64,000 nucleotides of DNA from an uncultured Sphingopyxis sp. (GTDB taxonomy: Bacteria > Pseudomonadota > Alphaproteobacteria > Sphingomonadales > Sphingomonadaceae). Positions 1 to 64,000 of the stretch are shown here, piece after piece. The notes beneath the pieces were generated by a model. That model worked only from the letters and a program-made list of their open reading frames with translations, was not told where the DNA came from and made no database searches. The stretch's first letter is position 1, and the number at the start of each line of letters is the position of its first letter. A program made the translations under genes and the position numbers. The DNA is taken from assembly GCA_937873425.1 (NCBI GenBank), contig CALMYE010000303.1, positions 50,928-114,927 on the forward strand. Reading direction: 5' to 3'.

Positions 1-2
1 GC

Positions 3-1550
3 CTGTTCGATGATGTGCGCTTCAGTCTCGACGCTACCTTCGTGGATCGGGCCATGGACGGGAGCTACAACACGAATAACATCCTTAGCGTCTCCCATAC
101 GACCGATCGCTCGCTTTCGATCAGCCCGTCTCTGACCATCCCCGTCGATGACAACTGGTCGCTTTCGGTCGCGAGCACCTATGCGAGAAGTCGGAATCGG
201 CGCCAAACCGCGTCGTCATCGAACGGCACCGTATTCCTCCGCGAAGACTTTTGTTACTGCCATTCGCTCCACGCCGTTGAAGCCTATCTGGAAGGCTCAG
301 CGCTGTCGTTGCCCGCAGGGGATGTGCGGGCGGTGCTGGGCGCCGGCTACCGGAAAAATCGCTATCGCGTTCACGGGAGATCGTCGGCGAACGGAGATCA
401 ATTCGTCACAACTGGAGGGGATCAGAGCGATACCTACGCATTCGGCGAAATCCAGATCCCGGTCATTTCAGGGCTGAACGAAACGGCATTCGCAAAGGCA
501 CTGACGATCTCGGTAGCCGGCCGCTACGACCGGTACAATTATAGCGGTAGCGTCACAACGCCGAAGATCGGCCTGATTTACAGCCCAAATAATGCCGTCG
601 ACCTGAAATTCTCCTGGGGGCGTTCGTTCAAAGCTCCCACCCTCGCGTCCATTTATCAGACGCAATATGCGTACCTCCTTCCGCTGACATATTTTGGGAG
701 GAGCGACGCTGCACCAGATGAATCAGCCCTCTATCTTGATGGCGGTTCCACATCATTGCGGCCGGAGCGAGCCACAACCTGGACTGCGACGGTCGCCTTT
801 CACCCCAAGTCGTTGCCGGGGCTTAACGCGGACCTGTCCTACTTCCGGGTGAAATATATCGACCGTGTTCGCACTCCAATCGGGTTTTACCCCGAAGCAC
901 TCAGTCCGAATTATGCGAACTATGTCACACTGAATCCCAGCGAAGTGGCGCTCCAGGCAGCCATCAATGGCGCGTCCGGCGGCTTCCTCAATTATACCGC
1001 CGGGGCCTACGACCCGGCGTCGGTCCTGTACCTCATCGACAACAGAAATATGAATGTCGCGGCGCAAAAAATCGAGGGCGTGGATGTCAATTTGTCCTAT
1101 CGCCTGGATCTGCACGACGGCGCGCTGGTCACAGCGTTGAATGGCAGTTGGCTTCGCAGCCGCCAGAAGAACGGATCAGCTTTCCCCTATTTTGACCTTG
1201 CCGGAACGATCTGGAACCCACCCCATTTTCGATCGCGCGCCAGTGTCGGTTGGGAAGGGAATTCCGCCGAAGCATTCGTCTATTTCAACTATATTGGAGG
1301 CGTCGAAGATCGTCGTGCGGCGCTCCCGATTGACGGGCGATCAATGTTTACCGTCGATCTTTCGCTCAGCTATCGAACGTCCACTTCCGGCGGCTTTCCG
1401 AACGGTTTCCGTATCGGTCTCAGCGTCGAGAATCTGTTCGACAAGCGGCCCCCCTATTTGGCGCCGGCACCCTTCACGGAACCCTATGACTCGACCAATT
1501 ATTCCCCAATGGGGCGCTTTGTCGCGTTGTCGCTATCGCAGTCTTTCTAA
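3..1550 (+). CDS. TonB-dependent outer-membrane receptor, C-terminal part (5' end outside window), lasso-cluster associated
   Basis: Frame open from window start; beta-barrel motifs (GRYDRY, WGRSFKAPTL, VENLFDKRPP); terminal Phe; stop overlaps isopeptidase ATG (TAATG). Confidence 0.92.
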   Translation: MFDDVRFSLDATFVDRAMDGSYNTNNILSVSHTTDRSLSISPSLTIPVDDNWSLSVASTYARSRNRRQTASSSNGTVFLREDFCYCHSLHAVEAYLEGSALSLPAGDVRAVLGAGYRKNRYRVHGRSSANGDQFVTTGGDQSDTYAFGEIQIPVISGLNETAFAKALTISVAGRYDRYNYSGSVTTPKIGLIYSPNNAVDLKFSWGRSFKAPTLASIYQTQYAYLLPLTYFGRSDAAPDESALYLDGGSTSLRPERATTWTATVAFHPKSLPGLNADLSYFRVKYIDRVRTPIGFYPEALSPNYANYVTLNPSEVALQAAINGASGGFLNYTAGAYDPASVLYLIDNRNMNVAAQKIEGVDVNLSYRLDLHDGALVTALNGSWLRSRQKNGSAFPYFDLAGTIWNPPHFRSRASVGWEGNSAEAFVYFNYIGGVEDRRAALPIDGRSMFTVDLSLSYRTSTSGGFPNGFRIGLSVENLFDKRPPYLAPAPFTEPYDSTNYSPMGRFVALSLSQSF

Positions 1551-3676
1551 TGGCCCTCGTCATGGAATGCATCGCGCGGCGATCGGCGAACCGCGCGTTC
1601 ACGTTAATTTTCCTTACTACCGCAGCGCTGCCGGGTGCGGCTTTCTCACAAGCTGCGCCGCTGCCACCGACGGCGCCCGCTCTGCAAGTTGTGGCTACGA
1701 ATGCGACCGGCGTCGACTTGCAATCAGCGAGGGACACAAGCCCGTCATGTCCGACGATAGTTCCTCCGGTCGCATCGCAATCGATAGCACGAAGTGTGGA
1801 GGCGGATGATATCATTCGCCTCCGCGATTTCGGAAAGATGGATGCGTCTGAGGCAGACCCGGGCGGCTTTGCTGTGTCGCCCGACGGAAGATATCTGGCA
1901 ATCCAGCTTCGACAGGCGGACCCCGTCTCCAACAGCTACTGCCAAGCCCTGCTGATTTATGATCTCGGCAATGTTCGAACTGCGCCGCGCATTGTCGACA
2001 TGGGCGGCGACTACGTGCGCCGGACGATTACGCTCTACGGTCTCGAGGGCTTCCCCACCGGCACTCCGGAACCTTTGACGCCGAAATGGTCAAAAGATGG
2101 CAAGTGGCTGGCCTTCCTGAAACGAGAAGAAGGAATCACGCGACTTTTCGTGACCGCGCTGTCCGAAGGTGGCACGAGAAGTATCTCTGACGGGCGTTTC
2201 GACGTCGCCGACTTCGCCTGGTCAGATGACGCATCGCAGTTGCGCTATCGACAACGGGAAAATCACGCCGCTGCCATAGAACGACTGCAAACCGAGGGGC
2301 GAAGCGGTTTCCAATTCGACGAGCGATTTTGGCCGCTTGCCGAGCTCACGCCATATCCACGCGAGACACCTGCGGAAGTCGAACGTTTTGTCATGATCGG
2401 AGAGGCCGATACGTTCGGTGGGTCCGGCAGTGCATCACAGCAGGATAGAATGGCGGAGGAGGCAGGCCGCGCTCCGACGCGCAAAGGCGCCGCTGTTGCG
2501 ATCATCGACCATCGACAACTCGCGGCGAGGGTCGGCGACAAAAATATAGTTTGCCAATTTAAGGAATGCGCCCGCGTCGCAGCGGCATGGACGGTTCCGG
2601 GAGCCGACGAAATTGTCTTCATGCGCCGAGAAGGGTTCGCCGCAGCGCGAACCGGCATTTATCGATGGGCTCTGGGTGAGAACAAGCTGACGAATATCCT
2701 CACAACAGACGACGCGATCCGCGGATGTGATTTTCAACTCCTTTTGGTTTGCGCCCGAGAAGCTTCTCTTCAACCCCGCGACATCGTTGAAATCGATCTG
2801 AGGTCGGGAAAAATCCATCAACTTATCGAGCTCAACCCCGAATGGATCGCGCGCAGGCTCGGAACAGTGACCCGCCTGCGTTGGACCAACAAATATGGAA
2901 TCGAAACGTTTGGCGATCTCGTGCTTCCACCGGACGCTCGGCACGATGAGCGTTTGCCACTTGTTGTCGTGCAGTACAGCAGTCGCGGCTTTCTCAGAGG
3001 CGGAACTGGCGACGAATATCCGATTCAGGCTATCGCGGCGAAAGGCTTTGCCGTCCTGAGTTTTGACCGTCCGCTCGACTACCGGACCGCGATGTCTCGC
3101 GCCGGCCGATCGGTATCCCGACGGCACATCGCGAACGCGTGGACCGATCGTGCGAGCGTTCACGATTCTCTTATGCGCGGAATCAAGCTGGCGGCTGACA
3201 CGCACCCGATCGATGCCGACCATATCGCGATCACGGGACTCAGCGATGGCGCGTCCACCGCGACATATGCGCTAATCCATGCCGATATATTCTCGCTGGC
3301 GCTCATTAGCTCATGCTGTGAAGACCCGAGCATTTTGGAGACCGGTGTTGGGGAAGCCTATGCGAGCATTTTGCGCACGAATGAATATCCACTGCCTTGG
3401 GAACAGCACAAATCGAGTTGGAAGCGCGTCAGTCTCGCGATGAACGCAAGCCGCGTGTGCGCGAAGATTATAATTCAGAGCGCGGATCGGGAAGCGCGCC
3501 TGGCCACTGCCTCCCTTCGGGCGCTGCGGCAATTCGGCCGTGATGTGACAATGTTCATTTTCCCCGATGAGTATCATGTGAAATGGCAGCCGGTTCATCG
3601 TCAGGCCGTTTTCAGACGAACGCTCATGGAACTCGACGACTGGCGGCGATTGCCTAAGGCGCGGTGTTCAAGGTGA
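1550..3676 (+). CDS. Lasso peptide isopeptidase (AtxE2-like S9 serine hydrolase)
   Basis: Signal peptide, TolB-like propeller (SPDGRYLA, WSKDGKWLAF), nucleophile GLSDG, C-terminal FPDEYH; adjacent to lasso B/C genes. Confidence 0.9.
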   Translation: MALVMECIARRSANRAFTLIFLTTAALPGAAFSQAAPLPPTAPALQVVATNATGVDLQSARDTSPSCPTIVPPVASQSIARSVEADDIIRLRDFGKMDASEADPGGFAVSPDGRYLAIQLRQADPVSNSYCQALLIYDLGNVRTAPRIVDMGGDYVRRTITLYGLEGFPTGTPEPLTPKWSKDGKWLAFLKREEGITRLFVTALSEGGTRSISDGRFDVADFAWSDDASQLRYRQRENHAAAIERLQTEGRSGFQFDERFWPLAELTPYPRETPAEVERFVMIGEADTFGGSGSASQQDRMAEEAGRAPTRKGAAVAIIDHRQLAARVGDKNIVCQFKECARVAAAWTVPGADEIVFMRREGFAAARTGIYRWALGENKLTNILTTDDAIRGCDFQLLLVCAREASLQPRDIVEIDLRSGKIHQLIELNPEWIARRLGTVTRLRWTNKYGIETFGDLVLPPDARHDERLPLVVVQYSSRGFLRGGTGDEYPIQAIAAKGFAVLSFDRPLDYRTAMSRAGRSVSRRHIANAWTDRASVHDSLMRGIKLAADTHPIDADHIAITGLSDGASTATYALIHADIFSLALISSCCEDPSILETGVGEAYASILRTNEYPLPWEQHKSSWKRVSLAMNASRVCAKIIIQSADREARLATASLRALRQFGRDVTMFIFPDEYHVKWQPVHRQAVFRRTLMELDDWRRLPKARCSR

Positions 3677-5432
3677 CTTGCGGCGATGCTCTGCACCAAG
3701 CCTCGACGTCGCACAGGCGGAGAATTCGTCCCATATCATTCACGCCAAATGTCAGGTCGTCCTTCAGCTGCTGTTCGATCATGCTGCGATCAAGAATACC
3801 CGCGCCGCTGAGTAGTCCGTCCATCAGCATTTCGCGAATGAGAACTCGTCGCTCGCGCAGCATCTGCAATTGAAACTGGCCGAGGCCTCCTTTTGAGATC
3901 CGCCATGCGACTTTGGCGGGAAGATCCCGCTCCATGGCTCGGCGGGCTATGTAACGACTTCGCCCCCGGCCGACCCAAAGCCAAGTCGGTATGCGTAGGC
4001 AAGTCTCGACAAGGGGCTGCGACAATAGGGGAAATATCCCCTTCATCAAATCGGAGCGCCGATAACCATTCATGTTATAGCAGCTGTTGTATAGTCCATG
4101 AACATGTTCAACCTTTCCGGGAAGCGGTCGGTTTTTTGGCGGAGGCCACGGCAGCCCAGGTGGCGATTCATTGGATGGAAGATCTTTGGAAAGAAATGCA
4201 TCATTCGCGCGCCAGTTGGCGTGGTGCTTGCCTTTCCATCCCTTCCTGATCGCCTTCCAGCCGAGATCCCACGCGTTGCACTGATTTGCACGCGCCACCT
4301 CAAAGACGGTTCGTGCAAAATTTGGACTCGGACCTTTCGCTCGAAGGGTGTCCGCCGCGGGTCCGGAACTCTGCAGATGGCAGAATACGGCGTCGCCGCC
4401 CTGACCGTTGACAAATGTGTCGATCGACCGGTCCGTTGCCATTTCGAGGGAGATGCGATCGGTTTCTTGAACAAAGGACCGCGAGTGGGGTCGGGGCAAG
4501 TGCGGCCGCGCCGAATGAAGAAGATCTGGTCTTCGATGATCAGGCGCACCCTCGTCCAGGGAGATATGTAAGTGGCTGGCTACGCTTCTTGCAAAATTCC
4601 TCTCGTCCCCATCGTTTCCTTCGCTGAACATCGTGATCGCGTGAATTTCACGCCCAGCAGTGGCGGACCCCGCCGCGATTATCGACGAATCCAAGCCCCC
4701 TGAAAGATCGAGGGCGTAAAACCGTCCGCGCGGCATCTGCGCTCCGATGCAGCGAAGAATTTCCCGGCGAACAAGTTCCATGGCTTCATCTGGATCGGTG
4801 ATCAGGACGTCGGGATTGGTGAACTTCCAAGGGTCCCAGTGAAAACTGGCCTCAAGCGCCCGTGGGGCTTCAAACTTGATCGATTCTCCACACCTGATCT
4901 CGGAAACTCCGGAGAGGCATGTGGATGACATGCTGAGATTATCCCAAATCAGATGTCTGGCGACTGATTCCCAGTTTATCGACGGCGGGCGCCTTGCCAT
5001 TTCCAGCAATAGCCTTGTGTCCGAGGCAACAACGAGGACTCCGCCCTCGACTATGTAATAGGCATTGATGCTACAGAATGGGGATCGTTCGCAGGTGATC
5101 ACGCCGTTGGGCAAACTGGCCAGGACGATATAGGAACCCCAATATTCATTGTTCAAATGGCCGCCTCGATACGCCGCCGTGACACGCGCCCCTTCGTCGA
5201 TGTTCTTTCCAAATGCGCGCGACGGGACATGCCGGCAGAAGACGTCGCCAACGACGACGCCAGTGCCATCGGTGAGGTGGTTGATTTCCAACCCGCTGTC
5301 GGAATAGACAACAAGGCGTTCGTCACGATGGGTCACGCTCAGCCCCGACTGATGAGCTATTTCATCCAAATGTAGGTCGAGGGCGCATGGGACCTGGGTC
5401 GGCGAGCTGACGGCTAAGAATCTGCCGATCAT
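3654..5432 (-). CDS. Lasso peptide cyclase (asparagine synthetase-like C protein)
   Basis: DLSGGLDSS PP-loop and GQGGDAVF motifs; ATGA overlap with B gene. Confidence 0.93.
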   Translation of the reverse strand: MIGRFLAVSSPTQVPCALDLHLDEIAHQSGLSVTHRDERLVVYSDSGLEINHLTDGTGVVVGDVFCRHVPSRAFGKNIDEGARVTAAYRGGHLNNEYWGSYIVLASLPNGVITCERSPFCSINAYYIVEGGVLVVASDTRLLLEMARRPPSINWESVARHLIWDNLSMSSTCLSGVSEIRCGESIKFEAPRALEASFHWDPWKFTNPDVLITDPDEAMELVRREILRCIGAQMPRGRFYALDLSGGLDSSIIAAGSATAGREIHAITMFSEGNDGDERNFARSVASHLHISLDEGAPDHRRPDLLHSARPHLPRPHSRSFVQETDRISLEMATDRSIDTFVNGQGGDAVFCHLQSSGPAADTLRAKGPSPNFARTVFEVARANQCNAWDLGWKAIRKGWKGKHHANWRANDAFLSKDLPSNESPPGLPWPPPKNRPLPGKVEHVHGLYNSCYNMNGYRRSDLMKGIFPLLSQPLVETCLRIPTWLWVGRGRSRYIARRAMERDLPAKVAWRISKGGLGQFQLQMLRERRVLIREMLMDGLLSGAGILDRSMIEQQLKDDLTFGVNDMGRILRLCDVEAWCRASPQVTLNTAP

Positions 5433-6076
5433 CGCACTGCTCTGATAGGTTCGAAGGGGCCGACCATTTCGATCGTATCGTTGAGGATGAGGTCATCATC
5501 CTGAAGCCAGCAATGGGCTTCGAATGGATGAAGCCGAACACCGAAAACCAGTGTGCTCTCATACCCGTTTTGGGCCAAAAGATGCTGAAGGCCGATTGAA
5601 CGGAGCAGGCAGCGATCCCTCCTGATCGCAAACCGTTCTACATATTCGAATGCTGATATCAGACCGCTGCGGTTTGACGCCGGAGGGCCTTCTGTCTGGG
5701 CGATCATGTTATTGCGTTGCACCCACCACAGCAATTCATCGAATCCGCGCAGTGCAATGGTGAATCGTGCGCTGGCGAGAGATCTGAATGCCGATGCAAT
5801 TTGCCGGCCGGATGGCGAACGCATATCGAATTCCGCGGAATGTTCACGAGCTGGGCGAGTAATTGCGCAGCAGGAACTACGGGCTCCTTCCGCATTGGAG
5901 TTCAACCAGTGGCGATCCTCAATCAGGCGCCGAAGGCTCGGTTGCAGTGAATCAACGTCTCCTCTTCCGAGGGCAGACGCAGCCTCCTTTTCCAAGCGTG
6001 AATATCGATTTGCGAGGACATCCAGAAAGACGACCTGACCATCGATTTCGCAGCTCGAAACCCACGAAGGAAGCAT
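5429..6076 (-). CDS. Lasso peptide B protein (fused RRE + transglutaminase-like leader peptidase)
   Basis: N-terminal VFLDVLANRY RRE-like segment; C-terminal CLLRS...FEAHCWLQDDDLILND catalytic motif. Start moved to ATG 6076 because the upstream in-frame codons form a terminator. Confidence 0.9.
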   Translation of the reverse strand: MLPSWVSSCEIDGQVVFLDVLANRYSRLEKEAASALGRGDVDSLQPSLRRLIEDRHWLNSNAEGARSSCCAITRPAREHSAEFDMRSPSGRQIASAFRSLASARFTIALRGFDELLWWVQRNNMIAQTEGPPASNRSGLISAFEYVERFAIRRDRCLLRSIGLQHLLAQNGYESTLVFGVRLHPFEAHCWLQDDDLILNDTIEMVGPFEPIRAVR

Positions 6077-6093
6077 GAGTGACGCCTTAGCGG

Positions 6094-6130
6094 AAAAAGC
6101 CGGCCGGGAATTTATCCATTCCCGGCCGGC
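6094..6130 (-). terminator. Intrinsic terminator/attenuator between lasso precursor and B gene
   Basis: Perfect 13-bp stem GCCGGCCGGGAAT/ATTCCCGGCCGGC, 6-nt loop, followed by T5 on the minus strand. Confidence 0.85.
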
Positions 6131-6136
6131 CATTGA

Positions 6137-6274
6137 TCAGTCGACGACGATGCCGAGCGGCTGGCGCGGCTGCACACCGTCCGGCGCGATGTTTTCGTTC
6201 GACCCGTGGGTCTCTTCGGTGACGGTGCCGAGGTCGATCAGTTCAGCGTCGCGATAGTTCGGTTCCTTGTCCAT
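6137..6274 (-). CDS. Lasso peptide precursor A (45 aa): MDKEPNYRDAELIDLGTVTEETH-GSNENIAPDGVQPRQPLGIVVD
   Basis: Hand-translated; RBS AAGGAG; leader motif LIDLGxVxxET with Thr at -2; core begins Gly, Asp at position 9; directly upstream of B. Confidence 0.93.
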   Translation of the reverse strand: MDKEPNYRDAELIDLGTVTEETHGSNENIAPDGVQPRQPLGIVVD

Positions 6275-6329
6275 GATAGTCTCCTTTCCCGCCGCACAAA
6301 TGCGACACCGAAAGAATCCCAGTTTCAGA

Positions 6330-6372
6330 GGATATATCCAAACATATATGTTCTGAATCTGAAGCTATATAT
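6330..6372. promoter_or_regulatory. Candidate operator array upstream of the precursor
   Basis: Palindromes GGATATATCC (6330-6339) and AACATATATGTT (6341-6352) plus a third ATATAT (6367-6372). Confidence 0.5.
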
Positions 6373-6412
6373 GGAAGGGGCGAACCCCGGTATCGGCATT
6401 CTTGAGGCCGCC

Positions 6413-7015
6413 CTAGGTAAGTCCACTCATGATTTCAGGAAGATTACGGATACGGCGTCGATGATATGCGACTACCGATCGCCTGATTGACTGCCTGTTT
6501 CCGCGTTCAATCTTCCCGAGCAAAGCATCGAATTCGCGGCGCAAACCGCTCAATTTACGCTCTTCGGCGCGCCGGATCCGACGCATTCGATCGTTGAGAT
6601 TCCGGACCAAATGCATGAAAAAGACGTTCTGGGTCACCTGGGAGATCGAGTCGAAGAGTAGTTCAATCGGCGGCGGCGCGCCGAGCTCGTCCTGTTGATT
6701 AAAGTCATGGGAAACAAGGAGACTGCTCCGGCACGAGGCGGCTGTGAGCATTACATATTGGCTCAGAATATAGAGGTGGCGAGCCGCATTCTCGTCGAGC
6801 GACGGTATTTCAAATCCGCCAGTTACCGGCATGTCGAGTAAAGCTTCGCCGACGAGCCGCAACATCGCCTCGCGGACCGGAGTCGCGCTCATTCCATATC
6901 GATCAGCTAGTTGTCCGATATTGATTCGCCCAGACGCGATACGACCTTCAATGAGATCGAGTTTAAGGCTGGTGTAGGCTCTTTGGCTAAGCCCGTGATC
7001 TGCGCTCATCTTCAT
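6413..7015 (-). CDS. GntR-family transcriptional regulator
   Basis: wHTH LADRYGMSATPVREAMLRLVGEALL with FCD-like helical C-terminus. Confidence 0.85.
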   Translation of the reverse strand: MKMSADHGLSQRAYTSLKLDLIEGRIASGRINIGQLADRYGMSATPVREAMLRLVGEALLDMPVTGGFEIPSLDENAARHLYILSQYVMLTAASCRSSLLVSHDFNQQDELGAPPPIELLFDSISQVTQNVFFMHLVRNLNDRMRRIRRAEERKLSGLRREFDALLGKIERGNRQSIRRSVVAYHRRRIRNLPEIMSGLT

Positions 7016-7166
7016 ACACTCCGAGTTCGAGCGCCCGTGCGCCAGTCGCGGACATGACCGATGCTTAGTGGAGTCTCGGACTGAGCATTGTGGTCAATCC
7101 CGGCGTGGAATGGTCGCCACAGAGCCCCTCCACGGTTCGCGCGTCGGCGACGATGCGACGAATCAG

Positions 7167-7661
7167 TCAGGAACGCGGGGCGGGTGTGATCGTCTTCGCG
7201 CGCGAAGATGCGGCGCGATGTCGCTGATGAGTCCAAGCATATTCCTGGAGCCCGTCACGTGTCCTGCGGTGATGTCGCCGTGTCCCAATGGCGAGGATTG
7301 CGACCATTGGATAGGCGATCTTACCTACGATCCACCAATAGGCGACGGGCAAGATCTCGGGATTGTATGCCGTGACGCCGTGTGCCGCGACCGCAACCAA
7401 CTGAAAGGCTGCCAGCCAGATCGGCCAGAATCTGTCTGCCGCCCCGGCGATTGCCGAAAGCGCCAGCAGGAGCCCGAAATCGATAAGTAACATTTCCCAT
7501 TCGACGTCGCGATAGGATGGATTGCTTAGTCCGGCCCAAAAAGTTCCCATCGTGGCGATGACCATGCAGATCGACGCAGTCCTTTCCGGGGCTCCGCCTC
7601 GCCACTGCGCATAGGCAGAGACGAGGAAGAGCAGGATCATGAATGCCACAATGACGATCAC
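7167..7661 (-). CDS. Hypothetical polytopic membrane protein
   Basis: About 4-5 hydrophobic segments; motifs WRGGAPER and ADRFWPIWLAAFQ; GTG start with RBS. Confidence 0.7.
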   Translation of the reverse strand: MIVIVAFMILLFLVSAYAQWRGGAPERTASICMVIATMGTFWAGLSNPSYRDVEWEMLLIDFGLLLALSAIAGAADRFWPIWLAAFQLVAVAAHGVTAYNPEILPVAYWWIVGKIAYPMVAILAIGTRRHHRRTRDGLQEYAWTHQRHRAASSRAKTITPAPRS

Positions 7662-7679
7662 GAGCAGCGGCCCCCTTGG

Positions 7680-8005
7680 TCAGGCGGCCAATTCAAGGGG
7701 CGTCGCGCCGCGCGCGCTTGGGCGCTTGACGACATCCCCGAAAGCTTCAGGATCAATGCCCAGCTTTTGTGCCAGCACTTCAAGCTGTCGATGACCTTCG
7801 GCCATGTAACCGAGCGCTCCGGTAACCGAGAGCTGCGCGTTGGTCAGGGCCGACAATATCTGATGTCCGACCAGCGGCGAAAGATTTTGGTGCGTCTGCG
7901 CGTCGATTGCCGCAGTGGCGAGCCGCCCGCCTTCCGCGAAAATCTGCTGCAGCAGTTTTTCGTAGCCGAACAGCGATTCGGTCAGATGCTTGATGCGCTC
8001 TTCAT
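7680..8005 (-). CDS. Small helical hypothetical protein, start uncertain (possible 1-nt frameshift after ATG 8005)
   Basis: Amphipathic helical frame ERIKHLTESLFGYEKLL...LAQKLGIDPEAFG; the RBS-preceded ATG at 8005 is one base out of frame. Confidence 0.55.
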
Positions 8006-8016
8006 CGTCGGACCTT

Positions 8017-8520
8017 CTATCCGAGAAGCCGGGAGAGGACGTCGAGTCCGACGGCGAGCATGCCGAAGCCGACTGCAAGCGCGATCGCAAGGAAGACGAG
8101 CCAGAAGTAACGGAGGTACGGGTCGAGGTCATTTGCAGATACTCCCATGGTTCGTAGAGGAAGCAACCTGACCCAGGAGGTGGGCGGTGGTTCCGCCTTC
8201 TCCGGTGGCTCATCGGCCTGGCCGGTGCCTACCCCCGTATTCTCCAACTGCATTTTGCGGGGGGTCATCGCGGCGTCTTCGAAGGCGTGGAAAAGTTCCG
8301 CTGCGTGCCGGCGATTGCGGGCGCGCAAAATGGCGACAGCCTCGCTGATGTAAGTGTCGACGGTGCCGACGCCCAGACCCAATTCGAGGGCGATTTCCTT
8401 GGAGGTCTTGAGCCGATAGACATGGCGGAGGCACTCGCGTTGGCGCGGGGCCAAGCGTTCGCAGAGAGCGATGCTCGGCTCTTTTACATCACTAGCAGAC
8501 AAGTGCGCGCTGCTTGCCAT
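8017..8520 (-). CDS. LuxR-type HTH regulator with C-terminal transmembrane helix
   Basis: LAPRQRECLRHV...SKEIALELGLGVGTVDTYISEAVAILRARNR HTH; hydrophobic tail YFWLVFLAIALAVGFGMLAVGL. Confidence 0.8.
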   Translation of the reverse strand: MASSAHLSASDVKEPSIALCERLAPRQRECLRHVYRLKTSKEIALELGLGVGTVDTYISEAVAILRARNRRHAAELFHAFEDAAMTPRKMQLENTGVGTGQADEPPEKAEPPPTSWVRLLPLRTMGVSANDLDPYLRYFWLVFLAIALAVGFGMLAVGLDVLSRLLG

Positions 8521-9107
8521 CAATGGACGGCAAGTCCCTTACGCTATCTAAAACAGCACCTCTTTTTCTCGACCCGAGCATTGCTTTCCGACGGATTCTG
8601 CAAGCGGCTCCCCGTGCATTCCGTCAACAGAGCCGGTTCCCGACTCTCTCTGAATTTCAACTTAACACGGGAGTAGGCGGACCGGAATTTTCAGGCAACC
8701 CTTGGCAACGATTTGCTTTTCTTCACCGAGTATCTCGTATGGGTGCTCTGCGATAAGGTCCGGTTAGTGAAAATCATGGCTGCGGATACGGAGGATTTCA
8801 TCTTGTTCGGGGGTCGTCCGAACGGCCGTGACGCCGATGTGCGCCCGCGCGGCGCCCATGTCGGATCGCGCGGATCGGGGCCGCCGCCATTCTTCGCCCC
8901 GTCACCGCGGCCCGGCGCGACCGTGAAATCCATCCGTGCGATCGACCGCAGCATTTCGTCGTGATCATTGATGCGGTCGCAGATGATATGCATCGCCGGC
9001 GGCAGGCGGTCGGCGGATTGCCGCTCGTGCTGCCGCGCAGGGACAGTCCGCGCCGATGAGGCAGCCCTCCGATGCGGTTACCTCGCATCCGAATCCTGCG
9101 CCGGAAA

Positions 9108-9390
9108 CTAGAACGGATAATTGATCCCGCGACCATAGTCGTGATCAAAGGTCGGCTTGCTATCGGCGCCATAGCGCGGCGCCTGTTCGAGAACCTTCTT
9201 GTCGAGATCGACGACATAGCCGCCCTGTTCGGTGTCGTAAGTCAGGACGTCCCAGGGCAGCGGATAATAGTCGCTGCCAAGACCGAATAGACCGCCGAAC
9301 TGGAGGACCGCATATTCGACGCGACCTTAGCGCTTGGTGACCATGAAATTGTAGATCGGTCCGAGCTTCTCGCGGTCGCGGTCGCGGTCG
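9108..9390 (-). pseudogene. PRC-barrel domain protein remnant
   Basis: Frame EKLGPIYNFMVTKR*GRVEYAVLQFGGLFGLGSDYYPLPWDVLTYDTEQGGYVVD with in-frame TAA at 9327-9329 and no intact 5' end. Confidence 0.75.
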
Positions 9391-9606
9391 AGTCCCGCCT
9401 GGCGCTTCGCAATCGCCCAGCGCCTCTGCTTGCGCCGAGTTTCCTTAGGCTCCCCAGTCGACCACGCGAGCGATAGCGAACTCGGCATCGTCACGGGCTC
9501 TGCGTCGATGAAGTCAAAGCGGCCCTTTGCCGTGCTCTCACAGTTTCGGCCGATGAGATGGAGTCGTCTCGGCTGAAGGGACGCCGGCTCTGGCGCCGAC
9601 GAGGCG

Positions 9607-10035
9607 CTAGATATCAGGCTCGGTTCCTGTGATCAGCCTCAGGCATTCCCGAACCGTGATAATCCGCGCCCCGCCGTGGCGCCCGAGACTCAACAAGTCG
9701 GCCTTATCGCCGGTGATCAAAAGTTCGGCCATCCCGGCCTCAATCGTCGCCAGAAGATAGTTGTCCCAGGGATCCGGGCTGACGGACACGTCGGGCAGAT
9801 TCTCTATAACAATGGCGCTGCCCTTGAGTTCATTGACGAGTCTGCCGACAACGGCTGGATTCAAGCGAGCCCGCAGTTTGGGATAGCGCGTACCGCGCCG
9901 AATTTCCTCTAGCTGTTCAGCAGAGGTGATTAAGGTGATCTTGCCTTGGCACCACAAGGCAATCAGGTGAAAGGGAAGCGACCGCCCGTGCAAAAGGGCG
10001 CTGACAAGCACATTGGTGTCGATGACAACGCGCAT
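9607..10035 (-). CDS. PIN-domain putative toxin
   Basis: MRVVIDTNVLVSALL, DPWDNYLL, ITGDKADLL PIN motifs. Confidence 0.88.
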   Translation of the reverse strand: MRVVIDTNVLVSALLHGRSLPFHLIALWCQGKITLITSAEQLEEIRRGTRYPKLRARLNPAVVGRLVNELKGSAIVIENLPDVSVSPDPWDNYLLATIEAGMAELLITGDKADLLSLGRHGGARIITVRECLRLITGTEPDI

Positions 10036-10038
10036 TGA

Positions 10039-10278
10039 TCAGTTCCGACGCGCATCCGCAATCGCTTCATCGATCAACTGGCTCATCTCTTCCGGCGAGA
10101 CGTCATCGAAACCGGCGCGGGCCTCGGCGAGCGTAAGATCGAGCAGGCGCCATTTCACGGACTCTTCAATGAAGCGCGATAGGTCGCCCTTTTTCATTCC
10201 GCGCTGAGCTAGGTATGTGCGGACATCAATGTCGGTTTCGGGCGCGACATTGACGGTCCAGCGCGTCGCACCACCCAT
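10039..10278 (-). CDS. Ribbon-helix-helix putative antitoxin
   Basis: RWTVNV strand followed by DLSRFIEESV helices; directly upstream of the PIN gene. Confidence 0.75.
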   Translation of the reverse strand: MGGATRWTVNVAPETDIDVRTYLAQRGMKKGDLSRFIEESVKWRLLDLTLAEARAGFDDVSPEEMSQLIDEAIADARRN

Positions 10279-10503
10279 AATCAAAAACTCCTCATGGACG
10301 CCTATGCGGATAAGCGCTGACCATCTTTTACGCCAAGATTCGATTCCGACATATGCGCTGGATCGACTTTACCACAGGGGGGCTCGATTTTAGCCTACCC
10401 GATTTTCGAGCCTCTGCACGGAACACAATAGATCGCAGCATCCACCTCGGCGCCGGACGTTCCGGCTCTCCACGTCAAACTGACGCGAGGCGCAAACGGA
10501 CGC

Positions 10504-10902
10504 ATGGCGACGCGGATCGAACAAGATGATCCACCGTTCGATGTCGAAGCTCGACGACTTGGCCTTTGCCGTGAACTACTTGTCGAACGGCAGATCATTG
10601 CGCGGTACCTCAAGAAGCAAGACTGGAGCCATGCGGGCTGGATCATGCTACTGGAACTCTATGTCGCGGATACGGTCGGTAAAGGGCTGCCGGTTTCAAG
10701 CCTAGGATATGCGAGTGGCGTTTCGGTTCCGACGGCGACGCGGCAGACAACTGAGATGGAATCGCGGAAACTTGTGGCTCGCGAGCGCGATCCTCACGAC
10801 GGGCGCCGAACGAACATCGCCCTGACCGCTCGCGGTCGAGCGACCCTGCGGTGCATTCTAGACGACTATGCGAAGTCCCGGGCGAATGTGCCGCTCCGAT
10901 AG
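10504..10902 (+). CDS. MarR-like winged-helix regulator
   Basis: WIMLLELY...VSSLGYASGVSVPTATR...RERDPHDGRRTNIALT. Confidence 0.8.
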   Translation: MATRIEQDDPPFDVEARRLGLCRELLVERQIIARYLKKQDWSHAGWIMLLELYVADTVGKGLPVSSLGYASGVSVPTATRQTTEMESRKLVARERDPHDGRRTNIALTARGRATLRCILDDYAKSRANVPLR

Positions 10903-11147
10903 AATCTGATTGGCCGCCGCGTTCTCGATCGTCCAGAACACAATCTATCATACCTAAGCGAGGGACGGGGAATCCGGCCTCAAGTCCAAGGGAGGAGGAG
11001 GGAAGCTGACGTTGGTGTGAAGTTGCAAATGGGAACAGGAGATGGCTGGATGCTCACCGGATCAGGGAAGGCAATATGTCCATTTCCGGAAACTCTTTCG
11101 ATTCCTTCAATCGGCATCTTCTGATAGGCTGCCGACCGAGAAAACCC

Positions 11148-11597
11148 ATGCAGGCGAGCCAACCTTCCAACGTATCAACAGCCGAGACCGCGCGGCCGCC
11201 CGTTGCGCGCAATTGGCTCTGGAAGCCTTGGTACGCGAAGCTCTGGTGGGCGGCGATCCCGGTCTACTGGACAGGCGCGGTGGCCTCGCTGAAGGTCCCG
11301 GCACTGGCGGAGTTCTACACCAGCGCTCTCGCAGGCTATCTCAACATGCTGTTCTTTCCGCCGACGGCACTACTGGTGCTTGGTTTCGGGTTCGTCAAAG
11401 CTTGGCTCGACAGGCCGCTATCTGGCGAGCCTCTCTCGGACGAGGAAATCGGCGAACTCGAGCAGATGAGGATGGAGGACGAGCACTGGGAGCGTCTTGG
11501 GCGACCTCATTGGTCGGTCGACATCTATGATCCGCGCTCCGGCGGACTATATATCGGCAACCCACTCAGCCTTCAGCACCCTGGACGTCGAGATTAG
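11148..11597 (+). CDS. Small inner-membrane protein convergent on traG; candidate entry-exclusion protein
   Basis: Two TM segments and an acidic C-terminal tail; stop overlaps traG stop by 4 nt. Function inferred from position only. Confidence 0.55.
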   Translation: MQASQPSNVSTAETARPPVARNWLWKPWYAKLWWAAIPVYWTGAVASLKVPALAEFYTSALAGYLNMLFFPPTALLVLGFGFVKAWLDRPLSGEPLSDEEIGELEQMRMEDEHWERLGRPHWSVDIYDPRSGGLYIGNPLSLQHPGRRD

Positions 11598-14500
11598 CGC
11601 TTCTTGTAGCTGCTATCTCCGTCGAATGGACCATTTGCTAGGTCGGTCGAAAATCGGCCACTGCTCAAGATCGAGGATTGTTCGAGCGACGTCATCGGTC
11701 CAGTAATATCGGCGGTTCCACGTGCGGAATCGGCTTGCCCAAGGTAGCGATTTCGCAGCCCCTCGGGGCCAAGCACCTGACGGTTCAGCTCGCTCGTAAA
11801 TGTCATTTCAGGGTTTGCAGAGCGCGCAGCCGCCCGCTCTGCGGCGGATATCGCCTCGCGTACATCATAGTTTACGATATCGAGCGAGGCCCGAGCTGTC
11901 TCGTTACTCGTGCCCATGTCGCTGCTGCTATATCCCAAGCTCCCGCCGACGCTCCCTGACGTTGCTGTCTGTGATCGTTCCTTACCCTTGGCCGGACCAC
12001 CACGCGACGCATAGTCACTGCTTTGGGCACTTGCGCCGACATTGCCGCCAACCGCAGTTCCCATTGAGATTTGGTCTTGCGCCGAGCGAGATATAGCCCG
12101 CTGCCATCCCGTCTGGGCCATGATCGCCGACACGTCGCGTTGAAGCGTATCCGCAACCTGCGGATTGAGCCGCCACTCGCCGTTGCGGTCCATTTCGAAG
12201 CCACCGCGCAGCCAGTTCGCCATCATCGCCTGACCCTCGGGTCCGCTGCTTAGCATGTTTTCGATGGTATCGGGTCCGGCTTGCTTGCCGGCCTCATATT
12301 TGGTGCTGGTGTCGCTGCGTGCGGACTGCGTGAACCCGGTGCTGCTCGACACGAGCAGGTCGTTGTCCGCGAAGCTGAACCGGGCGCGGCCTCCCTCGGC
12401 GATCGTGCCATATTGGCTGTCGTTGATGAGGCCTGCGGCGCGGAGCTGCCGCGCGACGTCGGGCGAGACATTGAGATTGAGATCGCCATTCTGCGCCATG
12501 GCGAGCTCGCGCTTGGTCATGTTGATGCCCTCGCTGCGCAGCAGCCCCTGCATGCGTGTCAACCGCTCATTGTCCACGATCCGCGTCAGCCGCTCGTTGC
12601 GCGCACGATCGGCAATTCCGGCCGCGCCACCCTCGGCCATGTCGACCTGGTTGCCCGCCGTGCGGCTCAGTGCCTGGATGAAGGCGTCGAGCCGGGCCGC
12701 CTCGCGCGTCGATACGCCGGCAGCCGCCGCACCTTCCGCAAACCCGAAATTATCGCTCTGCCGTCGCTGCTCGCCGATGCGCGCGGCGCCGCGCACGCCA
12801 TCGTGGCCGACTTCGCGCTGGGCATCGAGCTTGCCCGAGCGCTCGGCAAAATCGTAACCAGCGGCCTCGCGCGTGCGGCCATAGACGCTCGTGCCTTCGC
12901 GTGCCGCCTCGGCGGTCGCGCCGTCGGCGGTGCCGAGCTGGACCGAGGCGTTATAGGTTTCCAGCGCACGCATGACCTGCGCCTCATTGCGGCCCGTCGC
13001 GCGGGAGAGGGAGGTAATCGCCGACGAGCGCGCCTCGCCCGAGAGGGTGTTGATGAAGCCGATGCGGCGCGAGGTTTCGTCGATGGAGAGGCCGAGCATC
13101 GACGCGGAATTGCGCTGCCCCTCGTTGTTCCCGGTGCGCCACGCCTGCTCGGTCGCGACGTTGCGGCGTTCGATCCCCGCGACATTGTCGCCCGCATAGT
13201 CGCGTCGGCCTTCCATAGCGCCGACGTTGACCTGCGCAGCCGTGAGATCGTTCCGCAGCATTGCCTCCTGGTCGTACGTGTTGGCGATCAACTTCGCGAA
13301 GGTCGGGTCGGCCGATGCCTGCGCGATCACGGTCGAGGCCTTCAGCGCAGCGTCTTTCTGATCATAGCCATTGCGCTCGAAATGCCGCTGCGCGCCCCGC
13401 ATCATCATGTCGTAGGCGCGCGTATCGCCGAAGGCTTTCCACTGCACCATGTTCTGCGCGAAGCCGGCGAAGGCGCGTTCGCCCGCCTGGCCCGGCCCAA
13501 AATAGCTCGTGCCGAGACTACGTAGCGCGTCCTTCTCGGCGAAATTGTGGATCGCCGACGTCGTCGCATTGGCGCGCACCGCTGCGGCCGTCGCGGGATG
13601 AGTGAGGTCGCGGCCGACGAGGGCAGGGGCGAGCCCCCCGAGCTCGCGTGCGGCGTCCGTGACGCCGAGCCCGAAGCCGGTCGCTCCCGGCGCGCCAGGC
13701 GTGCGATCGCTGAGATAGCCACCTGCGGCGCCGAAGGCGCGATTGGTACCGAAGGTAGACCGCTCTCCGAAGTCGCCGAAGCTCGACGCCGCACTGCGCC
13801 GTGCGGTCGTGCCGGTCGCCGAGGCCTGCGCCTCGAGCGCCTGCGCGCGGCCTTCATGCGTCATGATCGGGGTGGCGGCCGCGGTGCCCTGGCCCTGCAC
13901 GCCGAGCGCGCCGCTGGTGAAGGAGGTGAACACATTGCCCGAGAAGCGGAACACGGTGAAGACAAAGGCGCCGGCCAGCCCGGCGGCCGCGGTGCGAAAG
14001 CTTCCGAAGATTGCGAGCGCCTTCATCGCCGAACCTGGCGCCAGCATCCAGGCGTTCGCCGCGACATGGTTCGAGCGCATCTCGGCAAGCACGTCCATCG
14101 CGCGGCCGAGCGTGAGCTGGTAGATTCCGGCATCGATCACGCCCCACATGGCGACGAAGACGAAGAGGCCAAGCGCGAAGCTCGCGACGCGCAGGTTGAT
14201 CGGGGTCAGGATGAAGAGCAGCGCGATCGGCATCATGAACAGCATGATGCCGAAGACAGTGGCGCGGATCGTCGGCATCCATTCGTTCGCCGTCGACATG
14301 GTGGCGAGACCGCTCGAGACGACGGCACGGTTCGCCATGACGCGCGCGGCGGTCGCAGGGCTATCTTCGAACAGCACGTCGCCGACGGCGTTGCCGAGGT
14401 TGATGTTCGTCATCAGCTGCTGGAGCGTCAGCGGCGTCGCGAGCATCTTGTCACCGAGCGCTCCGAGGTTCGACCGGCAGCGCTGGAGCTGAGCCGCGTT

Positions 14501-15334
14501 CGAGACGTCATAGCCGGTGCGCTCGCAGACCTGTTGACTGTAACCGTGGAACAGCGACGGATCGGAAAGCCGGTCCGAGATATGCGTCCAAGTCTCGGTG
14601 CAGCTCACCGTTGTTCCGCCCTTGTCGGTGGCAGTGAAGACGGTGCTGAAGGTCGCCGGCCCAGACATCGCGGCAAAAGCCGCGGGAAGATCGTTCGTGG
14701 TACGAAAGAGTTGATCGTCGTCGATGCCATAGGCGGGAGAGACGCGCGCGACGGGATAGCATTGCCGGACATAATCCTTGATCGTTGCATCGAGGAAGGT
14801 GTCGGTCATCGGCCCTCGCGGGCTAACAGCGTTCAGGAACAAGTCAAAGCTGTGACCACCCGCACCGAACTCGAGCTTGGCATTGGGGTCGATCGTATTA
14901 TCGTCGATCGTCTCGGCGATCGCCCGCTCCATCATATTGGTGACGCCCGCGACGAGAACGATCAGGTTCGGGACGTCGCCAACGGGCTGATAGGCGTTGC
15001 GGACCCGGTCGTAGACATGGACGGTGCCCGTGGTCGCAACCATGCCGACGAAAAGCCCGATGCCGACGAGCGTCTGAAAGCCGAAAGCGACGATCCCCAT
15101 GCCGTTGCCGCGCACGCTCGCGAGTAGCGCGCCGAGCGCGATCCCGGCGACCGCGACGATGAGCACCAGCGTTTCGTAGCGCGGATCGGCAAAGATCATC
15201 GAGACGAGCCGGAACGCGTCGACGGTCTCGTTGAACCCGTCATAGGTGTGGAAGCTGGTTTCGAGCGCTAGCGCAGCGGTCGGCACGGTGGCGGCGAGGG
15301 CGGCGATCAGCGCGGAAAGGAATCGGGAGCACAT
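11594..15334 (-). CDS. traG: Conjugal transfer mating-pair stabilisation protein TraG
   Basis: TraG_N-like multi-TM N-terminal half, long Gly/Ala-rich C-terminus; follows traH. Confidence 0.88.
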   Translation of the reverse strand: MCSRFLSALIAALAATVPTAALALETSFHTYDGFNETVDAFRLVSMIFADPRYETLVLIVAVAGIALGALLASVRGNGMGIVAFGFQTLVGIGLFVGMVATTGTVHVYDRVRNAYQPVGDVPNLIVLVAGVTNMMERAIAETIDDNTIDPNAKLEFGAGGHSFDLFLNAVSPRGPMTDTFLDATIKDYVRQCYPVARVSPAYGIDDDQLFRTTNDLPAAFAAMSGPATFSTVFTATDKGGTTVSCTETWTHISDRLSDPSLFHGYSQQVCERTGYDVSNAAQLQRCRSNLGALGDKMLATPLTLQQLMTNINLGNAVGDVLFEDSPATAARVMANRAVVSSGLATMSTANEWMPTIRATVFGIMLFMMPIALLFILTPINLRVASFALGLFVFVAMWGVIDAGIYQLTLGRAMDVLAEMRSNHVAANAWMLAPGSAMKALAIFGSFRTAAAGLAGAFVFTVFRFSGNVFTSFTSGALGVQGQGTAAATPIMTHEGRAQALEAQASATGTTARRSAASSFGDFGERSTFGTNRAFGAAGGYLSDRTPGAPGATGFGLGVTDAARELGGLAPALVGRDLTHPATAAAVRANATTSAIHNFAEKDALRSLGTSYFGPGQAGERAFAGFAQNMVQWKAFGDTRAYDMMMRGAQRHFERNGYDQKDAALKASTVIAQASADPTFAKLIANTYDQEAMLRNDLTAAQVNVGAMEGRRDYAGDNVAGIERRNVATEQAWRTGNNEGQRNSASMLGLSIDETSRRIGFINTLSGEARSSAITSLSRATGRNEAQVMRALETYNASVQLGTADGATAEAAREGTSVYGRTREAAGYDFAERSGKLDAQREVGHDGVRGAARIGEQRRQSDNFGFAEGAAAAGVSTREAARLDAFIQALSRTAGNQVDMAEGGAAGIADRARNERLTRIVDNERLTRMQGLLRSEGINMTKRELAMAQNGDLNLNVSPDVARQLRAAGLINDSQYGTIAEGGRARFSFADNDLLVSSSTGFTQSARSDTSTKYEAGKQAGPDTIENMLSSGPEGQAMMANWLRGGFEMDRNGEWRLNPQVADTLQRDVSAIMAQTGWQRAISRSAQDQISMGTAVGGNVGASAQSSDYASRGGPAKGKERSQTATSGSVGGSLGYSSSDMGTSNETARASLDIVNYDVREAISAAERAAARSANPEMTFTSELNRQVLGPEGLRNRYLGQADSARGTADITGPMTSLEQSSILSSGRFSTDLANGPFDGDSSYKKR

Positions 15335-15339
15335 CGCGA

Positions 15340-16767
15340 TCAGCGATTGCGGTTAGCGGCGGCACCGGCGGCGTCGCGCGCGTCGCGGTCGCGCTGGCGG
15401 ACGAGCCCGGCATAGTTCGCCGAGAGGTTGGCCTGGTTCAGCGCCGCCATATAGGACTGGCGCATCTGCGCGCGCTGGCGCAGCACTTCCTCGCGAAGAT
15501 CGCGCAGCTGCTCTATCCCCTTGGTGAGGATGCGCGTCTGGCAGATATTGGCATTGCCTGCGTCGGCGGCACCGGCGGCCGACGTGCCGCGCTCGGCATT
15601 CGACAGCGCGAAATCGATGCTGCGAGTGAGATCATTGAGCATCTGGTAGGCGAGGGTCAGGGCGACCAGTTCGTCGGTATCGCCGATCACGGCATCCTCG
15701 ACGCCTTCGCGCACGCCCCATTCGAGCATCCGGTAGATGGGGAGCGTCTTCACATTGGCGACGAACTGGCGCTCTTCGGCAGTCAGCGCGGCGCGGGTGC
15801 GGATCTTGGTCGCGATCGTCTGCATCCGTTCACGCGCGAGGACGAGCGCGCCGCGGCCCGGCCCGTCAGTCGCGCAGTCAGCGCTGGTCGGCGGGACGTT
15901 GAGCGACCGGGCCTGGACACGTCCGGTCAGGAAATCCTCGACGCCTTCGGTGTCCTGACGCGGGCAGGCAGGGATGGCCGAAAAGAGCGGCACCTTGTCG
16001 GTCGCGTCCCAACGCATGTAAACATCGCCGACCCGCGCACGCATCACGCTGGTCCATTCGCTGGCGCCGACGCGCGCGGCGGCGTGCGCGAGCAGCGAGC
16101 CGGTGCGGAAGATGTCGGTGACCTCGCGCGGGCAGTTGGCGAGCGCTTCCTTCAGATCCTCGGTCGGATTATTATTGTTCGCCTCAATCTTCTCGCGGCT
16201 TTGCTGATAACTTTTCGCATAACCCTGCTTGATCGAGCGATAGCCGGTCATCTCCTCGATGATCCCCGACATATTGTCGTCTCCTCGAGCGATCTGAACC
16301 ATGCGGTTCGCAAGGCGGCAGTCGTTGACCTGGATCGAGTTCAGGAAGTTGGTCGCCGCCTCCATCTTCGAGATGATGTTGCCCATCTTCTCGTCGAGGG
16401 TTTCGAGGAGATACTGGAAGGCGACGGCGGGCGCGGCCTGCAGGATGCTCTCGAGCTTCTGGACGAGATAGTCGGGATCGAGAAACGACATGCCGCCGAG
16501 GAACATGTCGATGCCACCGCAGCCCGCGCGCACCTTGGGCAGCGTCACGCTCATCAGATAGTCGTTGTGGACGTCGACGCGGCCCGAGAAGCCGCCCGCG
16601 GTCACATAACCGCGCGCCTGGTCCTCGAAACTGCCGGGCGACGTGTAGGTCACATTGTCGAACCAATGCTCGGCCCAGCTTTGGGCATAGGCTCCCGGCG
16701 CGCCGGCTCCGCAGGTTGACAGGATGAGGGCGATCATAATGGCGCGGCGGCCGCCAAGCGAGGACAT
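15340..16767 (-). CDS. traH: Conjugal transfer pilus assembly protein TraH
   Basis: Signal peptide; PKVRAGCGGIDMFLGGMSF signature. Confidence 0.93.
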   Translation of the reverse strand: MSSLGGRRAIMIALILSTCGAGAPGAYAQSWAEHWFDNVTYTSPGSFEDQARGYVTAGGFSGRVDVHNDYLMSVTLPKVRAGCGGIDMFLGGMSFLDPDYLVQKLESILQAAPAVAFQYLLETLDEKMGNIISKMEAATNFLNSIQVNDCRLANRMVQIARGDDNMSGIIEEMTGYRSIKQGYAKSYQQSREKIEANNNNPTEDLKEALANCPREVTDIFRTGSLLAHAAARVGASEWTSVMRARVGDVYMRWDATDKVPLFSAIPACPRQDTEGVEDFLTGRVQARSLNVPPTSADCATDGPGRGALVLARERMQTIATKIRTRAALTAEERQFVANVKTLPIYRMLEWGVREGVEDAVIGDTDELVALTLAYQMLNDLTRSIDFALSNAERGTSAAGAADAGNANICQTRILTKGIEQLRDLREEVLRQRAQMRQSYMAALNQANLSANYAGLVRQRDRDARDAAGAAANRNR

Positions 16768-16996
16768 CAGCGTTCTTTCTCAGGGGCGGGATGTGGCAGG
16801 CTGAACCCGCTCAGGGTCGCTTGTGTTGACCTCTCGCGACAAGGGCAGAGGCACGTACGCGCCTCTCAGAGGCAAGGTCCTTCCGCCAATATGTCCCACG
16901 CGAAATGGGCCACTGCCATGTCGATCATCGCCTCGTCCCATGTTTCAGGGTCGGCAAGATGCCGTGATGGATTGCAAACGCTTTCAAAGGTTCGTA

Positions 16997-17024
16997 TGTG
17001 TATGATCTAAGAAAAGGATACACA
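16997..17024. promoter_or_regulatory. Probable vapBC autoregulatory operator
   Basis: Inverted repeat TGTGTAT-N14-ATACACA just before the vapB ATG. Confidence 0.55.
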
Positions 17025-17026
17025 TC

Positions 17027-17221
17027 ATGCGGACCAACATCGTCATCGACGATAATCTTATGAGCGAAGCTCTCCGGGCAACGGGCCTCAAGACAAAGCG
17101 TGAGGCCGTTGAGCTCGGCTTGCGGACGTTGCTTCGGCTTCGCAAACAGGACGAGATTCGGAAGTTTCGGGGTAAGCTCGCTTGGACGGGCGATCTTGAT
17201 GCCATGAGAACCGACGGGTGA
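17027..17221 (+). CDS. vapB: VapB-family antitoxin
   Basis: MRTNIVIDDNLMSEAL...TKREAVELGL; overlaps the vapC start. Confidence 0.9.
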   Translation: MRTNIVIDDNLMSEALRATGLKTKREAVELGLRTLLRLRKQDEIRKFRGKLAWTGDLDAMRTDG

Positions 17222-17625
17222 TCCTCGTCGATTCCAGCGTCTGGATCGATTATTTCCGGGGCGATGCCACACCGCAGACGGAACGATTAGACGCATTGCT
17301 AGGCGCCGAGCCACTGCTGACCGGCGACATCATTCTGGCTGAAGTCCTGCAGGGTTTCACCAGCGACCGCGACTTCAACGTCGGGCTGAGATTGATGGGG
17401 TCTCTCGACCAGATCGATATCGGAGGTCGCGATATCGCGATCCAGGCGGCCCGAAACTTTCGGGCACTACGCGGCAAAGGGGCCACTATTCGCAAGACCA
17501 TCGATACGCTTATCGCCACCCGTTGCATAGAAGACGGGTTAGCACTGCTCTACAGCGACCGCGATTTTGATCCTTTCGTGGAACATCTCGGACTCTCGTC
17601 GGCCATGTCGGACGCACGCCGATGA
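17218..17625 (+). CDS. vapC: VapC PIN-domain toxin
   Basis: MILVDSSVWIDYF, KTIDTLIAT, SDRDF motifs. Confidence 0.92.
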   Translation: MILVDSSVWIDYFRGDATPQTERLDALLGAEPLLTGDIILAEVLQGFTSDRDFNVGLRLMGSLDQIDIGGRDIAIQAARNFRALRGKGATIRKTIDTLIATRCIEDGLALLYSDRDFDPFVEHLGLSSAMSDARR

Positions 17626-17629
17626 TGTG

Positions 17630-17670
17630 ATCCCTGCAAATCTGGATCGTAGCTCCAGATTTGCAGGGAT
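17630..17670. terminator. Perfect 17-bp hairpin at the convergence of vapC and the AbiE/trb transcript
   Basis: ATCCCTGCAAATCTGGA-N7-TCCAGATTTGCAGGGAT; no U-tract. Confidence 0.55.
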
Positions 17671-17776
17671 AAGTCGTTGCTCGATTTCGCTTCTTCGCCC
17701 TGAACGGATATCCAACCGGAATAAGCTCGAAGTTATGGCTTTGCTCGGCGTTGCGGTGAGATGTCCGGCCCTTGAG

Positions 17777-17970
17777 CAACAATTCCCGTGAATTTCGAAA
17801 ACGCCCGGACCCCGGCTTGCAGGGCGCATGCCGGTCAGTATCTTTACGGCGAGATATAAATTGCGCGCGATATTGGGCGCATGATTCGGTGCCAACGGCA
17901 ATCGGAATGATCCGGTTCGTATCGTTCACCGGTCGGACTCATGCGGCCGGGTATCCGGATTCAGGATAGG
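17777..17970 (-). repeat. Degenerate direct copy of the 3' end of the trbB-like gene (partner 19132-19323)
   Basis: Alignable over about 190 bp; 25-nt identity at 17904-17928 = 19257-19281; frameshifted peptides MNDTNRIIPIAVGT and HAPNIARNLYLAVKILTG. Confidence 0.85.
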
Positions 17971-18642
17971 CTGTTTCGCTGAAGCTCGTCCGATCAGGTC
18001 TCGACTGATTTCTCGGGAGTGGGCAACGAGATTGCGCGTCTTTTCGCGAAGCATGAGCTGGCCAATAATCCCTTCAACATAGGCGGGATTCGTTTTGTTG
18101 ATGACTGCCAGAGCCGTTTCGCACCTCGCGCGGCCGCAATGCTCAATAGCCCCGACTACATAGTCGGGTCCAAAATGCTCGGCGACCGCTGCAAGGTCGA
18201 ACATATCGCGCGGCTGGAAACTCCAACCGCGATAGAAGACCTTTTTAGCGATGATTTCCGCTGGCGTTTCAAGCGCGATGGCGTGACCTTGAACGTCGTG
18301 CGCTCGTGTTGGATCTGGAATGATGCTGTCGCAGCAGATGAAATCAATTTCGCCCAGATCGTGATAAGCAAGCTTCAGCATATCGGTGCCTGCCTGATAG
18401 CTGTCAGGAGCGTGATCGAGTTTGATGCCTTGCGTTTCCGGATTGAGAAATGGGAGGATTTGTGGATCGTCCAGAAACAGGTCGATGTCGTGACTTTCAC
18501 GATGATCGATCTGCAGCATCAGTGCGGTTCCGCCGCCGAAGCTCCACTGAGGCGCGAAGCCGTTCGCCTTCCTGAAATGGTCAAGAATATCTACGGCGAG
18601 ATTGAAAAGGACCGGCCATTCGCTCGGCCGCTTTGCAGACAC
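17926..18642 (-). CDS. AbiEii/AbiGii-family nucleotidyltransferase toxin
   Basis: FGGGTALMLQIDHRESHDIDLF signature. Confidence 0.88.
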   Translation of the reverse strand: MSAKRPSEWPVLFNLAVDILDHFRKANGFAPQWSFGGGTALMLQIDHRESHDIDLFLDDPQILPFLNPETQGIKLDHAPDSYQAGTDMLKLAYHDLGEIDFICCDSIIPDPTRAHDVQGHAIALETPAEIIAKKVFYRGWSFQPRDMFDLAAVAEHFGPDYVVGAIEHCGRARCETALAVINKTNPAYVEGIIGQLMLREKTRNLVAHSREISRDLIGRASAKQPILNPDTRPHESDR

Positions 18643-18646
18643 GGCG

Positions 18647-18922
18647 TCAGGCCGCCAGCGGTAGCGTGTAGCCCGAAAGTTCGGAGATTTTATCGGCGAC
18701 TTGGCTCGCTTGACTTGCGTCTACGCCCATCGCTGCCATGAACTGTTCCTGGACGTTCAGCGGCACTTCGGAGAAGAAAGCGAAAACCGGCGCGTTGCAG
18801 TCAATCGCGCTCTTCAAGTCGACGATCATGGCAGCAAGCTGATGTGCGGAAACGGCCGCCCCATAAGGGGCGTTCACCGTCGTCAGCACTTGAGTTACAG
18901 CGTTTGCCATCATTCCACTCAT
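18647..18922 (-). CDS. Small putative antitoxin partner of the AbiEii-like gene
   Basis: 91-aa helical ORF 4 nt upstream of the toxin; inverted repeat ACGATCC-N5-GGATCGT at 18926-18944. Confidence 0.65.
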   Translation of the reverse strand: MSGMMANAVTQVLTTVNAPYGAAVSAHQLAAMIVDLKSAIDCNAPVFAFFSEVPLNVQEQFMAAMGVDASQASQVADKISELSGYTLPLAA

Positions 18923-19114
18923 AACACGATCCTGTTTGGATCGTTGTTTTCATATAGTCGCGAGCGGTTATCAAAACAAGAATCTCGCTCAGGTCGCGTC
19001 CTACGCCCGACGCGAGGCAATAATGACAAGACCAGATTCAGCTTATGAAGCATGCATCATGGCTTTGATGTTTCAAGCAGATTCCGCGCCAGAGCTAAGA
19101 AAGTTCCGTCCGGC

Positions 19115-19675
19115 TTATCGCGACGGGCCCCCAACGATTCCAGTGAATTTCGAGAGTGCGCGGACGCCTACCGCTGGGCGAACGCCCGTCAGCATCTTCG
19201 CGGCGAGATAGAGGTTGCGCGCTAAATTGGGCGCATGATCGGTCCCGACGGCGATTGGAATGATCCGGTTCGTATCGTTCATCGGACGCACCCATGCGAC
19301 CGGATGCCCGATCCAGGGCAAGCCGAGCCGGCCCGATCGCAGCATCGCTTCCTGCGCGGAAATGGCGCGGACCTGCCAGCCATATCGCCTTCCCAGACTT
19401 CCGAGCTTGGTCCAGAGATCGGCGCAGGGAACGCAGCCGGGCGCGGTGCTCATCTCGACGACGAAGGCCGAACTGCGTCCGCGCAGTTCCTCGGTAAAGT
19501 CCGGCGGGAAAGCGCGCGTCACCGGAACGCGCGAGAGCCAGTGGTTCATCGCCGCAGTTGTTCCGACCGGATGGATCGCGGCGCGCGCTGCATCCTCGCG
19601 GCTGACAGTCTGCGCCATGCCGGGCGAAATGACTAGGATGCTCATGCTCAGCGCGCTTGCACATCGCGCCAACAT
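19115..19675 (-). CDS. Periplasmic thioredoxin-fold conjugation protein (TrbB/TraF-like)
   Basis: Signal peptide and CVPC motif; only the last 186 aa of the 761-aa track ORF look genuine. Confidence 0.7.
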   Translation of the reverse strand: MLARCASALSMSILVISPGMAQTVSREDAARAAIHPVGTTAAMNHWLSRVPVTRAFPPDFTEELRGRSSAFVVEMSTAPGCVPCADLWTKLGSLGRRYGWQVRAISAQEAMLRSGRLGLPWIGHPVAWVRPMNDTNRIIPIAVGTDHAPNLARNLYLAAKMLTGVRPAVGVRALSKFTGIVGGPSR

Positions 19676-19739
19676 ACTGAACTCGCCTTGCAGGTAAGGG
19701 GATTTGCTCTTACCTTGTGCTATTGAAAGGACTCGCCAC

Positions 19740-19991
19740 ATGAACGCTGTTACCATTACCGCGAAAGGGCAGGTCAAGCTGCGGAAGGAATTGCTCAGGC
19801 ATCTCGGCGTCCATCCAGGCGACAAGATCAGCTTTGACAAACTCCCCGGCGGTGAAATCAAGATTCGGGCCATCAGGCCTTCCGGAAAGATTGAGGATTT
19901 CTTCGGGTCACTCAAGCGGGAAGGCCAGCGGCCCATCTCGATCGAGGAGATGAATGAGGCCATTGAAAAGGGCTGGGCCGGACAGCTGTGA
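19740..19991 (+). CDS. AbrB/MazE-type antitoxin
   Basis: VTITAKGQVKLRKELLRHLGVHPGDKI swapped-hairpin motif. Confidence 0.88.
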   Translation: MNAVTITAKGQVKLRKELLRHLGVHPGDKISFDKLPGGEIKIRAIRPSGKIEDFFGSLKREGQRPISIEEMNEAIEKGWAGQL

Positions 19992-20398
19992 AAATTACTG
20001 CCGACACCAATATCCTCGTCCGATCCGCAACGCTGGACGATCCCGTTCAAAGCCCCTTGGCAAAAAAGCTCCTGAAGGAAGCAGAACTTGTTGCTGTGAC
20101 GCTTCCGGCCTTGTGCGAGTTCTGCTGGGTGCTCAGAAAAGTGTATCGCTATGAGGCGGCAAGGGTCGCTGCATCGGTCAGATTGCTTATCGACGCCGGC
20201 AATGTCGCAGCGGACCGACAGGCTGTTGAAGCGGGGCTTGCAATACTGGAGCAAGGTGGAGACTTCGCTGATGGGGTCATCGCCCACGATGGCCAATGGC
20301 TGGGAGGCGAGACCTTCGTGAGCTTCGATCGAGGCGCTGTTGGCCTTCTGGCAAAGCATGGGCAATCTGCGATGAACCCCGATCAATCGAAAGCTTGA
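19988..20398 (+). CDS. vapC: VapC PIN-domain toxin
   Basis: KITADTNILVR, GGDFADGVI, VSFDR motifs; overlaps antitoxin stop. Confidence 0.88.
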   Translation: MKITADTNILVRSATLDDPVQSPLAKKLLKEAELVAVTLPALCEFCWVLRKVYRYEAARVAASVRLLIDAGNVAADRQAVEAGLAILEQGGDFADGVIAHDGQWLGGETFVSFDRGAVGLLAKHGQSAMNPDQSKA

Positions 20399-20433
20399 TC
20401 CAACTGCGCTGCGCTGCTCGGCAATAGACGCTG

Positions 20434-21312
20434 TCATCGACGCGGCTCCAAGCCCGCACCGACGAGGTCGCCGCCCAACACACGGGGATCGGTCGCGGAA
20501 ACCGGCCCATTGCCGAGTGCGTCGAAGAAACCATCTTCCTCGCCCGCGCCGGTCAGGAACTGTTCGGGCCGAATGTCGCCGAGCATCAGCCGCACGGCCT
20601 GGTATGTGGTCTGCGCGAGATTGGGATAGGATTCGACACCCGACGCGATCACCATCCTTGCCGAGCTGTCGCGGCGGATCACCATCGTCGTCGGTGTCAC
20701 CTCGACGCCGAAGCGCTGTCCGAGCTCCGGTCGGCGCTCGAGATCCATCTGTGTGACCTGCCAGCCCGTCTCCTCGCGGAACCGTTCGAGGATCGGCCAT
20801 TGCACCCGGCAATAGCCACAGGAATTCCGCGAGAACATGACGAGCGCGAACTGGCTTGCGTGGGCGCGGAGATACCGGCGGCGAACCGCTTCCTTCTCGG
20901 CACCCATCGCCGCGCGCGCGTCGCCGACGATCGGGTTGGCGGACTTGGCATTGAGTTCGGGGTTCTGAAGCAAGGCGATCTGAGTCACGCCTGCGAACGC
21001 ACGTGCCTTGCGCCGCGCGAAGTCCTGCAGCCGCCAGAAGTCCGCGACCGCGTCGACGGTGAGCACGGTCGCTGCATAGTCGCGTTGCTGCTCGATCAGC
21101 TTGCGGATTTTGGGCGGCGTCCATGTCGCCAGTTCCGCCATCGGCGGTATCGCCGGCTTCATCAGCGCGTCGGGCTCGGCATCCGCATCTTCGACCGGCG
21201 GCGGTGCCTGATACCACCAATAGCCCTGCTTCGGTTCGCGGGTGGGTGAGGTCGGCTGCGCGGCGGCGGGGAAGGCCGTGATGAGCGCCGCGAGGAGGGC
21301 AGGGCGGATCAC
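20434..21312 (-). CDS. traF: Conjugal transfer protein TraF (thioredoxin-like)
   Basis: Signal peptide, GYWWY motif, CGYC; GTG start overlapping the peptidase stop. Confidence 0.85.
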   Translation of the reverse strand: MIRPALLAALITAFPAAAQPTSPTREPKQGYWWYQAPPPVEDADAEPDALMKPAIPPMAELATWTPPKIRKLIEQQRDYAATVLTVDAVADFWRLQDFARRKARAFAGVTQIALLQNPELNAKSANPIVGDARAAMGAEKEAVRRRYLRAHASQFALVMFSRNSCGYCRVQWPILERFREETGWQVTQMDLERRPELGQRFGVEVTPTTMVIRRDSSARMVIASGVESYPNLAQTTYQAVRLMLGDIRPEQFLTGAGEEDGFFDALGNGPVSATDPRVLGGDLVGAGLEPRR

Positions 21313-21908
21313 AGCAGCTTCTCCATGCGGGTGAGGCGCGCGATCGGCACCGGTCCGTAATAGCGGCTGTCGAACCCGCTCGGGTGCAGCGAGCCGACAT
21401 AGATCAATCCCGGCGGGATCAGCCCGTGATCGGGCCGCCAATAGTCGAGCCGCTGGCCATTTCGCCCGTAGGGCTTGGTCACGCCGAGCAGGACGCCGTC
21501 GCAATAATACCACCCGTCCATGGCGTGGGGCTCCATCGTCGACGGTTTCTCGATCAGCGATATGCGCTCGCCGGGCATGCAAAGCGCGCGCTTGGTCACC
21601 TTGACCGGTTCGGGGCCGGCCAGCGGATGGGAGAGCATGAACAGGACGAAATCGCCCTTCTCGATCGGCCCCGGCGCCGCGCGCACCGCCCAGGCGTCGA
21701 TCGACGGCGACATCACGAGAATGGCTTGCTGCATCGCCCAGCACGTCAGAAGCCCGAGTGGCACAACGATCGCCGTCGCCTTCCAGAGCCGGTCGGGGCG
21801 CGCGGGCTCGCCGAGCCCCGGACTGCCGAGCGCAACGGCTGCGCGCCGCGGCAGTCCCTTCAAACCGATCGCCAGATGCTTACCGGCCTTCCAGGCGAGA
21901 CTGAGCAT
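21309..21908 (-). CDS. S26 signal peptidase, pilin maturation (TrhF-like)
   Basis: VMSPSI (Ser), VTKRALC (Lys), GFDSRYYGPV box. Confidence 0.85.
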   Translation of the reverse strand: MLSLAWKAGKHLAIGLKGLPRRAAVALGSPGLGEPARPDRLWKATAIVVPLGLLTCWAMQQAILVMSPSIDAWAVRAAPGPIEKGDFVLFMLSHPLAGPEPVKVTKRALCMPGERISLIEKPSTMEPHAMDGWYYCDGVLLGVTKPYGRNGQRLDYWRPDHGLIPPGLIYVGSLHPSGFDSRYYGPVPIARLTRMEKLL

Positions 21909-22773
21909 CGCGCACCTCCTCTTTTCCGCCGAGGCGGGCAATTTCTTCGAGCAAACCGGAAAGGGCGGCATCGCCGTAAGCGATATGGCTCCCGCGCGGA
22001 CTTTCCTCCTCGCGCTCGCAATAGGGGAGCACCGGATCGCCCGGGATCATGGCGAGCGCGGGCACGCGGGTGACGCCGTGCTGGCGAAAGACCAGCGGGT
22101 CGACGATCACCTGCACGTCGCGCATCACGCATGCCGGTCCCTCGCAGCCGGGATCGAGGCGGAGAATCTCGGCGGTGAGCTTCGCCATCGGCGCGACCTT
22201 GGCCATCCCGCCCGGCATGCCGCGAAACGCGAGGACACCGCGTGCCTTCTCGAGCTGCGCTGCATAGGTGCGCAGCGTTGACGACGGCATCGACGAGGAG
22301 ACGAACAGCACAGGCACCCAGCCTTTCGCCGCCGGCGCCGGACCGGCATCGGCGACGGCCTTGATCTCGGGCGCTTCGAGCCCGAGTGCCTGGCCGAGCC
22401 GCTTCGCCATCGCCTCGCGCTCTGCGGCGAAGCGGTCTTTGCCGGTCTCAAGCGCATCGCGGGCGCGGGCTTCCATCGCTGGCGACTTGGCACGGTCGCG
22501 CATCGCCTCGAAGGCGCGCCGGCGTTCGACCTCGCTCGGCTTCGGCAGGTCAGATGGGCCGTTTTGCTGTTGGGCTTTGCGGCGCGACACCGCGCCCTTC
22601 AGCCGGTCCATCGCCGCTTCGCCCTCGCGTTCTACCTTCTCGCGCGCCGACGGGTTGTCGTCGATGCCCGGCGATATTTGCGCTGCGGCAAGGCCGGCGA
22701 TGCCGGCTACGTCGGCGAGCGCCACCGCGAGTACGGCGCGGCGCCTAGCGGCCGATGGCCTGCATATAGGCAT
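21880..22773 (-). CDS. trbC: Type-F pilus assembly protein TrbC
   Basis: LFVSSSMP...AFRGMPGG and VDPLVFRQHGVTRVP motifs. Confidence 0.88.
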   Translation of the reverse strand: MPICRPSAARRRAVLAVALADVAGIAGLAAAQISPGIDDNPSAREKVEREGEAAMDRLKGAVSRRKAQQQNGPSDLPKPSEVERRRAFEAMRDRAKSPAMEARARDALETGKDRFAAEREAMAKRLGQALGLEAPEIKAVADAGPAPAAKGWVPVLFVSSSMPSSTLRTYAAQLEKARGVLAFRGMPGGMAKVAPMAKLTAEILRLDPGCEGPACVMRDVQVIVDPLVFRQHGVTRVPALAMIPGDPVLPYCEREEESPRGSHIAYGDAALSGLLEEIARLGGKEEVRDAQSRLEGR

Positions 22774-23854
22774 CGATACGATCCTTCATGTCTGACTGGA
22801 TGTCGGCCTGCGCGCGGGCCTGAACTTCCGAATAATATTCGGAGAGGTCCATTCGGCTGAAGTCGAGCGCTTGGAACTCTTCGGGCGTGAACCCGCGGCA
22901 GTTCGGCGTCTTCACCGGTCCCCAGCCATCCGCGAACGACTTCAGCTGCGGGCGGCCCTGTTCCTGGATGATGCGGCCGAGCTTGGTATTGAAGCAGCAA
23001 TGGCTGCGCGACTTCTGGACGCAGATGCCGAGGATCTTCGACGAGCAATAGGAGCCGACCTCGACGCACATGCCCGAGCCGCGTAGCATGCCCGTCTCCA
23101 TGTCCTGCTGGTCGCAGGAGGAGAGGAGGAACTCGATCATGACGTTGACCGCGAGGCTGATCGCGATCGAGGTCGGATCGATGCCGACAATGATCGCATT
23201 GGCGCCCGCGCTCGCCGCCTGGCTTGCCGTCGCGCCCGCCTGGAAGGCGGCATAGGCGGCTTGGGCTCCGGTGAACACGCCCTTGGCGATCGCGATCTTC
23301 GTCTGCGTCGACGCGATCGACGAGCCCATTCCGTCCTTGACGATCTTACCCTTGTCCTTGCAGCAGTTGGAAAAGGTTGTCTTGAGGCCCGCTGGGCGGC
23401 AGCGCAGCGCGCGGCCGCCGAATATCTCGATGTTCCCGAGACAATTGCCGTCGGTGTCGACTTCGCCGTCGGCGGGCGCGCCCGGATCGTCGACGACGGG
23501 TTCATCCTCGATCGGGTTTGCCGCGGTATCGATGCAGGCGTTCGGCGAGCAACTCGGCACGCCGCCGCTCGCCAGCGTCTCGCACGCATATTGCGAACCA
23601 AGCGGGCAGGACGACGCGCCGCCGGGCTCGGGCGCGCACGATGCCCGTTCGATCGGGCACTGCCAGCTACCACCTTGCATCCCGACGCAGCTAGCGGTCT
23701 CGCCCGCGTCGTCGGCGTCACCATTGCCATTGAGGTCGACCGCGCAAATCTGCTGCGCCTGCGCTGCCGACGCGTAAACGGCGAGCGCGAAGGCGACGAT
23801 GCCGAACAGGATCAGCGCGAGGCGCGACGGCCAGAAGAGAAAGCGGCCCATCAT
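22745..23854 (-). CDS. traN: TraN C-terminal portion as a separate secreted protein
   Basis: Own signal peptide; NCCK and CCFNTKLGRIIQEQGRPQL...CRGFTPEEFQALDFSRMDLSEY TraN signature. Confidence 0.88.
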   Translation of the reverse strand: MMGRFLFWPSRLALILFGIVAFALAVYASAAQAQQICAVDLNGNGDADDAGETASCVGMQGGSWQCPIERASCAPEPGGASSCPLGSQYACETLASGGVPSCSPNACIDTAANPIEDEPVVDDPGAPADGEVDTDGNCLGNIEIFGGRALRCRPAGLKTTFSNCCKDKGKIVKDGMGSSIASTQTKIAIAKGVFTGAQAAYAAFQAGATASQAASAGANAIIVGIDPTSIAISLAVNVMIEFLLSSCDQQDMETGMLRGSGMCVEVGSYCSSKILGICVQKSRSHCCFNTKLGRIIQEQGRPQLKSFADGWGPVKTPNCRGFTPEEFQALDFSRMDLSEYYSEVQARAQADIQSDMKDRIDAYMQAIGR

Positions 23855-25797
23855 CGCGCTGTCGCCGTGCAGGCGAGATCGGCGCCAGCGAGCCTGACCG
23901 TTTGCATCATGACCACCGCCTCGGGAAAGGTATCAAGGCAGCCGCAGGGCGTGACGATGGTCTCGCCGGGACCGGCGGGACAGACATTGCCCGGTGAGCA
24001 GGCGTGATAGAAGGTGTCGAAGCCGGTCGGGCTGGTCTGCTGCGCGCCGACGACGCCCGCAGGCGCCGCGTCGGTATTGGCTTTCGCAGAGCGCGTCTTG
24101 CAGACCGCCTCGCAAGCTGGAACCGAGCCGCGATCGGGAAGCGCGAAGGCGCGCGTAGACGCGGCGCTGCCGCCGTCGGCCGTCCGAACGCGGTCGGCGA
24201 GCAGCGTCTCGGTCGAACGATCGATGATATAGGCGCCGCGCGACAGGTCGGGTTCGGGCATCGCGCCGGTGTCGATCGCGCATTTATAGGTCCGCTGGCG
24301 CAGGAAAAAGTCGCGGGTAAGGGTAGCGGTGCAACTGCCCGTGCCGAACTGGCGCGACCGCGGGAGGGGGCGAAGGCCGGTGCCGACGCCGTTCAGAAAC
24401 GTCTGGACGCCATCGACGCTCTCGCTGTCGAGGCGGCACTTTTGATTGGCGCCAATATCTTCGCACTGGTCGACGAGCCGGTCGCTCGGTTCGCATGCGT
24501 CCGAAACGCGAATCTCGACGTCGACCAGTCCCCATTCGGTCGTGAGAGGCGCACCGCCGCCGCCGCCGCGCACGCGTGCCGACACCGTCGTCGGCCCCGC
24601 CCGCAGGTCGGTGGTAAAATCATAGGAGGTGTAATTGCGCGCCGCGCCGCCATCGGTGCGGCAGTCGCCTGAAGGCAATCCTGTCGTCAGCCACGGACGC
24701 GGCCCCGCGGAGCCGACGACGCGGCCGTTGATGCGGCCCTGGACCCAGTCGTCGGCGCCCATCTCGACGATCCGCGCCGACAGGAGCTTCGCGGGGTCGC
24801 TGACTTCGAAGCGCGCGGTGAAGATCGGCGGCGCGCTACTGCAATTGCCATCTCCGATGATGCGAAAGCGTCGGCAGCCTTCGCCGCAGCCCTGAACCGA
24901 ATAGATGACGCCCGTCGCGGAGACGATATCCTCATACGCGAGCGGCCGCAGTGTGACGTCGCGTTCGATCGTGCAGGCGCGGACCTGTTCGGCCTTGCCG
25001 ATGCCGGCGGGCGATCCCTTGAGGCTCTGGAACAGCGAGCTTCCGGCTGCGGTCGCCGCGGCGTCGCCGAGGATCGAAGTCGGACGGCCGCGATAGGCTG
25101 TTTGCGGAAGGTCCGGCAAAGCCGTGCAGGCGGTTGATTGCGCTCCGACATACTGGATCAGCGGGCCGTTGATGCGCGCCTCGGCCACGCCGACGCGGGG
25201 ATCGTGGCTCGTGAGTGCGCCGATCGCGCCGCCGCCGAGATCCTTGAGCACCGACGGCAGATTGTCCATCACGAGATTCGCGCCGCAGCTGTTGTTGACG
25301 CAGTAACAGCCCGCGAGTTCGGCCATTTCGGCGGCGGCGAGCCCCAGGTCGCCCGAGACATCGACGTTCCAACGATGATAGTTGCACGCGTTCCAGCTTC
25401 CGGGCTGGCAAGCGATGACGCCGTTGGCGCAGATGCCCGAGACGGGCACGGGCAAGGTGGACACGCGGTCGAAGCTGCCGTCGAGATCGGTGTCGCGGGC
25501 GATGCGGACGGTGTTGATGTCGCCCGTGCCGTCAGGCTGGATCAGGATTTCGAGGAGGCTCGATGTTTTCTGGCAGGCGAGACTCGGCGTAAAGCTCTGG
25601 CTGCGATCGACCGTCGCGATCGGCTGTCCGCTGAGGCCGGGGGTGAGGTAATTCTCCTGGATCGCCTTGCTGGTCGAGGACTTCGCGCGAGAAGCTTCCG
25701 CGGCTGCGCGCGCGCGGTCCTCGACTGACTGCGCCAGTGTGCTGGCGGAAGCCATTGCCGCCATCGGCAGCAACAGGAGAGAAACCGAGCGCTTCAC
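23851..25797 (-). CDS. Cys-rich secreted protein, TraN N-terminal portion
   Basis: Signal peptide, numerous Cys, lies between traU and the TraN C-terminal gene with ATGA coupling. Confidence 0.65.
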   Translation of the reverse strand: MKRSVSLLLLPMAAMASASTLAQSVEDRARAAAEASRAKSSTSKAIQENYLTPGLSGQPIATVDRSQSFTPSLACQKTSSLLEILIQPDGTGDINTVRIARDTDLDGSFDRVSTLPVPVSGICANGVIACQPGSWNACNYHRWNVDVSGDLGLAAAEMAELAGCYCVNNSCGANLVMDNLPSVLKDLGGGAIGALTSHDPRVGVAEARINGPLIQYVGAQSTACTALPDLPQTAYRGRPTSILGDAAATAAGSSLFQSLKGSPAGIGKAEQVRACTIERDVTLRPLAYEDIVSATGVIYSVQGCGEGCRRFRIIGDGNCSSAPPIFTARFEVSDPAKLLSARIVEMGADDWVQGRINGRVVGSAGPRPWLTTGLPSGDCRTDGGAARNYTSYDFTTDLRAGPTTVSARVRGGGGGAPLTTEWGLVDVEIRVSDACEPSDRLVDQCEDIGANQKCRLDSESVDGVQTFLNGVGTGLRPLPRSRQFGTGSCTATLTRDFFLRQRTYKCAIDTGAMPEPDLSRGAYIIDRSTETLLADRVRTADGGSAASTRAFALPDRGSVPACEAVCKTRSAKANTDAAPAGVVGAQQTSPTGFDTFYHACSPGNVCPAGPGETIVTPCGCLDTFPEAVVMMQTVRLAGADLACTATAR

Positions 25798-26147
25798 GAA
25801 CGATCACCGTCCACAGTGCGCGATCCATGCGCGAGCCGAAACAGGTCTCCCGCCCGGAAGTCATCGGATCCGGGCGAGAGGTGCCGATAGACGGCCTGGC
25901 CGTCGAACACCGTGAGCACCGCTTTTACCCGAGGACACGGCGGGATCAGGGCCGGTCTCGCTTGTGGCGATGGCAATTTACCCGTATCGTCTGCAGGTGG
26001 AGCGGCGCCCGAGAGGGGGCAGGGCGCCGCTCCCGCCTCGCGCGCCTGCCGGCAGCCACCGGGGCTGTGGCGGGCAGACCGGGCCGATTCCGGGCTGCGC
26101 ACGAGACGATCGGGAAGTGCCGGGTCAGGGCGTCGAAATGCCGGCAC
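25794..26147 (-). CDS. Hypothetical protein between traU and traN (5' end uncertain)
   Basis: C-terminal half (PCPLSG...VLTVFDGQAVYRHL...FRLAHG) looks protein-like and overlaps the downstream start; N-terminus unconvincing. Confidence 0.35.
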   Translation of the reverse strand: MPAFRRPDPALPDRLVRSPESARSARHSPGGCRQAREAGAAPCPLSGAAPPADDTGKLPSPQARPALIPPCPRVKAVLTVFDGQAVYRHLSPGSDDFRAGDLFRLAHGSRTVDGDRS

Positions 26148-27213
26148 AGCAGATCGCTTTCTCGAAGAGCATGAACTGGGCGTTGTCCTTGCCCGGCGCG
26201 TGTTTGCCGGAGGTCCAGAGCGCGCCGGGACGGCCGATGTTGACGCACTTGCCGCCCTTCACCGGCTCCATGAGCTGGAGTTTGTATCGGCTCTTGGTCC
26301 AGATCGGCTGCGGCTTGAACGAGCAGCCGTCCGCCGAATGGATGGTCAGCGCGCCGAGCCGGCCCATCATGAACGTGCCGCGCGCTGCCAGCCCCGCCCA
26401 GGCTTCGACGCGGTCGCCCATGTGAATGTCGCCGGCGACAGGATAGGTGCTTCCCCAACTGCCCATGCACCAGAAGAGCGGGTCGATGACCTTGCCCGCT
26501 GCCGCCGCGGCGCTGTCGGACATGCAGGCAAGGCCGGCCGCGGGATTGCCGAACAGGATGCCTTCGGGCTGGATGATCGCTCCCAGCGTCCCCGACTGCC
26601 AGGTCGGCATCACCTCGGTCATCAGCGCGACGTCGAAACCGTCATCCTCGAGGCACGGAAGATCGCTGAACATGTCGAGCATCTTCCAGACCGGCGCGAC
26701 ATAATAGTGCATCTGCGCGAACAACTTCGTCGTGTTCGTGCCGTCCGAAATCGACGACTGGCTGCCCTGGAGCTTGCCGCCGGTCGCCATGATGTCCGTG
26801 CCGAGCGCCATCATGCAGCCGGGTTCGGTCACCACGTCGATCATCCGGTTCGGAGTCCAGAAACTGACCTTGACACCGAACCAGAAGGTTGCACCTTTGC
26901 GGCACGCACACAGCGGTTTCGACGCCGATTGTGCGTCGAGCGCCTTGTCGAGCTTGTCGTAGCTGCCGGCGCGCACGCCGCCGATGGTGATGGGGAAGAT
27001 GCAGTTCCAACGCACCTTGGTGATCGGGTTGAAGATCGTGTCGCTCGGACATTTGGATGCTTGCGCTGGAGCGGGGATGAAAGCGAGAACTGCGCCGAGC
27101 CCGACGGGTACCGCCCAGCGAAAGGACCGGCGCGTCTTCTTCGGCTCGACTTGGCGCCTGGCGCCGCTGCTCCCCGATGCGGAAGTCGCGCGCAAGTGTC
27201 GGCAAGCTGGCAT
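26125..27213 (-). CDS. traU: Conjugal transfer protein TraU
   Basis: NPITKVRWNCIFPITIGG, EPGCMMALG, WCMGSWGSTYP motifs; RBS before ATG 27213. Confidence 0.92.
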   Translation of the reverse strand: MPACRHLRATSASGSSGARRQVEPKKTRRSFRWAVPVGLGAVLAFIPAPAQASKCPSDTIFNPITKVRWNCIFPITIGGVRAGSYDKLDKALDAQSASKPLCACRKGATFWFGVKVSFWTPNRMIDVVTEPGCMMALGTDIMATGGKLQGSQSSISDGTNTTKLFAQMHYYVAPVWKMLDMFSDLPCLEDDGFDVALMTEVMPTWQSGTLGAIIQPEGILFGNPAAGLACMSDSAAAAAGKVIDPLFWCMGSWGSTYPVAGDIHMGDRVEAWAGLAARGTFMMGRLGALTIHSADGCSFKPQPIWTKSRYKLQLMEPVKGGKCVNIGRPGALWTSGKHAPGKDNAQFMLFEKAICCAGISTP

Positions 27214-27584
27214 GACTTCTCCGTTCCGCCAGGTAGGGCGCTGAAAAGGTTGGATGAGGCTTCGGCGCTCTGTATGGGCGATTGGCCTGCCCGAAGCGGA
27301 GATGGACCCGCCGACATGCTCGTCGCAACCAGATGGGAAAGGATATGCCGCGGATGGGCACATCGTTGCCGCTATCAGCGGTGCGGGGCCGGCTTCCGTG
27401 ACGCTGAGGTTGGATTTGCCGATCAGATGTCTGCTCGCGGTCCCGTCGCGTCCTTGCGGACCAGACCATGGCGAAGGGAAGGCACCAAAGCTCGCTTCTT
27501 GCGAAGCGAGTTCCTCCAGGCATCAACGAAGTCGACGATCGGGCCAAATGGGACCCTGCGGAATCTTGCGAACTTCATCGAAGT

Positions 27585-27623
27585 AAAAAAAGACGCCCGT
27601 CCAGCCGGAGCCAGGCGGGCGTC
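27585..27623 (-). terminator. Intrinsic terminator downstream of traW
   Basis: GACGCCCG/CGGGCGTC stem followed by T7 on the minus strand. Confidence 0.7.
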
Positions 27624-27738
27624 AAGATGAAGAACTCTGTCTTCGTTTCCGATTAGAGCTCCCCTGGGTCGCGGCGTCCGAATAGGCGGATGACCGGATT
27701 TGCGATTGGATGAAGGCGCCAAAAAAGAGCTGGCGAAA

Positions 27739-28422
27739 TTACGGCGTGCTCGCCGAGCGTAGGATTTGGCTCGCGGGAGCCGGGCCTTTTCGTTCAAGCG
27801 CGAACTCGCTGACCTCGAGCTTTTGTCCGACCTGCGCGACTATGACCGGCGCAACGCGAAGATCGAGCCGCTCCTTCACGCGCTCTTCGAGAATGAACAG
27901 CGGGCGCGCAACCTTCTCTCCGAGTGCGATCGGGTCGGTCACCTCCGGGCCGCCTCCGGCGAGCAATATCCAGTCGCTCGCCCGCGCGTGGCCAAGCGCC
28001 CAGTTCAGGTCGCGCGAATGAACCACGATCAGGCGCTGCGGCATCGACACATAGGTGAGGGGGTTGAAGGTGTAGCCTTTGGGATAGAGCAGTTTGCCGT
28101 CGTCCAACCGGACCTCAAAATCGAGCGTGTGGAACGGCACGACGCTTCGTTTCCTGTTCGCGCGCGCAACGCCGAGGGCGGCTGACTGCATTGCGCTCCA
28201 CTTCTCACGCGGACCGAAACGACCCGCGATGCTTTTCGGCTGCTGCGCAACGCGCGCCTCGATTTCAGAAAGGGCATCGGGTTCAGCGATCGCCCAGGTG
28301 CGCCCGATCGCCGCGGTCTGTCCACGCGCCGTGGCGGCGATGACGAATGCCCCAAACACGAGCATCAACGAGGTGCCAAACTGCCAGGCGGCCACTCGAA
28401 TGCTACCGCGATCATGTTCCAC
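27739..28422 (-). CDS. traW: Conjugal transfer protein TraW
   Basis: IGRTWAIAEPDAL, YPKGYTFNPLTYV, VAPVIVAQVGQKLEVSE; GTG start with GGAGGAG RBS. Confidence 0.88.
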   Translation of the reverse strand: MEHDRGSIRVAAWQFGTSLMLVFGAFVIAATARGQTAAIGRTWAIAEPDALSEIEARVAQQPKSIAGRFGPREKWSAMQSAALGVARANRKRSVVPFHTLDFEVRLDDGKLLYPKGYTFNPLTYVSMPQRLIVVHSRDLNWALGHARASDWILLAGGGPEVTDPIALGEKVARPLFILEERVKERLDLRVAPVIVAQVGQKLEVSEFALERKGPAPASQILRSASTP

Positions 28423-28654
28423 GACGATATCTCCTCCATCTTTCTCGCGGATCGGAGCTGCCAACACCGATGATCGCACCGACAAGTGAAACCAACGAGA
28501 GAAGGCTCAGCACGACGATGAGCGATCGCGGCGAGTTCGCGATTGGGCCGGGCGCGGCGAAGAGGATGAGGGCTTGCGCCTGGCCGAGCATCAGGCCACC
28601 GACGGCCAACCTGACCGCGATGGGCGAAGGAGCGTGGGAGAGGAGGCCGTTCAT
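28412..28654 (-). CDS. Small hypothetical membrane protein
   Basis: Two hydrophobic segments; overlaps with both neighbours. Confidence 0.5.
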   Translation of the reverse strand: MNGLLSHAPSPIAVRLAVGGLMLGQAQALILFAAPGPIANSPRSLIVVLSLLSLVSLVGAIIGVGSSDPRERWRRYRRGT

Positions 28655-28983
28655 CGTGTCCGCCGATGACCGCGCCACCGGAGCATCAGACCGCTCGTCA
28701 CGGACGAGAGCCAGATCAGGACCAGCCCGCTTGCGAAGCAAGCGATTCCGACCGTCACCGACGCCTGCGTAAACAGCGACGTCGGCTGGTCAACCAGCAG
28801 TCCGGCGATGAGAACGAGGCCAGCCATCATGACGGATTCGATCATGACGAGCCGGAACCGCCAACCCAGTGCCTGCCGCTCGGCCACTGCCGCAACGGCC
28901 GCGTCGAACAGCGCCCGATCGGCGGGCAACATGGCGTCGAGCTGCATCGCTAGCTCGTCGGGATGGAGCGAAGGCCGCTTCAT
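28651..28983 (-). CDS. Small hypothetical membrane protein
   Basis: Two TM segments; ATGA coupled to traC. Confidence 0.6.
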   Translation of the reverse strand: MKRPSLHPDELAMQLDAMLPADRALFDAAVAAVAERQALGWRFRLVMIESVMMAGLVLIAGLLVDQPTSLFTQASVTVGIACFASGLVLIWLSSVTSGLMLRWRGHRRTR

Positions 28984-31508
28984 GCCGCTGGCTCCGATGC
29001 TCGCGGCAAGTCGCGGCTATCGCCCAATATCTCGCGGGGATCGACGTCGGCGAGCTCGCACACAGCCTCGAGCGGCGATCGCCCGGCCCGGATCAGTGCT
29101 TCGAACGCCGCGACTTCGCCGGGCGCGCTGGTGTTGATCCAGTAGCTGAAGGGATCGACGACAAGCCGCGCGACCCCGAGCCCGAGCGGAGAGTCGATGA
29201 AGACCTCGCTATAGTTCGGCTTGTTGTTGCGGACCGATTTCAGGAGGTCGAGGACGAACCCGGAATAGTCAAGAATTTTGCTCTCGACAGCACGATCATA
29301 GGTGGAGCCTTGCAGGAGGAACCGCGTCGCCGCATTCTCGAGGATGACTTGGCCTGTGCCGCCGAACAGCGTGAGGTCGTTCATAGACTGGAGGACGATG
29401 CCGAAGCTGCCCTGATATTTGCGGGCACGGCGGTAGCCTTGTGCGAAGGCTTCAGCCAGCCGCGACAGATCCTGACCATCGCTTTTCGTCATGAACTGCG
29501 CTGCTTCGTCACAAAGCACGAAGCGGGGCCGGTCGCGCGCCGAGAGGTAGAGCTCCTGCGTCACCGCATTTACCACCACCATGACGATGACGTTGAACAG
29601 GTCAGGCATGGCTTTCAGCCGCTCGAGCTCGAGGACGACGAACTCGTCGGCGGAGATGTCGAAGGTCGACGGCCCGTTGAAGAAGTGCCCGTAAGCGCCA
29701 TCCGAGCCGAAATCCCTGAGATTGAACGCGAGCTCGCGCGCGACCGGCTTCAGATGCTCGACACGGTCGAGATCGGCTGCGGCAAATTGCGGATAGGCAC
29801 CGAGCCAGGCGCGGACCGAGTCGATGCCTTCATCGGCATAGCCCCCATCGATCGTCCACTGGACGGCCGACTTGATGAGATTCCATTCTGAGGTCGAAAC
29901 GCCTTTGCGCGTCGCCGCGTTCCCCATCTCGGCAACGATCGCGACCGCCATCGCGATCGCCGAATGCTTGTCCTCGCCGTCTAGCGCGAGCCCGAGGTCG
30001 AACGGGTTCAGAACCAGCCGTTCCTCGCCGACGTCGATATAACGACCCGAGCAGAGGGTGCAGAGCTTGCGGTAGGATCCGCCAATGTCGATGATGCGGA
30101 TGAGGGCGTTCTGGGCATAATATTGCCGGCAGAGATCGTTGAGGAGGAAACTCTTGCCCGCGCCGCTTTCGGCCGCGACCACAAAATTATAATTGTTGAT
30201 GCGCGGATCGAAGAGGTCGAGTGTGACGAGCTGACCCTTGCGGCCCACATAGAGCAGGGCAGGGCGGCCGCCTCCGCGAAAGTCGGTCTGGATCGGCGCC
30301 ATCAGCGCTGCCGCCTTCACCGGCATCCGGAAATCGCGCTCGAGCATCTTGATCGTTCGGCGCTCGGGATAAAGGCCGAACGGCAGGCTCGCGGTCAGCA
30401 AGATCGGATTGAGGTAGGATTCTTCCTGCACCATCCAGGGCAGCGGTTCACTTTCCCAGAGGCGCTTGGCGCGCGCGGCCATCTCGCGGGCGTGATGGGA
30501 ATCGCGGCCGAACACCCAGACGGTCGGCATGACCGAGACGAAACGGCTGTTGCCGGCCTCGTCGAGCACCCAGCCGATTTCCTCGATCTGTTTGCCGACC
30601 TCGACCGCAAAGCTGCCCGCCGCTTTCTGCGCCGACAATATCTGGGCGCGCTTGTGAATTTCGAACTGCGAATGGTCGAAGAGGATGTTGAGGCAATAGA
30701 GGAAGGGGCCGCCAATCTGGTCGCTGTCCTCGGCGCTCCCGCGCATCCCGCCCATCAGCCGGTTCATGTGTTCCGCGGTAACCCGCCTCGCCGGCGCTTT
30801 CGGCGTCAGGCAGCGTGCGACCTGGCCCCCGAGGAACACTTCGGGTCCGTCGAAAGCGAGATCGGGGCCGGCATCGACGATCTGCTTGCGGATCGGCGGG
30901 GCGGGGTGCCCGGCTGCACCGCTGGCGAATACGCCAGGAGCGTCCTCGAAGACGCCGTTGAAGATACGGCGATAGAAGGAGATCATTTCGTGCGGCTCGA
31001 CGCGGCGAATGCCGAGCTTGGCAAGCTGCTCTTCGATCTGGCGGCGCAGGTCGCTGTGCATGGGGGCGCGCGTTTTGACAGCGAGGAAGGTCCGGAAATC
31101 ACGCACCGGAATGCCGTGGAGCGCGCCAAGCCCGTTCCGGCCTTCGTTTAGATAAGCGTGCGTCCGGCGCGCCGATGCCTGGATCAGCGGATCTGGCCGG
31201 GTCTTGAGGTCGAGATAGGCGTCGAGCGCTGGCGCAATCAGCGGGTCGGCGAAGCTGATAAGCTGGACGACGCTGTTCTCGGGAAACTGGACGTTGAACA
31301 GGCCGAGCAGCGCCTGGTGAACATGCGCGAACATATAGGCGGTAGGGGTCAACTCCCAAGCATAGCCCCAGCCATCATCGATGCAGAGAAAGGCTTCCTC
31401 TTCCTCGACCCAGGCGACGAGCGGGAGGAAATCCGAATAGCGGTCGCGCGCAACGGCGCGGTGCAGGTCGGAGAAGGTAAGACCACCGCCGGTTCCGGGC
31501 GCCTTCAT
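28980..31508 (-). CDS. traC: VirB4-like ATPase TraC
   Basis: Walker A AESGAGKS, Walker B CDEAAQF, YRRARKYQGS. Confidence 0.95.
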   Translation of the reverse strand: MKAPGTGGGLTFSDLHRAVARDRYSDFLPLVAWVEEEEAFLCIDDGWGYAWELTPTAYMFAHVHQALLGLFNVQFPENSVVQLISFADPLIAPALDAYLDLKTRPDPLIQASARRTHAYLNEGRNGLGALHGIPVRDFRTFLAVKTRAPMHSDLRRQIEEQLAKLGIRRVEPHEMISFYRRIFNGVFEDAPGVFASGAAGHPAPPIRKQIVDAGPDLAFDGPEVFLGGQVARCLTPKAPARRVTAEHMNRLMGGMRGSAEDSDQIGGPFLYCLNILFDHSQFEIHKRAQILSAQKAAGSFAVEVGKQIEEIGWVLDEAGNSRFVSVMPTVWVFGRDSHHAREMAARAKRLWESEPLPWMVQEESYLNPILLTASLPFGLYPERRTIKMLERDFRMPVKAAALMAPIQTDFRGGGRPALLYVGRKGQLVTLDLFDPRINNYNFVVAAESGAGKSFLLNDLCRQYYAQNALIRIIDIGGSYRKLCTLCSGRYIDVGEERLVLNPFDLGLALDGEDKHSAIAMAVAIVAEMGNAATRKGVSTSEWNLIKSAVQWTIDGGYADEGIDSVRAWLGAYPQFAAADLDRVEHLKPVARELAFNLRDFGSDGAYGHFFNGPSTFDISADEFVVLELERLKAMPDLFNVIVMVVVNAVTQELYLSARDRPRFVLCDEAAQFMTKSDGQDLSRLAEAFAQGYRRARKYQGSFGIVLQSMNDLTLFGGTGQVILENAATRFLLQGSTYDRAVESKILDYSGFVLDLLKSVRNNKPNYSEVFIDSPLGLGVARLVVDPFSYWINTSAPGEVAAFEALIRAGRSPLEAVCELADVDPREILGDSRDLPRASEPAA

Positions 31509-32113
31509 GGCCGCGGCTCCGCGCGCGCGGGCACAACCGGCGGCGTCAGTTCGCTTCCGGGCACCTCGCGGATCTGCTCGAGCACCGGCACGCGCGCCGC
31601 GGCTGAGACCGGCGGCACGAGATAGCCGCCGACGACCCAGGAGGGGGGCTCAAGCACCGAATAGACGAAACGCGGCATATAGAGCCGGTCGGGCCGGTTC
31701 CGATCGGCATAGGGCAGGATCAGTGTTCGCACCGCCTGCGCCGGCCGCAGCATCGGCGCCTCGGGCGCCTCGATCAGCCCCTGAAGCTCCCGGTAGACGC
31801 TGTCGCGGTAATCACCATAGGCATCAGCATCGCTGCGTCCTCGGCGCGCGGTGCCGCGCTGGTTCGCCTTGAGCAATATCTTGTCGCGTGTCACCGCCGG
31901 GTCCGAACGCGAAGCCCGGCCCTCCGCCGCATCCTCATAGGCTTTCTCGGGATGGATGCACTGGCCGTGATCGTCGTTCTTGCAGCTGAACTTTTCGCTG
32001 TACGGCGACATCGCTGAGCCGAGCGTTGCGCACCCTGAGAGTGGCAAGACGCCGGCAAGCAAGAGTGCGGCTGAGCAGAGGCGCGCGCGGCGCCGGTTTG
32101 ACATATCGGTCAT
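31505..32113 (-). CDS. traV: Lipoprotein TraV
   Basis: Lipobox LSGC, FSC..C motif, RTLILPY. Confidence 0.87.
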   Translation of the reverse strand: MTDMSNRRRARLCSAALLLAGVLPLSGCATLGSAMSPYSEKFSCKNDDHGQCIHPEKAYEDAAEGRASRSDPAVTRDKILLKANQRGTARRGRSDADAYGDYRDSVYRELQGLIEAPEAPMLRPAQAVRTLILPYADRNRPDRLYMPRFVYSVLEPPSWVVGGYLVPPVSAAARVPVLEQIREVPGSELTPPVVPARAEPRP

Positions 32114-32142
32114 CGATATTCCTCCGAGGATGGGCGGGGGCA

Positions 32143-33435
32143 TCAGAACTTGCTCCCGGCGGTCGGCTTGATCTCGAGCGTGACGCCTTCCTGGATGACG
32201 ACGACGACGTCCTTGGCGGCGCCCACTTCGACGATAGGTCCCGCCTGCCGCGCGAGATCGAGATAGAAGTCGGTGAGCTTGTCGGACGACTTCGAGAGGC
32301 CGCCTGCGATCCCCACCTTGGCGGCGTCGCCGACATCGAGCGTCCGCACCGAACCCAAGGCCGATGTCGACACGTCACCGACCGTGTTCTCGACCGTCTG
32401 GCTGATCCCGCTGATCGTGCCGGCGATGAAGGCGCGCGCGAGACTCGCGCCGGCGCGCGTTACCACCTTGCCCGACAGCCCCTTCTTGCCGTCGGTGTCG
32501 ACGAAGAAACCCTTGATCGGCTGGTCGACCACCGAGCGTTCGTCGAAATCGACGCAGGACAGCGATACGAGCTGGACCTCGACCCGCTCCTTGGCGAGGC
32601 TGCCCGTCGCGTTGCCGATGACGAAGCAGCCCGAGAGATTGGCCTTGACGTCATTCGGCAGCACGGCGGGCGCCTGGACGCGCGCAATCAGCGGCTCGGG
32701 GTTCGAGGTAGCATCGCGGCTCGCGAGCGCGTCGATCCCGGTCAGCAGCCGCGCCTTCATGAAACCAGGTGGCAAATAGATCGTCCGGGTCTTTTTTTTA
32801 GCGCCAGACGGCGCGCCCTTGCCATCGGCCGCGGCAATCGTGCCGGGGGCGGTCACCGCGGCGCCGATCGCGCCGACGGCCTTTTCAACCGGGGGCGCAG
32901 GAGGAGCAGGGGGCGCCGCGGGTGGTGAAGGAGGTGGCGGGATCTCGCCCGTCGCGATTTCGGCATCGCCGGGCGCGGGTGGATAATCCGGTATCGCGCC
33001 CGGCAGAGCCGGGGGAAGCCCGGGGTCGCCGTCGGGAGGTGCGCCTGGCTTGCTGCCGGGCACGACCTTGCCCTCCTCGATCGCGGTGACGCGGTCGCCG
33101 AGCAAGGTCTGGCCATCGAGAATCTTCTGGAGGTCGCCCCGCAGCTTGGTCTCGAGGCTGTCGCCGCGCAGGCCGGCGCCCATGTCGAGCTTGGTCACCG
33201 CTGGCGCCTCGGGCGCCTTCTCATCTCCGCCTGTACTCGCCGCGTAGAGACCGGTACCGAGCATCGCGACGACGCCCGCGACACTCAACTGCTTGGCGCG
33301 CAGCTTCTGTTTCGAGCCCAGCGTCGCCCAGCGCTCCTTGAATGCGAGAAGAGCGGGGCCGCGAGTGGCCTCGGGCGGAAGCGGTTTGCCGACCTCGCCG
33401 AGATCGAGCGGCTCTTGTTCGGGCGTGTCGTTCAT
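32143..33435 (-). CDS. traB: VirB10-like TraB
   Basis: TM, coiled coil, Pro-rich linker; LPPGFMKARLLTG, NLSGCFVIG, GKKGLSGKVV. Confidence 0.92.
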   Translation of the reverse strand: MNDTPEQEPLDLGEVGKPLPPEATRGPALLAFKERWATLGSKQKLRAKQLSVAGVVAMLGTGLYAASTGGDEKAPEAPAVTKLDMGAGLRGDSLETKLRGDLQKILDGQTLLGDRVTAIEEGKVVPGSKPGAPPDGDPGLPPALPGAIPDYPPAPGDAEIATGEIPPPPSPPAAPPAPPAPPVEKAVGAIGAAVTAPGTIAAADGKGAPSGAKKKTRTIYLPPGFMKARLLTGIDALASRDATSNPEPLIARVQAPAVLPNDVKANLSGCFVIGNATGSLAKERVEVQLVSLSCVDFDERSVVDQPIKGFFVDTDGKKGLSGKVVTRAGASLARAFIAGTISGISQTVENTVGDVSTSALGSVRTLDVGDAAKVGIAGGLSKSSDKLTDFYLDLARQAGPIVEVGAAKDVVVVIQEGVTLEIKPTAGSKF

Positions 33436-34196
33436 TCGCCGTCTCCCCGGCGGATAACGATCAGCCGCGCGCTTTCGCCCGCCTTGAGGCTCAGTCGGTC
33501 GAGCGTGACTGCGAAGATGTCGATGCCAAGCGCGCGGTCGAGGAACTGCTGTTCCTCGAGCACGACATCGCTGTCGCTACCGAGGCGATACTCGGAGACG
33601 GAAAGGCCGGAGCCTTCGATCGCGAGACGCCGGCGCTCGACGAGCTGCGCCGAGGGGAGGCCGGCAATCGTGATCGTTCCCGACCGCGGCGCGACCTCGG
33701 TGAAGCTTGCCGGCACGCGGTCCTGAAGCATCGCGAGCGTGATCGACACTGCCCTCTCTTCCTCGACTAGCGGCCCGAGCAGCTCCTCATTGGCCCGTGC
33801 GCGCTGCGGCCGTCCGGGAGCAAGCGTGACCGTTTGCGCGGGAATTTCCGTAGGCTCGGCATAGAGCGGATAGATGGCCCCGTTGCAGCTGATGAAGAAC
33901 TCAGAGGGTGTCGTCACATAGCTGCGCGTCACCATACCCATATCGTCGACTTCCTTGACGAGAAACTTGATCCAGGCGTCGGAGCCCGCGCGCTCGACCG
34001 CGATCGCCTTCTCGGCCGAGAATTTTACATCCTCGATCTCGCCGCCGACGCAGACGATATGATTGACGTCGCGGTTTGAGAGGCGGATCGTGCTCATCTG
34101 GTCGGGAAGGACGGTGATGGCTTGCGCTGATGCGGGCGCGGGCAACAGCAGCGCGGCAACGGGCAGCGCCGCCGCGAGCCTAGCGAGGCTGGACAT
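33432..34196 (-). CDS. traK: TraK outer-membrane core protein
   Basis: Signal peptide; IRLSNRDVNHIVC; position between traE and traB. Confidence 0.85.
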   Translation of the reverse strand: MSSLARLAAALPVAALLLPAPASAQAITVLPDQMSTIRLSNRDVNHIVCVGGEIEDVKFSAEKAIAVERAGSDAWIKFLVKEVDDMGMVTRSYVTTPSEFFISCNGAIYPLYAEPTEIPAQTVTLAPGRPQRARANEELLGPLVEEERAVSITLAMLQDRVPASFTEVAPRSGTITIAGLPSAQLVERRRLAIEGSGLSVSEYRLGSDSDVVLEEQQFLDRALGIDIFAVTLDRLSLKAGESARLIVIRRGDGE

Positions 34197-34821
34197 CGAA
34201 TTTCTCCTCGGTGAGCGAAATGACCCAGAAGCGTCCGTTCTCGACGGCGTAGCGGACGCGAAGTTCGCCGCGGAACTTGCGGATGACACCGCCGATCACG
34301 CGGACCTTCTCGATCGGGACCAGGATGTCACGCTCGGTCCACTGGACCGGCTGATCGGGGCGGATGTAGGTCGCGATCGACAGCGTCGGATTGCCCGCGA
34401 GCTCGTCCAATATGCCGTTCAGGCTGTCGCGCATGCTGTCGTACGCCGATGGATGGACGATCGAGAGCAGTTCCTGGAACTGCCGGTCGGCCGAGTAGGC
34501 CGAATAGGTCCCGGCGAGCGCGACGATATTGCGCGTCATCGTGCGGATATAGGCGGCCGATGGCTTCGAGCCGGTCACATAGAGATCGCCGCCCGAACCG
34601 AACGGCACGACCACCGTGCGCTCTTTCTGGTCCGAGCTGTAAATGACCGTGCCAAGCACCGCGGTAATGCCGAACAGCCCGACGATCGCGAACTTGAGCA
34701 GCCGGTTCTCTTCGAAGAGGTTCGATGAGCCCTGAATGTACCGATGGATCCCGAAGCTGGCGGGTTTACCGAGCAGCGGGTCGACCGGCGCGCTTCGGGG
34801 TTTGCGATGACGCGAGAACAT
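34180..34821 (-). CDS. traE: TraE
   Basis: Single TM then VVVPF; position after traL. Confidence 0.85.
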   Translation of the reverse strand: MFSRHRKPRSAPVDPLLGKPASFGIHRYIQGSSNLFEENRLLKFAIVGLFGITAVLGTVIYSSDQKERTVVVPFGSGGDLYVTGSKPSAAYIRTMTRNIVALAGTYSAYSADRQFQELLSIVHPSAYDSMRDSLNGILDELAGNPTLSIATYIRPDQPVQWTERDILVPIEKVRVIGGVIRKFRGELRVRYAVENGRFWVISLTEEKFDVQPR

Positions 34822-34829
34822 CTGCGGCC

Positions 34830-35096
34830 TCACTCGTAAAATCGGGTTTGGGTCGGACCCGGATAATGGCGAAAGCGAAGCATCCCCCAGCGCCATGCGA
34901 GATGGGCGAGGAAACCGCGCGGCTGCGCGCGCTTCCATGGCAGGAAAAGGAGAAGGGCCGCGATGAACGCCCAACCGACCAGTCCGCCGACGATGACGGC
35001 GACGAAGATGGTGGTGACCACCAACACGAACTCGTCCGATCCGAACCACAGGATCTGAACCGGCTTGTGCAGATATTGGGGCAAGCGTTCGTCCAT
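34830..35096 (-). CDS. traL: TraL
   Basis: LPQYLHKPVQILWFGSDEF, two TM, PRGFLAHLAW. Confidence 0.88.
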   Translation of the reverse strand: MDERLPQYLHKPVQILWFGSDEFVLVVTTIFVAVIVGGLVGWAFIAALLLFLPWKRAQPRGFLAHLAWRWGMLRFRHYPGPTQTRFYE

Positions 35097-35183
35097 CGAC
35101 CCTTCTCCTCCTGCTACGGTCCTCACCAGCGAAGCAAATCGAAAGCGAAGACGAGGGTCCGGGAGCACTTCCTCCCGGTGACC

Positions 35184-35226
35184 GGAACGTGGGCGAGCGT
35201 GGAACCCGAATGCTTGCCCACGTTCC
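35184..35226. promoter_or_regulatory. 15-bp hairpin between traA and traL
   Basis: GGAACGTGGGCGAGC-N13-GCTTGCCCACGTTCC, with one imperfect pair. Confidence 0.6.
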
Positions 35227-35233
35227 GATGCCG

Positions 35234-35548
35234 TCAGATCACCATGCCGAAGGTTTGAAGGATGCTGTCCGCCTTAATGAGGCAGACGGCAGCGACGATC
35301 GTCGGGATGCCGATCATGATATTGCTGAACAGTCGCGACACGCCGAACAGGAAGGCGGCGACGCCCCCGACGAAGCCGAGCGGGCCTTTGACACCCTGGT
35401 TCACGACAATGTCGTAGATGTCGTAGCCGAGATCCCCCGCCACGGGCGCGGTAAAGGCGTGGGCGCTTGCCGCGAGGAGCGACAGAAGCAGGACCGGTAC
35501 GCCGACATCGGCGGCCGAAAGTACGGTTCTGGTAAGTTTTTTGACCAT
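35234..35548 (-). CDS. traA: Conjugative pilin precursor
   Basis: Leader ending SAHA-F then two hydrophobic helices; first gene before traL. Confidence 0.75.
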   Translation of the reverse strand: MVKKLTRTVLSAADVGVPVLLLSLLAASAHAFTAPVAGDLGYDIYDIVVNQGVKGPLGFVGGVAAFLFGVSRLFSNIMIGIPTIVAAVCLIKADSILQTFGMVI

Positions 35549-35732
35549 GAATGATTGCTTTCTTGGGCATTGGGCCGCCCTGAACTCTGCCTGCCGGCAT
35601 CGATGGTGATCGTTGTCGGCCGACGGCGGTGCTGGACGGCCCGAAGGGGCGTCGCCGCCGGCATTCCGGTGCGTTGGGACCGAGAGCGATGATGCTCTCT
35701 GCGTCCGAGCAGCCGCCATGAAGAGATGGAAT

Positions 35733-36569
35733 TCAGCGAGAGACACGGTTGGTCTTCGCCGAGGATAGAAAGGCCTCGATCTCGGCCTGCTGAAATCCGG
35801 AGATGAGCTTGCCGCCCGCGATCAAGGTCGGCGTCCCGCTGACACCAGCGGCGCTGACCACTTTGGCGTGAGCTTCGACCTTTCCGCGGCCTTCAGCGCA
35901 GGTTCGCAGCGCTGTCGGCGCGGCACCCGAATAGATGGCTTTAAAGGCTACCGCCTTATCGACTGAGCACAGGATGTGCTCGGACTTTGCCGCGGCTTCC
36001 GGATGAATGCCGCTCACGAAGAATATGAGACGCCGGACCGGTTTTCCCTCGGCGGCCTTCGCTGCCCAATATCGATTAAGCGCGCGACAATAGGGGCAGT
36101 CGGGATCGGTAAATTCGATCACCGTCGGCGCATCCTTGGGGCCGATTTCAAGCGCCTGTGAGGAGTCTATCGATTTCAGACGGTTGGAGATGCCGGCTTC
36201 CTGCGCGAGGGCTGTCAGATTGACGCCGTTCTTGTCGAAGATCGACGCGAACAAGAGATGCTCGCTCTCGGGCGCATAATAGACGATCCGGCCGCCAGCA
36301 CTCGCTTGATAGATCGCGCCTTTCACCGGCGCCGGTTCGAAATCATCGAACTGGAGATTTGTGAAGGTTTGCTTGAGTTGCTGCTCCGCCTCCGCTGCGG
36401 CTTTTGCCAGCAACACCTTCTCCGTCTTCTCTTGTGCACAAACGACCGGCGAGGCGAGAAGTGCGGCCGCCGCCAGTAAGACGGCAGGTTTCTTGAAGGG
36501 GCCGTTCGCCGATAATGACGATAACCGGAATCGAGGCGCAGCACGATCGTTCGCGGAATCGCATGACAT
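35733..36569 (-). CDS. dsbC: DsbC-family disulfide isomerase
   Basis: DsbC N-domain, FTDPDCPYC, GVSGTPTL; RBS GGGAGG. Confidence 0.9.
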   Translation of the reverse strand: MSCDSANDRAAPRFRLSSLSANGPFKKPAVLLAAAALLASPVVCAQEKTEKVLLAKAAAEAEQQLKQTFTNLQFDDFEPAPVKGAIYQASAGGRIVYYAPESEHLLFASIFDKNGVNLTALAQEAGISNRLKSIDSSQALEIGPKDAPTVIEFTDPDCPYCRALNRYWAAKAAEGKPVRRLIFFVSGIHPEAAAKSEHILCSVDKAVAFKAIYSGAAPTALRTCAEGRGKVEAHAKVVSAAGVSGTPTLIAGGKLISGFQQAEIEAFLSSAKTNRVSR

Positions 36570-36933
36570 GAGTCCTCCCTGGCGCGACGGCGCCCGTTCG
36601 ATGTGGGTTGCGTGAACGTCCGATGAGGCAGCCAGTGATAAGTCAGCCGGTCGGAACGGAGGGATAGATGGACGCGCTGTGAGCCAGCGGCAATCGTGAG
36701 GGCAGGCGCGTTCCCCAAGGCGGCACGATTGTGCCGCAGCCGAGCATCGTGATTCCAACTTTCATATTGGAATCAATGAATTGAAGGGAATTGCGTCAGG
36801 CGCGACACAGACTGAAATCCTTGAAGATGAACGAAGCTAATAGACTGAAAGCATCTCTACTTGCTGTGTCGCTCAGCGATAGCCAGCCTCGCATGGAGCG
36901 CTAGCGCACCACATACTATTCGGACGGAAGCTC

Positions 36934-37410
36934 ATGTCGGACACCAGGACATGCGAGAAGGGCGGCGTCGCTTCGCTGGATCAGCTCAAGGAGTTCTCTG
37001 GGCGGCGCATCGAAAGCGAGCGTCTTCGCCGTCGCTTGAGTCAGGAGCATCTTGCCCGCAGAGTTGGATTGAGCGTTCGTTGGCTACGAGAGATCGAGAG
37101 CGGTAACCCGGCCGTGGCGCTCGATGACCATTTACGTTGCGCAGCGGCGCTCCGTCTCGCGCCCGCGTTCGTCCTTCTTCCCTTGTTGGACCCTGACTAC
37201 AGCCAAGCTTCGTCGATCGATCCAGCGCCATTCGAATGGGCCGACATCGAATATCTGATCTGGACTCATATCGGCAGACGAGCAGGATGGGCTGCACACC
37301 GCGGCGAATTTGAACGCGCCCAGGAACCTCTGCGCGCCGAGGTTCGAGTCCCTGCTGAAAATCAGTCAAGAACAGCACAATCTTTACCTGCTACTCAGGA
37401 TAGGAGCTAA
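36934..37410 (+). CDS. XRE-family HTH regulator divergent from the tra region
   Basis: RLRRRLSQEHLARRVGLSVRWLREIESG. Confidence 0.82.
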   Translation: MSDTRTCEKGGVASLDQLKEFSGRRIESERLRRRLSQEHLARRVGLSVRWLREIESGNPAVALDDHLRCAAALRLAPAFVLLPLLDPDYSQASSIDPAPFEWADIEYLIWTHIGRRAGWAAHRGEFERAQEPLRAEVRVPAENQSRTAQSLPATQDRS

Positions 37411-37552
37411 AATTGCTACTTCTGAAAATTTGTCAAGTGAACCAGGGACAAGGATTTGCGTACCCGAGTTGCATTGCGATCAGAACGACGAAGTTCGGGG
37501 CAAACCGACATCCCAGGATCGTCCAGAACTTGCCAAGATACTCGATGGCTTC

Positions 37553-37960
37553 TGAGCTGCTACCCGTTTCTGGACCGCCCTGCTGGCAGCCTTCCAGCGT
37601 GCTGACATCAGGGCGGGCCATGTGCCGCTGATGCCAACATGAGCGATATCGGTGATTTGTTCTCGATCGCGCTGTGCGGTCGTACCTCGTTGTAGTCCCT
37701 ACGCCAAGCCTCGCATTTTCGCACCGCGTCATCCAGGCTCATGAACCAGTGGGCGTTAAGGCATTCCTTGCCGTTGAAGCTCTCGATGAACGCGTTGTCG
37801 GTGGGCTTGCCAGGCCGCGAGAAGTCGAGCGTCACGCCCTTCATGTAGGCCCACAGATCGAGCTCGCGGGAGATAAAATTCGCTGCCATTGTCAGCCCTG
37901 ATCGAGGCGGGATAACCCACTTGCGCGCAGCCCCGTTCCAGCACCTCGAACACATCCGGT
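37553..37960 (-). mobile_element. IS3-family remnant (orfB C-terminus, frameshifted, plus right end)
   Basis: IRADNGSEF / ISRELDLWAY...FSRPGKPTDNAFIESFNGK; terminal CA at 37553; fused to an IS481 fragment. Confidence 0.85.
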
Positions 37961-37961
37961 G

Positions 37962-38302
37962 TCCGGTGCAGGCGCGATTGCCGCTCGACGACGTGTTCAT
38001 CGCGCTGAAGGACGTGATCCCACACCTGACACGCTCGTCGCTGCACCGTTGCCTGCAACGCCACGGGATCAGTCGGTTGCCCAAAGCCGATCGGGAGAAG
38101 CCGAAGAAGTTCAAGAAATATGAGATTGGCTACTTCCACGTCGATATCGCGGAACTGCGCTATGAAGGCGGAAGAGGCTTCCTCTATGTCGAAGTGGACC
38201 GCACCTCGAAGCTGGTGTTCGCCCGCATCTATCGCCGGGCGACCAAGCTTGCCGCGGCAGCGTTCCTGCGCGTGCTTATCAAGACGGTGCCATACAGGAT
38301 CC
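37962..38302 (+). mobile_element. IS481-family fragment, left part (5' deleted, interrupted by IS66)
   Basis: VQARLPLDD...TVPYRI, closely similar to the intact copy at 48090-49037. Confidence 0.88.
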
Positions 38303-38303
38303 G

Positions 38304-39552
38304 TGGCCTGCTGCCGGTTTGGTGGACACCGAGATAGGGTGTTTCCACCTATCGGAGGTCCACAATGCAAAGAAGGAAGTTCAGCCGCGAGTTCAAGCTT
38401 GAGGCGGTGAGGATGGTCCGCGAACGCGGGGTGACGATCGCGCAGGCGTCGCGCGATCTGGATGTGCATGCGAACGTGCTGCGTAAATGGGTCCGGGAGC
38501 TTGCCGCCGATCCGGGTCATGCCTTTCCCGGTCACGGTCAGATGAAGCCGGAGCAGATGGAGATCGATCGCCTGCGGCGCGAGCTGGCCAAGTTGAAGGC
38601 GGAGCGCGACATCCTAAAAAAAGCCGCCGCCTACTTCGCGAGGGACTCGATATGAAGTTCCAGTTCATCGCGAAGCACCGAGGGATCTGGCCGGTGGCAT
38701 GGATGTGCGGGGCGCTCGGTGTCTCGCGAAGCGGCTTCCATGCCTGGCTGATCCGCCCGCCGTCGCAGCGTGCCCGCGACGACGAGGTGATCGGTGCGAA
38801 GGTCCGTGCCAGCCATGTAGGAAGTTATCGCACTTATGGCGCGCGCCGTGTCTGGCACGACCTGCTGGCCGATGGGGTGTCCTGCGGCCTGCACCGGATC
38901 GAACGGCTCATGCGGGCGCAGGGTCTGCGAGCGAGGCCGCGGCGACGCGGGCTTCCCAAGGATCACGGCGATCGTTCGGTCATCGCCGGCAACGTGCTCG
39001 ATCGCCAGTTCACGGCAGACAGGCCGAACCAGAAGTGGGTGGCCGACTTCACCTACATCTGGACGGCCGAGGGATGGCTCTATGTTGCTGCGGTGATCGA
39101 CCTGTTCTCGCGCCGGGTGGTCGGATGGTCGATGACTCCCAACATGACAGCCCAGCTCGTCACCGATGCGCTGATCATGGCGATCTGGCGGCGCGGCAAG
39201 CCCGATGCTCTCCTGCATCACTCGGATCAGGGCAGCCAGTATACCAGCGAGCAGTTCCAGCGGCTCATGGCCGACAATGGGGTCACCTGCTCAATGAGCC
39301 GGTCCGGCAATGTATGGGATAATGCCGCCATGGAGAGCTTCTTCTCCTCGCTCAAGACCGAGCGGATCGGGAAGAAGATCTACCGCACGAGGGCGCAGGC
39401 GAAGGCCGACGTGTTCGATTATATCGAATGCTTCTACAACCCGACCCGGCGTCACTCGACCTTGGGTTACCTCAGTCCTATCGACTTCGAACGTGAAGCT
39501 GGGGTAGCCTGAATGAACTTATCTCGGTGTCCACCAAACCGGCAGCAGGCCA
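38304..39552 (+). mobile_element. Intact IS3-family element (1249 bp)
   Basis: Perfect 33-bp IRs TGGCCTGCTGCCGGTTTGGTGGACACCGAGATA; CCG duplication; orfA 38365-38655, orfB to 39512; A7G slip site 38616-38623. Confidence 0.95.
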
Positions 39553-39554
39553 CC

Positions 39555-42143
39555 GTAAGCGCTAATTTACCCCCACATTTTCGAATGTTCTGAGATCGTT
39601 ATGTTGCGCGCCTTCTGTATCGGGAGCGTAACTAGCGATGGGCGATGTAACGACGTTCGAAAGTAGCTTCGAAAGCAACGGGAACGGTCGTGCTCGCCCG
39701 ATGGAGGTGATCCCGGCGGGTCGCGAGCGTCGGCAGTGGACGCCGGAAGCGAAGGCCCGGATCATCGCCGAGAGTATGGCGCCGCGGGCGAACGTCGCGG
39801 ATATCGCGCGCCGGAACGATATCCTGCCGCAGCAGCTCTACGCCTGGCGCCGGGAAGCGCGCGAACGGATGGAATCGGACGACGCGCCGGCCTTCGTTCC
39901 GGCAATGGTCGAGGAGCCGAAGGCGCAGGGCAGCGGCGCCGAGATCCGCATCAACATCAAGGGCATGACGATCCGCATTCCCGACGGCGTGACTGCCGAC
40001 CATATCGAGCGGGTGCTGCTCGCGGTGCAGGTGTCGACATGATCATCCCGCCGGGACCACTCAAAGTGCTGGTGGCGGTGAAGCCGGTCGACTTCCGCAA
40101 GGGAATGGTGGGCCTGGCGTCGCTCGTGCAGCACGAGCTGAACCGCGACCCCTTCTCCGGAATCATGTTCGTGTTCCGCCGCAAGCGCGCCGATCGGATC
40201 AAGCTGCTGCTATGGGACGGGACCGGCCTGGTGCTGGTGACGAAGCGGCTCGAGACGGGCACGTTCCGCTGGCCGCGCTTCGGCGACGGGGTGATGAGCC
40301 TTACCGCGGCGCAGGCTTCGGCGCTGATCGAAGGGCTCGACTGGGCGCGTGTTCATGCCCCGCGTGTGGCGCGTCCGGTGATGGCGTTATAGGCCGTGAA
40401 AATGACTCGTCTTGCCGCACAAAACGGGCAGAAAACCGCGAAATAATGTATCCATCCGCACCATGAGCGAGGGGGTGGAAGAGCTGCCCGACGACGTCGA
40501 GGCACTAAAGGCGATGATCATCGCCGAACGGCTCCGCTCCGCCCGGCTCCAGCACCTTCTTGATGTCCTCAATCGCATGCACTTCGGCAAGCGGTCGGAG
40601 AAGATCGACAGCGGCCAGCTCGCGCTGGCGCTCGAAGATCGCGACGTATCGATGGCCGAAGCCGAACTGCTGGTCGAACAGGGCGAGGAAGCCACCGGCA
40701 TCGCGCCGCCGCGGCGCAAGCGTGCGGCGGACGAACCCGCGCCTCGCTGCCGGCGCATCTTCCGCGTCACGAGATCGAGATCGCGCCGGAGGCCGGCTGC
40801 TGCGCGGGCTGCGGCGGTGCGCTGCACCGGATCGGCGAGGATCGGTCCGAACGACTCGACATCATCCCCGCCCAATATCGCGTCATCGTGACGGTGCGGC
40901 CGAGGATGGTGTGCCGATCGTGCGGCGATAGCGTCGCGCAGGCGAAGGCTCCCGCGCATGTGGTGCCGGGCGGCCTGCCGAGGGAAGCGCTGCTCGCCGA
41001 TATCCTCGTCAAGAAATACGCTGATCACCTTCCGCTCTACCGGCAGGCGCAGATGTTGGCGCGCCAGGGCGTGACGATCGATCGCGCGACGCTCGCGGGC
41101 TGGGTCGGCCGCGCGGCGGGCTATCTGAAGCCGATCGTCGACCGGCAGAAGGCGGAGCTTCTGAAGAGCGATCGCCTGTTCGTCGACGAGACCACCGCGA
41201 TGGTGCTGGCGCCGAGCAGCGGCAAGACGAAGACGGGCTACCTGTGGGCGATGGTCCGCGACGACCGCCCGCATGGCGGGGTCGATCCACCCGCGATCGT
41301 TTACAGCTACATGCCGGGCCGGGGCGGCATGTGGGCGGCGAAGCTCCTCGGCGAGTATCACGGCATCCTGCAGGTCGATGGCTATGAAGCCTATGGCCAG
41401 TTCGGCAAGGCGGGACGTCCCGGCGGACCCTCGGTGCTGGCCTATTGCTGGGCGCATGTTCGCCGCGGCTTCTTCGACGCCGGCGGCAAGGGCGATGGCG
41501 CGCCGATCGCCACCGAAGCGCTGCACCGGATCGGGCTGCTCTACAACATCGAGCGCGAGATCCACGGTCGCACGCCCGAGGAGCGCCTTGCCGTCCGCTA
41601 GGCGCGGTCCAGCCCGATCGTCGACGAGCTGCATGACTGGCTCGACGCCAAGCGCCGGCGCATGTTCAGCGGCTCGCCGACCCTCAAGGCGATCAACTAT
41701 GCACTGAGCCACTGGGCCGGGCTCGTCCGGTTCCTCGACGATGGCCGGATCGACATCGACAACAACCCGGTGGAGCGGTCGATGCGGCCGATCGCACTCC
41801 AACGGAAAAATGCGTTGTTCGCGGGCCACGAACTGGGCGCCGAGAACTGGGCGGCGATCGCGTCGCTGATCGAGACCTGCAAGCTGGGTGCGATCAACCC
41901 CGCCGCCTACCTGGCCGACGTCCTTGCCCGCATCGTCACCCGCGGCGACGGCGAGCCCATCGATGACCTGCTACCTGGGAACTGGGTCGATACAAAGGCC
42001 GCCGAAATGACGTTCGAAACGAGTGCCACCGCCAACGCCGCCTGAGCAAAGCACGATCGAAATTAGATACAACGAAATTAGGCGCCAGCTTCTAATCGAA
42101 GCCCGCGCCCGTCCGCCCCGCGTGGGGGAAAATTATCACTTAC
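39555..42143 (+). mobile_element. IS66-family element (2589 bp), tnpC inactivated
   Basis: IRs GTAAGCGCTAATTTACCCCCAC / GTAAGTGATAATTTTCCCCCAC; 8-bp duplication CAGGATCC (38295-38302, 42144-42151); tnpA 39638-40042, tnpB 40039-40392. Confidence 0.95.
40463..42045 (+). pseudogene. tnpC: IS66 transposase TnpC pseudogene
   Basis: Frameshift near 40735 and in-frame TAG at 41599-41601. Confidence 0.88.
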
Positions 42144-42532
42144 CAGGATCCACACCATCCTGACAGATAACGGCGTACAGTTCGTGCAGCGGGACCAAGG
42201 CGGCCCACTGGGATGGATCGGCCATATCTTCGGCCGTGTCTGCGAGCAGAACGGCATCGAGCATCGCCTCACCAAGCCCTATCACCCATGGACCAACGGC
42301 CAGGCCGAACGGATGGTGCGCACCATCAAGGAGGCCACCGTCAAATCCTTCCATTACACGTCGATCAATGAACTGCGCCGCCATGTCCGCGACTGGCTCG
42401 TCGCTTACAACTTCGCCAAGCAGTTGAAGGCTCTGCGCTTCAAGACAACCTACGAGGCCATCGAAGAGCTCCGGAAATCCAAGCCAGATATCTTCAATAT
42501 GAAACCACTCCATCACATGCTGGGACTAAACA
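42144..42532 (+). mobile_element. IS481-family fragment, right part with intact right IR
   Basis: IHTILTDNG...HMLGLNT; ends CCATCACATGCTGGGACTAAACA. Confidence 0.9.
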
Positions 42533-42686
42533 CCTAACAGTCCACGCGGACCACTCGGTGGGGGCCGGTCAGATTCGAGGGGCAGGAGCCAATGTGCCTC
42601 CCATATCGCTCGCGCGAGACGCAAGTTTCCGCAGTGCGCACGCCGGACGTATCTCACACCCATTCCTCGCCCAAGACTGCAATTGG

Positions 42687-42745
42687 CGCATGAAATCGGC
42701 GTCGGAGGGCCTGCTACTGGCCCTCCGACGCCGCGATTTTCATGC
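42687..42745. terminator. Long hairpin downstream of the TonB receptor
   Basis: CGCATGAAATCGGCGTCGGAGGGCC-N7-GGCCCTCCGACGCCGCGATTTCATGCG (2-nt bulge). Confidence 0.55.
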
Positions 42746-42783
42746 GGTATAATTTTTCCCGATCGATTGGGACAGCTAAAGCA

Positions 42784-45720
42784 TTAGAATTTTGCGCCGA
42801 TCGCGACACCATAACGCCGCGGATCAAGCGTGTAGATATTTGTAAAATTACCGGAAGATGCATCGGTGACATAAAGTCCGGTAACTGAGTTGCTATCGAA
42901 GATATTCTGAACGAACCCCCGGACAAACCAGCGCTCGTCGGCACCATTCAACTGCAAAACTGCATTAGCCTGTACGAAAGGTTGGATGCGATTAATTCTG
43001 CCGTTGAAGATATTGCCATATTGCTTTCCGGTCATGGAAATGTCGACGCGGGGGACGAGTGTCATACCATTCCCGACCTCTGCCGTGTACTGCACGCCCA
43101 TCGAGACCTTGACATTCGGCGCTTGCGGCAATGTGTTGCCCTTGATGTTAACCTCGACGCCAGGACTCAATACCTGGATCCCGCTGTTCGCAGGGATAGC
43201 GCTCGCGAGGACACCGCAAATGCCGAACGCGCCGCTGGAGGCGATATTGCCGTCCGAAGGAAATTCCTGCGGTGCGCGAAGGCCGAGAGCCGCATTTACG
43301 CCCGCAACGAACGCATCAGCAACGCCAGGCGCAGGTCCCGTGACAGCGCAGTGCGCACCATTGCTGATGTCCTTGATAATCACGGCATCAGGATCCCCGC
43401 CGCCCGGATCACGCGGATTGGAGAAGAATTGATCGCCGGCGACCTTGGCATTGAGATAGCTGAAGGACAGATTGATAAGCCAGTTCGGGTCCGGCCTGAT
43501 GACAGACTCCAGTTCGACACCCCAGATATTGGCGTCAACCGTGTCATTCACGGACGTTCTTGCCACGATGCGGCTGAGCTGCAGTCCACTATATTTGTAG
43601 TAAAATGCGGTGGCATTGAGTTGTAACGCGCCGTTTGCGAAGACGTTCTTGGAGCCGATCTCGAAGGCATCGATCGTTTCAGAGCCGAAACTCTCGCTGA
43701 CGGCGAAAATCGGAGAAAGCGGAGGATTGATCCCGCCGGATTTGTAACCCCTAGAATAAGATGCATAGAGTGAATTGTCCGGCGTAACCTCGAAGGCCAG
43801 AACTGCTCGTCCGGTAATTTCGTCGAAGCTTACTTCGCGAAACTGGGCGAGCTGTTGGCCCGGCGTCCCCGGGTCGGCATCGAAAAGCCCAGACGGCCCG
43901 GTGAGGGGCGTTATCGGGGTATCGAACGGATCTCCATCATTGGCATAAGGGTTCAGGAAACTGATCAGCGTCGTACGCGCCGTCACATCCTTCTTGTCAT
44001 TATTGTAACGCAGCCCCCCGGTCAACGTCAGCCGGTCGCTTAGATCGAAATAGACCTCGCCGAAAATGCCATAGCTCTCTAGATTCGATTCCAGCGAGTT
44101 GTTCCGATACATCGACGTCGCGAAATAGGATGGCGGAAGGCCGCCCGACAAGGAGCCGAATGAACCCAATACGGCACTGGCGTAATCGAGCGCAAACGAG
44201 TTCACATAATAGCTATTGTCGGTGGTTTTCGATTTCGCGTAAATTCCGCCCAACAGGAAATTGAACGGCCCGTCGAAGTCACTCGTGAGGATGAGCTCTC
44301 CGCTCCACGATTCGCGTTGTTCCGAAGATCGATCGAAAGAAAGCGGCGTTTCGGAACACAGCGAGTTCCCTTCGAAAGCGCCTCTGCTTCCATCATCATT
44401 ATCCGACGTGCACAGCACGCCCTGCGGACCGTCCGGGATTAGAGCGCCGGCAATCGGCGAAAAATAGGCCGAAGAGCCGGGAATGAAGGCTGGCGCCGGC
44501 GGAGCAAGACCTGTCGGTAATCCGTTAGCCGCAAAAAAGTCCAACGTATTGAGCGCCGGGGCGAAACCGGCACGGCTTTGAATTCCAAGAAAATAGTCCT
44601 GCCTGGAATCGACTTCAGTATCCTGATAAATGCCGGTGGCCGTCAGGGTCATCGCGCCGAATTTTTGCTCAAGGCGCGCCTGCACCTGTAGCTCTTCGGC
44701 AAAATAGAAAGGGGTATAGGCCGTGTTGACGACACGCACATCGCCAGGCTCCTGAAACCCGGAAAACCCATCAGGGCCATAAAGGCTGCCGAGGCCGAGC
44801 ACGGCGGGAATGCCCTGAATGGCGAAGAACTCGGATGAACTGAGCGTCGCACCGACCGTTGAATTTGCGTTCGTGGTATCGAAATCACGTCGATTGTTCA
44901 GGCATCCGAGCACGCCCAATGGATCGCGTTGGCACGTTTGTTTCTGGTTTCTGAGGCGCGTGTCCTTTTCCCGGAAATAATAGCCCATGAGATCGATCGT
45001 CGTATCAGGACCGGGTTCGAAACGAAGGGAGCCTCGCAACGCATAGAGGTCCCGAGCGTCGATGTCCGATCCATCATAGAGATTCGTCGTATAACCGTCG
45101 CGGTTCACATATATGCCCGCCAGCCTCACGCCGATCATATCCCCGATCGGGACGTTGACCATGCCACGCGCTTCGATGCTGTTGAAATTGCCATACTCGA
45201 ATTGCGCTTCAGCCTCGAAACGGGAGAGTTTGGGTTTCGCGGTCACAACATTCACGACCCCGGAGGTCGCATTCCGGCCGAACAGGGTGCCTTGAGGTCC
45301 GCGAAGGACTTCAATCCTTTCCAGATCGAAATATTCGGTCTCGAACAGGCGTGTTCCGAACAAGGGGGATCCATTGACATGGATTGCGGTCGCAGCATCG
45401 CAGGTGACGCCGACGCACAGGTCGCCAACGCCGCGAATAGTGAATGAAGCTGAGGTGAAATTGCCTTTCGAGAAAGATACATTGGGCAGCGTCAGCTGTA
45501 GATCCGAGGCATTTTCGATCTGCTGGCTTTCAAGCGCCTCAGCGCTGAATGCGCTGACAGCGATCGGTACGTCTTGCAAGCTTTGCGCCTGACGTTGCGC
45601 TGTCACGACGATGACATTGTCACCGCCATCTGGCTCTTCGGCTATGACTTCCTGAGCATTTGAGACCTGTGGCAACGCCATCACGACGGCGCTTGCCAAC
45701 CAATAGGCTTTCTTATTCAT
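42784..45720 (-). CDS. TonB-dependent receptor
   Basis: Signal peptide, TonB box IVVTAQRQAQSLQDVP, plug EVLRGPQGTLFGRNA, terminal Phe. Confidence 0.93.
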   Translation of the reverse strand: MNKKAYWLASAVVMALPQVSNAQEVIAEEPDGGDNVIVVTAQRQAQSLQDVPIAVSAFSAEALESQQIENASDLQLTLPNVSFSKGNFTSASFTIRGVGDLCVGVTCDAATAIHVNGSPLFGTRLFETEYFDLERIEVLRGPQGTLFGRNATSGVVNVVTAKPKLSRFEAEAQFEYGNFNSIEARGMVNVPIGDMIGVRLAGIYVNRDGYTTNLYDGSDIDARDLYALRGSLRFEPGPDTTIDLMGYYFREKDTRLRNQKQTCQRDPLGVLGCLNNRRDFDTTNANSTVGATLSSSEFFAIQGIPAVLGLGSLYGPDGFSGFQEPGDVRVVNTAYTPFYFAEELQVQARLEQKFGAMTLTATGIYQDTEVDSRQDYFLGIQSRAGFAPALNTLDFFAANGLPTGLAPPAPAFIPGSSAYFSPIAGALIPDGPQGVLCTSDNDDGSRGAFEGNSLCSETPLSFDRSSEQRESWSGELILTSDFDGPFNFLLGGIYAKSKTTDNSYYVNSFALDYASAVLGSFGSLSGGLPPSYFATSMYRNNSLESNLESYGIFGEVYFDLSDRLTLTGGLRYNNDKKDVTARTTLISFLNPYANDGDPFDTPITPLTGPSGLFDADPGTPGQQLAQFREVSFDEITGRAVLAFEVTPDNSLYASYSRGYKSGGINPPLSPIFAVSESFGSETIDAFEIGSKNVFANGALQLNATAFYYKYSGLQLSRIVARTSVNDTVDANIWGVELESVIRPDPNWLINLSFSYLNAKVAGDQFFSNPRDPGGGDPDAVIIKDISNGAHCAVTGPAPGVADAFVAGVNAALGLRAPQEFPSDGNIASSGAFGICGVLASAIPANSGIQVLSPGVEVNIKGNTLPQAPNVKVSMGVQYTAEVGNGMTLVPRVDISMTGKQYGNIFNGRINRIQPFVQANAVLQLNGADERWFVRGFVQNIFDSNSVTGLYVTDASSGNFTNIYTLDPRRYGVAIGAKF

Positions 45721-46407
45721 CACCCTATCTCTCCCTGTCTCGATTTTTTCGTTTCTTGCGCGAACCCGTCCTTGTCCCCGATTGTCGATGTTCAAAAATG
45801 GGGCAGCTCGCCGAGCTGCCCCGAGTTTGAGGAGTGGCCAGAAGGAGATTTCCGGAGAGGAAAAGATTCTCGCCGCTCGGCTGGAAGATGAGCAGTTTTT
45901 CGGCATTTGGTAAAGAACTTTATTATGGCACTTTATTATTTTGCTCGGGGCGGTGGGAGGTGTGCCATCTCAGATCCGAAGATATCAGTTTATACATCCG
46001 ATGCTTGCTGTCAGCGCTTCAGCCTTGGCGCGGTCGAGCGCGCGCCGACGACTTTTGGATGCGGCTGCGGTACGGCATGCCCGATCCGGAGCGCATGACC
46101 CGCGTGGTCGAAAGTTGGATAGCAGTGCAAAAGGCCGGGCTCTGATCCCGGCTGGTGGAAACCAGGGGGTCAGGTCAGTTCACCTATTCCTTCCCGTTCA
46201 TTTTAGAGTCATCAAGATCGTATTAACCACGTCACGGTCCCTGCCGGGCAGGGCTTTCACGTGGGGGCATCCATGACCAGAACCAAACCATCCCTTAAGT
46301 CAGCTATCCTGTTGGCCAAATAGGATCAAGGCGACCGGCGCACCAATTTACCTCGTGACTGAGCCATGTGCGCGCGAAAACCGTCACCACTTCGATGGGG
46401 ATTCGAC

Positions 46408-47730
46408 ATGACATTGCCATTTCACATGCCGTCCACAATCCGCCTTTCGGGTGTAGGTCTTGCCGCTTGTGCGATTGCCACGATTGCTGCCGCAAGTGCG
46501 CAGGCGCTACCACTATCCAGCTTCAAGGATCAGGGCGTCGACCATATCTTTGGCAGCTACGCCCCGCGCGGCGACTGCTCAAAGGAACCGCGCGTAACCA
46601 TCGATGAAAAGGGCATGACGTTCCGCGCCAATGGTCGGGAAATAAAGCCCCCTCGGGTGGAATATGCTCTCACCTTCATGGGCCAGAGCTATGACGGCAT
46701 CATGGCAGTATTTTTTCCCTTTCCAGTTAGCAGCAATGATTTTGGTCGGGTTCTCATGTATGTGAACGACGACGAGAAGCGCGGTGTCATCCGCTTTGAA
46801 TCCGATCTGCCGCGCGGCCAACGCCCGGCTTCTTTCCATGCGGCCTTCACGGGTGGCGGCCCGTTCACGCTCTGCCAGGGCAGCGCTCTTGCTGGCACGC
46901 CACTGCCGCCACGGCCTGAGCCGGCGGTGGCCGTGCAAGGCATTCCAGCGGAATGGACCAATCTCGCCAGCCTCGTCGGCAAATATCCGGGAAGCTACGC
47001 CAAGGACAATATCGACCTGTTCGATAAGGGTACCTTGGCTGCGGCATTGAAGGCCCGGATGGGGCCGAAGATGGCTGCGCTGCGGACCAATCTCTCAGCC
47101 GTCTCGCCATTGCAGCGGGCTGGGAACTATTACTATCTTTCCGGCAATGCGCAGCATCAGGGCGGTGTGGAGCAGGCCTATATAATAATAGACCCGGCGC
47201 GCCGTGCGGTGCAGGTGGGCCTTTGGGAGCGCGGCAAGCTAACAGTTTATCCGTCTGCTTCGGGCGTTAGGCTGCCGATTGCGCCGGAAATCAAGACGCT
47301 GTTGGACAAAAGCCCGCCCGAAACGGCAGTGCCGCTTCCCGGTACACCCTGGGAAGTTGTACCGGTGCAAGGTCGCGCGCCCATGGCTTATGTGAGCGCC
47401 GCGGCATCGCCCAACATCGAAGCCCTCAGTCTCTATTGTGAAGGCGGAAAGCCCTACATGGCGATGCTGCTCAACAAGCCCTCCGCCGACAATGCGATGA
47501 CGATGACGTGGAACTTCTCCGGTCGGCTCGTTAGCATATCCGTTCAGCGCGCCAATGCGAACGGCACTCAATGGATCGGCGGCGTGACGGGCACGCAACT
47601 TGTTCCCCTGCTCATGCAGCAAAGCGGGACGGTGATGCTACGTATCAACGGGCGGCTGGAAGGCGAAGCCTCGCTCAGCAATTCAATTGCAGTGCTGCGC
47701 GATACCCTGCGGGGATGCGTGCGGCTCTGA
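46408..47730 (+). CDS. Secreted three-domain hypothetical protein
   Basis: Signal peptide; three segments separated by Pro-rich linkers; Cys pairs in first and last domains. Confidence 0.75.
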   Translation: MTLPFHMPSTIRLSGVGLAACAIATIAAASAQALPLSSFKDQGVDHIFGSYAPRGDCSKEPRVTIDEKGMTFRANGREIKPPRVEYALTFMGQSYDGIMAVFFPFPVSSNDFGRVLMYVNDDEKRGVIRFESDLPRGQRPASFHAAFTGGGPFTLCQGSALAGTPLPPRPEPAVAVQGIPAEWTNLASLVGKYPGSYAKDNIDLFDKGTLAAALKARMGPKMAALRTNLSAVSPLQRAGNYYYLSGNAQHQGGVEQAYIIIDPARRAVQVGLWERGKLTVYPSASGVRLPIAPEIKTLLDKSPPETAVPLPGTPWEVVPVQGRAPMAYVSAAASPNIEALSLYCEGGKPYMAMLLNKPSADNAMTMTWNFSGRLVSISVQRANANGTQWIGGVTGTQLVPLLMQQSGTVMLRINGRLEGEASLSNSIAVLRDTLRGCVRL

Positions 47731-47912
47731 CCTGTGAGAACGGCGCCGCCTCCATTTCAGGTGCTCTGCCACCTGAATTCTGGACCAGTTGCGGTTAGAG
47801 TTTTCCGCCGTAGATATCATTGGCTGGGCGAGGAGTTAGAGCGGGATGACATTTGGCTGATTCAAAGGGGATTCTTTTTTGGGCGGTTTTCTGATTCATA
47901 TGTGGACGCCCC

Positions 47913-48029
47913 CTATGGCAAGGGCTTTGTGGTCGCGATGGCTTTGATCGGTTGCTTTCATATGTCCGGCCTGTTTGTGCGGCGTTTTGAGTGCCGCTGG
48001 CCTTGATGGAAATCCGCCGGTGAGGTCCC
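47913..48029 (-). ncRNA. 3' (donor-binding) half of putative IS1111 bridge/seekRNA
   Basis: Contains CATCA and ACATATGA matching the element's left and right ends; joins 49886-49999 when IS5/IS481 are removed. Confidence 0.6.
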
Positions 48030-48033
48030 TAGG

Positions 48034-49032
48034 TGTTTAGTCCCAGCATGTGATGGTGTAAATTTGACCTCATCACAGCGGAGGGAGTTATGGGCCAGGT
48101 TCTCCACGGCAGCGCCAAGACCACGCACATCGTTCGAGGCGAGCTACAGCGATCGCAAGCTTCGGTCGCGCACCTTGCGAAGCGATACGGGATCAACGAG
48201 AAGACCGTCTTGAAGTGGCGCAAGCGGCAGTCGGTCGAAGACCTGCCGATGGGGCCAAGGGAGCGCCGCAGCACCGTCCTCTCGCCCATGGAAGAAGCCG
48301 CCATTGTGGCGCTGCGCGTACAGGCGAGGCTTCCGTTGGACGATGTCTACATCGCGCTGAAGGATGTCATCCCGCATCTGACGCGGTCGTCGCTGCATCG
48401 CTGCCTACAGCGGCATGGGATCAGCCGGCTGCCCAAAGCGGATCGCGAGAAGCCCAAGAAATTCAAGGCCTACGAGATCGGCTATTTCCACATCGATATC
48501 GCCGAACTGCGTCACGAAGGCGGCAAGGCTTTCCTCTATGTCGCTGTGGATCGCACATCAAAGCTGGTCTTCGCCCGCATTTATCGCAGGGCGACCAAGA
48601 TGGTGGCAGCCGGCTTCCTCAAATCGCTGATCCGTACAGTACCCTATAAAATCCACACCGTGCTGACTGATAATGGCGTACAGTTCGCTCAGTTCGAGCG
48701 TGGCTCTGGCCTCATCTTCCCGCATATCTTCGGTCGTGTTGCCCATGAGAATGGCATCGAGCATCGGCTGACCAAGCCCTACCATCCCTGGACCAACGGC
48801 CAAGCCGAGCGCATGGTGCGGACCATCAAGGAAGCGACTGTCAAATCCTTCCATTATGCGTCCATCACCGAACTGCGGCGGCACGTTCGCGACTGGCTGA
48901 TAGCTTACAACTTCGCCAAGCAGCTCAAGGCTCTCAGGTTCAAAACCCCATATGAGGCCATTGAGGAACTCTGGAAATCAAAGCCAGACATCTTTATCGT
49001 CGAGCCACACCATCACATGCTGGGACTAAACA
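48034..49032 (+). mobile_element. Intact IS481-family element (999 bp)
   Basis: Perfect 26-bp TGT...ACA IRs; CCTAGG duplication; transposase 48090-49037. Confidence 0.95.
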
Positions 49033-49036
49033 CCTA

Positions 49037-49885
49037 GGCCGCGTTGACAAAAGACTTCAGCCATAGCCGCGTGGCGGCGAGGTTTAGGAAGCTCTCGAAC
49101 GAGAGAAGGGTTTTGTCATATCGAGTGGCGATGCGTCGTTGCTGTTTGAGCTTTCCGAACATGCGCTCGACGCGGTTGCGGTCCTTGTAACGGCGATAGT
49201 CGGGATGCTCTGGCACCTTGCGGTTCGAGCGGGGCGGGATGATCGGCAGGATGCCCCGGGTCAGCAGGCTTTCCCGGAAGCGATCACCATCATAGCCCTT
49301 GTCCGCGAGCAGCGCCTTGGGTGTGGCGACGGGGATCGCCATCAGCGGTTCGGCAGCGGTGTAATCAGAAGCCTCGCCGCCGGTCAGGATGAAGCCGACA
49401 GGCAGTCCTTGATTGTCGCAGCGGGCGTGGATTTTGCTCGTAAAGCCGCCGCGTGATCGACCAAGAGCGTTCGCACAAGCCCCCCTTTTCCGCCCGCTGC
49501 CGAAACATGGCCGCGAACGCTGGTGCTGTCGATCATATGTTGCCAGTCGTCGGTCAGACCCAGATCGACCAGCGTTTGCAGCAGGGCATCCCAGACACCC
49601 TGTTCGGCCCAGCGCCGGAAGCGGACATAGACCGAGTTCCACTTGCCGTAGCGCTCGTGCATGTCGCGCCAAGGGCAGCCGACCCGCAGCACGTGAAGCA
49701 TGCCGTTGAGAAAGCGACGATTATCGCCCGACGGCCGCGCCCAGCGACCACGTTCAGGCGGCAGCAGCGGCCCAATCAGGTCCCACTCCGCATCCGACAA
49801 ATCCCCGCGACCCATGACTGATCCTCAAAAAGCAGTCTTGAATCAGAAGGAGGAGGATTTGGGAATCCCTTTTGTCAACACGGCC
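49037..49885 (-). mobile_element. IS5-family element (849 bp, IS427-like, two frames)
   Basis: IRs GGCCGYGTTGACAAAAG; TA duplication; orfA from 49815 and orfB to 49034 joined at a GAAAAGGGGG slip site. Confidence 0.92.
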
Positions 49886-49999
49886 TAATCAAGTTGGCGC
49901 GCGGTTGAAGCGCATTGAATCAGACGGGTTGGTTTCACCATTGGCTCGATCGTTACTCATCATTGACTGCCACTGCCAATTCGGTTGTTCGGTATTCTG
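49886..49999 (-). ncRNA. 5' (target-binding) half of putative IS1111 bridge/seekRNA
   Basis: Contains TCTGATTCAA (10/10 to reconstructed target) and AACTTGA (6/7). Confidence 0.6.
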
Positions 50000-51022
50000 T
50001 TAGGTCGTCAGTTGATAGGGCCCATAGGCTTCCTTCCGGGTCAGCACGACCCAGGCGATCCGGGCCAACTTGTTGGCAAGCGCCACGGAGACGACCCTGA
50101 ACGGCTTTTTCTCCGAGAGTTTCCTGATCCAGTCGGCCATGGGCGTTGGCTTATCCTTGATGTGGCGCATGACGGCGGTGGCGCCGACGACGAGCAGTCG
50201 GCGCAGATATCGGTCTCCCTGCTTCGAGATGCCACCCAACCTGGTCTTGCCGCCGGTGGAGTGCTGCTGCGGAGTTAGGCCGAGCCAGGCGGCGAATTGC
50301 CTTCCCGACCGGAACTGATCGGGATCGGTGACGATAGCAGCGATCGCGGTTGCCGTGATCACGCCGAGCCCCGGGATCGCGGCGAGCCTGCGAGAGGCCT
50401 CGCTCTCGGCATGCCAGGCCGCGAGTTGCTGGTCGAGCACCGCAATCTGGCTACTGACGCCCATGATCTGACGGATCAGTATCTCTACGGCCGCGCTTGC
50501 ATAGGATGGAAAAGCATCTTTGTTGGCCAGCACCTGGTCGGTCAGCTTTGCAAGGTTGGCAATGCCGGGGTTAGTGACGAAGCCCAGTTCCGCCAGATGC
50601 GCGCGCAGGGCATTGGCGAGCATAGTGCGCTGGCGCACGAGCAGGGACCGGGCGCGATGGGTCATGAGGATGGCCTGCTGCTCGACTGTCTTGACGGGCA
50701 CGAACCGCATCGTCGGACGCTGCACGGCTTCGCAGATCGCTTCGGCATCGAGGGCGTCGCTCTTGCCGCGCTTCACATAGGCCTTCACGTAGGATGGTGG
50801 GATCAAGCGAACCTCGTGTCCCATCTCGGCGAGCGTGCGTGCCCAGTAATGTGCCGTTCCGCACGCCTCAATGCCAATCAGGCATGGCGACAGCTTCGAA
50901 AAGAACGGCAGCATCTGCTTGCGGTGCAGCTTCTTCACCAGCACCGTGGCGCCGTTCTCATCGACGCCGTGCGCCTGGAAAACGCTCTTCGCCAGATCCA
51001 GTCCTATCGTCGCAATCCTCAT
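50000..51022 (-). CDS. IS110-family DEDD recombinase/transposase
   Basis: IGLDLAK, IEAC, KSDALDAEAI; C-terminal WLGLTPQQHSTGGK with catalytic Ser. Confidence 0.95.
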   Translation of the reverse strand: MRIATIGLDLAKSVFQAHGVDENGATVLVKKLHRKQMLPFFSKLSPCLIGIEACGTAHYWARTLAEMGHEVRLIPPSYVKAYVKRGKSDALDAEAICEAVQRPTMRFVPVKTVEQQAILMTHRARSLLVRQRTMLANALRAHLAELGFVTNPGIANLAKLTDQVLANKDAFPSYASAAVEILIRQIMGVSSQIAVLDQQLAAWHAESEASRRLAAIPGLGVITATAIAAIVTDPDQFRSGRQFAAWLGLTPQQHSTGGKTRLGGISKQGDRYLRRLLVVGATAVMRHIKDKPTPMADWIRKLSEKKPFRVVSVALANKLARIAWVVLTRKEAYGPYQLTT

Positions 51023-51135
51023 CGTGAACGCTCCTCTTTCTGTTCGGGTGACCGACTCGCAGCATAGCGGCTGCGGACCGGTGCAGGGGCGTCCACATCA
51101 TCAAGCTTTGTGCTGGGATTGGAGGCCAGCAAATC

Positions 51136-52078
51136 ATGTCCAGACCCATATCGACGGATTTACGCGAGCGGCTGGTTTTGGCGGTTTTGCGGGAGGGGAT
51201 TTCGGCCCGGGCTGCTGCGGCGCGCTTTGGTGTTTCGGTCAGCAGCGCGATTGTGTGGGTCCGTCGGCACCGTGAGACGGGGAGCGTGGCACCGGGCAAG
51301 ATCGGCGGTTACAAGCCCAACATTCTGTCGGGCGCGCATGGCGACTGGCTGGTCGAGCGAGCCAAGTCAGATTTCACCTTGCGCGGACTGGTTGCCGAAC
51401 TGGCCGAACGCGGGGTCAGGGTCGACTATGTGCAGGTCTGGCGCTTCGTCCATGCGCGGGGGCTGAGCTTCAAAAAAAAGCGTTCTTCCCGCCGAACAGC
51501 TGCGCCCCAAGATCGCAAGGCGGCGCGCGCAGTGGCGCAAGTATCAGGGGCGGCTTGATCCCCGGCATCTCGTCTTCATCGACGAGACCTGGGCCAAGAC
51601 CAACATGGCCCCGCTCAGGGGCTGGGCGCCCAAGGGCCAGCGGCTGCACGCCAAGGTGCCCTATGGCCATTGGCGCACCATGACCTTCATCGCCGCGCTG
51701 CGCTGCGACCGGATCGATGCACCGTGCGTCCTCGATCAGCCGATCAACGGGGCCACCTTTGCCAAATGGGTCGAGCAGTTCCTCGTGCCCACCCTCGCAC
51801 CGGGCGACGTCGTCATCATGGACAACCTCTCCAGCCACAAACGTCCAGCTATCCGCCAGGCCATCCGTGCCGCCAAGGCCAAGTTGCTCTACCTGCCACC
51901 ATATTCGCCCGACCTGAACCCGATCGAGCAGATGTTCTCGAAGCTCAAACACCTGCTGCGAAAGGCCTCCGAGCGAACCGCTGAAAACACCTGGCGACGC
52001 ATCGGATCATTGCTCGATGCCTTCAGCCCACAAGAGTGTGCCAACTACTTCGCCAACTCCGGATATGCATCAACCTAA
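51136..52078 (+). CDS. IS630 transposase (two ORFs joined by frameshift at A8G 51472-51480)
   Basis: HTH orfA; orfB DETWAK, MDNLSSH, LPPYSPDLNPIEQ. Confidence 0.9.
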
Positions 52079-52093
52079 TGTCATCCCGGTCTA

Positions 52094-52976
52094 ATGTGCG
52101 CTGGCGGCCCGCGCGTAACGAACAGCTCGGCCAGGGCCGCAAGCACGTCGTCGCTCTTGAGCTTGCGCGCGACCGGCAACGCCAGGCACTCCCGGCTCGC
52201 CTCGTCGATGATCGACAGGATCCGGTATTTGCGGCCATCGTGGGTGCGACCCTCGACGAAGTCGTAGGACCAGACATGCCCAGGATACTCGGGCCGAAGC
52301 CGGATGCATGATCCGTCGTTCAGCCACAATCGCCCGCGCTTCGGTTGCCTTTGCGGCACCTTGAGCCCCTCGCGTCGCCAGATGCGCTCGACCCGCTTGC
52401 GGTTCACATGCCACCCCGCGTCGCGCAGCAACGCAGTCACCCGGCGATAGCCATAACGACCATATTGCCGCGCCAGCGCGATGATATCCTCGGTAAGAGC
52501 CGCTTCGTCATCTGCTCCGCGGGGCGCCTTGCGCTGTGTCGACCGGTGCTGCCCAAGCACACGGCACAGCCGCCGCTCGGACACCGGCATCATCATTCTG
52601 ATGTGGTCGATACAGCGCCTTCGGCGCGCGGGGCTCAGAAGTTTCCCCGAGCAGCTTCCTGCAGGATCAGTTTGTCCAGCGTCAGGTCAGAGATCGCACG
52701 ACGAAGCCGCGCATTCTCTTTCTCCAGGTCCTTCATTCGCCGCGCCTGATCGGTCTTCAGGCCGCCATATTCCTTGCGCCACCGATAATAGGTCTGCTCG
52801 CTGACCGCGATCCGGCGACACGCTTCTGCGGTCGTCGCACCCTGCGCCAGAACAACCTCCGCTTCACGCAGCTTGCCGATAATCTCTTCCGGGTGATGCT
52901 TCTTGCTCGGCATTCATAATCTCCTTCGAAATCCAAAATATCATCAATTTTGGACCACTCAGAAGGAGGCAGATCA
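52094..52976 (-). mobile_element. IS3-family (IS407-like) element truncated by IS630
   Basis: Left end TGATCTGCC at 52976; orfA 52635-52913; orfB ends abruptly at RGPPAHI. Confidence 0.88.
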
Positions 52977-53133
52977 AAGGCTGGACTGTGCGCTGGTAGT
53001 TGAACGCCTCCGGCGACCGGATCGCCTTCCGGACCACCTTGCGCGATAACCGAAGATCACGGGCGATCACCTTGATCGCCTTGCCAGACGCATGCTCACG
53101 CCGAATCCGAACCACTGTCTCCACTACGAACAT
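52977..53133 (-). pseudogene. IS21-family IstA N-terminal fragment
   Basis: GKAIKVIARDLRLSRKVVRKAIRS HTH cut by the IS407-like end. Confidence 0.75.
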
Positions 53134-53214
53134 CCCGTTCTCGCCAACTAATCAAACCAGTCAGCCGCCTAAATCCTCGGGATGAAGGGTCCTATTGCAC
53201 GCTGATCCTCAGCC

Positions 53215-53463
53215 TTGGCCGAAACGATCAATGGCCTTTACAAGGCGGAGGTGATCCACCGGCGAGGTCCGTGGCGATCCTTTGAAGCTGTCGAATATGC
53301 CACGCTCGAATGGGTCGACTGGTTCAACAACAGGCGGCTGCTCAAGCCTATCGGAAACATCCCGCCCGCTGAAGCCGAAGAACGATATGACGCCATGCTG
53401 GACGACATCGCCATGGCTGCGTAACTTATGCCAAATGGCCTCCGGCAGTCCCGCGGCGCTTCA
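53215..53463 (+). mobile_element. IS3-family 3' fragment with right end
   Basis: AETINGLYKAEVIHRRGPW...WFNNRRLLKPIGNIPPAEAE; terminal CA. Confidence 0.85.
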
Positions 53464-53632
53464 CTTCATATTCGACGGCGTATACGACCATGCCTTCGAC
53501 AAACGATTTTAACCGGTACAACTGAGGCCGAGCCAGCAAACCCAATCATACACCGCTACGATCGCGACATCATCGATCGGAGAAAGATGCAAAAACCCCT
53601 CTTGACGGTCACGCGACCGTTACAAGTCCACG

Positions 53633-54841
53633 CTATTTTACCAAGTCCTTGGATATGACCTCGCGCTGGATTTCGGAGGCACCGCCGAAAATAGTGCCCG
53701 CCAAACCGTTCAGATGCCTACCGACTATTGCCCAACCGTGTTCTGGCACTGGAGCCTCATTGGAAACTGCGAATGCTGGACCATCGAATGCCAAATCAGG
53801 CAGCGCATGGGGCCCAAGGGCTTCCACCGAAGCTTTTTCGATCTCTTGGAGAAGCTCAGAGGCGAGCGTCTTGATGAGCGAAGCTGTCGTGCCGAGACGT
53901 TCTCCGGTCTGTCGCTTTGCGACTAGCCGCATGTCTAGCGCTTCGAGCGCCATCACTCGCGCCTCCAATTCGCCCAATCGAAATTGCCTATCTTTTTCGT
54001 CAATCAGGCGACTGCCATGGGAATCGCCGACTTCGTTCCGCAGGACATTCTTGAATCGCTCAAGCGCCACGCGCGATCGAACGGATGGCGCGCCGCCGCC
54101 TCGTTCGAATTCAAGCAGGTACTTGGCCTGGTTCCAGCCTTTTCCTTCTTCACCAACGAGGTTTTCGACCGGCACGCGAACGTCGTCGAAGAACACCTGG
54201 TTAACTTCATGATCGCCGCCAAGAGTAATGATCGGTCGAACCGAAACACCCGGTGATTTCATGTCGATGAGGAGAAAGCTGATCCCTTGCTGCTGCCGTT
54301 CCTCCGGCGACGTGCGCGCGAGCACGAAGATCATGTTCGCGAAATGCGCATGGGTCGTCCAGATCTTTTCACCGGTGACGATGTAATGATCGCCATCCCG
54401 CACGGCCTTCGTCTTCAGGCTGGAAAGGTCAGAGCCGGCGCCAGGCTCGGAAAAGCCCTGGCACCAGTAGTCTTCGCCGGATCGAATGCGAGGTAGATAG
54501 AACTCCTTCTGCCAGGGTGAACCGAACTCGCAGATGACTGGTCCGACGAGATTGATTCCCATGGGCGCGACGGCAGGAGCGCCACAGAGTGATGCCTCGC
54601 TCTCATAGATATATCGCTGCATGGGAGACCAGCCACATCCGCCGTATTCCCGAGGCCAGGCATGGGTAATCCAGCCCTTCCGGAATAGCGCCTGATGCCA
54701 TTCTTTTGACCAGGGGGGATCGACGAATACGCCGGTGGATAACCGACTCGCGCGACGGACGTCCGCCGACAGATGCTCCTCAAGGAAGGATAATACTTCC
54801 CGACGGAATTCGAGATCCTCTGGGGCTAGATCAATATCCAA
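53633..54841 (-). CDS. Acyl-CoA dehydrogenase (PimC-like large subunit)
   Basis: WCQGFSEPGAGSDL, GEKIWTT, IFGGASEIQR. Confidence 0.92.
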   Translation of the reverse strand: MDIDLAPEDLEFRREVLSFLEEHLSADVRRASRLSTGVFVDPPWSKEWHQALFRKGWITHAWPREYGGCGWSPMQRYIYESEASLCGAPAVAPMGINLVGPVICEFGSPWQKEFYLPRIRSGEDYWCQGFSEPGAGSDLSSLKTKAVRDGDHYIVTGEKIWTTHAHFANMIFVLARTSPEERQQQGISFLLIDMKSPGVSVRPIITLGGDHEVNQVFFDDVRVPVENLVGEEGKGWNQAKYLLEFERGGGAPSVRSRVALERFKNVLRNEVGDSHGSRLIDEKDRQFRLGELEARVMALEALDMRLVAKRQTGERLGTTASLIKTLASELLQEIEKASVEALGPHALPDLAFDGPAFAVSNEAPVPEHGWAIVGRHLNGLAGTIFGGASEIQREVISKDLVK

Positions 54842-55122
54842 GTTTACCTAACCTTCCATGTTTCAGCCATGCCCCGCAGAAAACGTGACAAAGCGCTTCG
54901 AACCAATAGTGGTCAACCGACGTTGCCGCTAAATTGCGCGATTTCTCCAGTGATACTAAGGTGCCGGGATGCCGATGCATCACACCTTGAAATATCCGGC
55001 TACGACACCGGTTGAACCGGAATGCGATGAGTCATACCCATCCTATCCTAGCATAAGACAGTCCGGCCATTGCCACCGCCTTAGCCTTACCTAAATTAAT
55101 ATAACGCGTATCATAATTTAAG

Positions 55123-55953
55123 TCAATCACGGGCCCTAAACTGAGTTTGCGACAATTCGTCAGCCCACACGGGCCGACGTTTTGCAATAAAGGCGTCTAC
55201 GGCCTCAATGTGATCGACTGTGTGATGCGCCAAGGCCTGATAAGCAGCTGACAGTTCCAAAAGGGGGCCTAACTTCATGTCCTGACCTTCTCGAAGAAGC
55301 CGTTTCGCCAAACGTGTCGAATGGCCGGGGTTCGCTGCGATTCGGTCGGCGATATCCAGGGCTCGATCGAGACAGGTCTCGGGCTCCACCACCTCGGTCA
55401 CCAGTCCGAATTCAAGCGCGGTTGCCGCATTAATCGCGTCCCCGGTCAATGTCATGATGCTGGCGCGCGCCATTCCTACTATGCGCGGCAGGAGCCAGGC
55501 ACCACCATCTCCCGGGATAATTCCCAGTTTGACGAAACTCTCTGCGAATGCTGCAGTTTTCGAGGCTATTCGGACGTCACACATACAGGCGAGATCAAGT
55601 CCGGCGCCAATCGCCGGTCCGTTGACCGCCGCAACCACGGGAACTTCGAGTTCGTACAGGGAAAGAGGAATCTTTTGAATGCCAAGCCGATAGTGATTTC
55701 GCTGTTCATACGGATTGCCTGCAAACATTCCATGCCTGGCCGCCATGTCCTTAACATTTCCACCGGCACAAAAAGCGGATCCTGCGCCGGTCATGACGAT
55801 CACTCTGACAGTATGATCTTCGGTCATTTCGCGGCAAAATTCCTCAATTTCCCTGCTATCATCGCGCGTGGAAATGGCGTTGCGTTGCTCAGGCCTGTTG
55901 AGGGTTGCAATAGCCACCGGCCCTTCGCGAGAAACCTTTAGGAATGAGCTCAT
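55123..55953 (-). CDS. Enoyl-CoA hydratase/crotonase
   Basis: AFCAGGNV, AVNGPAIGAGLDLACMCD, GIIPGDGG. Confidence 0.93.
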   Translation of the reverse strand: MSSFLKVSREGPVAIATLNRPEQRNAISTRDDSREIEEFCREMTEDHTVRVIVMTGAGSAFCAGGNVKDMAARHGMFAGNPYEQRNHYRLGIQKIPLSLYELEVPVVAAVNGPAIGAGLDLACMCDVRIASKTAAFAESFVKLGIIPGDGGAWLLPRIVGMARASIMTLTGDAINAATALEFGLVTEVVEPETCLDRALDIADRIAANPGHSTRLAKRLLREGQDMKLGPLLELSAAYQALAHHTVDHIEAVDAFIAKRRPVWADELSQTQFRARD

Positions 55954-56094
55954 TTCAAATTCTACTCCGTGTTGACATTTTTGCCGGAATGGGCGTTTAG
56001 TCAAACCGCTGCTATATCCGCAACCCCAATCGGTACGGATGCAATGATCGGTGAACCAGGCGTGCCACACGCTTTCGGGGAGTGTACCTCATAC

Positions 56095-57246
56095 ATGTTC
56101 AGTTCCTTTTCTCTTTCCGACATTCCGGGAGCGGATGAGGAATTCCGCTCGCGCGCGCGCGATCTTGCGGCAAGTGCGGTGGCGAATATGCCTATGGACC
56201 GTCGCGCACGCTCATGGATGGGTTTCGATGCCAAATTCAGCCGCCGTTTAGGCCAGGCCGGTCTTATCGGACTGATGCTGCCAGAAGAGTATGGCGGGGC
56301 CGGGCTGGGCCCATTCTCGCGCTTCGTGATCGTGGAAGAATTGCTTTCGGCGGGCGCGCCGGTCTCGGCCCACTGGATTGCTGAACGTCAGAGCGCGCCC
56401 CTGCTTCTAAAGTTCGGCACCGAGACCCAACGCTACAAGTATGTTCCCGGGATTTGCCGCGGCGAAATATTTTTCTGCATCGGTATGAGCGAACCAAACG
56501 CGGGTTCCGACCTGGCAAGTGTCAGGACCAGGGCCGAACCGATCGACAACGGCTGGCTCCTCAATGGCCAGAAAATCTGGACCACCAACGCTTTACATTC
56601 GGATTACATGATCGCTCTGGTCCGCACTTCCGGCACGCCGGAAGATCGGCACAAGGGCCTTTCCCAATTGATAGTGGACCTGCGCTTACCGGGCGTGGAA
56701 ATCAGGCCGATAAGGGATCTCGCTGGAGACGAACATTTCGCGGAGGTTTTCTTCGATAACGTGGAACTCGATACTTCCGCGCTGATCGGTGAAGAAGGAA
56801 AGGGCTGGCAACAGGTAGCCGCAGAGCTCGCCTTTGAAAGAAGCGGTCCTGAACGGATTTACTCGTCTCTGGTGTTGCTGGACGGCTGGCGACAGCACTT
56901 GCGGAATTCTGGGCGATCCGACGAAACGACCGCACGCACCTTGGGATCGCTGGTCGCGCGATTCAGCAGTTTACGCGCTATGTCGCTCGCTTGCACTGCG
57001 CAGCTGGCTTTAGGCGAAAGTCCTGTCGTCGAAGCCTCGATGGTCAAGGATCTCGGCACAGCGTTCGAGCAAGACATACCCCGCATCGTGGGCGATGACC
57101 TGGCGTCCCATCCCGAGGAAGACGTCGATCAGGATCTGTACAAGACATTGGCTTACATCGAGATGATCTGTCCGAGCTTTTCTCTAAGAGGAGGAACGCG
57201 GGAGATTCTCAGAGGCATCATCGCTCGCGGAATGGGGTTGCGATAA
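56095..57246 (+). CDS. Acyl-CoA dehydrogenase
   Basis: CIGMSEPNAGSDL, NGQKIWTT, SLRGGTREIL. Confidence 0.92.
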   Translation: MFSSFSLSDIPGADEEFRSRARDLAASAVANMPMDRRARSWMGFDAKFSRRLGQAGLIGLMLPEEYGGAGLGPFSRFVIVEELLSAGAPVSAHWIAERQSAPLLLKFGTETQRYKYVPGICRGEIFFCIGMSEPNAGSDLASVRTRAEPIDNGWLLNGQKIWTTNALHSDYMIALVRTSGTPEDRHKGLSQLIVDLRLPGVEIRPIRDLAGDEHFAEVFFDNVELDTSALIGEEGKGWQQVAAELAFERSGPERIYSSLVLLDGWRQHLRNSGRSDETTARTLGSLVARFSSLRAMSLACTAQLALGESPVVEASMVKDLGTAFEQDIPRIVGDDLASHPEEDVDQDLYKTLAYIEMICPSFSLRGGTREILRGIIARGMGLR

Positions 57247-58196
57247 TGGACGAAATCGGCCTTCTTGAACCGTTTGACCGGATGCTTGCCGATCTGTTCA
57301 GCAGCGCGACCCTGCGGCAAATCGGACGGGGTGAGCTGGATCCAGAAATTTGGATTACTCTGGAATCTTCGGGTTTCCTTGATGCACTAGTGTGCGAAGA
57401 GAGCGGCGGGGCGAATCTGTCTTTTGCCACTGTCCTGCCTCTCTTCTTGGCGATGGGACGAAGAGCGGTTCCGCTCCCGGTCGGCGAAACCATCGTGGCC
57501 CGCGCCTTGCTGGCGCAAGCGGGAAGCGATTATCGCCTCGGGCCAATCGTGCTCGGCGTTCCATCATTGATACTCCCAGGTGCGGAACACGCAAATTTTG
57601 TTCTGACGGAGGATTCGCGCGGAGTGAAACTACAACGTCTGGATGGCGTCGAAACGGTCGGCGCTTCCCGCGATCCGCTTTCGAGGAAAGAGCCAGCCAT
57701 CGGGATGGAAGAAGGCCGCGTGACAAAGACCGCCCCGGCTGCCGCAGTGCTGTATGCCGCCTTGATTGTCGGCGCGAGCGAGGCAGTTCTGGAAATGTGT
57801 GTGGACTACGCCCTCCAGCGTACCCAATTTGGGAAACCGATAGCGCGCCAACAGGTGCTTCAGCAGAATCTTGCGCTTGCTAGCGAACATGTAGTCGCCG
57901 CGCGAATGGCCTGCGAGACGGCAGTCCGGCATAGCAGTTGGCCAAGTCCCCTGGCAGCTGCAAGCGCCAAATTGATCGCCTCGCGTGCGGCACCGGTCGT
58001 TGCCGGGATCGCTCACGGCCTGCACGGGGCAATTGGAATCAGCGGCGAACACGATCTCAATCTTCTTATTCGACGAATCCATGCCTCGCGCCTGGCGGGC
58101 GGAGCCGAGAATTACTGGGCCGGCCTGATCGGTCGCGAAATACTGGCTGATCCTAGATCCACGCTCGATCTCGTTCGCGAAGAGATGTTTTCGTAG
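57246..58196 (+). CDS. Short acyl-CoA dehydrogenase-like subunit
   Basis: RTQFGKPI, HGLHGAIG; translationally coupled to the previous gene. Confidence 0.85.
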   Translation: MDEIGLLEPFDRMLADLFSSATLRQIGRGELDPEIWITLESSGFLDALVCEESGGANLSFATVLPLFLAMGRRAVPLPVGETIVARALLAQAGSDYRLGPIVLGVPSLILPGAEHANFVLTEDSRGVKLQRLDGVETVGASRDPLSRKEPAIGMEEGRVTKTAPAAAVLYAALIVGASEAVLEMCVDYALQRTQFGKPIARQQVLQQNLALASEHVVAARMACETAVRHSSWPSPLAAASAKLIASRAAPVVAGIAHGLHGAIGISGEHDLNLLIRRIHASRLAGGAENYWAGLIGREILADPRSTLDLVREEMFS

Positions 58197-58336
58197 AGTC
58201 TGAATTCAGAATCATTGGTGATGATTTTATGAGCTTGCGAGTCTGCGGGTGATGAGCTGGATCAAGGCGAGGTAGAGCCACGCCGCGGCGCTTCCTGCCC
58301 TTGATCTTCTTGCCCGCATCAGAGCCGCCCCGCGGC

Positions 58337-59464
58337 TCAGGACGTTGAAAGCTTGGCTAGTCGCAGAGCGTGCTCTCGCTTGTTGCCGTACATCTCTTGC
58401 AAAGCGAGTCCGCGCTTGTAGTGGTGTGAGAGTTCATATTCGTCCGTCAATCCGATGCCCCCGTGAAGTTGGATTGACTGCTTGCCAATGAAGTCAAAGG
58501 CTTTTGCGACCGTTACCTTGGCGGCGGAAACGAGCTTGGCAGCGTGATGTGTTCCCGCCGGAAAGATGCACAGCCCGGCAACTACACTTCGTGCCAATTC
58601 GTAATGCATGAGCATTTCGGCCAGACGGTGGCGGACTACCTGATTTCCGGTGAGCGGACGCCCAAACTGAACACGACTGTTCGTGTACTCGGTCGTCAGT
58701 TCGAACATCCGCCTCAAAATCCCCAGGCTTTCGGCGACAGCTGCGCGGGCACCCCGGTCATGCATGCCTTCAATAGCGCGGACAGCACCTGCGCCACTGG
58801 CGACCATCGCTGCGGATGTTAATCTGGTGTTTTCGAATTCAAAGTCCGCCGCCAAGGTCCCATCGATGAGCCTGTACGTCCTGGTTGAAATCCCTTCGGT
58901 TCCTGCCGGCACAAGCAATAGTATCAAACCATTCTCAGCGTCCTCATTCGCCAGAAGGGCGCTAACCAGGAGAAAGTCTGCCTCTGGATAGGAAACGACG
59001 TGCTTGGTGCCCCATAGTGTAATGTTTCCGCCATCGATCTTCGCTCGGCACGCGATTGCGGCAGCGTCGAACCGCCTGGCACCTTCTGAGAGCGCAACGC
59101 CGACGGTTTTGGTTCCTGCCTGCATCTCGGCAGCCAGGGTTCGCGCCCGACCCTCGTCGTCGAATTCCTGGAGGGCTACCGCAGGTATGACAATGTTTTC
59201 CGAAAATGGCTCAACGGCCAGCCGGTAACCCAATTCTTCCTGTATGATAGCGATTTCCGCTGCTGTTCCGCCAAGACCGCCCAAACCATCAGGGATTGGC
59301 AAGGACAACACGCCCAGATCCGCCAGCGCTGACCAGTTTTCCGGATCGTATCCGCGGCGCTGCTCCAGAAACTGCTGTCTGTGCGCAACGGAATACCGGT
59401 CATCAAGAAACCTTGCGATGGTTTCACGGTACATCGCCTGCTCTTCGGTAGGGTTGAAATGCAT
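58337..59464 (-). CDS. Acyl-CoA dehydrogenase (PimD-like small subunit)
   Basis: RVQFGRPL, IQLHGGIGLTDEY. Confidence 0.9.
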   Translation of the reverse strand: MHFNPTEEQAMYRETIARFLDDRYSVAHRQQFLEQRRGYDPENWSALADLGVLSLPIPDGLGGLGGTAAEIAIIQEELGYRLAVEPFSENIVIPAVALQEFDDEGRARTLAAEMQAGTKTVGVALSEGARRFDAAAIACRAKIDGGNITLWGTKHVVSYPEADFLLVSALLANEDAENGLILLLVPAGTEGISTRTYRLIDGTLAADFEFENTRLTSAAMVASGAGAVRAIEGMHDRGARAAVAESLGILRRMFELTTEYTNSRVQFGRPLTGNQVVRHRLAEMLMHYELARSVVAGLCIFPAGTHHAAKLVSAAKVTVAKAFDFIGKQSIQLHGGIGLTDEYELSHHYKRGLALQEMYGNKREHALRLAKLSTS

Positions 59465-59808
59465 AATAATCCCAAAAAGAGTTTCGTGTATAATTTTGAT
59501 GCCGCGCTTTGATTGCGTTGGCAAGAGATTTAGCAAGTTTAGGTCCTTATCCCTCTGTCACGAGAGGCGAATCGCCGAACGATCCGCCGCGATCTGAGTG
59601 CTCGGAGTCTGCCAGAAATGGCTGAATTCCGTGCCTTGATAGCAGCGTCGCGAATGAGTGCAGGGAAATCGCAGGTCACTGCCCGCTTCGCCGTGCGTCA
59701 AAAGTATAACAGTGCGTATATAGTGTTGCAATCCAACTCTGTGGCTGTTATCTGGCGGGCAATCAGAGCGTCCGGGATTCATGCCGCGCTGAGGGAGATG
59801 GAGAGGAA

Positions 59809-61761
59809 ATGAAAGCCCTAGAGCCGATCTCGATCGCCGGTGTCGAAATCCCGAACAGGGTGGTGCGAACCGCTCACAGCACGCATTTTGGTAGCGGCGG
59901 AATTGTCCCCAGCCTTATAGACTATCATGTCGAACGTGCGCGTGGCGGCGTTGGTCTGACGATTCTCGAAATCGCAGGGGTGCATCCCACCTGCCCGTCT
60001 TCGATCTGCAACTTCGACGATTCGGTAATCGAAGGGTACGAACAATTGATGCGGGCCATCCGGCCCCACGGCATGCGGGTGTTCCAGCAATTATGGCACG
60101 CGGGACATAACGGGGTCCCAATTGACGGGAGCCCCCCATGGTCTTCCTGCGATCTTCCAAGCCCGGTGCTCGGGATAGTGCCCATCACGATGAGCCAGTC
60201 CCAGATCCGGGAGATGGTAGAGGCTTTCGCTGCTGCTGCGGAGCGCTGTCAGAGGGGCGGGATCGACGGGGTGGAGCTGCACGGCTCGCATGGTTACCTG
60301 CCGCAGCAATTCATGTCCGCCATGCTCAATCGGCGAGAGGACGAATATGGCGGCAGCTTCGAGAACCGGATGCGGTTCACCGTGGAAGTGCTGGCGGCAA
60401 TTCGCGAGCAGGTCGGCCCCGGCTACCCCGTGGGCATTCGCCTCAGCCCCGAAATCGTCGAAGGCGGAATGACGCCCGAGGAAACAGCCCGCGCGGCCAG
60501 CTATCTCGAGGAACGGGGGCTGATCGATTTTCTCGACGTATCGATGGGCGGGTATTTCGCCTTTCCCAAGATGATCGGCGGAATGTTCGAGCCGGCGGGT
60601 TACGAGCTGGCGACCAGTGCGCCCGTGACCGCGGCGGTAAAGGTTCCACGGATCGTTACAGGCAGGTTTCGTACGCTTGAGGAGGTCAGTCAGGTCATTG
60701 CCGAGGGGACGGCGGACCTAGTCGGCATGACCCGCGCGCACATTGCCGATGCCGCGATCGTCCGCAAAACGCGCGAGGGGAGGGAGGCAGAAATCCGCCC
60801 CTGCATTGGCTGCAATCAAGGTTGCGTCGGAATGCTGCTCGGTCCGGAACGGCGTATGGGGTGCACGGTCAATCCCTATATCGGGCGGGAAGGCGAAGTG
60901 AGCGACGATCGTCTGCCGCCCGCAGATGCAAAACGAACGGTACTGGTCATAGGAGGCGGGCCGGCAGGGATGGAGGCGGCTCGGGTTTCCCGGCTGCGGG
61001 GACACAACGTCATTCTCGCCGAAGCGGCCCCCCAACTTGGCGGCCAGGTGAGGATCGCGGCGCTGGCTCCCCGGCATCAAGGGATCGGCGATTACACTCT
61101 TTGGCAGGAGGCGGAAATCTATCGCCTGGGCGTCGATGTGCGGCTCAGCACATATCTGGATGGGGGCGATGCCGACGCTTTCGGAGCGGACCGGATCATC
61201 ATTGCCACCGGTTCCAGTCCGCGGGTGGACGGGGTCCAGATGGCTATTCCCGCCCGCCCCATGAAAGGAATCGAACATCCCGATGCAATATCATCGATCG
61301 ACTTTTTTTCCGGTCGGCATAATTCCTGCCCTGCCAGTGCGATAGTGGTCGATGACGTCGGGCATTACGAGGGCATTGCGGTCGCCGAAGCGCTCATCGA
61401 GCGTGGCTCGGATGTCACTTTCGTCACCCGTCACAAGTCCTTCGCCCACCTGCTCGAATCGGCGTTGCAGCCAGTGCCGGCGCTGCAGCGTCTCAACCGC
61501 GGGAGCTTTCGCCTGCACCTGCGCTCGCACGTGGATTCGTTCAACGGGTCCGAGGCAGTCATAAGCGATCTGAACGGCGGAGGCACAAGCACCGTCCGGG
61601 CAGATTGGGCAGTTATGGTCAGTCATAACCGGCCTGCGATCGAGCCATTTGCCGATCTTCTGGGGACCAGATCCGACATCGCGATTGTTGGGGATGCCAA
61701 CAGCCCGCGCTTTCTTCTCCGCGCGATCGCCGAGGGGAACCGGGCAGGCTGTATGGCATGA
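59809..61761 (+). CDS. NADH:flavin oxidoreductase (OYE barrel + 4Fe-4S + FAD/NAD domains; DCR/BaiCD-like)
   Basis: ELHGSHGYL, CIGCNQGC...C, VIGGGPAGMEAA. Confidence 0.92.
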   Translation: MKALEPISIAGVEIPNRVVRTAHSTHFGSGGIVPSLIDYHVERARGGVGLTILEIAGVHPTCPSSICNFDDSVIEGYEQLMRAIRPHGMRVFQQLWHAGHNGVPIDGSPPWSSCDLPSPVLGIVPITMSQSQIREMVEAFAAAAERCQRGGIDGVELHGSHGYLPQQFMSAMLNRREDEYGGSFENRMRFTVEVLAAIREQVGPGYPVGIRLSPEIVEGGMTPEETARAASYLEERGLIDFLDVSMGGYFAFPKMIGGMFEPAGYELATSAPVTAAVKVPRIVTGRFRTLEEVSQVIAEGTADLVGMTRAHIADAAIVRKTREGREAEIRPCIGCNQGCVGMLLGPERRMGCTVNPYIGREGEVSDDRLPPADAKRTVLVIGGGPAGMEAARVSRLRGHNVILAEAAPQLGGQVRIAALAPRHQGIGDYTLWQEAEIYRLGVDVRLSTYLDGGDADAFGADRIIIATGSSPRVDGVQMAIPARPMKGIEHPDAISSIDFFSGRHNSCPASAIVVDDVGHYEGIAVAEALIERGSDVTFVTRHKSFAHLLESALQPVPALQRLNRGSFRLHLRSHVDSFNGSEAVISDLNGGGTSTVRADWAVMVSHNRPAIEPFADLLGTRSDIAIVGDANSPRFLLRAIAEGNRAGCMA

Positions 61762-61826
61762 TAGAGTTCGTATTGAGAGCCGAGAGTGCAGTTGCTGCTA
61801 GATAAATTGATGGAAAGAGGACGACC

Positions 61827-63071
61827 ATGACTTCTACGGTACAAGATGCGGATCCCGCCCAGTTGGATTTTGCCAATCCGCAGGTGATGGAGTGTCCCTA
61901 TCCCATCTACGAGAGCTTGCGTGAAAAAGCGCCGGTTTACTTCGCGGAGAAGTTGGGATTCTGGCTCATTACCCGCTACGACGATTGCCTGAATGCCATC
62001 CGCGATCCACAAGTATTTTCGAGCAAGATGGGTTTTCGGCCCGGCTCGGTTCCCGATGAGGTAATGCGGATTTACAACGAAGAAGGCTTTGGGGATCTTC
62101 CCGATACCTTGGTCAGCAACGATCCGCCATCGCACACGCGTTATCGCAAGCTGGTCGACCGCGCTTTTACCGCCGGTCGCGTGCGTCAGATGGAAGATTA
62201 CATGGTGGTGGTCGTCAGGGAATTGATCGACGCCTTTATCGAGAAGGGTCGCCTCTCGGTCATGCAGGACTTCGCTGTCCCCGTTCCCATGTATGTGATT
62301 GCGGACCAGCTGGGCGTGCCGCGCAGCCACCGGGACAGGTTCAAGGAATGGTCGGATTCGGCGGTTGCCCCGCTCGGCCTGCTTTTGTCTGACGAGAGAA
62401 AAATCGAATGCGCCAAAAGTGCAGTCGAAATGCAACATTACTTCGTTGAGGTCTTTGCCGATCGCCGGGCAAATCCGCGCGACGACATGATTTCGGATCT
62501 GGTCACCAAGGAAATCGACGGAGCTCCGTTGAGCATCCCGGAACTCCTGTCGATCCTCAATCAGCTTCTCGTCGCCGGCAATGAGACCACGACCAGCGCA
62601 ATCGCTGCGTCCATAGTGCGCCTGGCCAACGAGCCCGAACTGGTCGAACTCCTCGCCAAAGAACCGGGCAAATGCGACAATTTCGCAGAAGAAATTCTGC
62701 GTCACGAGTCTCCCGTCCAGGGACTGTTCCGGATGACGACTGCGGATGTCGAGGTCGCCGGCGTTACCATTCCCAAAGGCAGCCTTGTAAACCTTCGCTA
62801 TGGCTCGGCGAACCGCGACGAGCGAAAGTATGAATGCCCCGAAGTATTCAACGTGGCTCGCGCGAACGCGTCATCCCATCTAGCATTCGGGGCCGGCATC
62901 CACCACTGCATCGGCGCTCAGCTGGCGCGTCGCGAAATCGCGATCGCCGTGCGCGAACTGACGGCCCGGCTGAAGGACATCCGCCTGGTCGAGGCGGACA
63001 AGATTTCGCATGCGCCGAGCGTGATCCTGCGGGCTCTCAATGAATTCGAGATCGAATTCTCGAAGCGGTGA
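61827..63071 (+). CDS. Cytochrome P450
   Basis: AGNETT I-helix, EEILR ExxR, FGAGIHHCIG heme motif. Confidence 0.96.
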   Translation: MTSTVQDADPAQLDFANPQVMECPYPIYESLREKAPVYFAEKLGFWLITRYDDCLNAIRDPQVFSSKMGFRPGSVPDEVMRIYNEEGFGDLPDTLVSNDPPSHTRYRKLVDRAFTAGRVRQMEDYMVVVVRELIDAFIEKGRLSVMQDFAVPVPMYVIADQLGVPRSHRDRFKEWSDSAVAPLGLLLSDERKIECAKSAVEMQHYFVEVFADRRANPRDDMISDLVTKEIDGAPLSIPELLSILNQLLVAGNETTTSAIAASIVRLANEPELVELLAKEPGKCDNFAEEILRHESPVQGLFRMTTADVEVAGVTIPKGSLVNLRYGSANRDERKYECPEVFNVARANASSHLAFGAGIHHCIGAQLARREIAIAVRELTARLKDIRLVEADKISHAPSVILRALNEFEIEFSKR

Positions 63072-63091
63072 GATCCCAGGTGAGAACAGAC

Positions 63092-64000
63092 ATGACCTAC
63101 GACTATGATGTAATCGTGATTGGCGGCGGAGGGGCCGGGATGGCAGCCGCCATCACGGCTTGTGATTCCGGCGCGCGCGTGGCGCTTCTGGAAGCCGCAA
63201 ACCAGCTTGGCGGCTCGACGGCATTGTCGGGCGGTGTGGTTTATGGTGCCCCGACCAGCATCCAGCGGGCTGCCGGCATCGACAGCGACACAGTCGATGC
63301 AATGTTCGAATATTACATGACCTTGAACCAGCACAAGGTGGAACCGTCGATCGTTCGGCGGCTCTGCGAGTTGTCCGGACCGGCGATCGAATGGCTCATC
63401 TCGATGGGGGTCGAGTTCGATCCGGCTGAACTGTATGCCTCCGGTGTGGAAAGCGTTCCGCGAGGCCACAAGACAACGGGCAACGGCGCCGCCTTGTCAG
63501 AGGTGCTGGACCGCGAGGTCAACCGCCGCAATATCGACGTTTCGCGGGGCTGCCGCGTGACCGCGCTGCACACAGACGAACACGGTTGTGTGCGCGGCGT
63601 CGTACTGGATGGCGAGACCGTAAGCGCGAATAGCGTGATAATCGCCACAGGAGGCTTCGGTCACAACCGGCTCCTCCTGAACCGTCACTATCCCGAAGCC
63701 GCCCAGCACGGCGATTGGACTTGGGCCATAACCGCCAAGACCTGCACTGGCGATGGCCTGTTGATGGGCCAGGAAGTCGGCGCGGATATTGCCGGTCACA
63801 ATCGCGGGTTGCTGCTGACCACGCCCGGTTTCTATCGCGATCTCGAAGTCTTCGTCCCGGGCTGGCTGGTCTATGTCAACCGCGAGGGGCGCCGCTTCAT
63901 CAACGAAACCACCGAATATGCGGTCATGGCCGGGGTCGTGAAGGACCAAATTGGCGGGTCTATCTTTGCTATCTTCGACGAGAATGCACGCGCCACTGCC
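63092..64000 (+). CDS. FAD-dependent oxidoreductase, KstD/fumarate-reductase superfamily (3' end outside window)
   Basis: Hand-translated: DVIVIGGGGAGMAAA, LGGSTALSGG, IIATGGFG, TGDG, YVNREGRRFINE; absent from the ORF track. Confidence 0.88.
   Translation, partial: MTYDYDVIVIGGGGAGMAAAITACDSGARVALLEAANQLGGSTALSGGVVYGAPTSIQRAAGIDSDTVDAMFEYYMTLNQHKVEPSIVRRLCELSGPAIEWLISMGVEFDPAELYASGVESVPRGHKTTGNGAALSEVLDREVNRRNIDVSRGCRVTALHTDEHGCVRGVVLDGETVSANSVIIATGGFGHNRLLLNRHYPEAAQHGDWTWAITAKTCTGDGLLMGQEVGADIAGHNRGLLLTTPGFYRDLEVFVPGWLVYVNREGRRFINETTEYAVMAGVVKDQIGGSIFAIFDENARATA

Follow-up and report, generated by a model that had tools for sequence, protein, structure and literature searches.

What does a 45-codon reading frame directly upstream of lasso-type B and C genes encode, and, if it is a lasso peptide precursor, is its core new, and can a core that lacks aromatic residues be threaded? 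The frame lies in the window analysed here, a stretch of DNA of 64,000 nucleotides from an uncultured Sphingopyxis sp. (Table 1). The initial annotation had read it as a leader followed by a core, with B and C downstream, and we find the translation to be exact and backed by matches to family models. We give a probability of about 84% to the reading that gene A encodes an uncharacterised class II lasso precursor of the benenodin/subterisin/sphingonodin family within a complete isopeptidase-type locus. The gene had also been described as unannotated, which is true of the reading-frame track available to that annotation but not of public records, where 198 contigs, CP013342.1 and CP039250.1 among them, already carry a gene call for the exact 45-aa product.

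Against Pfam PF24178 (Subterisin) the gene A product scores 31.2 bits and thereby passes the gathering score of 27, whereas its 28.1 bits against NCBIfam NF033522 (benenodin family) fall below the cut-off of 33; as both models describe one precursor type, gene A appears to be a peripheral member of it. The RRE-binding motif of class II leaders, as Tietz and colleagues are said to have defined it in 2017, consists of Tyr-17, Pro-14, Leu-12, Gly-8 and Thr-2; the leader here has all of these but Pro-14, which is replaced by Ala. Across an alignment of 22 family precursors, the leader IDLG and Thr-2 show little or no variation, Gly+1 of the core is invariant, and an Asp stands at core position 8 or 9. 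The initial annotation had pointed to Thr at -2, Gly1 and an Asp or Glu at positions 7-9, and all of these are present: Asp9 is the single acidic residue at core positions 7-9 and so the only possible ring acceptor. Glu4 was considered in this role and rejected, as it would give too small a ring and relatives have Asp or Gly at that position. Judged by the precursor sequence and the adjacent B and C genes, the lasso assignment made earlier is supported, and is of class II, with ring closure and threading as predictions. No second precursor gene was found among the reading-frame translations of the interval between gntR and B.

Table 1. Features of the lasso locus, with positions numbered from the first letter of the window unless a contig is given.
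Feature	Position	Strand	Support or remark
TonB-dependent transducer, 856 aa (STN + Plug + barrel), 3' part in the window	1..1550	+	
Putative lasso peptide isopeptidase, 708 aa, AtxE2 family	1550..3676	+	NF033523, AtxE2 alignment
C protein, 592 aa, Asn-synthetase-like putative lasso cyclase	3654..5432	-	PF00733, LSGGLDSS motif
B protein, 215 aa, putative N-terminal leader-binding (RRE-like) domain and transglutaminase-like Cys protease	5429..6076	-	NF033537, Transglut_core3
A-B hairpin, 14-bp GC-rich stem, 6-nt loop, U5 run	6094..6131	-	folding; stem 6131-6098
Putative lasso precursor gene A, 45 aa	6137..6274	-	ORF and translation, PF24178, NF033522, family alignment
Gene A stop codon	6139-6137	-	
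Predicted core GSNENIAPDGVQPRQPLGIVVD, 22 aa	codons 6205-6140	-	translation
Predicted leader MDKEPNYRDAELIDLGTVTEETH	codons 6274-6206	-	translation
Shine-Dalgarno AAGGAG	6281..6286	-	6 nt 5' of the gene A ATG; kept in relatives
Three AT-rich 10-bp palindromes, CCATATATAG, ACATATATGT and GGATATATCC	6330..6374	-	gntR-A spacer
GntR-family regulator	6413..7015	-	directly upstream of A; PF00392, 35.9 bits
FecR and ECF sigma factor	G000:C303:48116-49814		just upstream of the transducer, outside the window

The core differs from that of the relative L028 at eight synonymous and no non-synonymous sites (Sd 8 / Nd 0), and the L028 enzymes are 66% (B), 69% (C) and 64% (isopeptidase) identical to those here. 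The whole core, loop and tail included, is on this evidence under purifying selection, and that it is kept more strictly than its own enzymes points to a sequence-specific partner. The predicted mature lasso of 22 aa would have a mass of 2256.15 Da (core minus 18 Da).

That the core is free of Phe, Tyr and Trp, as had been noted, agrees with the translation, but the weight placed on this as a special trait was overstated: sphingonodin II and caulonodin I are characterised lasso cores without aromatics (PMC12427821, Table 1), and 8 of the 19 family cores that we sampled lack them as well. Gln12, Arg14, Gln15 and Leu17, which had been put forward as plugs, are all reasonable candidates; the family comparison narrows the choice to Arg14: every one of the eight aromatic-free cores has it, and it is the likeliest steric lock. 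Plug positions in solved lasso structures take 17 of the 20 amino acids (PMC12214591). A 9-residue ring without an aromatic plug may thread only weakly. An exact match to the core, sought in the full-text literature and by PDB sequence search, was found in neither, in keeping with the earlier statement that it is not a described peptide, and as far as these two sources show it stands as a new compound. The alphaproteobacterial family that its precursor joins is well known, and the precursor is an unremarkable addition to it.

Between A and B, a perfect stem folds at -39.2 kcal/mol (z = -3.8), and none of 200 shuffled sequences folds as well. The terminator proposed for this spacer is thus real as a structure, a 14-bp stem followed by UUUUU, and a GC hairpin of unrelated sequence stands 3' of the A stop in all nine relatives and paralogs examined. 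The U-run occurs only in the source lineage among the relatives examined, so that true termination is uncertain, and a simple terminator scan did not flag the hairpin; it probably terminates transcripts in part or protects their 3' ends, and in either role would raise the A transcript over B and C. The same region corrects the extent of B, which had been given as 5429-6133 from a long gene call. As the ATG at 6133 falls within the hairpin, 3 nt past the A stop, and relatives do not share it, we place the start at the ATG at 6076 (MLPSWVSSCEIDG...), which is conserved in L030, L028 and L019.

The B protein scores 64 bits against Transglut_core3 and 78 bits against NF033537 (lasso_biosyn_B2; cut-off 33). 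Cys156, His188 and Asp200 form its candidate triad, and the Cys, His and LND columns are invariant in an alignment of B relatives. No Pfam match to a PqqD/RRE domain was found on residues 1-109, even at E = 10, and after this empty search we turned to a structure model for the N-terminus. The AF2 model (pLDDT 84.5) shows three strands plus helices in this part, and its best specific Foldseek match is TbiB1 with leader (5V1U; probability 0.99, target TM 0.50, with a weak E-value of 0.028); it also matches the putative Cys protease 3ISR, and every E-value is weak, none being lower than 0.02. A PDB sequence search with B gave only noise, and one with C nothing useful. The C protein scores 83.5 bits against Asn_synthase (PF00733), its LSGGLDSS being the ATP-pyrophosphatase motif, and also matches NF033561 and NF033535, which model lasso/macrolactam cyclases, though below threshold.

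Converging on C, with an overlap of 23 nt, is the isopeptidase gene, whose start overlaps the stop of the TonB-dependent transducer by 1 nt. Its product scores 673 bits against NF033523 (cut-off 400) and is homologous to AtxE2 over the full length (5TXC, E = 4.8e-105). Comparison with 5TXC and 5TXE shows an intact triad, made up of the Ser of GLSDGA (Ala at this column in 5TXE), the Asp of QSAD and the His of EYHVKW, and the N-terminus is hydrophobic and resembles a signal peptide. A GntR gene ahead of A is typical of isopeptidase clusters, the architecture of which is described as 'almost constant' (PMC9266682), and A-B-C together with the isopeptidase neighbourhood reads as a textbook locus of this type, the one known from astexin, sphingopyxin and benenodin. 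The AT-rich palindromes of the gntR-A spacer are kept in L030, L029, L019 and L020 of S. bauzanensis, the proteins of which are just ~50-60% identical, and are candidates for an operator or promoter; a sigma-70 promoter scan of positions 3400-7300 found no site. The genes called up to 8 kb to each side of the locus include no ABC exporter, and no immunity gene lies in or next to it.

These components suggest a pathway in which control sites close to gntR would drive transcription of A-B-C and most transcripts are probably halted or stabilised by the GC hairpin that follows A, which would leave A in excess over B and C. The putative RRE-like domain of B would bind the leader through Tyr-17, Leu-12, Gly-8 and Thr-2, and the Cys-His-Asp protease would cut between His-1 and Gly1. 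C would then adenylate the Asp9 side chain and join it to the Gly1 amine around a pre-folded tail. The resulting molecule would have a ring of 9 residues, connected by a short loop to the tail threaded through it; Arg14 is its most likely steric lock, with Gln15 on the opposite face of the ring, comparable to Glu14/Gln15 of benenodin-1. The peptide would leave the cell without an ABC exporter; the TonB-dependent transducer, together with FecR and the ECF sigma factor, would sense it and bring it back in, and the cognate AtxE2-type isopeptidase would linearise it. This cycle of export, re-import and cleavage is a hypothesis from the literature.

The locus lies inside a block that spans 57 kb or more, includes conjugation genes and is ~100% identical in three Sphingopyxis species, the rpoB genes of which differ by 7-9%; it rides on a recently transferred conjugative element. 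One could suppose that the module for making, re-importing and cleaving the peptide is a working part of this element and not passive cargo. Such a role would explain why the 22-residue core is 100% identical where the enzymes are at 64-69% identity, and also why so long a block is ~100% identical across species with rpoB this far apart, but we regard it as unlikely. Cells bearing the element might, for example, use the TonB transducer, FecR and the ECF sigma factor to sense the secreted peptide.

Could the frame be a chance ORF or a decayed remnant from which no peptide is made? It is short, and its NF033522 score is under the cut-off. The strong Shine-Dalgarno sequence and intact B, C and isopeptidase genes speak for a functional gene, and the exclusively synonymous changes in the core, together with the motif columns invariant in 22 relatives, effectively refute the idea, to which we give almost no credence. 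Because of this pattern of substitution and the PF24178 gathering score passed, gene A is, judged by its sequence, a genuine precursor and not a chance frame. Another question is whether the cyclised peptide is threaded in the cell, or branched-cyclic and at most transiently threaded, given a 9-residue ring and a core with no Phe, Tyr or Trp. Bulky aromatics are the steric locks of most lasso peptides (PMC13352647), and in Table 1 of PMC7549694 sphingonodin II, itself aromatic-free, and syanodin I are listed as unstable to heat. Being labile at 95 C, however, does not make a peptide unthreaded at growth temperature, and the locus retains a cognate isopeptidase with an intact triad, an enzyme of a kind that cuts threaded cognate lassos only (PMC9266682). 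With loop and tail under the same strict purifying selection and Arg14 present in every aromatic-free core sampled, we consider an unthreaded product highly unlikely.

The fate of the peptide could also differ from the proposed cycle, if it were a narrow-spectrum, bacteriocin-like antimicrobial that the producer does not take back and degrade. Many lasso peptides are antimicrobial, among them astexin-1, which comes from an isopeptidase cluster and has narrow-spectrum activity (PMC9266682), and bacteriocin loci often lie, as this locus does, on mobile elements. Yet astexin-1 is the exception, the other known peptides of isopeptidase clusters having no antimicrobial activity (PMC9266682); the locus has neither an ABC exporter nor an immunity gene in or beside it, and the producer itself encodes both a receptor and a degrading enzyme. 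An antimicrobial role is, on balance, very unlikely, and we favour the class II lasso precursor in an isopeptidase-type locus.

To a lasso-peptide specialist, nothing in the locus, the core or the setting of this precursor will be surprising, and its interest is modest: it adds one more predicted core to the isopeptidase-type family. Even so, the predicted ring of 9 residues, which lacks an aromatic lock, and the Arg14 conserved in the family would allow a clean test of the minimum plug size, the peptide may be a second rotaxane that switches as benenodin does, and the location on a conjugative element offers a genetic handle on lasso function.

Among known systems, subterisin from Sphingomonas subterranea (Kuroha et al. 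2017), which gave PF24178 its name, was recovered from culture supernatant (PMC11006600), and its cluster, likewise from a sphingomonad, has no ABC exporter either; the subterisin core sequence appears to differ from the one here. Astexin-2 and -3 with AtxE2, from Asticcacaulis excentricus (PDB 5TXC/5TXE), share the 9-residue Gly1-Asp9 ring predicted here, an isopeptidase with a Ser/Asp/His triad and the convergent layout of A-B-C and isopeptidase, but the astexins are locked by aromatic pairs, such as Tyr15/Trp16 in astexin-3, and their precursors are unrelated in sequence past the general motif. Benenodin-1 from Asticcacaulis benevestitus (Zong et al. 2017; PDB 5TJ1/6B5W), the name-giver of NF033522, also belongs to an isopeptidase-type cluster and uses the non-aromatic locks Glu14/Gln15 (PMC13352647), at the positions held here by Arg14 and Gln15; unlike our predicted peptide, it has an 8-residue ring on Asp8, a Phe in the ring and thermally driven shuttling.

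Sphingonodin II of Sphingobium japonicum UT26 (Hegemann et al. 2013), with the core GMGSGSTDQNGQPKNLIGG (PMC12427821, Table 1), is alike in its precursor family, its sphingomonad isopeptidase locus type and an aromatic-free core that starts from Gly1. Gln12-Pro13 and a basic residue 14 stand at equal distance from the N-terminus in both, followed by a Gly near position 18 and an acidic C-terminus. It differs in closing its ring of eight residues on Asp8, where nine and Asp9 are predicted here, and in having Lys14 for Arg14, and the remaining ring and tail sequences are unrelated. Moreover, sphingonodin II has been produced, tested and reported to be heat-labile (PMC7549694), whereas the peptide described here is a prediction from its gene.

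The sphingocin precursor SpgA (PMC11006600), which Sphingomonas sp. BPH and Sphingopyxis bauzanensis have in identical form, is 51% identical to the precursor here. Its core, GPGFINNDGVGGKLPFAGLSDD, has two Phe and Asp8, and the B and C proteins of its locus are just ~28-33% identical to those in the window. We know of no phenanthrene phenotype for the present locus. At the SpgA locus, a transposon in the B gene abolished phenanthrene use (PMC11006600). The two systems are nevertheless built alike, each with a 45-aa precursor made up of a 23-aa leader (MNKELDHRDDELIDLGSVTEETK in SpgA) and a 22-aa core, a GntR-A-B-C array that faces an isopeptidase and a TonB receptor, an upstream cassette of LuxR, small protein and membrane protein, and AT-rich boxes before A.

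The window carries a genuine, complete isopeptidase-type lasso locus with one previously uncharacterised core. The precursor gene A is a real gene with a translated frame: its product, MDKEPNYRDAELIDLGTVTEETHGSNENIAPDGVQPRQPLGIVVD, is identical to the 45 residues given in the initial annotation, an AAGGAG Shine-Dalgarno sequence lies 6 nt 5' of the ATG, and the precursor scores 31.2 against the Pfam entry PF24178 'Lasso peptide subterisin' (above the gathering score of 27) and 28.1 against NCBIfam NF033522 'benenodin family lasso peptide' (below the cut-off of 33). We compared its codons with those of the copy on Logan contig L028, where the leader-binding protease B, the cyclase C and the isopeptidase are 66, 69 and 64% identical to those of the window. 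Across the 22 codons of the core there are 8 synonymous differences and no non-synonymous ones, against 5.5 and 11.5, respectively, over the 23 codons of the leader; the mature part of A is thereby more strictly constrained than its own enzymes.

Coordinates of features of the lasso locus and its upstream region
Feature	Position	Strand	Description
C	3654..5432	-	592-aa ORF; same strand as A, downstream
B	5429..6133/6076	-	234/215-aa ORF; same strand as A, downstream
A-B hairpin	6131-6094		perfect 14-bp GC stem, 6-nt loop, UUUUU run
A	6137..6274	-	45-aa precursor ORF
Stem-loop	6291-6306	-	GTCGCA-TTTG-TGCGGC, just 5' of Shine-Dalgarno
Palindromes	6330-6374	-	three, AT-rich, upstream of A: CCATATATAG, ACATATATGT, GGATATATCC
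164-aa membrane protein	7167-7661	-	cassette gene
177-aa ORF	7680-8213	-	cassette gene
LuxR/GerE HTH protein	8017-8523	-	cassette gene; membrane-anchored

We aligned 22 family precursors from protein collections, a one-genome-per-species collection and the window's own genome. The alignment (n = 22) shows no variation at L-9 and G-8 (part of the IDLG block), Thr-2 or Gly+1, and almost none at I-11, D-10 and core Gly18; the Thr at -2 that had been cited as a trait of proteobacterial lasso leaders belongs to the invariant set. Numbered back from the core, the leader of A has Tyr-17, Leu-12, Gly-8 and Thr-2, in agreement with the known RRE-binding motif. Since Asp9 is the sole acidic residue, and so the only acceptor, at core positions 7-9, the Gly1-Asp9 ring proposed earlier is supported at this level, and such a nine-residue ring would be the only sensible closure.

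The core was also correctly described as free of aromatic residues. Phe, Tyr and Trp are absent from 8 of the 19 distinct cores in the alignment, all eight of which have Arg at position 14, and the characterised lasso peptides sphingonodin II (GMGSGSTDQNGQPKNLIGG) and caulonodin I (GDVLNAPEPGIGREPTGLSRD) are aromatic-free as well (Table 1, PMC12427821); by both measures such a core is not unusual. Plug positions in solved lasso structures use 17 and 14 of the 20 amino acids (PMC12214591), and in benenodin-1 the residues Glu14 and Gln15 hold the ring between them (PMC13352647). Our best guess for the A peptide places the ring at Arg14/Gln15; sphingonodin II resembles it in having Gln12-Pro13-basic14 in the same register. 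Table 1 of PMC7549694 gives both sphingonodin II and syanodin I as lacking heat stability, and the A peptide, with a nine-residue ring and Arg or Gln locks, may by analogy be thermolabile or switch-like.

The B and C genes reported beside A are borne out by their family matches. B matches Transglut_core3 and scores 78 bits against the NCBIfam equivalog-domain model 'lasso peptide biosynthesis B2 protein' (cut-off 33), while C scores 83.5 bits against Asn_synthase, contains the ATP-binding motif LSGGLDSS and has sub-threshold matches to lasso/macrolactam cyclase models. Cys156 (DRCL) and His188 (AHCW) are invariant in an alignment of eight B sequences and, with an LN[DE] motif, would form the expected Cys-His-Asp triad. 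Pfam found no PqqD domain in residues 1-109 of B; the AF2 model (pLDDT 84.5, pTM 0.83) has an N-terminal three-strand and helix unit, and its best specific Foldseek matches are the lasso RRE protein TbiB1 in complex with its leader (5V1U; probability 0.99, 82/84 residues, weak E = 0.028) and the transglutaminase-like putative Cys protease 3ISR. The model suggests that B is likely a fused B1-B2 protein, with weak match statistics. Its conserved start is the ATG at 6076 (MLPSWVSSCEIDG...), common to three relatives' loci (L030, L028 and L019); we rejected the ATG at 6133, which lies inside the A-B hairpin and has no conserved counterpart. Public gene calls differ on identical DNA (CP013342.1 8451-10621 versus window 3654-6133), with lengths of 234, 215 or 131 aa for B, 592 or 571 for C and 708 or 626 for the isopeptidase.

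The A-B hairpin has a folding energy of -39.2 kcal/mol (z = -3.8), and 0 of 200 shuffles fold equally well. GC hairpins of 12-16 bp and unrelated sequence stand directly 3' of the precursor stop in 9/9 relatives and paralogs, so the hairpin is a family feature. Of the terminator initially placed here, the hairpin with its U-run is present in the spacer, and among the loci compared a clear U-run occurs only in the window's lineage. Upstream of A, the palindromes and stem-loop persist in relatives with protein identities of about 50-60%, the stem being altered on both sides (GCTGC...GCAGC in S. bauzanensis, CTGCCGCA...TGCGGCAG in L019); as candidate elements they may act as an operator for GntR, as a promoter or within the 5'-UTR. 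A GntR regulator is encoded upstream of A, and in L030, L019 and S. bauzanensis the cassette at 7167-8523 (-) keeps its place next to gntR-A-B-C in conserved synteny; the S. bauzanensis locus codes for another core, sphingocin. No ABC exporter was found among called genes within 8 kb either side, and the cassette may be functionally part of such lasso loci, which are without a known exporter.

Convergent with C lies a 708-aa isopeptidase that scores 673 bits against the equivalog-level model 'Atxe2 family lasso peptide isopeptidase' (cut-off 400) and aligns full length to AtxE2 (5TXC, E = 4.8e-105). Its GLSDGA Ser aligns with the position that in the 5TXE chain, presumably the S527A mutant of AtxE2, holds Ala for Ser, and is taken as the putative catalytic Ser; the QSAD Asp and EYHVKW His are also conserved relative to AtxE2. 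By eye, the N-terminus (...AFTLIFLTTAALPGAAFSQA...) resembles a signal peptide. Upstream of the isopeptidase its operon extends past the window start and also encodes a TonB-dependent transducer of 856 aa, built from STN, Plug and barrel domains, as well as FecR and an ECF sigma factor; the stop of the transducer gene overlaps the isopeptidase start. With the GntR regulator ahead of A and no ABC exporter, the locus as a whole has the 'almost constant' architecture of isopeptidase-containing lasso clusters (PMC9266682). Outside the window, a 320-aa HEPN and Pol-beta nucleotidyltransferase protein (G000:C303:47011-47973 of the same genome) lies between a relaxase gene and the ECF sigma gene.

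In the assembly that contains the window (4.34 Mb in 337 contigs), 4 isopeptidase genes exceed the cut-off and there are 3 PF24178 precursors, of which the two besides A have the cores GPGLVDNDNIGGKLPFAGLSDD and GGLLPYPEDGSVIHFKPDGAITAD. The three further AtxE2-family isopeptidase genes lie at G000:C278:38953-56072 (two, ~9 kb apart) and G000:C139:83755-91280, and the two further precursors each have their own GntR, B and C; together these loci point to about four isopeptidase-type lasso systems in the strain.

The exact 45-aa sequence of A occurs on 198 contigs (NCBI nr, IMG, ENA, Logan), including CP013342.1 and CP039250.1, which we take to be Sphingopyxis terrae NBRC 15098 and Sphingopyxis sp. 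PAMC25046. The exact core is found in 3 of 111 Sphingopyxis species representatives, and a 68%-identical one in a fourth. In the three genomes with the exact core (the window's own, CP013342.1 and CP039250.1) this region is 99.96-100% identical in DNA and collinear over at least 57 kb, beginning 8.9 kb or more ahead of the window start (G000:C303:42000-50927) and reaching window position ~48,030, with an IS element at the end of collinearity (about 48.0 kb); the rpoB regions of the three genomes are 90.8-92.7% identical. Given this contrast, and the genes that flank the lasso locus, a TrwC relaxase to one side and traG with further tra genes to the other, the block is a recently transferred conjugative element, and the lasso locus its cargo or component.

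A is not new as a gene product, and 'unannotated' holds only for the gene track used in the initial annotation; as a compound the core is uncharacterised. The core string was not found in 8.4 million full texts or in PDB chains, nor do the papers that deal with lasso peptides and Sphingopyxis together describe it, so that, within these texts and chains, its initial designation as an undescribed peptide stands. Among published precursors, sphingocin SpgA (Sphingomonas BPH, S. bauzanensis) comes closest: it is 51% identical to A, likewise has 45 aa and the same leader type, and carries the core GPGFINNDGVGGKLPFAGLSDD (PMC11006600; L020). Mildly unusual are only two points, that the core is strictly conserved and that the locus sits on a mobile element; the family, architecture, hairpin and non-aromatic locks of the locus all have precedents.

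What the first reader, a model, noticed from the sequence alone, without database searches (positions are those of the whole stretch)
47897..51103. IS1111-type bridge RNA apparently programmed against a motif in other IS elements
Seen: removing IS5 and IS481 rejoins a 247-nt non-coding region downstream of the IS110 recombinase. In element sense it holds TCTGATTCAA (49915-49924; 10/10 to the reconstructed empty site TTCTGATTCAAGCTTTG), then AACTTGA (6/7 to the other target strand), then CATCA (48004-48008) and ACATATGA (47958-47965), which match the element's two ends. All four overlap the shared (T)CA core. The target lies in the IS630 leader. The same 12-mer CTTGAATCAGAA occurs in the IS5 leader (49837-49848), and a 9/10 site occurs in the IS630 left end (47857-47865). 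Established: IS110/IS1111 elements use a non-coding bridge/seekRNA for target and donor recognition. Inference: this element is RNA-guided to a motif shared by unrelated IS630 and IS5 leaders, so it would parasitise other transposons and separate them from their promoters.
Basis: partly seen in the sequence, partly recalled or inferred. Interest (0 to 1): 0.85.

Follow-up and report, generated by a model that had tools for sequence, protein, structure and literature searches.

The report
RNA-guided IS that homes into IS leaders
This is an IS1111-type insertion sequence whose own guide RNA matches a short conserved motif in the leaders of two unrelated transposon families, and its relatives across Alphaproteobacteria mostly sit at that spot, between the host element's end and its transposase gene.

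Summary

- **Anatomy:** window 47899-51103 is a 1349-bp IS1111-group element on the minus strand. It sits in an IS630 leader. Its 3' non-coding region (NCR) is split by an IS5/IS427-type element, which was then hit by an IS481.
- **Rejoined NCR:** it is 248 nt (not 247) and 100% identical to uninterrupted copies in relatives.
- **RNA structure:** in 35 distinct homologous NCRs the target-matching segments TCTGATTCAA and CCAACTTGA flank a covarying hairpin inside an internal loop.
- **Guide covariation:** the left-flank guide covaries with the left flank (p<5e-5). The ACATATGA donor guide changes together with the right end in four elements.
- **Target:** consensus is (A)(G)CT|TGA|ATCAGA. Of 49 unique right flanks, 42 start TGAATCA.
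- **IS leaders:** 23 of 39 complete independent sites lie in IS630 or IS5-family leaders, always antisense to the host transposase. A 97.6% identical copy sits exactly at the IS5 site homologous to 49837-49848.
- **Motif conservation:** 71 of 75 metagenomic IS5 relatives keep TGATTCA at that position.

Caveats: recognition is short and tolerant, and one Hoeflea genome has 10 of 11 copies outside IS elements. Promoter separation is inferred. No RNA or transposition data exist. This is a new member of a known kind with an unusual target class.

The parts
47837..47898 (+). Left end of the host IS630-family element. It carries the IR TAGAGCGGGATGACATTTGG and three GATTC (GANTC) sites, and ends in the target half TCTGATTCA.
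   Evidence: The IR matches rc of 52074-52093. The ISRm2011-2 relative has the same layout.
47857..47865 (+). Second, unoccupied 9/10 look-alike of the target (CTGATTCAA) near the IS630 tip.
   Evidence: No homologue was found inserted at this outer site.
47896..47898 (.). Core TCA (TGA in element sense) at the right-end junction. The second copy is at 51101-51103.
   Evidence: The empty IS5 site has one TGA and the occupied one has TGA at both junctions.
47899..48031 (-). 3' 133 nt of the IS1111 non-coding region: the donor-binding half of the bridge/seekRNA and the right subterminal IR (47900-47912).
   Evidence: 100% identical to intact copies; alignment.
47958..47965 (-). Donor guide ACATATGA, identical to the right end plus core (CCACATA|TGA).
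   Evidence: L056, L075, L082 and L099 have ACACATGA together with right end CCACACATGA.
48004..48008 (-). Donor guide CATCA, complementary to core plus left end (TGA|TG).
   Evidence: The column is invariant in 35 NCRs, so it cannot be tested by covariation.
48034..49032 (+). IS481-family element (rve integrase, 315 aa) with CCTAGG duplication at 48028-33 and 49033-38. It inserted at the IS5/NCR junction.
49039..49885 (-). IS5/IS427-type element (DUF4096 OrfA plus DDE OrfB; its first two bases are 48032-33) with TA duplication. It inserted at TTAG at the 3' edge of the left-flank guide.
   Evidence: G017, G026 and G032 carry the same IS5 without the IS481.
49837..49848 (-). Unoccupied target CTTGAATCAGAA in the leader of the nested IS5.
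   Evidence: The homologous site is occupied in Sphingopyxis granuli pRW412a. TGATTCA is kept in 71 of 75 IS5 relatives.
49888..49999 (-). 5' 112 nt of the non-coding region: the target-binding half.
49889..49897 (-). Left-flank (bottom-strand-pairing) target guide CCAACTTGA.
   Evidence: Covaries with left flanks: 139/234 matches against 111.3 +/- 4.4 in shuffles, p<5e-5.
49898..49914 (-). Hairpin TGCGC-TTCAACC-GCGCG between the two target guides.
   Evidence: Helix 3: 98.9% of cells paired, with GC-to-AU compensatory changes.
49915..49924 (-). Right-flank (top-strand-pairing) target guide TCTGATTCAA.
   Evidence: TGATTC is invariant in 35 NCRs. It is complementary to the conserved flank T|TGA|ATCAGA.
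50000..51022 (-). IS110-family DEDD transposase, 340 aa, intact, with GLTPQQHSTG motif.
   Evidence: Pfam PF01548 and PF02371. C-terminal domain matches IS621 and ISCro4 structures at E 2.5e-11 and 3.8e-12.
51023..51103 (-). Short left end (81 nt) with left subterminal IR (51086-51098) and core (51101-51103).
51104..52093 (+). Rest of the host IS630: the AGCT target half, an SD-sequestering hairpin, and a transposase split at an A8 run (51472-51479).
   Evidence: Relatives have A9 and a single 313-aa ORF.

Best explanation
Window 47899-51103 (minus strand) is an IS1111-group insertion sequence. It has an intact DEDD transposase, 13-bp subterminal inverted repeats and a TGA core.

Its 248-nt non-coding region (NCR) downstream of the transposase encodes a bridge/seekRNA.
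- In the target loop, TCTGATTCAA pairs with the top strand of T|TGA|ATCAGA. CCAACTTGA pairs with the bottom strand of the left flank plus core. The two segments sit on either side of a hairpin inside an internal loop.
- Around a second hairpin, CATCA and ACATATGA match the element's own left and right ends.

The RNA-loaded transposase would recombine the circularised element into sites reading (A)(G)CT|TGA|ATCAGA. That sequence coincides with a conserved motif, the downstream half of a GATTC-N18-GATTC module. The module lies between the terminal repeat and the ribosome-binding hairpin of IS630-family and IS5/IS427-type elements of Alphaproteobacteria.

As a result, members of this clade accumulate in IS leaders. 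They are always antisense to the host transposase, and they place 1.35 kb between the host element's end-proximal leader and its transposase gene.

What is shown: the anatomy, the guide/target and guide/donor complementarity, their covariation, and the site survey.

What is inferred: that the RNA is made and loaded, that the leader motif is part of the host promoter, and that the host IS is silenced.

In this window the RNA gene is itself broken by the IS5, so this copy cannot guide itself in cis.
For: - **Family features:** Pfam DEDD_Tnp_IS110 and Transposase_20; PDB hits to IS621 and ISCro4; subterminal IR and long 3' NCR.
- **Rejoined NCR:** 100% identical to intact copies.
- **NCR conservation:** 35 distinct NCRs at 73-100% identity keep the guide segments and helices.
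- **Two-loop structure:** 95.7% of cells paired; 7 pairs with compensatory change; 0/500 shuffles reach this. RNAalifold and the single-sequence fold recover the same target loop.
- **Left-flank guide:** covaries with flanks, p<5e-5.
- **Donor guide and right end:** change together, T to C, in L056, L099, L075 and L082.
- **Order of matches:** the top-strand match lies 5' of the bottom-strand match, with the NCR downstream, as described for IS1111 seekRNAs (PMC11187229).
- **Flank logo and IS-leader counts:**
- **Same-guide element in the IS5 leader:**
- **Motif conservation:** 71/75 IS5 relatives, with a spacer of free sequence and fixed length. ISRm2011-2 has the same module.
Against: - No transcript, RNP or transposition data exist.
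- Rfam 15 has no matching family.
- The single-sequence fold is no more stable than shuffles (z 0.3 and -0.1).
- Helices 2, 4 and 5 and the CATCA guide never vary, so the donor loop is only partly testable. RNAalifold instead pairs CATCA with an upstream invariant TGATG.
- Covariation of the right-flank guide at +8/+9 is not significant (p=0.17).
- This element's own left-flank guide matches its own site at only 3 of 6 positions upstream of the core.
- In the Hoeflea MAG, 10 of 11 copies with the same guides are outside IS elements.
- No sigma-70 consensus promoter was found in the leaders.
Confidence: 0.85

Rival explanations
1. The element recognises only a generic short word (about TGAATCA[G]). 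It is not aimed at IS elements. Copies are seen in IS leaders because those sites are multi-copy, dispensable and happen to carry the word, while insertions elsewhere are purged.
For: - The own genome has 104 TGAATCA and 42 TGAATCAG sites.
- The Hoeflea MAG has 10 of 11 copies outside IS elements with the same guides.
- Left-flank matching is loose, a mean of 3.6 of 6 positions.
Against: - 23 of 39 independent sites are in IS leaders, although such leaders can be only a few of the roughly 40-100 candidate words per genome.
- In Pelagibacterium all eight contig copies abut IS630 or IS5 ends.
- The left-flank guide tracks the flank it sits next to.
- This rival differs from the main reading only in how much of the bias is targeting and how much is survival.
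Confidence: 0.25
2. Target choice is made by the protein alone. The NCR matches are chance, or the NCR serves another role such as a 3' UTR, a terminator or a transposase binding site.
For: - No RNA evidence is available here.
- The fold energy is unremarkable.
- There is no Rfam hit.
Against: - The joint chance of the matches was 0/5000 shuffles.
- Compensatory changes occur in helices 1, 3 and 6.
- The guide and flank covary, and the guide and right end covary.
- Experiments on other IS1111 members show the NCR RNA is essential (PMC11187229).
Confidence: 0.04
3. The IS-in-IS pattern comes from one or a few old insertions that were then copied as composite IS630::IS1111 or IS5::IS1111 units, not from repeated homing.
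For: All exact copies of this element (five relatives and nine places in public assemblies) share the same outer context, so they are one event.
Against: - Host elements belong to at least four unrelated or distant groups, and their leaders differ in sequence.
- One identical element occupies both IS630 and IS5 leaders within a single genome (Pelagibacterium, L048-L055).
- The 97.6% relative sits in an IS5, not the IS630.
Confidence: 0.05

Closest known systems
IS4321 / IS5075 (IS1111 group)
   Same: These are IS1111-group elements with subterminal inverted repeats. They insert in one orientation at a fixed position inside the terminal region of another transposon (title cited in PMC11208160).
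   Different: Their target is the 38-bp terminal repeat of Tn21-family (Tn3-type) transposons in enterobacteria. Here the target is a leader motif between the terminal repeat and the transposase start of IS630 and IS5-family insertion sequences in Alphaproteobacteria, and it is shared by unrelated host families.
seekRNA-bearing IS1111 members ISEc11, ISPa11, ISKpn4, ISPst6 (Siddiquee et al. 2024, PMC11187229)
   Same: The NCR lies downstream of the transposase, which is 330-350 aa with a GL-P----S/TG motif. Two short RNA segments match the two target strands and overlap in the target, with the top-strand match 5' of the bottom-strand match.
   Different: Those RNAs were purified with the transposase and reprogrammed experimentally, and they have other targets. 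Here everything is computational.
IS621 bridge RNA (Durrant et al. 2024, PMC11208160; structure 8WT6)
   Same: It has a DEDD recombinase and one RNA with a target-binding loop and a donor-binding loop, each reading both strands around a shared core. The C-terminal domain is homologous (E 2.5e-11).
   Different: In IS621 the RNA is in the left end, upstream of the gene. It has a CT core and very short subterminal repeats, and the guide order is reversed.
ISPmar4 of Paracoccus marcusii (IS1111 group, 1343 bp; PMC3832669)
   Same: It is an alphaproteobacterial IS1111-group element of nearly the same length. Its subterminal repeat ATGG(c/t)CCGCCCC resembles ATGTGGACGCCCC.
   Different: The sequence was not compared here and its target was not described, so the relationship is only a lead.

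Membership tests
IS110 family, IS1111 group | N-terminal DEDD (RuvC-like) domain and C-terminal PF02371 domain | tested here: met
   PF01548 at 5.8e-17 and PF02371 at 1.3e-25. IS621 and ISCro4 chains match at E 2.5e-11 and 3.8e-12.
IS110 family, IS1111 group | GL-P----S/TG motif; transposase of 330-350 aa | tested here: met
   340 aa, with GLTPQQHSTG in the translation. The criterion is from PMC11187229.
IS110 family, IS1111 group | Subterminal inverted repeats of 7-17 bp | tested here: met
   13 bp: ATGTGGACGCCCC at 47900-47912 and its complement at 51086-51098.
IS110 family, IS1111 group | Long non-coding region downstream of the transposase and a short left end | tested here: met
   248 nt downstream against 81 nt upstream.
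IS110 family, IS1111 group | No target duplication beyond a shared core | tested here: met
   The empty IS5 site GCAGTCT-TGA-ATCAGAA has one TGA. The occupied homologous site has TGA at both junctions.
bridge RNA / seekRNA | Two segments matching opposite strands of the target, overlapping at the core, with the IS1111 order (top-strand match 5') | tested here: met
   TCTGATTCAA then CCAACTTGA. The order criterion is from PMC11187229.
bridge RNA / seekRNA | Guides lie in internal loops bounded by conserved helices | tested here: met
   Target loop: it lies between helix 2 (invariant) and helix 3 (covarying), inside helix 1 (4 compensatory pairs). Donor loop: the inner hairpin covaries, but the closing helices never vary.
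bridge RNA / seekRNA | Guide and target covary among relatives | tested here: met
   Left-flank guide: p<5e-5. Right-flank guide at +8/+9: p=0.17, inconclusive.
bridge RNA / seekRNA | Donor guides match both element ends and covary with them | tested here: inconclusive
   The right-end guide covaries perfectly in 4 elements. The left-end guide CATCA and the left end never vary, and RNAalifold offers an alternative pairing for CATCA.
bridge RNA / seekRNA | The RNA is transcribed, binds the transposase and is needed for transposition | not testable with these tools
No wet data are available.
bridge RNA / seekRNA | Match to a curated RNA family | tested here: not met
   No Rfam 15 hit at E<=1 in 45000-54000. 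The window copy is split, and no matching family reached threshold.
transposon-targeting IS1111 elements (IS4321-like behaviour) | Repeated, orientation-specific insertion at one position of another mobile element's terminal region | tested here: met
   23/39 independent sites are in IS leaders. All are antisense to the host transposase and all lie at the TGATTCA|AG position.

The most novel reading that the evidence does not exclude
This clade is a dedicated RNA-guided hyperparasite of other insertion sequences. It is aimed at a GANTC-N18-GANTC leader module that IS630 and IS5/IS427 elements of Alphaproteobacteria share, because that module is a CcrM/GcrA-type, methylation-sensitive promoter they cannot easily change. 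Insertion switches the host IS off. The clade therefore limits IS630 and IS5 spread and may be kept by host-level selection as a kind of anti-transposon element.
Probability: 0.2. Interest if true: 0.8.

Novelty: new member of a known kind. Interest (0 to 1): 0.58.

Why it matters
Bridge/seekRNA recombinases are known, and IS1111 members are known to home to Tn21 ends, attC sites and REP repeats.

The addition here is a widespread alphaproteobacterial clade whose natural programmed target is the regulatory leader of other insertion sequences from unrelated families. This is a clear case of transposon-on-transposon parasitism with a readable RNA guide.

It also exposes a conserved two-part GATTC-N18-GATTC module shared by IS630 and IS5 leaders. 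Its function is unknown, and both halves are CcrM methylation sites.

Both points can be tested in laboratory Sphingopyxis, Sinorhizobium or Caulobacter strains.

Tried and rejected
- **Rfam scan of 45000-54000:** nothing.
- **Own assembly:** only this one copy.
- **Exact-protein look-up:** nine places, all in the same IS3 / IS630::IS1111 / Ivy-domain / TonB context, so they give no independent sites. The same holds for five relatives.
- **Right-flank guide covariation at +8/+9:** not significant.
- **Single-sequence folding:** z about 0.
- **RNAalifold:** gives a long-range alternative that pairs the CATCA guide with an invariant TGATG. This can be neither confirmed nor excluded.
- **Sigma-70 and terminator scan of 47700-51250:** none found.
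- **Metagenome sample of 75 IS5 relatives:** 0 were occupied by the IS1111, so no occupancy estimate is possible. Short contigs may break at nested repeats.
- **Literature searches** for IS1111 elements targeting IS630 or IS5, and for GANTC in IS leaders: no precedent found.
- **IHF site, ECF or sigma-54 promoter readings of the motif:** considered from memory and dropped because the consensus does not fit.
Full report
**Anatomy**

ORF listing, Pfam and direct reading resolve a four-deep nest.

- **IS630-family element, 47837-52093 (+).** It has the IR TAGAGCGGGATGACATTTGG. It is interrupted 62 bp from its left tip by an IS110-family element on the minus strand (47899-51103).
- **IS110-family element.**
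  - It has an intact 340-aa transposase (51022-50000) with PF01548 and PF02371 domains and a GLTPQQHSTG motif.
  - It has 13-bp subterminal inverted repeats at 47900-47912 and 51086-51098.
  - A TCA/TGA core is present at both junctions.
  - The left end is short (81 nt).
  - The long downstream non-coding region (NCR) is split.
- **IS5/IS427-type element, 49039-49885.** It has a TA duplication and sits in the NCR.
- **IS481-family element, 48034-49032.** It has a CCTAGG duplication and sits at the junction the IS5 created.

Removing both nested elements gives a 1349-bp element. Its 248-nt NCR is 100% identical to uninterrupted copies in two genomes of the same genus. Three further relatives carry the IS5 without the IS481.

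**The observation**

- TCTGATTCAA is rc of 49915-49924.
- AACTTGA is rc of 49889-49895.
- CATCA is rc of 48004-48008.
- ACATATGA is rc of 47958-47965.
- The 12-mer CTTGAATCAGAA is at 49837-49848 in the IS5 leader.
- The 9/10 site is at 47857-47865.

In shuffles of the NCR, a 10-nt match to the empty site occurs in 0.4%. An 8-nt match to the circle junction occurs in 4.7%. Both together occurred in 0 of 5000.

**Relatives**

The own assembly holds one copy. A scan of one genome per species returned 77 loci with transposases of 52-100% best-segment identity, most of the full-length ones 73-89%. They come from Sphingomonadales, Hyphomicrobiales, Rhodobacterales and others, and plasmid records add more.

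All exact copies of this element share the same outer context, so they are one ancestral insertion on a shared backbone. This covers five relatives and nine places in public assemblies. Independent evidence therefore comes from the diverged copies.

**Target**

Forty unique complete sites were scored, one of which (L030) is not a family member. They give the logo -4 A/G, -3 G/T, -2 C (28/40), -1 T (34/40). TGA is 39-40/40. Then come A (39), T (37), C (37), A (34), then G (19) / C (10), A (19). Of 49 unique right flanks, 42 start TGAATCA.

**The RNA**

Thirty-five distinct NCRs align with 81% mean column identity. The guide-like segments are conserved islands. TCTGATTCAA and CCAACTTGA lie on the two strands of an internal loop. 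A CCC:GGG helix closes that loop, and a TGCGC...GCGCG hairpin lies between the two segments.

RNAalifold finds these helices. The single-sequence fold of the rejoined NCR also finds them, although its energy is no better than shuffles.

A two-loop structure written by hand was scored on the alignment.

- 95.7% of cells are paired.
- Seven pairs carry compensatory changes, and 0 of 500 shuffles reach this.
- Slid controls drop to below 41% paired.
- Helices 1, 3 and 6 covary.
- Helices 2, 4 and 5 never vary, so the closing helices of the donor loop cannot be tested.
- RNAalifold offers an alternative in which CATCA pairs with an invariant upstream TGATG.

The order matches what Siddiquee et al. 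found experimentally for IS1111 members (PMC11187229). The top-strand match is 5' of the bottom-strand match, and the NCR is downstream of the gene.

**Guide covariation**

- **Left-flank guide.** Its six positions upstream of TGA vary among elements and track the adjoining flank. Matches are 139 of 234 against 111.3 +/- 4.4 when flanks are permuted (p<5e-5). Examples:

| Locus | Guide | Flank |
|---|---|---|
| L074 | CCAGTT | CCAGTT |
| L083 | GCAGCC | GAAGCC |
| L075 | CCAAGT | CCAAGC |
| L093 | CTAGCT | ATAGCT |

- **Donor guide.** ACATATGA becomes ACACATGA in exactly the four elements whose right end is CCACACATGA. These are L056 and L099, and L075 and L082, which fall in two different sequence groups.
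- **Right-flank guide.** It is almost invariant, as is its target. At +8/+9 the few variants fit only partly (CGTG with CACG in 2 of 3; TGTG with CACA in 1 of 1; CCTG with CAGG in 0 of 4). The test is not significant (p=0.17).

**IS leaders**

Left flanks read in the host sense start a transposase within about 110 nt.

- In 13 distinct cases the transposase is IS630 OrfA.
- In 15 distinct cases it is IS5 DUF4096 OrfA.
- Pfam adds a DDE_3, a DUF772/DDE_Tnp_1 and a DDE_Tnp_1_5 transposase.

Right flanks run into IS ends. Twenty-two of 49 have a GANTC exactly 23 nt from the GAATC of the target, and 11 have the IS5-type repeat TTGTCAACA.

Counting complete unique sites, 23 of 39 are in IS leaders, or 22 of 28 outside one Hoeflea MAG. 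All are antisense to the host transposase. For comparison, the own genome has 104 TGAATCA and 42 TGAATCAG words.

One identical element in Pelagibacterium occupies both IS630 and IS5 leaders. A 97.6% identical element with the same guides, on Sphingopyxis granuli pRW412a, sits at GCAGTCT|TGAATCAGAA of an IS5. This is the site homologous to 49837-49848.

Against a strict reading, the Hoeflea MAG has 10 of 11 copies with the same guides at TGAATCA-like sites that are not in IS elements.

**Why IS leaders share the motif**

In 75 metagenomic relatives of the window's IS5 (80-100% OrfA identity), 71 keep TGATTCA at the same leader position and none is occupied. A column-wise profile of 60 distinct leaders shows two near-invariant islands, GGATTCCCA and TGATTCAAG. 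The 12-14-nt spacer between them is free in sequence but fixed in length.

Eight of nine uninterrupted IS5-type elements with only 30-51% OrfA identity also carry TGATTCA 30-45 nt before the start codon.

IS630-type ends have the same GATTC-N18-GATTC spacing. This includes the window's element and the uninterrupted ISRm2011-2 of Sinorhizobium meliloti, where the second half reads AGATTCA.

Both halves are GANTC, the site of the CcrM methylase conserved in Alphaproteobacteria (PMC9296519, PMC3925955). The layout looks like a promoter. No sigma-70 consensus is present and no link between GANTC and IS leaders was found in the literature. A regulatory role for the module, and therefore 'separation from the promoter', remain inference.

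**Comparison and novelty**

The mechanism is that of known bridge/seekRNA elements. Homing of IS1111 members into other mobile elements is known for IS4321/IS5075 (Tn21 ends) and the attC group.

Searches of the held literature found no description of IS1111 elements that target IS630 or IS5 leaders. I file it as a new member of a known kind with an unusual target class.

**State of this copy**

The transposase is intact. The IS5 separates the target loop from its closing helices and from the whole donor half by 1.86 kb, so this copy cannot make a functional RNA in cis. The host IS630 transposase is also split, by an A8 run where relatives have A9.

**Limits**

A genome-wide census in relatives and any look at transcripts could not be done.

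Noticed in passing
47859-47897 of the window; L201 110-165; loci L112-L191: IS630-type and IS5/IS427-type left ends share a GATTC-N18-GATTC module (23 nt start to start) between the terminal repeat and the SD hairpin. Both halves are GANTC (CcrM) sites. In 60 distinct IS5 leaders the halves are near-invariant and the spacer is free in sequence but fixed in length. The module is promoter-like and its function is unknown.
   Followed up: partly
51472-51479: The host IS630 transposase is split into 140-aa and 157-aa ORFs by an A8 run. The copy in CP009429 has A9 and one 313-aa ORF. This could be a real frameshift, a slippery site or an assembly error.
   Followed up: partly
48028-48033 and 49886-49888: The IS5 landed in TTAG right at the 3' edge of the left-flank guide. 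This created CCTAGG at its junction, which the IS481 (an NCTAGN-type target) then used. Three relatives have the IS5 without the IS481, which gives the order of events.
   Followed up: yes
47899-47935 with 51086-51103 (circle junction): An invariant TTGCCA in the right end, 18 nt, then GATGAT across the core and left end would form a sigma-70-like promoter only in the circular form. This is as known for other IS110-family elements.
   Followed up: no
rc of about 49957-49963 (GATGATG in the NCR, element sense): The NCR carries an invariant GATGATG that mimics the element's own left end (TGA|TGATG). RNAalifold pairs it with the CATCA donor guide. It could be an internal decoy or a closing helix.
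   Followed up: no
L059-L069 (Hoeflea sp. MAG): Eleven copies of one element carry the same guides as the window's element. Only one is in an IS5 leader, and several sit at imperfect sites (TGCATCA, TGAATAC, TGAAATC, TGAATCG). This suggests a burst with relaxed specificity.
   Followed up: partly
52081-53130 and 53215-53424: IS3-family ORFs abut the IS630 right end, and a further integrase-core remnant follows.
   Followed up: no

Follow-up and report, generated by a model that had tools for sequence, protein, structure and literature searches.

Four distinct insertion sequences (IS) are nested at a single site, positions 47837-52093, of the 64,000-nt stretch of DNA analysed here (the window), which raises the questions of how they came to lie within one another and whether the resulting block moves as one. 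From the outside inward, these are an IS630-family element, an IS1111-group element, and an IS427-type IS5, with an IS481-family element at the tip of the IS5. As the IS481 element lies beside an untouched IS5, and its 6-bp target duplication overlaps the first two IS5 bases, this last step is nested in time, but not strictly in topology. A repeat search recovered the inverted-repeat pairs of all four IS in the nested arrangement that the original prediction had described, and families, repeats, and empty sites likewise bore out its order of insertion and its target duplications. Its net sizes without inserts (1048, 1351, 849, and 999 bp) agree with those found here for IS630, IS1111, IS5, and IS481: 1048, ~1349, 849, and 999 bp, where the IS1111 value carries a margin of 3 bp either way, because the 3-nt core TCA is repeated at both junctions. 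The features, with the evidence for each, are as follows.

47837-47838, no strand: TA target copy, left of IS630 (read directly; the uninterrupted relative in genome G086 is also flanked by TA/TA)
47839-47898, plus strand: IS630 left tip, with the left inverted repeat (47839-47853, GAGCGGGATGACATT) and the first 60 nt of the leader (inverted repeat; collinear with the G086 IS630)
47899-48029, minus strand: IS1111 distal 3' non-coding region, right end (97.6% identity to the intact pRW412a copy; alignment and alifold)
48028-48033, no strand: CCTAGG, left IS481 target duplication (single CCTAGG at the empty site in genomes G017, G032, and G026)
48034-49032, plus strand: IS481-family element, 999 bp (Pfam, NCBIfam, repeat search)
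49033-49038, no strand: CCTAGG, right IS481 duplication, of which 49037-49038 are the first two IS5 bases (direct reading, empty sites, repeats)
49037-49885, minus strand: IS427-type IS5, 849 bp, intact (NCBIfam IS5_3, inverted repeats, multicopy relatives)
49384-49815, minus strand: IS5 orfA, with orfB in the -1 frame to 49034 (NCBIfam)
49886-49887, no strand: TA, right copy of the IS5 target duplication (uninterrupted CCCTAATCAAG in pRW412a and metagenome contig L124)
49888-49999, minus strand: IS1111 proximal 3' non-coding region, the predicted guide RNA 5' half (alignment and alifold)
50000-51022, minus strand: IS1111-group DEDD transposase gene, 340 aa, complete (PF01548, PF02371; NF033542)
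51023-51103, minus strand: IS1111 left end, subterminal repeat at 51086-51098 (repeat search, comparisons)
51104-52091, plus strand: IS630 body, with the remainder of the leader (AG...GGAGG), ORF1, A8, ORF2, and right inverted repeat (Pfam/NCBIfam, G086 comparison)
51136-51558, plus strand: IS630 transposase ORF1, followed by the A8 run (51472-51479), the ORF2 frame (51479-52078, +1), and the right inverted repeat (52077-52091)
52092-52093, no strand: TA target copy, right of IS630 (read directly; G086)

All four transposases span their family profiles end to end (Pfam, NCBIfam), and those of IS630 and IS5 are predicted to need conserved programmed frameshifts to be complete. The claim that all four frames are intact holds only if these two shifts, at the IS630 A8 run and in the -1 direction in IS5, are indeed programmed. 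The IS630 element occupies 47839-52091 between its TA flanks, with inverted repeats at 47836-47864 and 52066-52094 (repeat search) and 15-bp terminal repeats matched at 14 of 15 positions. Its transposase carries a DDE_3 domain (PF13358, 4.7e-33) with an N-terminal HTH_23, and the ORFs at 51136-51558 and 51479-52078(+) cover positions 2-133 and 127-298 of the 299 in NF033545. Terminal repeats, TA duplication, and a length within about 1.0-1.4 kb are those of the IS630 family, and the G086 relative has the same. The A8 run with ORF2 in the +1 frame is conserved in five diverged lineages (65-93% identity), which supports a predicted programmed shift. Two-ORF elements of the IS630 family depend on frameshifting at a slippery run, and frameshift use is established for both the IS5 and the IS630 families (PMC5009743).

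Inserted in the IS630 leader, at 47899-51103, is the IS1111-group element. Its gene product is an IS110 RNA-guided transposase (NF033542, 352 bits, profile 1-342/343; NCBIfam), with a DEDD (RuvC-like) N-terminal and a Transposase_20 C-terminal domain. The translation contains GLTPQQHSTG, in line with the group motif GL-P----(S/T)G (PMC11187229), and the non-coding DNA is arranged as in this group, with ~250 nt on the 3' side of the transposase gene versus 81 nt on the 5' side. The 13-bp subterminal repeat ATGTGGACGCCCC is present at 47900-47912 and 51086-51098 with 100% identity, and the core TCA at 51101-51103 repeats 47896-47898. The ends of the element had first been set at 47889 and 51105, the limits of similarity to the pRW412a copy. 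These were rejected and revised because the 12 bases concerned (TTCTGATTCAAG) are also contained in uninterrupted IS630 and IS5 leaders, and are thus target.

The 3' non-coding region of this element is predicted to encode a guide RNA, the gene for which is split by 1.86 kb through the IS5 and IS481 insertions. The proximal half contains UCUGAUUCAA (49915-49924), which matches one target strand, followed by CUUGAU (49888-49893), which matches the other and directly adjoins the IS5; the distal half (47899-48029) contains the 3' strand of the stem of the target loop, along with the subterminal repeat and segments that match the donor. The two target matches overlap in the target, and the same order and overlap have been described for IS1111-family seekRNAs (PMC11187229). 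In alignments folded with alifold, the region showed high conservation, and base changes in the stem GGUGA/UCACC and two hairpins compensated for each other. Some guide variants also track target variants: in L047, CGUGAUUCAA goes with ATCACG, while the CCUG of the L087 and L036 guides goes with a C before the TGA core, as in L038, where only one flanking base is visible. An Rfam search with the intact IS1111 copy matched no family model, and the guide-RNA assignment is a prediction from sequence and covariation.

What this predicted guide would recognize can be read from the insertion sites. The 48 unique sites of the IS1111 subfamily give the target consensus nCT[TGA]ATCAg, and about half of them lie in IS5- or IS630-type leaders, between repeat and start codon. 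In the window, the IS630 left tip ends in TTCTGATTCA, the left half of the target, and TGATTCAA is kept in the leaders of more distant IS630 relatives. Together, these features point to an IS1111 layer that is RNA-guided to the motif TTGAATCA, conserved in IS630 and IS427-type leaders.

The third layer sits in the IS1111 3' non-coding region, where it duplicated TA (left copy at 49035-49036). Members of the IS427 group of IS5 encode DDE_Tnp_1 in two ORFs joined by a -1 shift, are ~850 bp long, and generate a short TA duplication (ISfinder); all of these traits are seen here (849 bp, TA/TA). The inverted repeats (49035-49053 and 49869-49887) are 95% identical (repeat search), the domains PF13340, PF01609, and PF13586 were detected (Pfam), and the ORFs at 49384-49815(-) and 49034-49672(-) cover positions 2-109 and 91-258 of the 258 in IS5_3 (NF033580). 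A candidate slip site, GGA AAA GGG, lies at 49483-49491. The profile coverage of both ORFs supports a predicted programmed -1 shift, as does identity to multicopy relatives: the element is 100% identical to a multicopy IS5 in five genomes (G003, G006, G017, G026, and G032). The leader of this IS5 itself carries an unhit IS1111 target (CTTGAATCAGAA, 49837-49848).

IS481-family elements prefer NCTAGN as a target and duplicate 6 bp. The element in the window is ~1 kb long, has perfect 25-bp terminal repeats, and is flanked by CCTAGG; repeats and palindromic duplication together form a 32-nt match at 100% (48028-48059 and 49007-49038; repeat search). The left CCTAGG is itself composite, with CC from IS1111, TA from the IS5 duplication, and GG copied from the IS5 tip. 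Its rve-type transposase ORF (48090-49037, plus strand) scores 272 bits against NF033577 (cut-off 224; profile 6-284/284; NCBIfam), and takes its TAG stop from the duplicated target. A 93% relative of this element is present on a Sphingobium plasmid (H19).

An independent empty site was found elsewhere for every layer. The three sister genomes G017, G032, and G026 carry the IS5, lack the IS481, and read GGTGAGGTCCCTAGGCCGCGTTGAC at its position. Sphingopyxis granuli pRW412a, whose IS1111 copy is 97.6% identical with an intact TA site, and metagenome contig L124 both read GGTCCCTAATCAAG where the IS5 would be. In G086, the IS630 is uninterrupted, matches the reconstruction at 92% identity along its full 1052 nt, reads TTTTTCTGATTCAAGCTTC, and carries TTCTGATTCAAG intact. 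For the IS630, we sought the original empty site with the 25-nt right flank of the metagenome contig, which had no match in the genome that holds the stack or in 58 relatives.

The original prediction had called for a search for the composite or its intermediates in other genomes; the full composite was not found in the genomes searched, but intermediates were. Metagenome contig Ga0209024_1005847 (L124) has the same left flank and holds only IS1111 within IS630, at 99.9% identity, thereby representing stage 2. The left side of stage 3 survives in the three sister genomes, whose left flank matches over at least 7.3 kb (99.96-99.98%) and which lack the IS481, and its right side in Sphingopyxis sp. 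GW247-27LB, on a 760-bp contig without outer flank. The IS630 body has been lost from the three sister genomes, which thus show erosion of the stack: it is decaying.

Taken together, we consider it very probable that four successive in-place insertions built this locus, with the outer two elements disabled in cis, leaving a fossil stack. An IS630-family element would first have entered at a TA. An RNA encoded at the 3' end of IS1111 would then have guided insertion of this element to CT[TGA]ATCAG in the IS630 leader, so that the IS630 transposase gene became separated from its promoter region and from the left repeat. The IS427-type IS5 would next have entered a TA in the IS1111 3' non-coding region, right after the second target-guide segment, splitting the guide RNA. 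Since its tip (GG) became joined to this TA, a CTAG, the preferred target of IS481-type elements, was created, into which the IS481 would have inserted with duplication of CCTAGG. Each step would thus obey the target rule of the incoming element. The stack would sit on horizontally shared DNA, nearly unchanged in the sister genomes, where insertions cost the host nothing.

Both IS630 and IS1111 are probably crippled in cis, the former because IS1111 lies in its leader and the latter because the IS5 cuts its guide RNA, while IS5 and IS481 are intact and should still be able to move alone. The view that the damage fell on non-coding control parts accordingly stands for the outer two elements, but not for the inner two, which are undamaged. 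The IS630 ATG now follows the IS1111 junction after only ~32-35 nt, which detaches the native promoter region; from this geometry, IS630 expression has probably been lost. IS1111, for its part, has probably lost its mobility. A sigma-70/terminator scan of the whole nest detected no promoter or terminator, and had fewer hits than shuffled sequence, a scan that is uninformative for this organism.

It had been proposed that the 4.25-kb block is mobile by virtue of its intact outer IS630 repeats and transposase, carrying four IS families at once. We consider this very unlikely: neither copy number, flanks, nor searches lent it support. The repeats are well matched, use of the conserved A8 shift would make the transposase gene complete, and cut-and-paste elements of the IS630 superfamily tolerate internal cargo, but the composite and each of its four IS are single-copy in their own genome. 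The composite was also absent from 58 relatives and 400 family genomes (458 in total) and from 72,556 plasmids, where the whole block as a query returned single-element matches only, with no record covering 80% of it. No second site of the block was found in its own genome, the relatives, the family sample, the plasmids, or the metagenome searched. All flanked snapshots of the nest (L124, G017, G032, and G026) share one left flank, which implies that it grew in situ. Moreover, the break in the IS630 leader lies 32-35 nt ahead of the ATG, and the IS630 body is lost in relatives. No searched genome has a copy from which this transposase could come in trans; in the nearest relative (G086, 92%), the second ORF is broken. 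A composite transposon would show two bracketing IS copies or evidence of movement; here there is a single IS630, and composite transposition has probably not occurred. An assembly artefact, in which misjoined repeats only simulate a nest on one molecule, is exceedingly unlikely, even though the assembly is a draft in 337 contigs. Each of the four IS occurs only once in it, which leaves nothing to misjoin, the split halves rebuild full-length relatives exactly and with correct duplications, and four junction types recur independently in assemblies other than this one, complete ones among them. The right-hand IS1111/IS630 and IS630/flank junctions are known from this short-read-style assembly and one metagenome contig only. 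The right flanks of IS630 differ between these two, with a truncated IS3 fragment in the window and other sequence in the metagenome contig, which implies one or more rearrangements directly at the IS630 end that fall outside our explanation. A fifth layer, with IS630 nested in an IS3 on the right, found no support, as the sequence on the left of the nest is not IS3 and something else follows IS630 in the metagenome contig.

Alternatively, the nest could have arisen as a side effect of conflict between elements instead of accreting neutrally, with IS1111 insertion as directed silencing of rival IS. Such a reading, which we regard as very unlikely indeed, draws on the share of about half of the subfamily's sites in IS5- and IS630-type leaders, and on this subfamily's most frequent victim being the IS5 type by which the IS1111 guide was later cut. 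The other sites, however, are ordinary DNA carrying TTGAATCA, including eleven in one Hoeflea genome, and all the bias requires is a short motif that IS leaders happen to conserve; multicopy mobile DNA is, moreover, already known as a safe-haven target in the IS1111 group (IS4321/IS5075, IS1383). Within the preferred reading of successive insertions, the first nesting may still have been no accident. It is plausible, if somewhat short of probable, that the guide is set to the GANTC-bearing TTGAATCA in IS630 and IS427-type IS5 leaders, making this IS1111 subfamily a habitual IS parasite across Alphaproteobacteria that cuts transposase genes from their control regions. Here, its usual victim type (IS5) would have cut the parasite's guide, leaving a naturally split guide, in effect a knockout open to rescue in trans.

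The stack is of little consequence in itself: IS-rich plasmids often hold IS-in-IS nests, and no vehicle behaviour was seen. Its value is that of an unusually well-resolved example, in which four events can be placed in a fixed order, other genomes keep three stages that are earlier or alternative, and the target rules are displayed side by side (TA for both IS630 and IS5, an RNA-guided motif for IS1111, and for IS481 a CTAG newly made by the preceding insertion). It also offers a natural test object, with a complete IS1111 recombinase gene and a predicted guide RNA cut right after its target guides. In the literature, we found general precedents, but neither a four-family nest nor a leader-targeting IS1111 subfamily.

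The closest of these precedents concern the IS1111 layer. Like the seekRNAs and bridge RNAs of IS1111/IS110 elements (PMC11187229; PMC11208160), the predicted guide lies in the 3' non-coding region downstream of the transposase gene, and has two short, overlapping target-strand matches in the published order within a covarying stem-loop. Unlike in those, its gene is split by the inner IS. The RNAs of the IS1111 group co-purify with the transposase, and transposition requires them. IS1383, which inserts in the inverted repeats of IS1384 in Pseudomonas putida H (Müller et al. 2001, as cited in PMC11208160), is likewise an IS110/IS1111-type element that targets the end of another IS and forms IS-in-IS structures. 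As far as that citation describes it, the target there is the repeat, whereas here it is a leader motif (CTTGAATCAG) between repeat and start codon, common to two unrelated host families (IS630 and IS427-type IS5), and the nest extends by two further layers. The elements IS4321/IS5075 (Partridge and Hall 2003, as cited in later papers), which insert into the 38-bp repeats of Tn21-family transposons, resemble our element in belonging to the IS1111 group, in their subterminal repeats, and in taking one fixed position and orientation inside a mobile element, whose end is disabled; they differ in target and host elements, and are enterobacterial rather than alphaproteobacterial.

As in the composite transposons Tn10 and Tn5, several kb of cargo lie between transposase-recognized ends. 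In those, two IS copies flank the cargo; here, it lies inside a single IS, with the leader detached and no evidence of movement. In endosymbionts and IS-rich plasmids, nested IS have been used to date insertions relative to one another; the host tolerates them, and their order is recorded. Compared with other such nests, this stack is unusually clean, with four families, complete transposase genes, and intermediates preserved elsewhere.

The block at 47837-52093 holds four transposase genes, as found both by ORF listing and by direct reading. These genes belong to four different families, with each family profile (Pfam, NCBIfam) covered end to end. A repeat finder detected four pairs of inverted repeats, nested in the expected order.

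Genes, repeats, and elements of the nest
48090-49037, plus strand: IS481 transposase, 272 bits against a cut-off of 224
49384-49815 and 49034-49672, minus strand: IS5 transposase (model IS5_3), profile positions 2-109 and 91-258 of 258
50000-51022, minus strand: IS110-family RNA-guided transposase (the IS1111 layer), 352 bits, profile 1-342/343
51136-51558 and 51479-52078, plus strand: IS630 transposase, profile 2-133 and 127-298 of 299
47836-64/52066-94: IS630 inverted repeat
47900-12/51086-98: IS1111 subterminal repeat ATGTGGACGCCCC
48028-59/49007-38: IS481 repeat with palindromic duplication
49035-53/49869-87: IS5 inverted repeat
48034-49032: IS481 element, 999 bp, CCTAGG on both flanks
49037-49885: IS5 element, 849 bp, TA on both sides
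47839-47898 plus 51104-52091: IS630 element, 1048 bp, TA flanks
Remainder of the nest: inserted IS1111 DNA, ~1349 bp, 3-nt core present at both junctions

The profiles, nested repeats, boundaries, and empty sites together confirm the four-family arrangement of the original prediction, and its net sizes (1048, 1351, 849, and 999 bp) are right within the ambiguity of the core. The structure is a nested-IS fossil of an ordinary kind, though exceptionally tidy.

Empty sites were found for the three inner steps. In three Sphingopyxis sister genomes (G017, G032, and G026), the left flank, the IS630 tip, the piece of IS1111, and IS5 are all identical to those here, and the sequence reads GGTGAGGTCCCTAGGCCGCGTTGAC where IS481 would stand. 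The empty site of IS5, GGTCCCTAATCAAG, is present in an IS1111 copy on the Sphingopyxis granuli plasmid pRW412a (97.6% identical) and in the metagenome contig Ga0209024_1005847; the IS5 of the nest is itself 100% identical to a multicopy IS5 in five sister genomes. For IS1111, an uninterrupted IS630 in another genome (G086), 92% identical over all 1052 nt of the reconstruction, reads TTTTTCTGATTCAAGCTTC at the insertion point, and TGATTCAA is kept at the same position in the leaders of more distant IS630 relatives. Similarity to the pRW412a copy spans 47889-51105, positions that were rejected as the IS1111 ends: judged by uninterrupted IS630 leaders, the twelve bases TTCTGAT[TCA]AG are target. 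As these boundary bases belong to the target, the inserted DNA comes to ~1349 bp with a repeated 3-nt core.

The last insertion departs from a strict Russian doll. The 6-bp duplication of IS481 consists of CC from IS1111, the TA duplicated by IS5, and GG, the first two bases of IS5; after the insertion, a complete IS5 with its TA adjoins IS481. The predicted temporal order stands, but IS481 lies beside IS5 rather than inside it. IS481-type elements prefer CTAG as a target. This motif is absent from uninterrupted IS1111 (CCCTAATC) and was formed by the arrival of IS5 (CCCTA|GGCC). Since CTAG arose with IS5, and an IS481-free stage survives in three genomes, the order IS5 before IS481 is secure. 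At 49034-49038, the transposase ORFs of both IS481 and IS5 lack a stop codon of their own, and read through the terminal repeat to stop at the TAG of the CTAG-type target. Two fragments upstream in the window (37966-38247 and 42148-42536) are ~80% identical to the IS481 element.

Intermediates, which the original prediction had proposed to look for, were indeed found in other genomes. In the metagenome contig, window 45842-47836 recurs as the left flank and leads into IS630 and IS1111 only, at 99.9% identity and without IS5 or IS481. In the three sister genomes, whose left flank matches that of the window at 99.96-99.98% over at least 7.3 kb, IS5 is present and IS481 absent. Sphingopyxis sp. 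GW247-27LB preserves the IS1111/IS5 right junction, 100% identical to the window, on a 760-bp contig in which an IS3-type element has also inserted into the IS1111 transposase gene near window position 50351. The end of this IS3-type element is 90% identical to window 52829-52978, marking a variant of the nest. The order of events is proven by these intermediates. The at least 7.3-7.9 kb to the left of the nest (40156-47836) is 99.96-99.98% identical in three genomes representing other Sphingopyxis species, and is therefore horizontally shared; as every stage with an outer flank has this same left flank, the nest grew in situ on that DNA.

On the right, IS630 borders an IS3 fragment cut flush at 52094 in the window, while the metagenome contig differs, reading TA|GCGCTCGCTGATG and onward at 4398-4422. 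This sequence had no match in the genome itself or in 58 relatives, and the original, uninterrupted site of IS630 did not turn up. Judging from the two flanks, a rearrangement flush with the right end of IS630 took place in one of the two lineages. Further IS debris occupies 52094-53430.

IS debris to the right of the nest
52635-52913 (orfA) and 52081-52596 (orfB): IS3-family fragment ending near 52978, orfB truncated precisely where IS630 ends, at profile position 273/369
52864-53133: weak IS21 istA N-terminal remnant
53215-53424: IS3 orfB C-terminal tail

That the outer IS630 repeats could move the 4.25-kb composite as a unit is unsupported. In its own genome the block occurs once, as does each of its elements; plasmid records span at most a third of it; it is absent from 58 relatives and 400 family genomes; and the sole metagenome match sits at the same site. 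With both the repeats and the gene complete, mobility is possible in principle, but would depend on the gene being expressed from some promoter. The nest has instead eroded elsewhere. To the right of IS5, G017, G032, and G026 each have a different sequence starting with TAG, and have lost IS630 entirely along with the remainder of IS1111; in G017 this new neighbour is an ABC ATPase gene, of which the window's own genome keeps an intact version. As the same IS5 copy has three different right neighbours, rearrangement at this one end was repeated, suggesting that IS5 copies recombined with each other or that IS5 mediated deletions. Identical IS5 copies number many in these three genomes and one in the window's.

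The predicted damage to non-coding control parts applies to IS630 and IS1111, but not to IS5 and IS481, which are undamaged. Only 32-35 nt, GGAGG included, separate the IS1111/IS630 junction from the IS630 start codon, and the left repeat, with whatever promoter the leader held, is now 3.2 kb from the gene. The TA at which IS5 entered immediately follows CUUGAU (49888-49893), and 1.86 kb now divides the 5' half of a putative guide RNA from its donor-matching part and the 3' strand of the stem. This IS1111 and this IS630 each occur only once in the genome, so neither has help in trans.

All four frames had been called intact. This holds for IS481 and IS1111, each with one complete ORF, and for IS630 and IS5 only if their shifts are programmed. 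The IS630 gene is in two parts, divided at an A8 run (51472-51479), the second ORF lying in the +1 frame; run and shift are kept in five lineages just 65-93% identical, and deleting one A yields FKKSVLPAEQ, matching an in-frame A7 relative. The two ORFs of IS5, offset by a -1 shift, are the usual arrangement, and the element is identical in sequence to copies that have actively multiplied. Members of the IS5 and IS630 families are known to use frameshifting, and transcriptional realignment is established for one IS630 member (PMC5009743). At 99.9% identity, the metagenome contig has A9 in place of the IS630 run, and a distant relative (G035) has A7, which reflects either sequencing errors in the homopolymer or genuine length variation where the shift occurs.

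Of greater biological interest are the selection of IS leaders by IS1111 through RNA guidance and the natural cut in its putative guide RNA. Relatives of the IS1111 transposase are encoded at 77 collected loci; these yielded 48 unique insertion sites with both ends recognisable, giving the target consensus nCT[TGA]ATCAg. At approximately half of these, the transposase-side flank codes for a transposase of IS5 or IS630 type that begins a few tens of bases from the insertion, with protein identities to the window counterparts as low as 37-45%. The leaders of both host families retain GGGATTCCC, followed by a spacer and TGATTCAAG. The first nesting step, IS1111 into the IS630 leader, thus appears to have been directed. 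The leader of the nested IS5 holds an intact, unhit target (CTTGAATCAGAA, 49837-49848) ~50 nt from the IS1111 non-coding region that IS5 interrupted.

In many Alphaproteobacteria, leaders of IS630-type and IS427-type IS5 elements show this layout with a spacer of ~10-12 nt (window 47856-47898 and 49837-49880; locus L113; alignment A3), and they contain two or three GANTC sites as a result. GANTC is the CcrM methylation motif, and Dam sites in IS10 couple transposase expression to replication; by analogy, the leader sites may do the same.

Across the IS1111 subfamily, the 3' non-coding region shows strong conservation. In the RNAalifold structure, UCUGAUUCAA and CUUGAU occupy the two strands of an internal loop in a GGUGA/UCACC stem, which surrounds a small hairpin; compensatory changes occur in this stem and in two hairpins. 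UCUGAUUCAA matches one target strand and CUUGAU the other, the matches overlapping in the target, and some guide variants track target variants (e.g., L047, L087, and L036). We computationally assign this region as a putative guide RNA; Rfam returned no model for it in an intact IS1111 copy. The segment order is that published for IS1111-family seekRNAs (PMC11187229). Homing of IS1111-type elements to mobile elements has precedents, as cited in PMC11208160, in IS1383, found in IS1384, and in IS4321/IS5075, found in the ends of Tn21.
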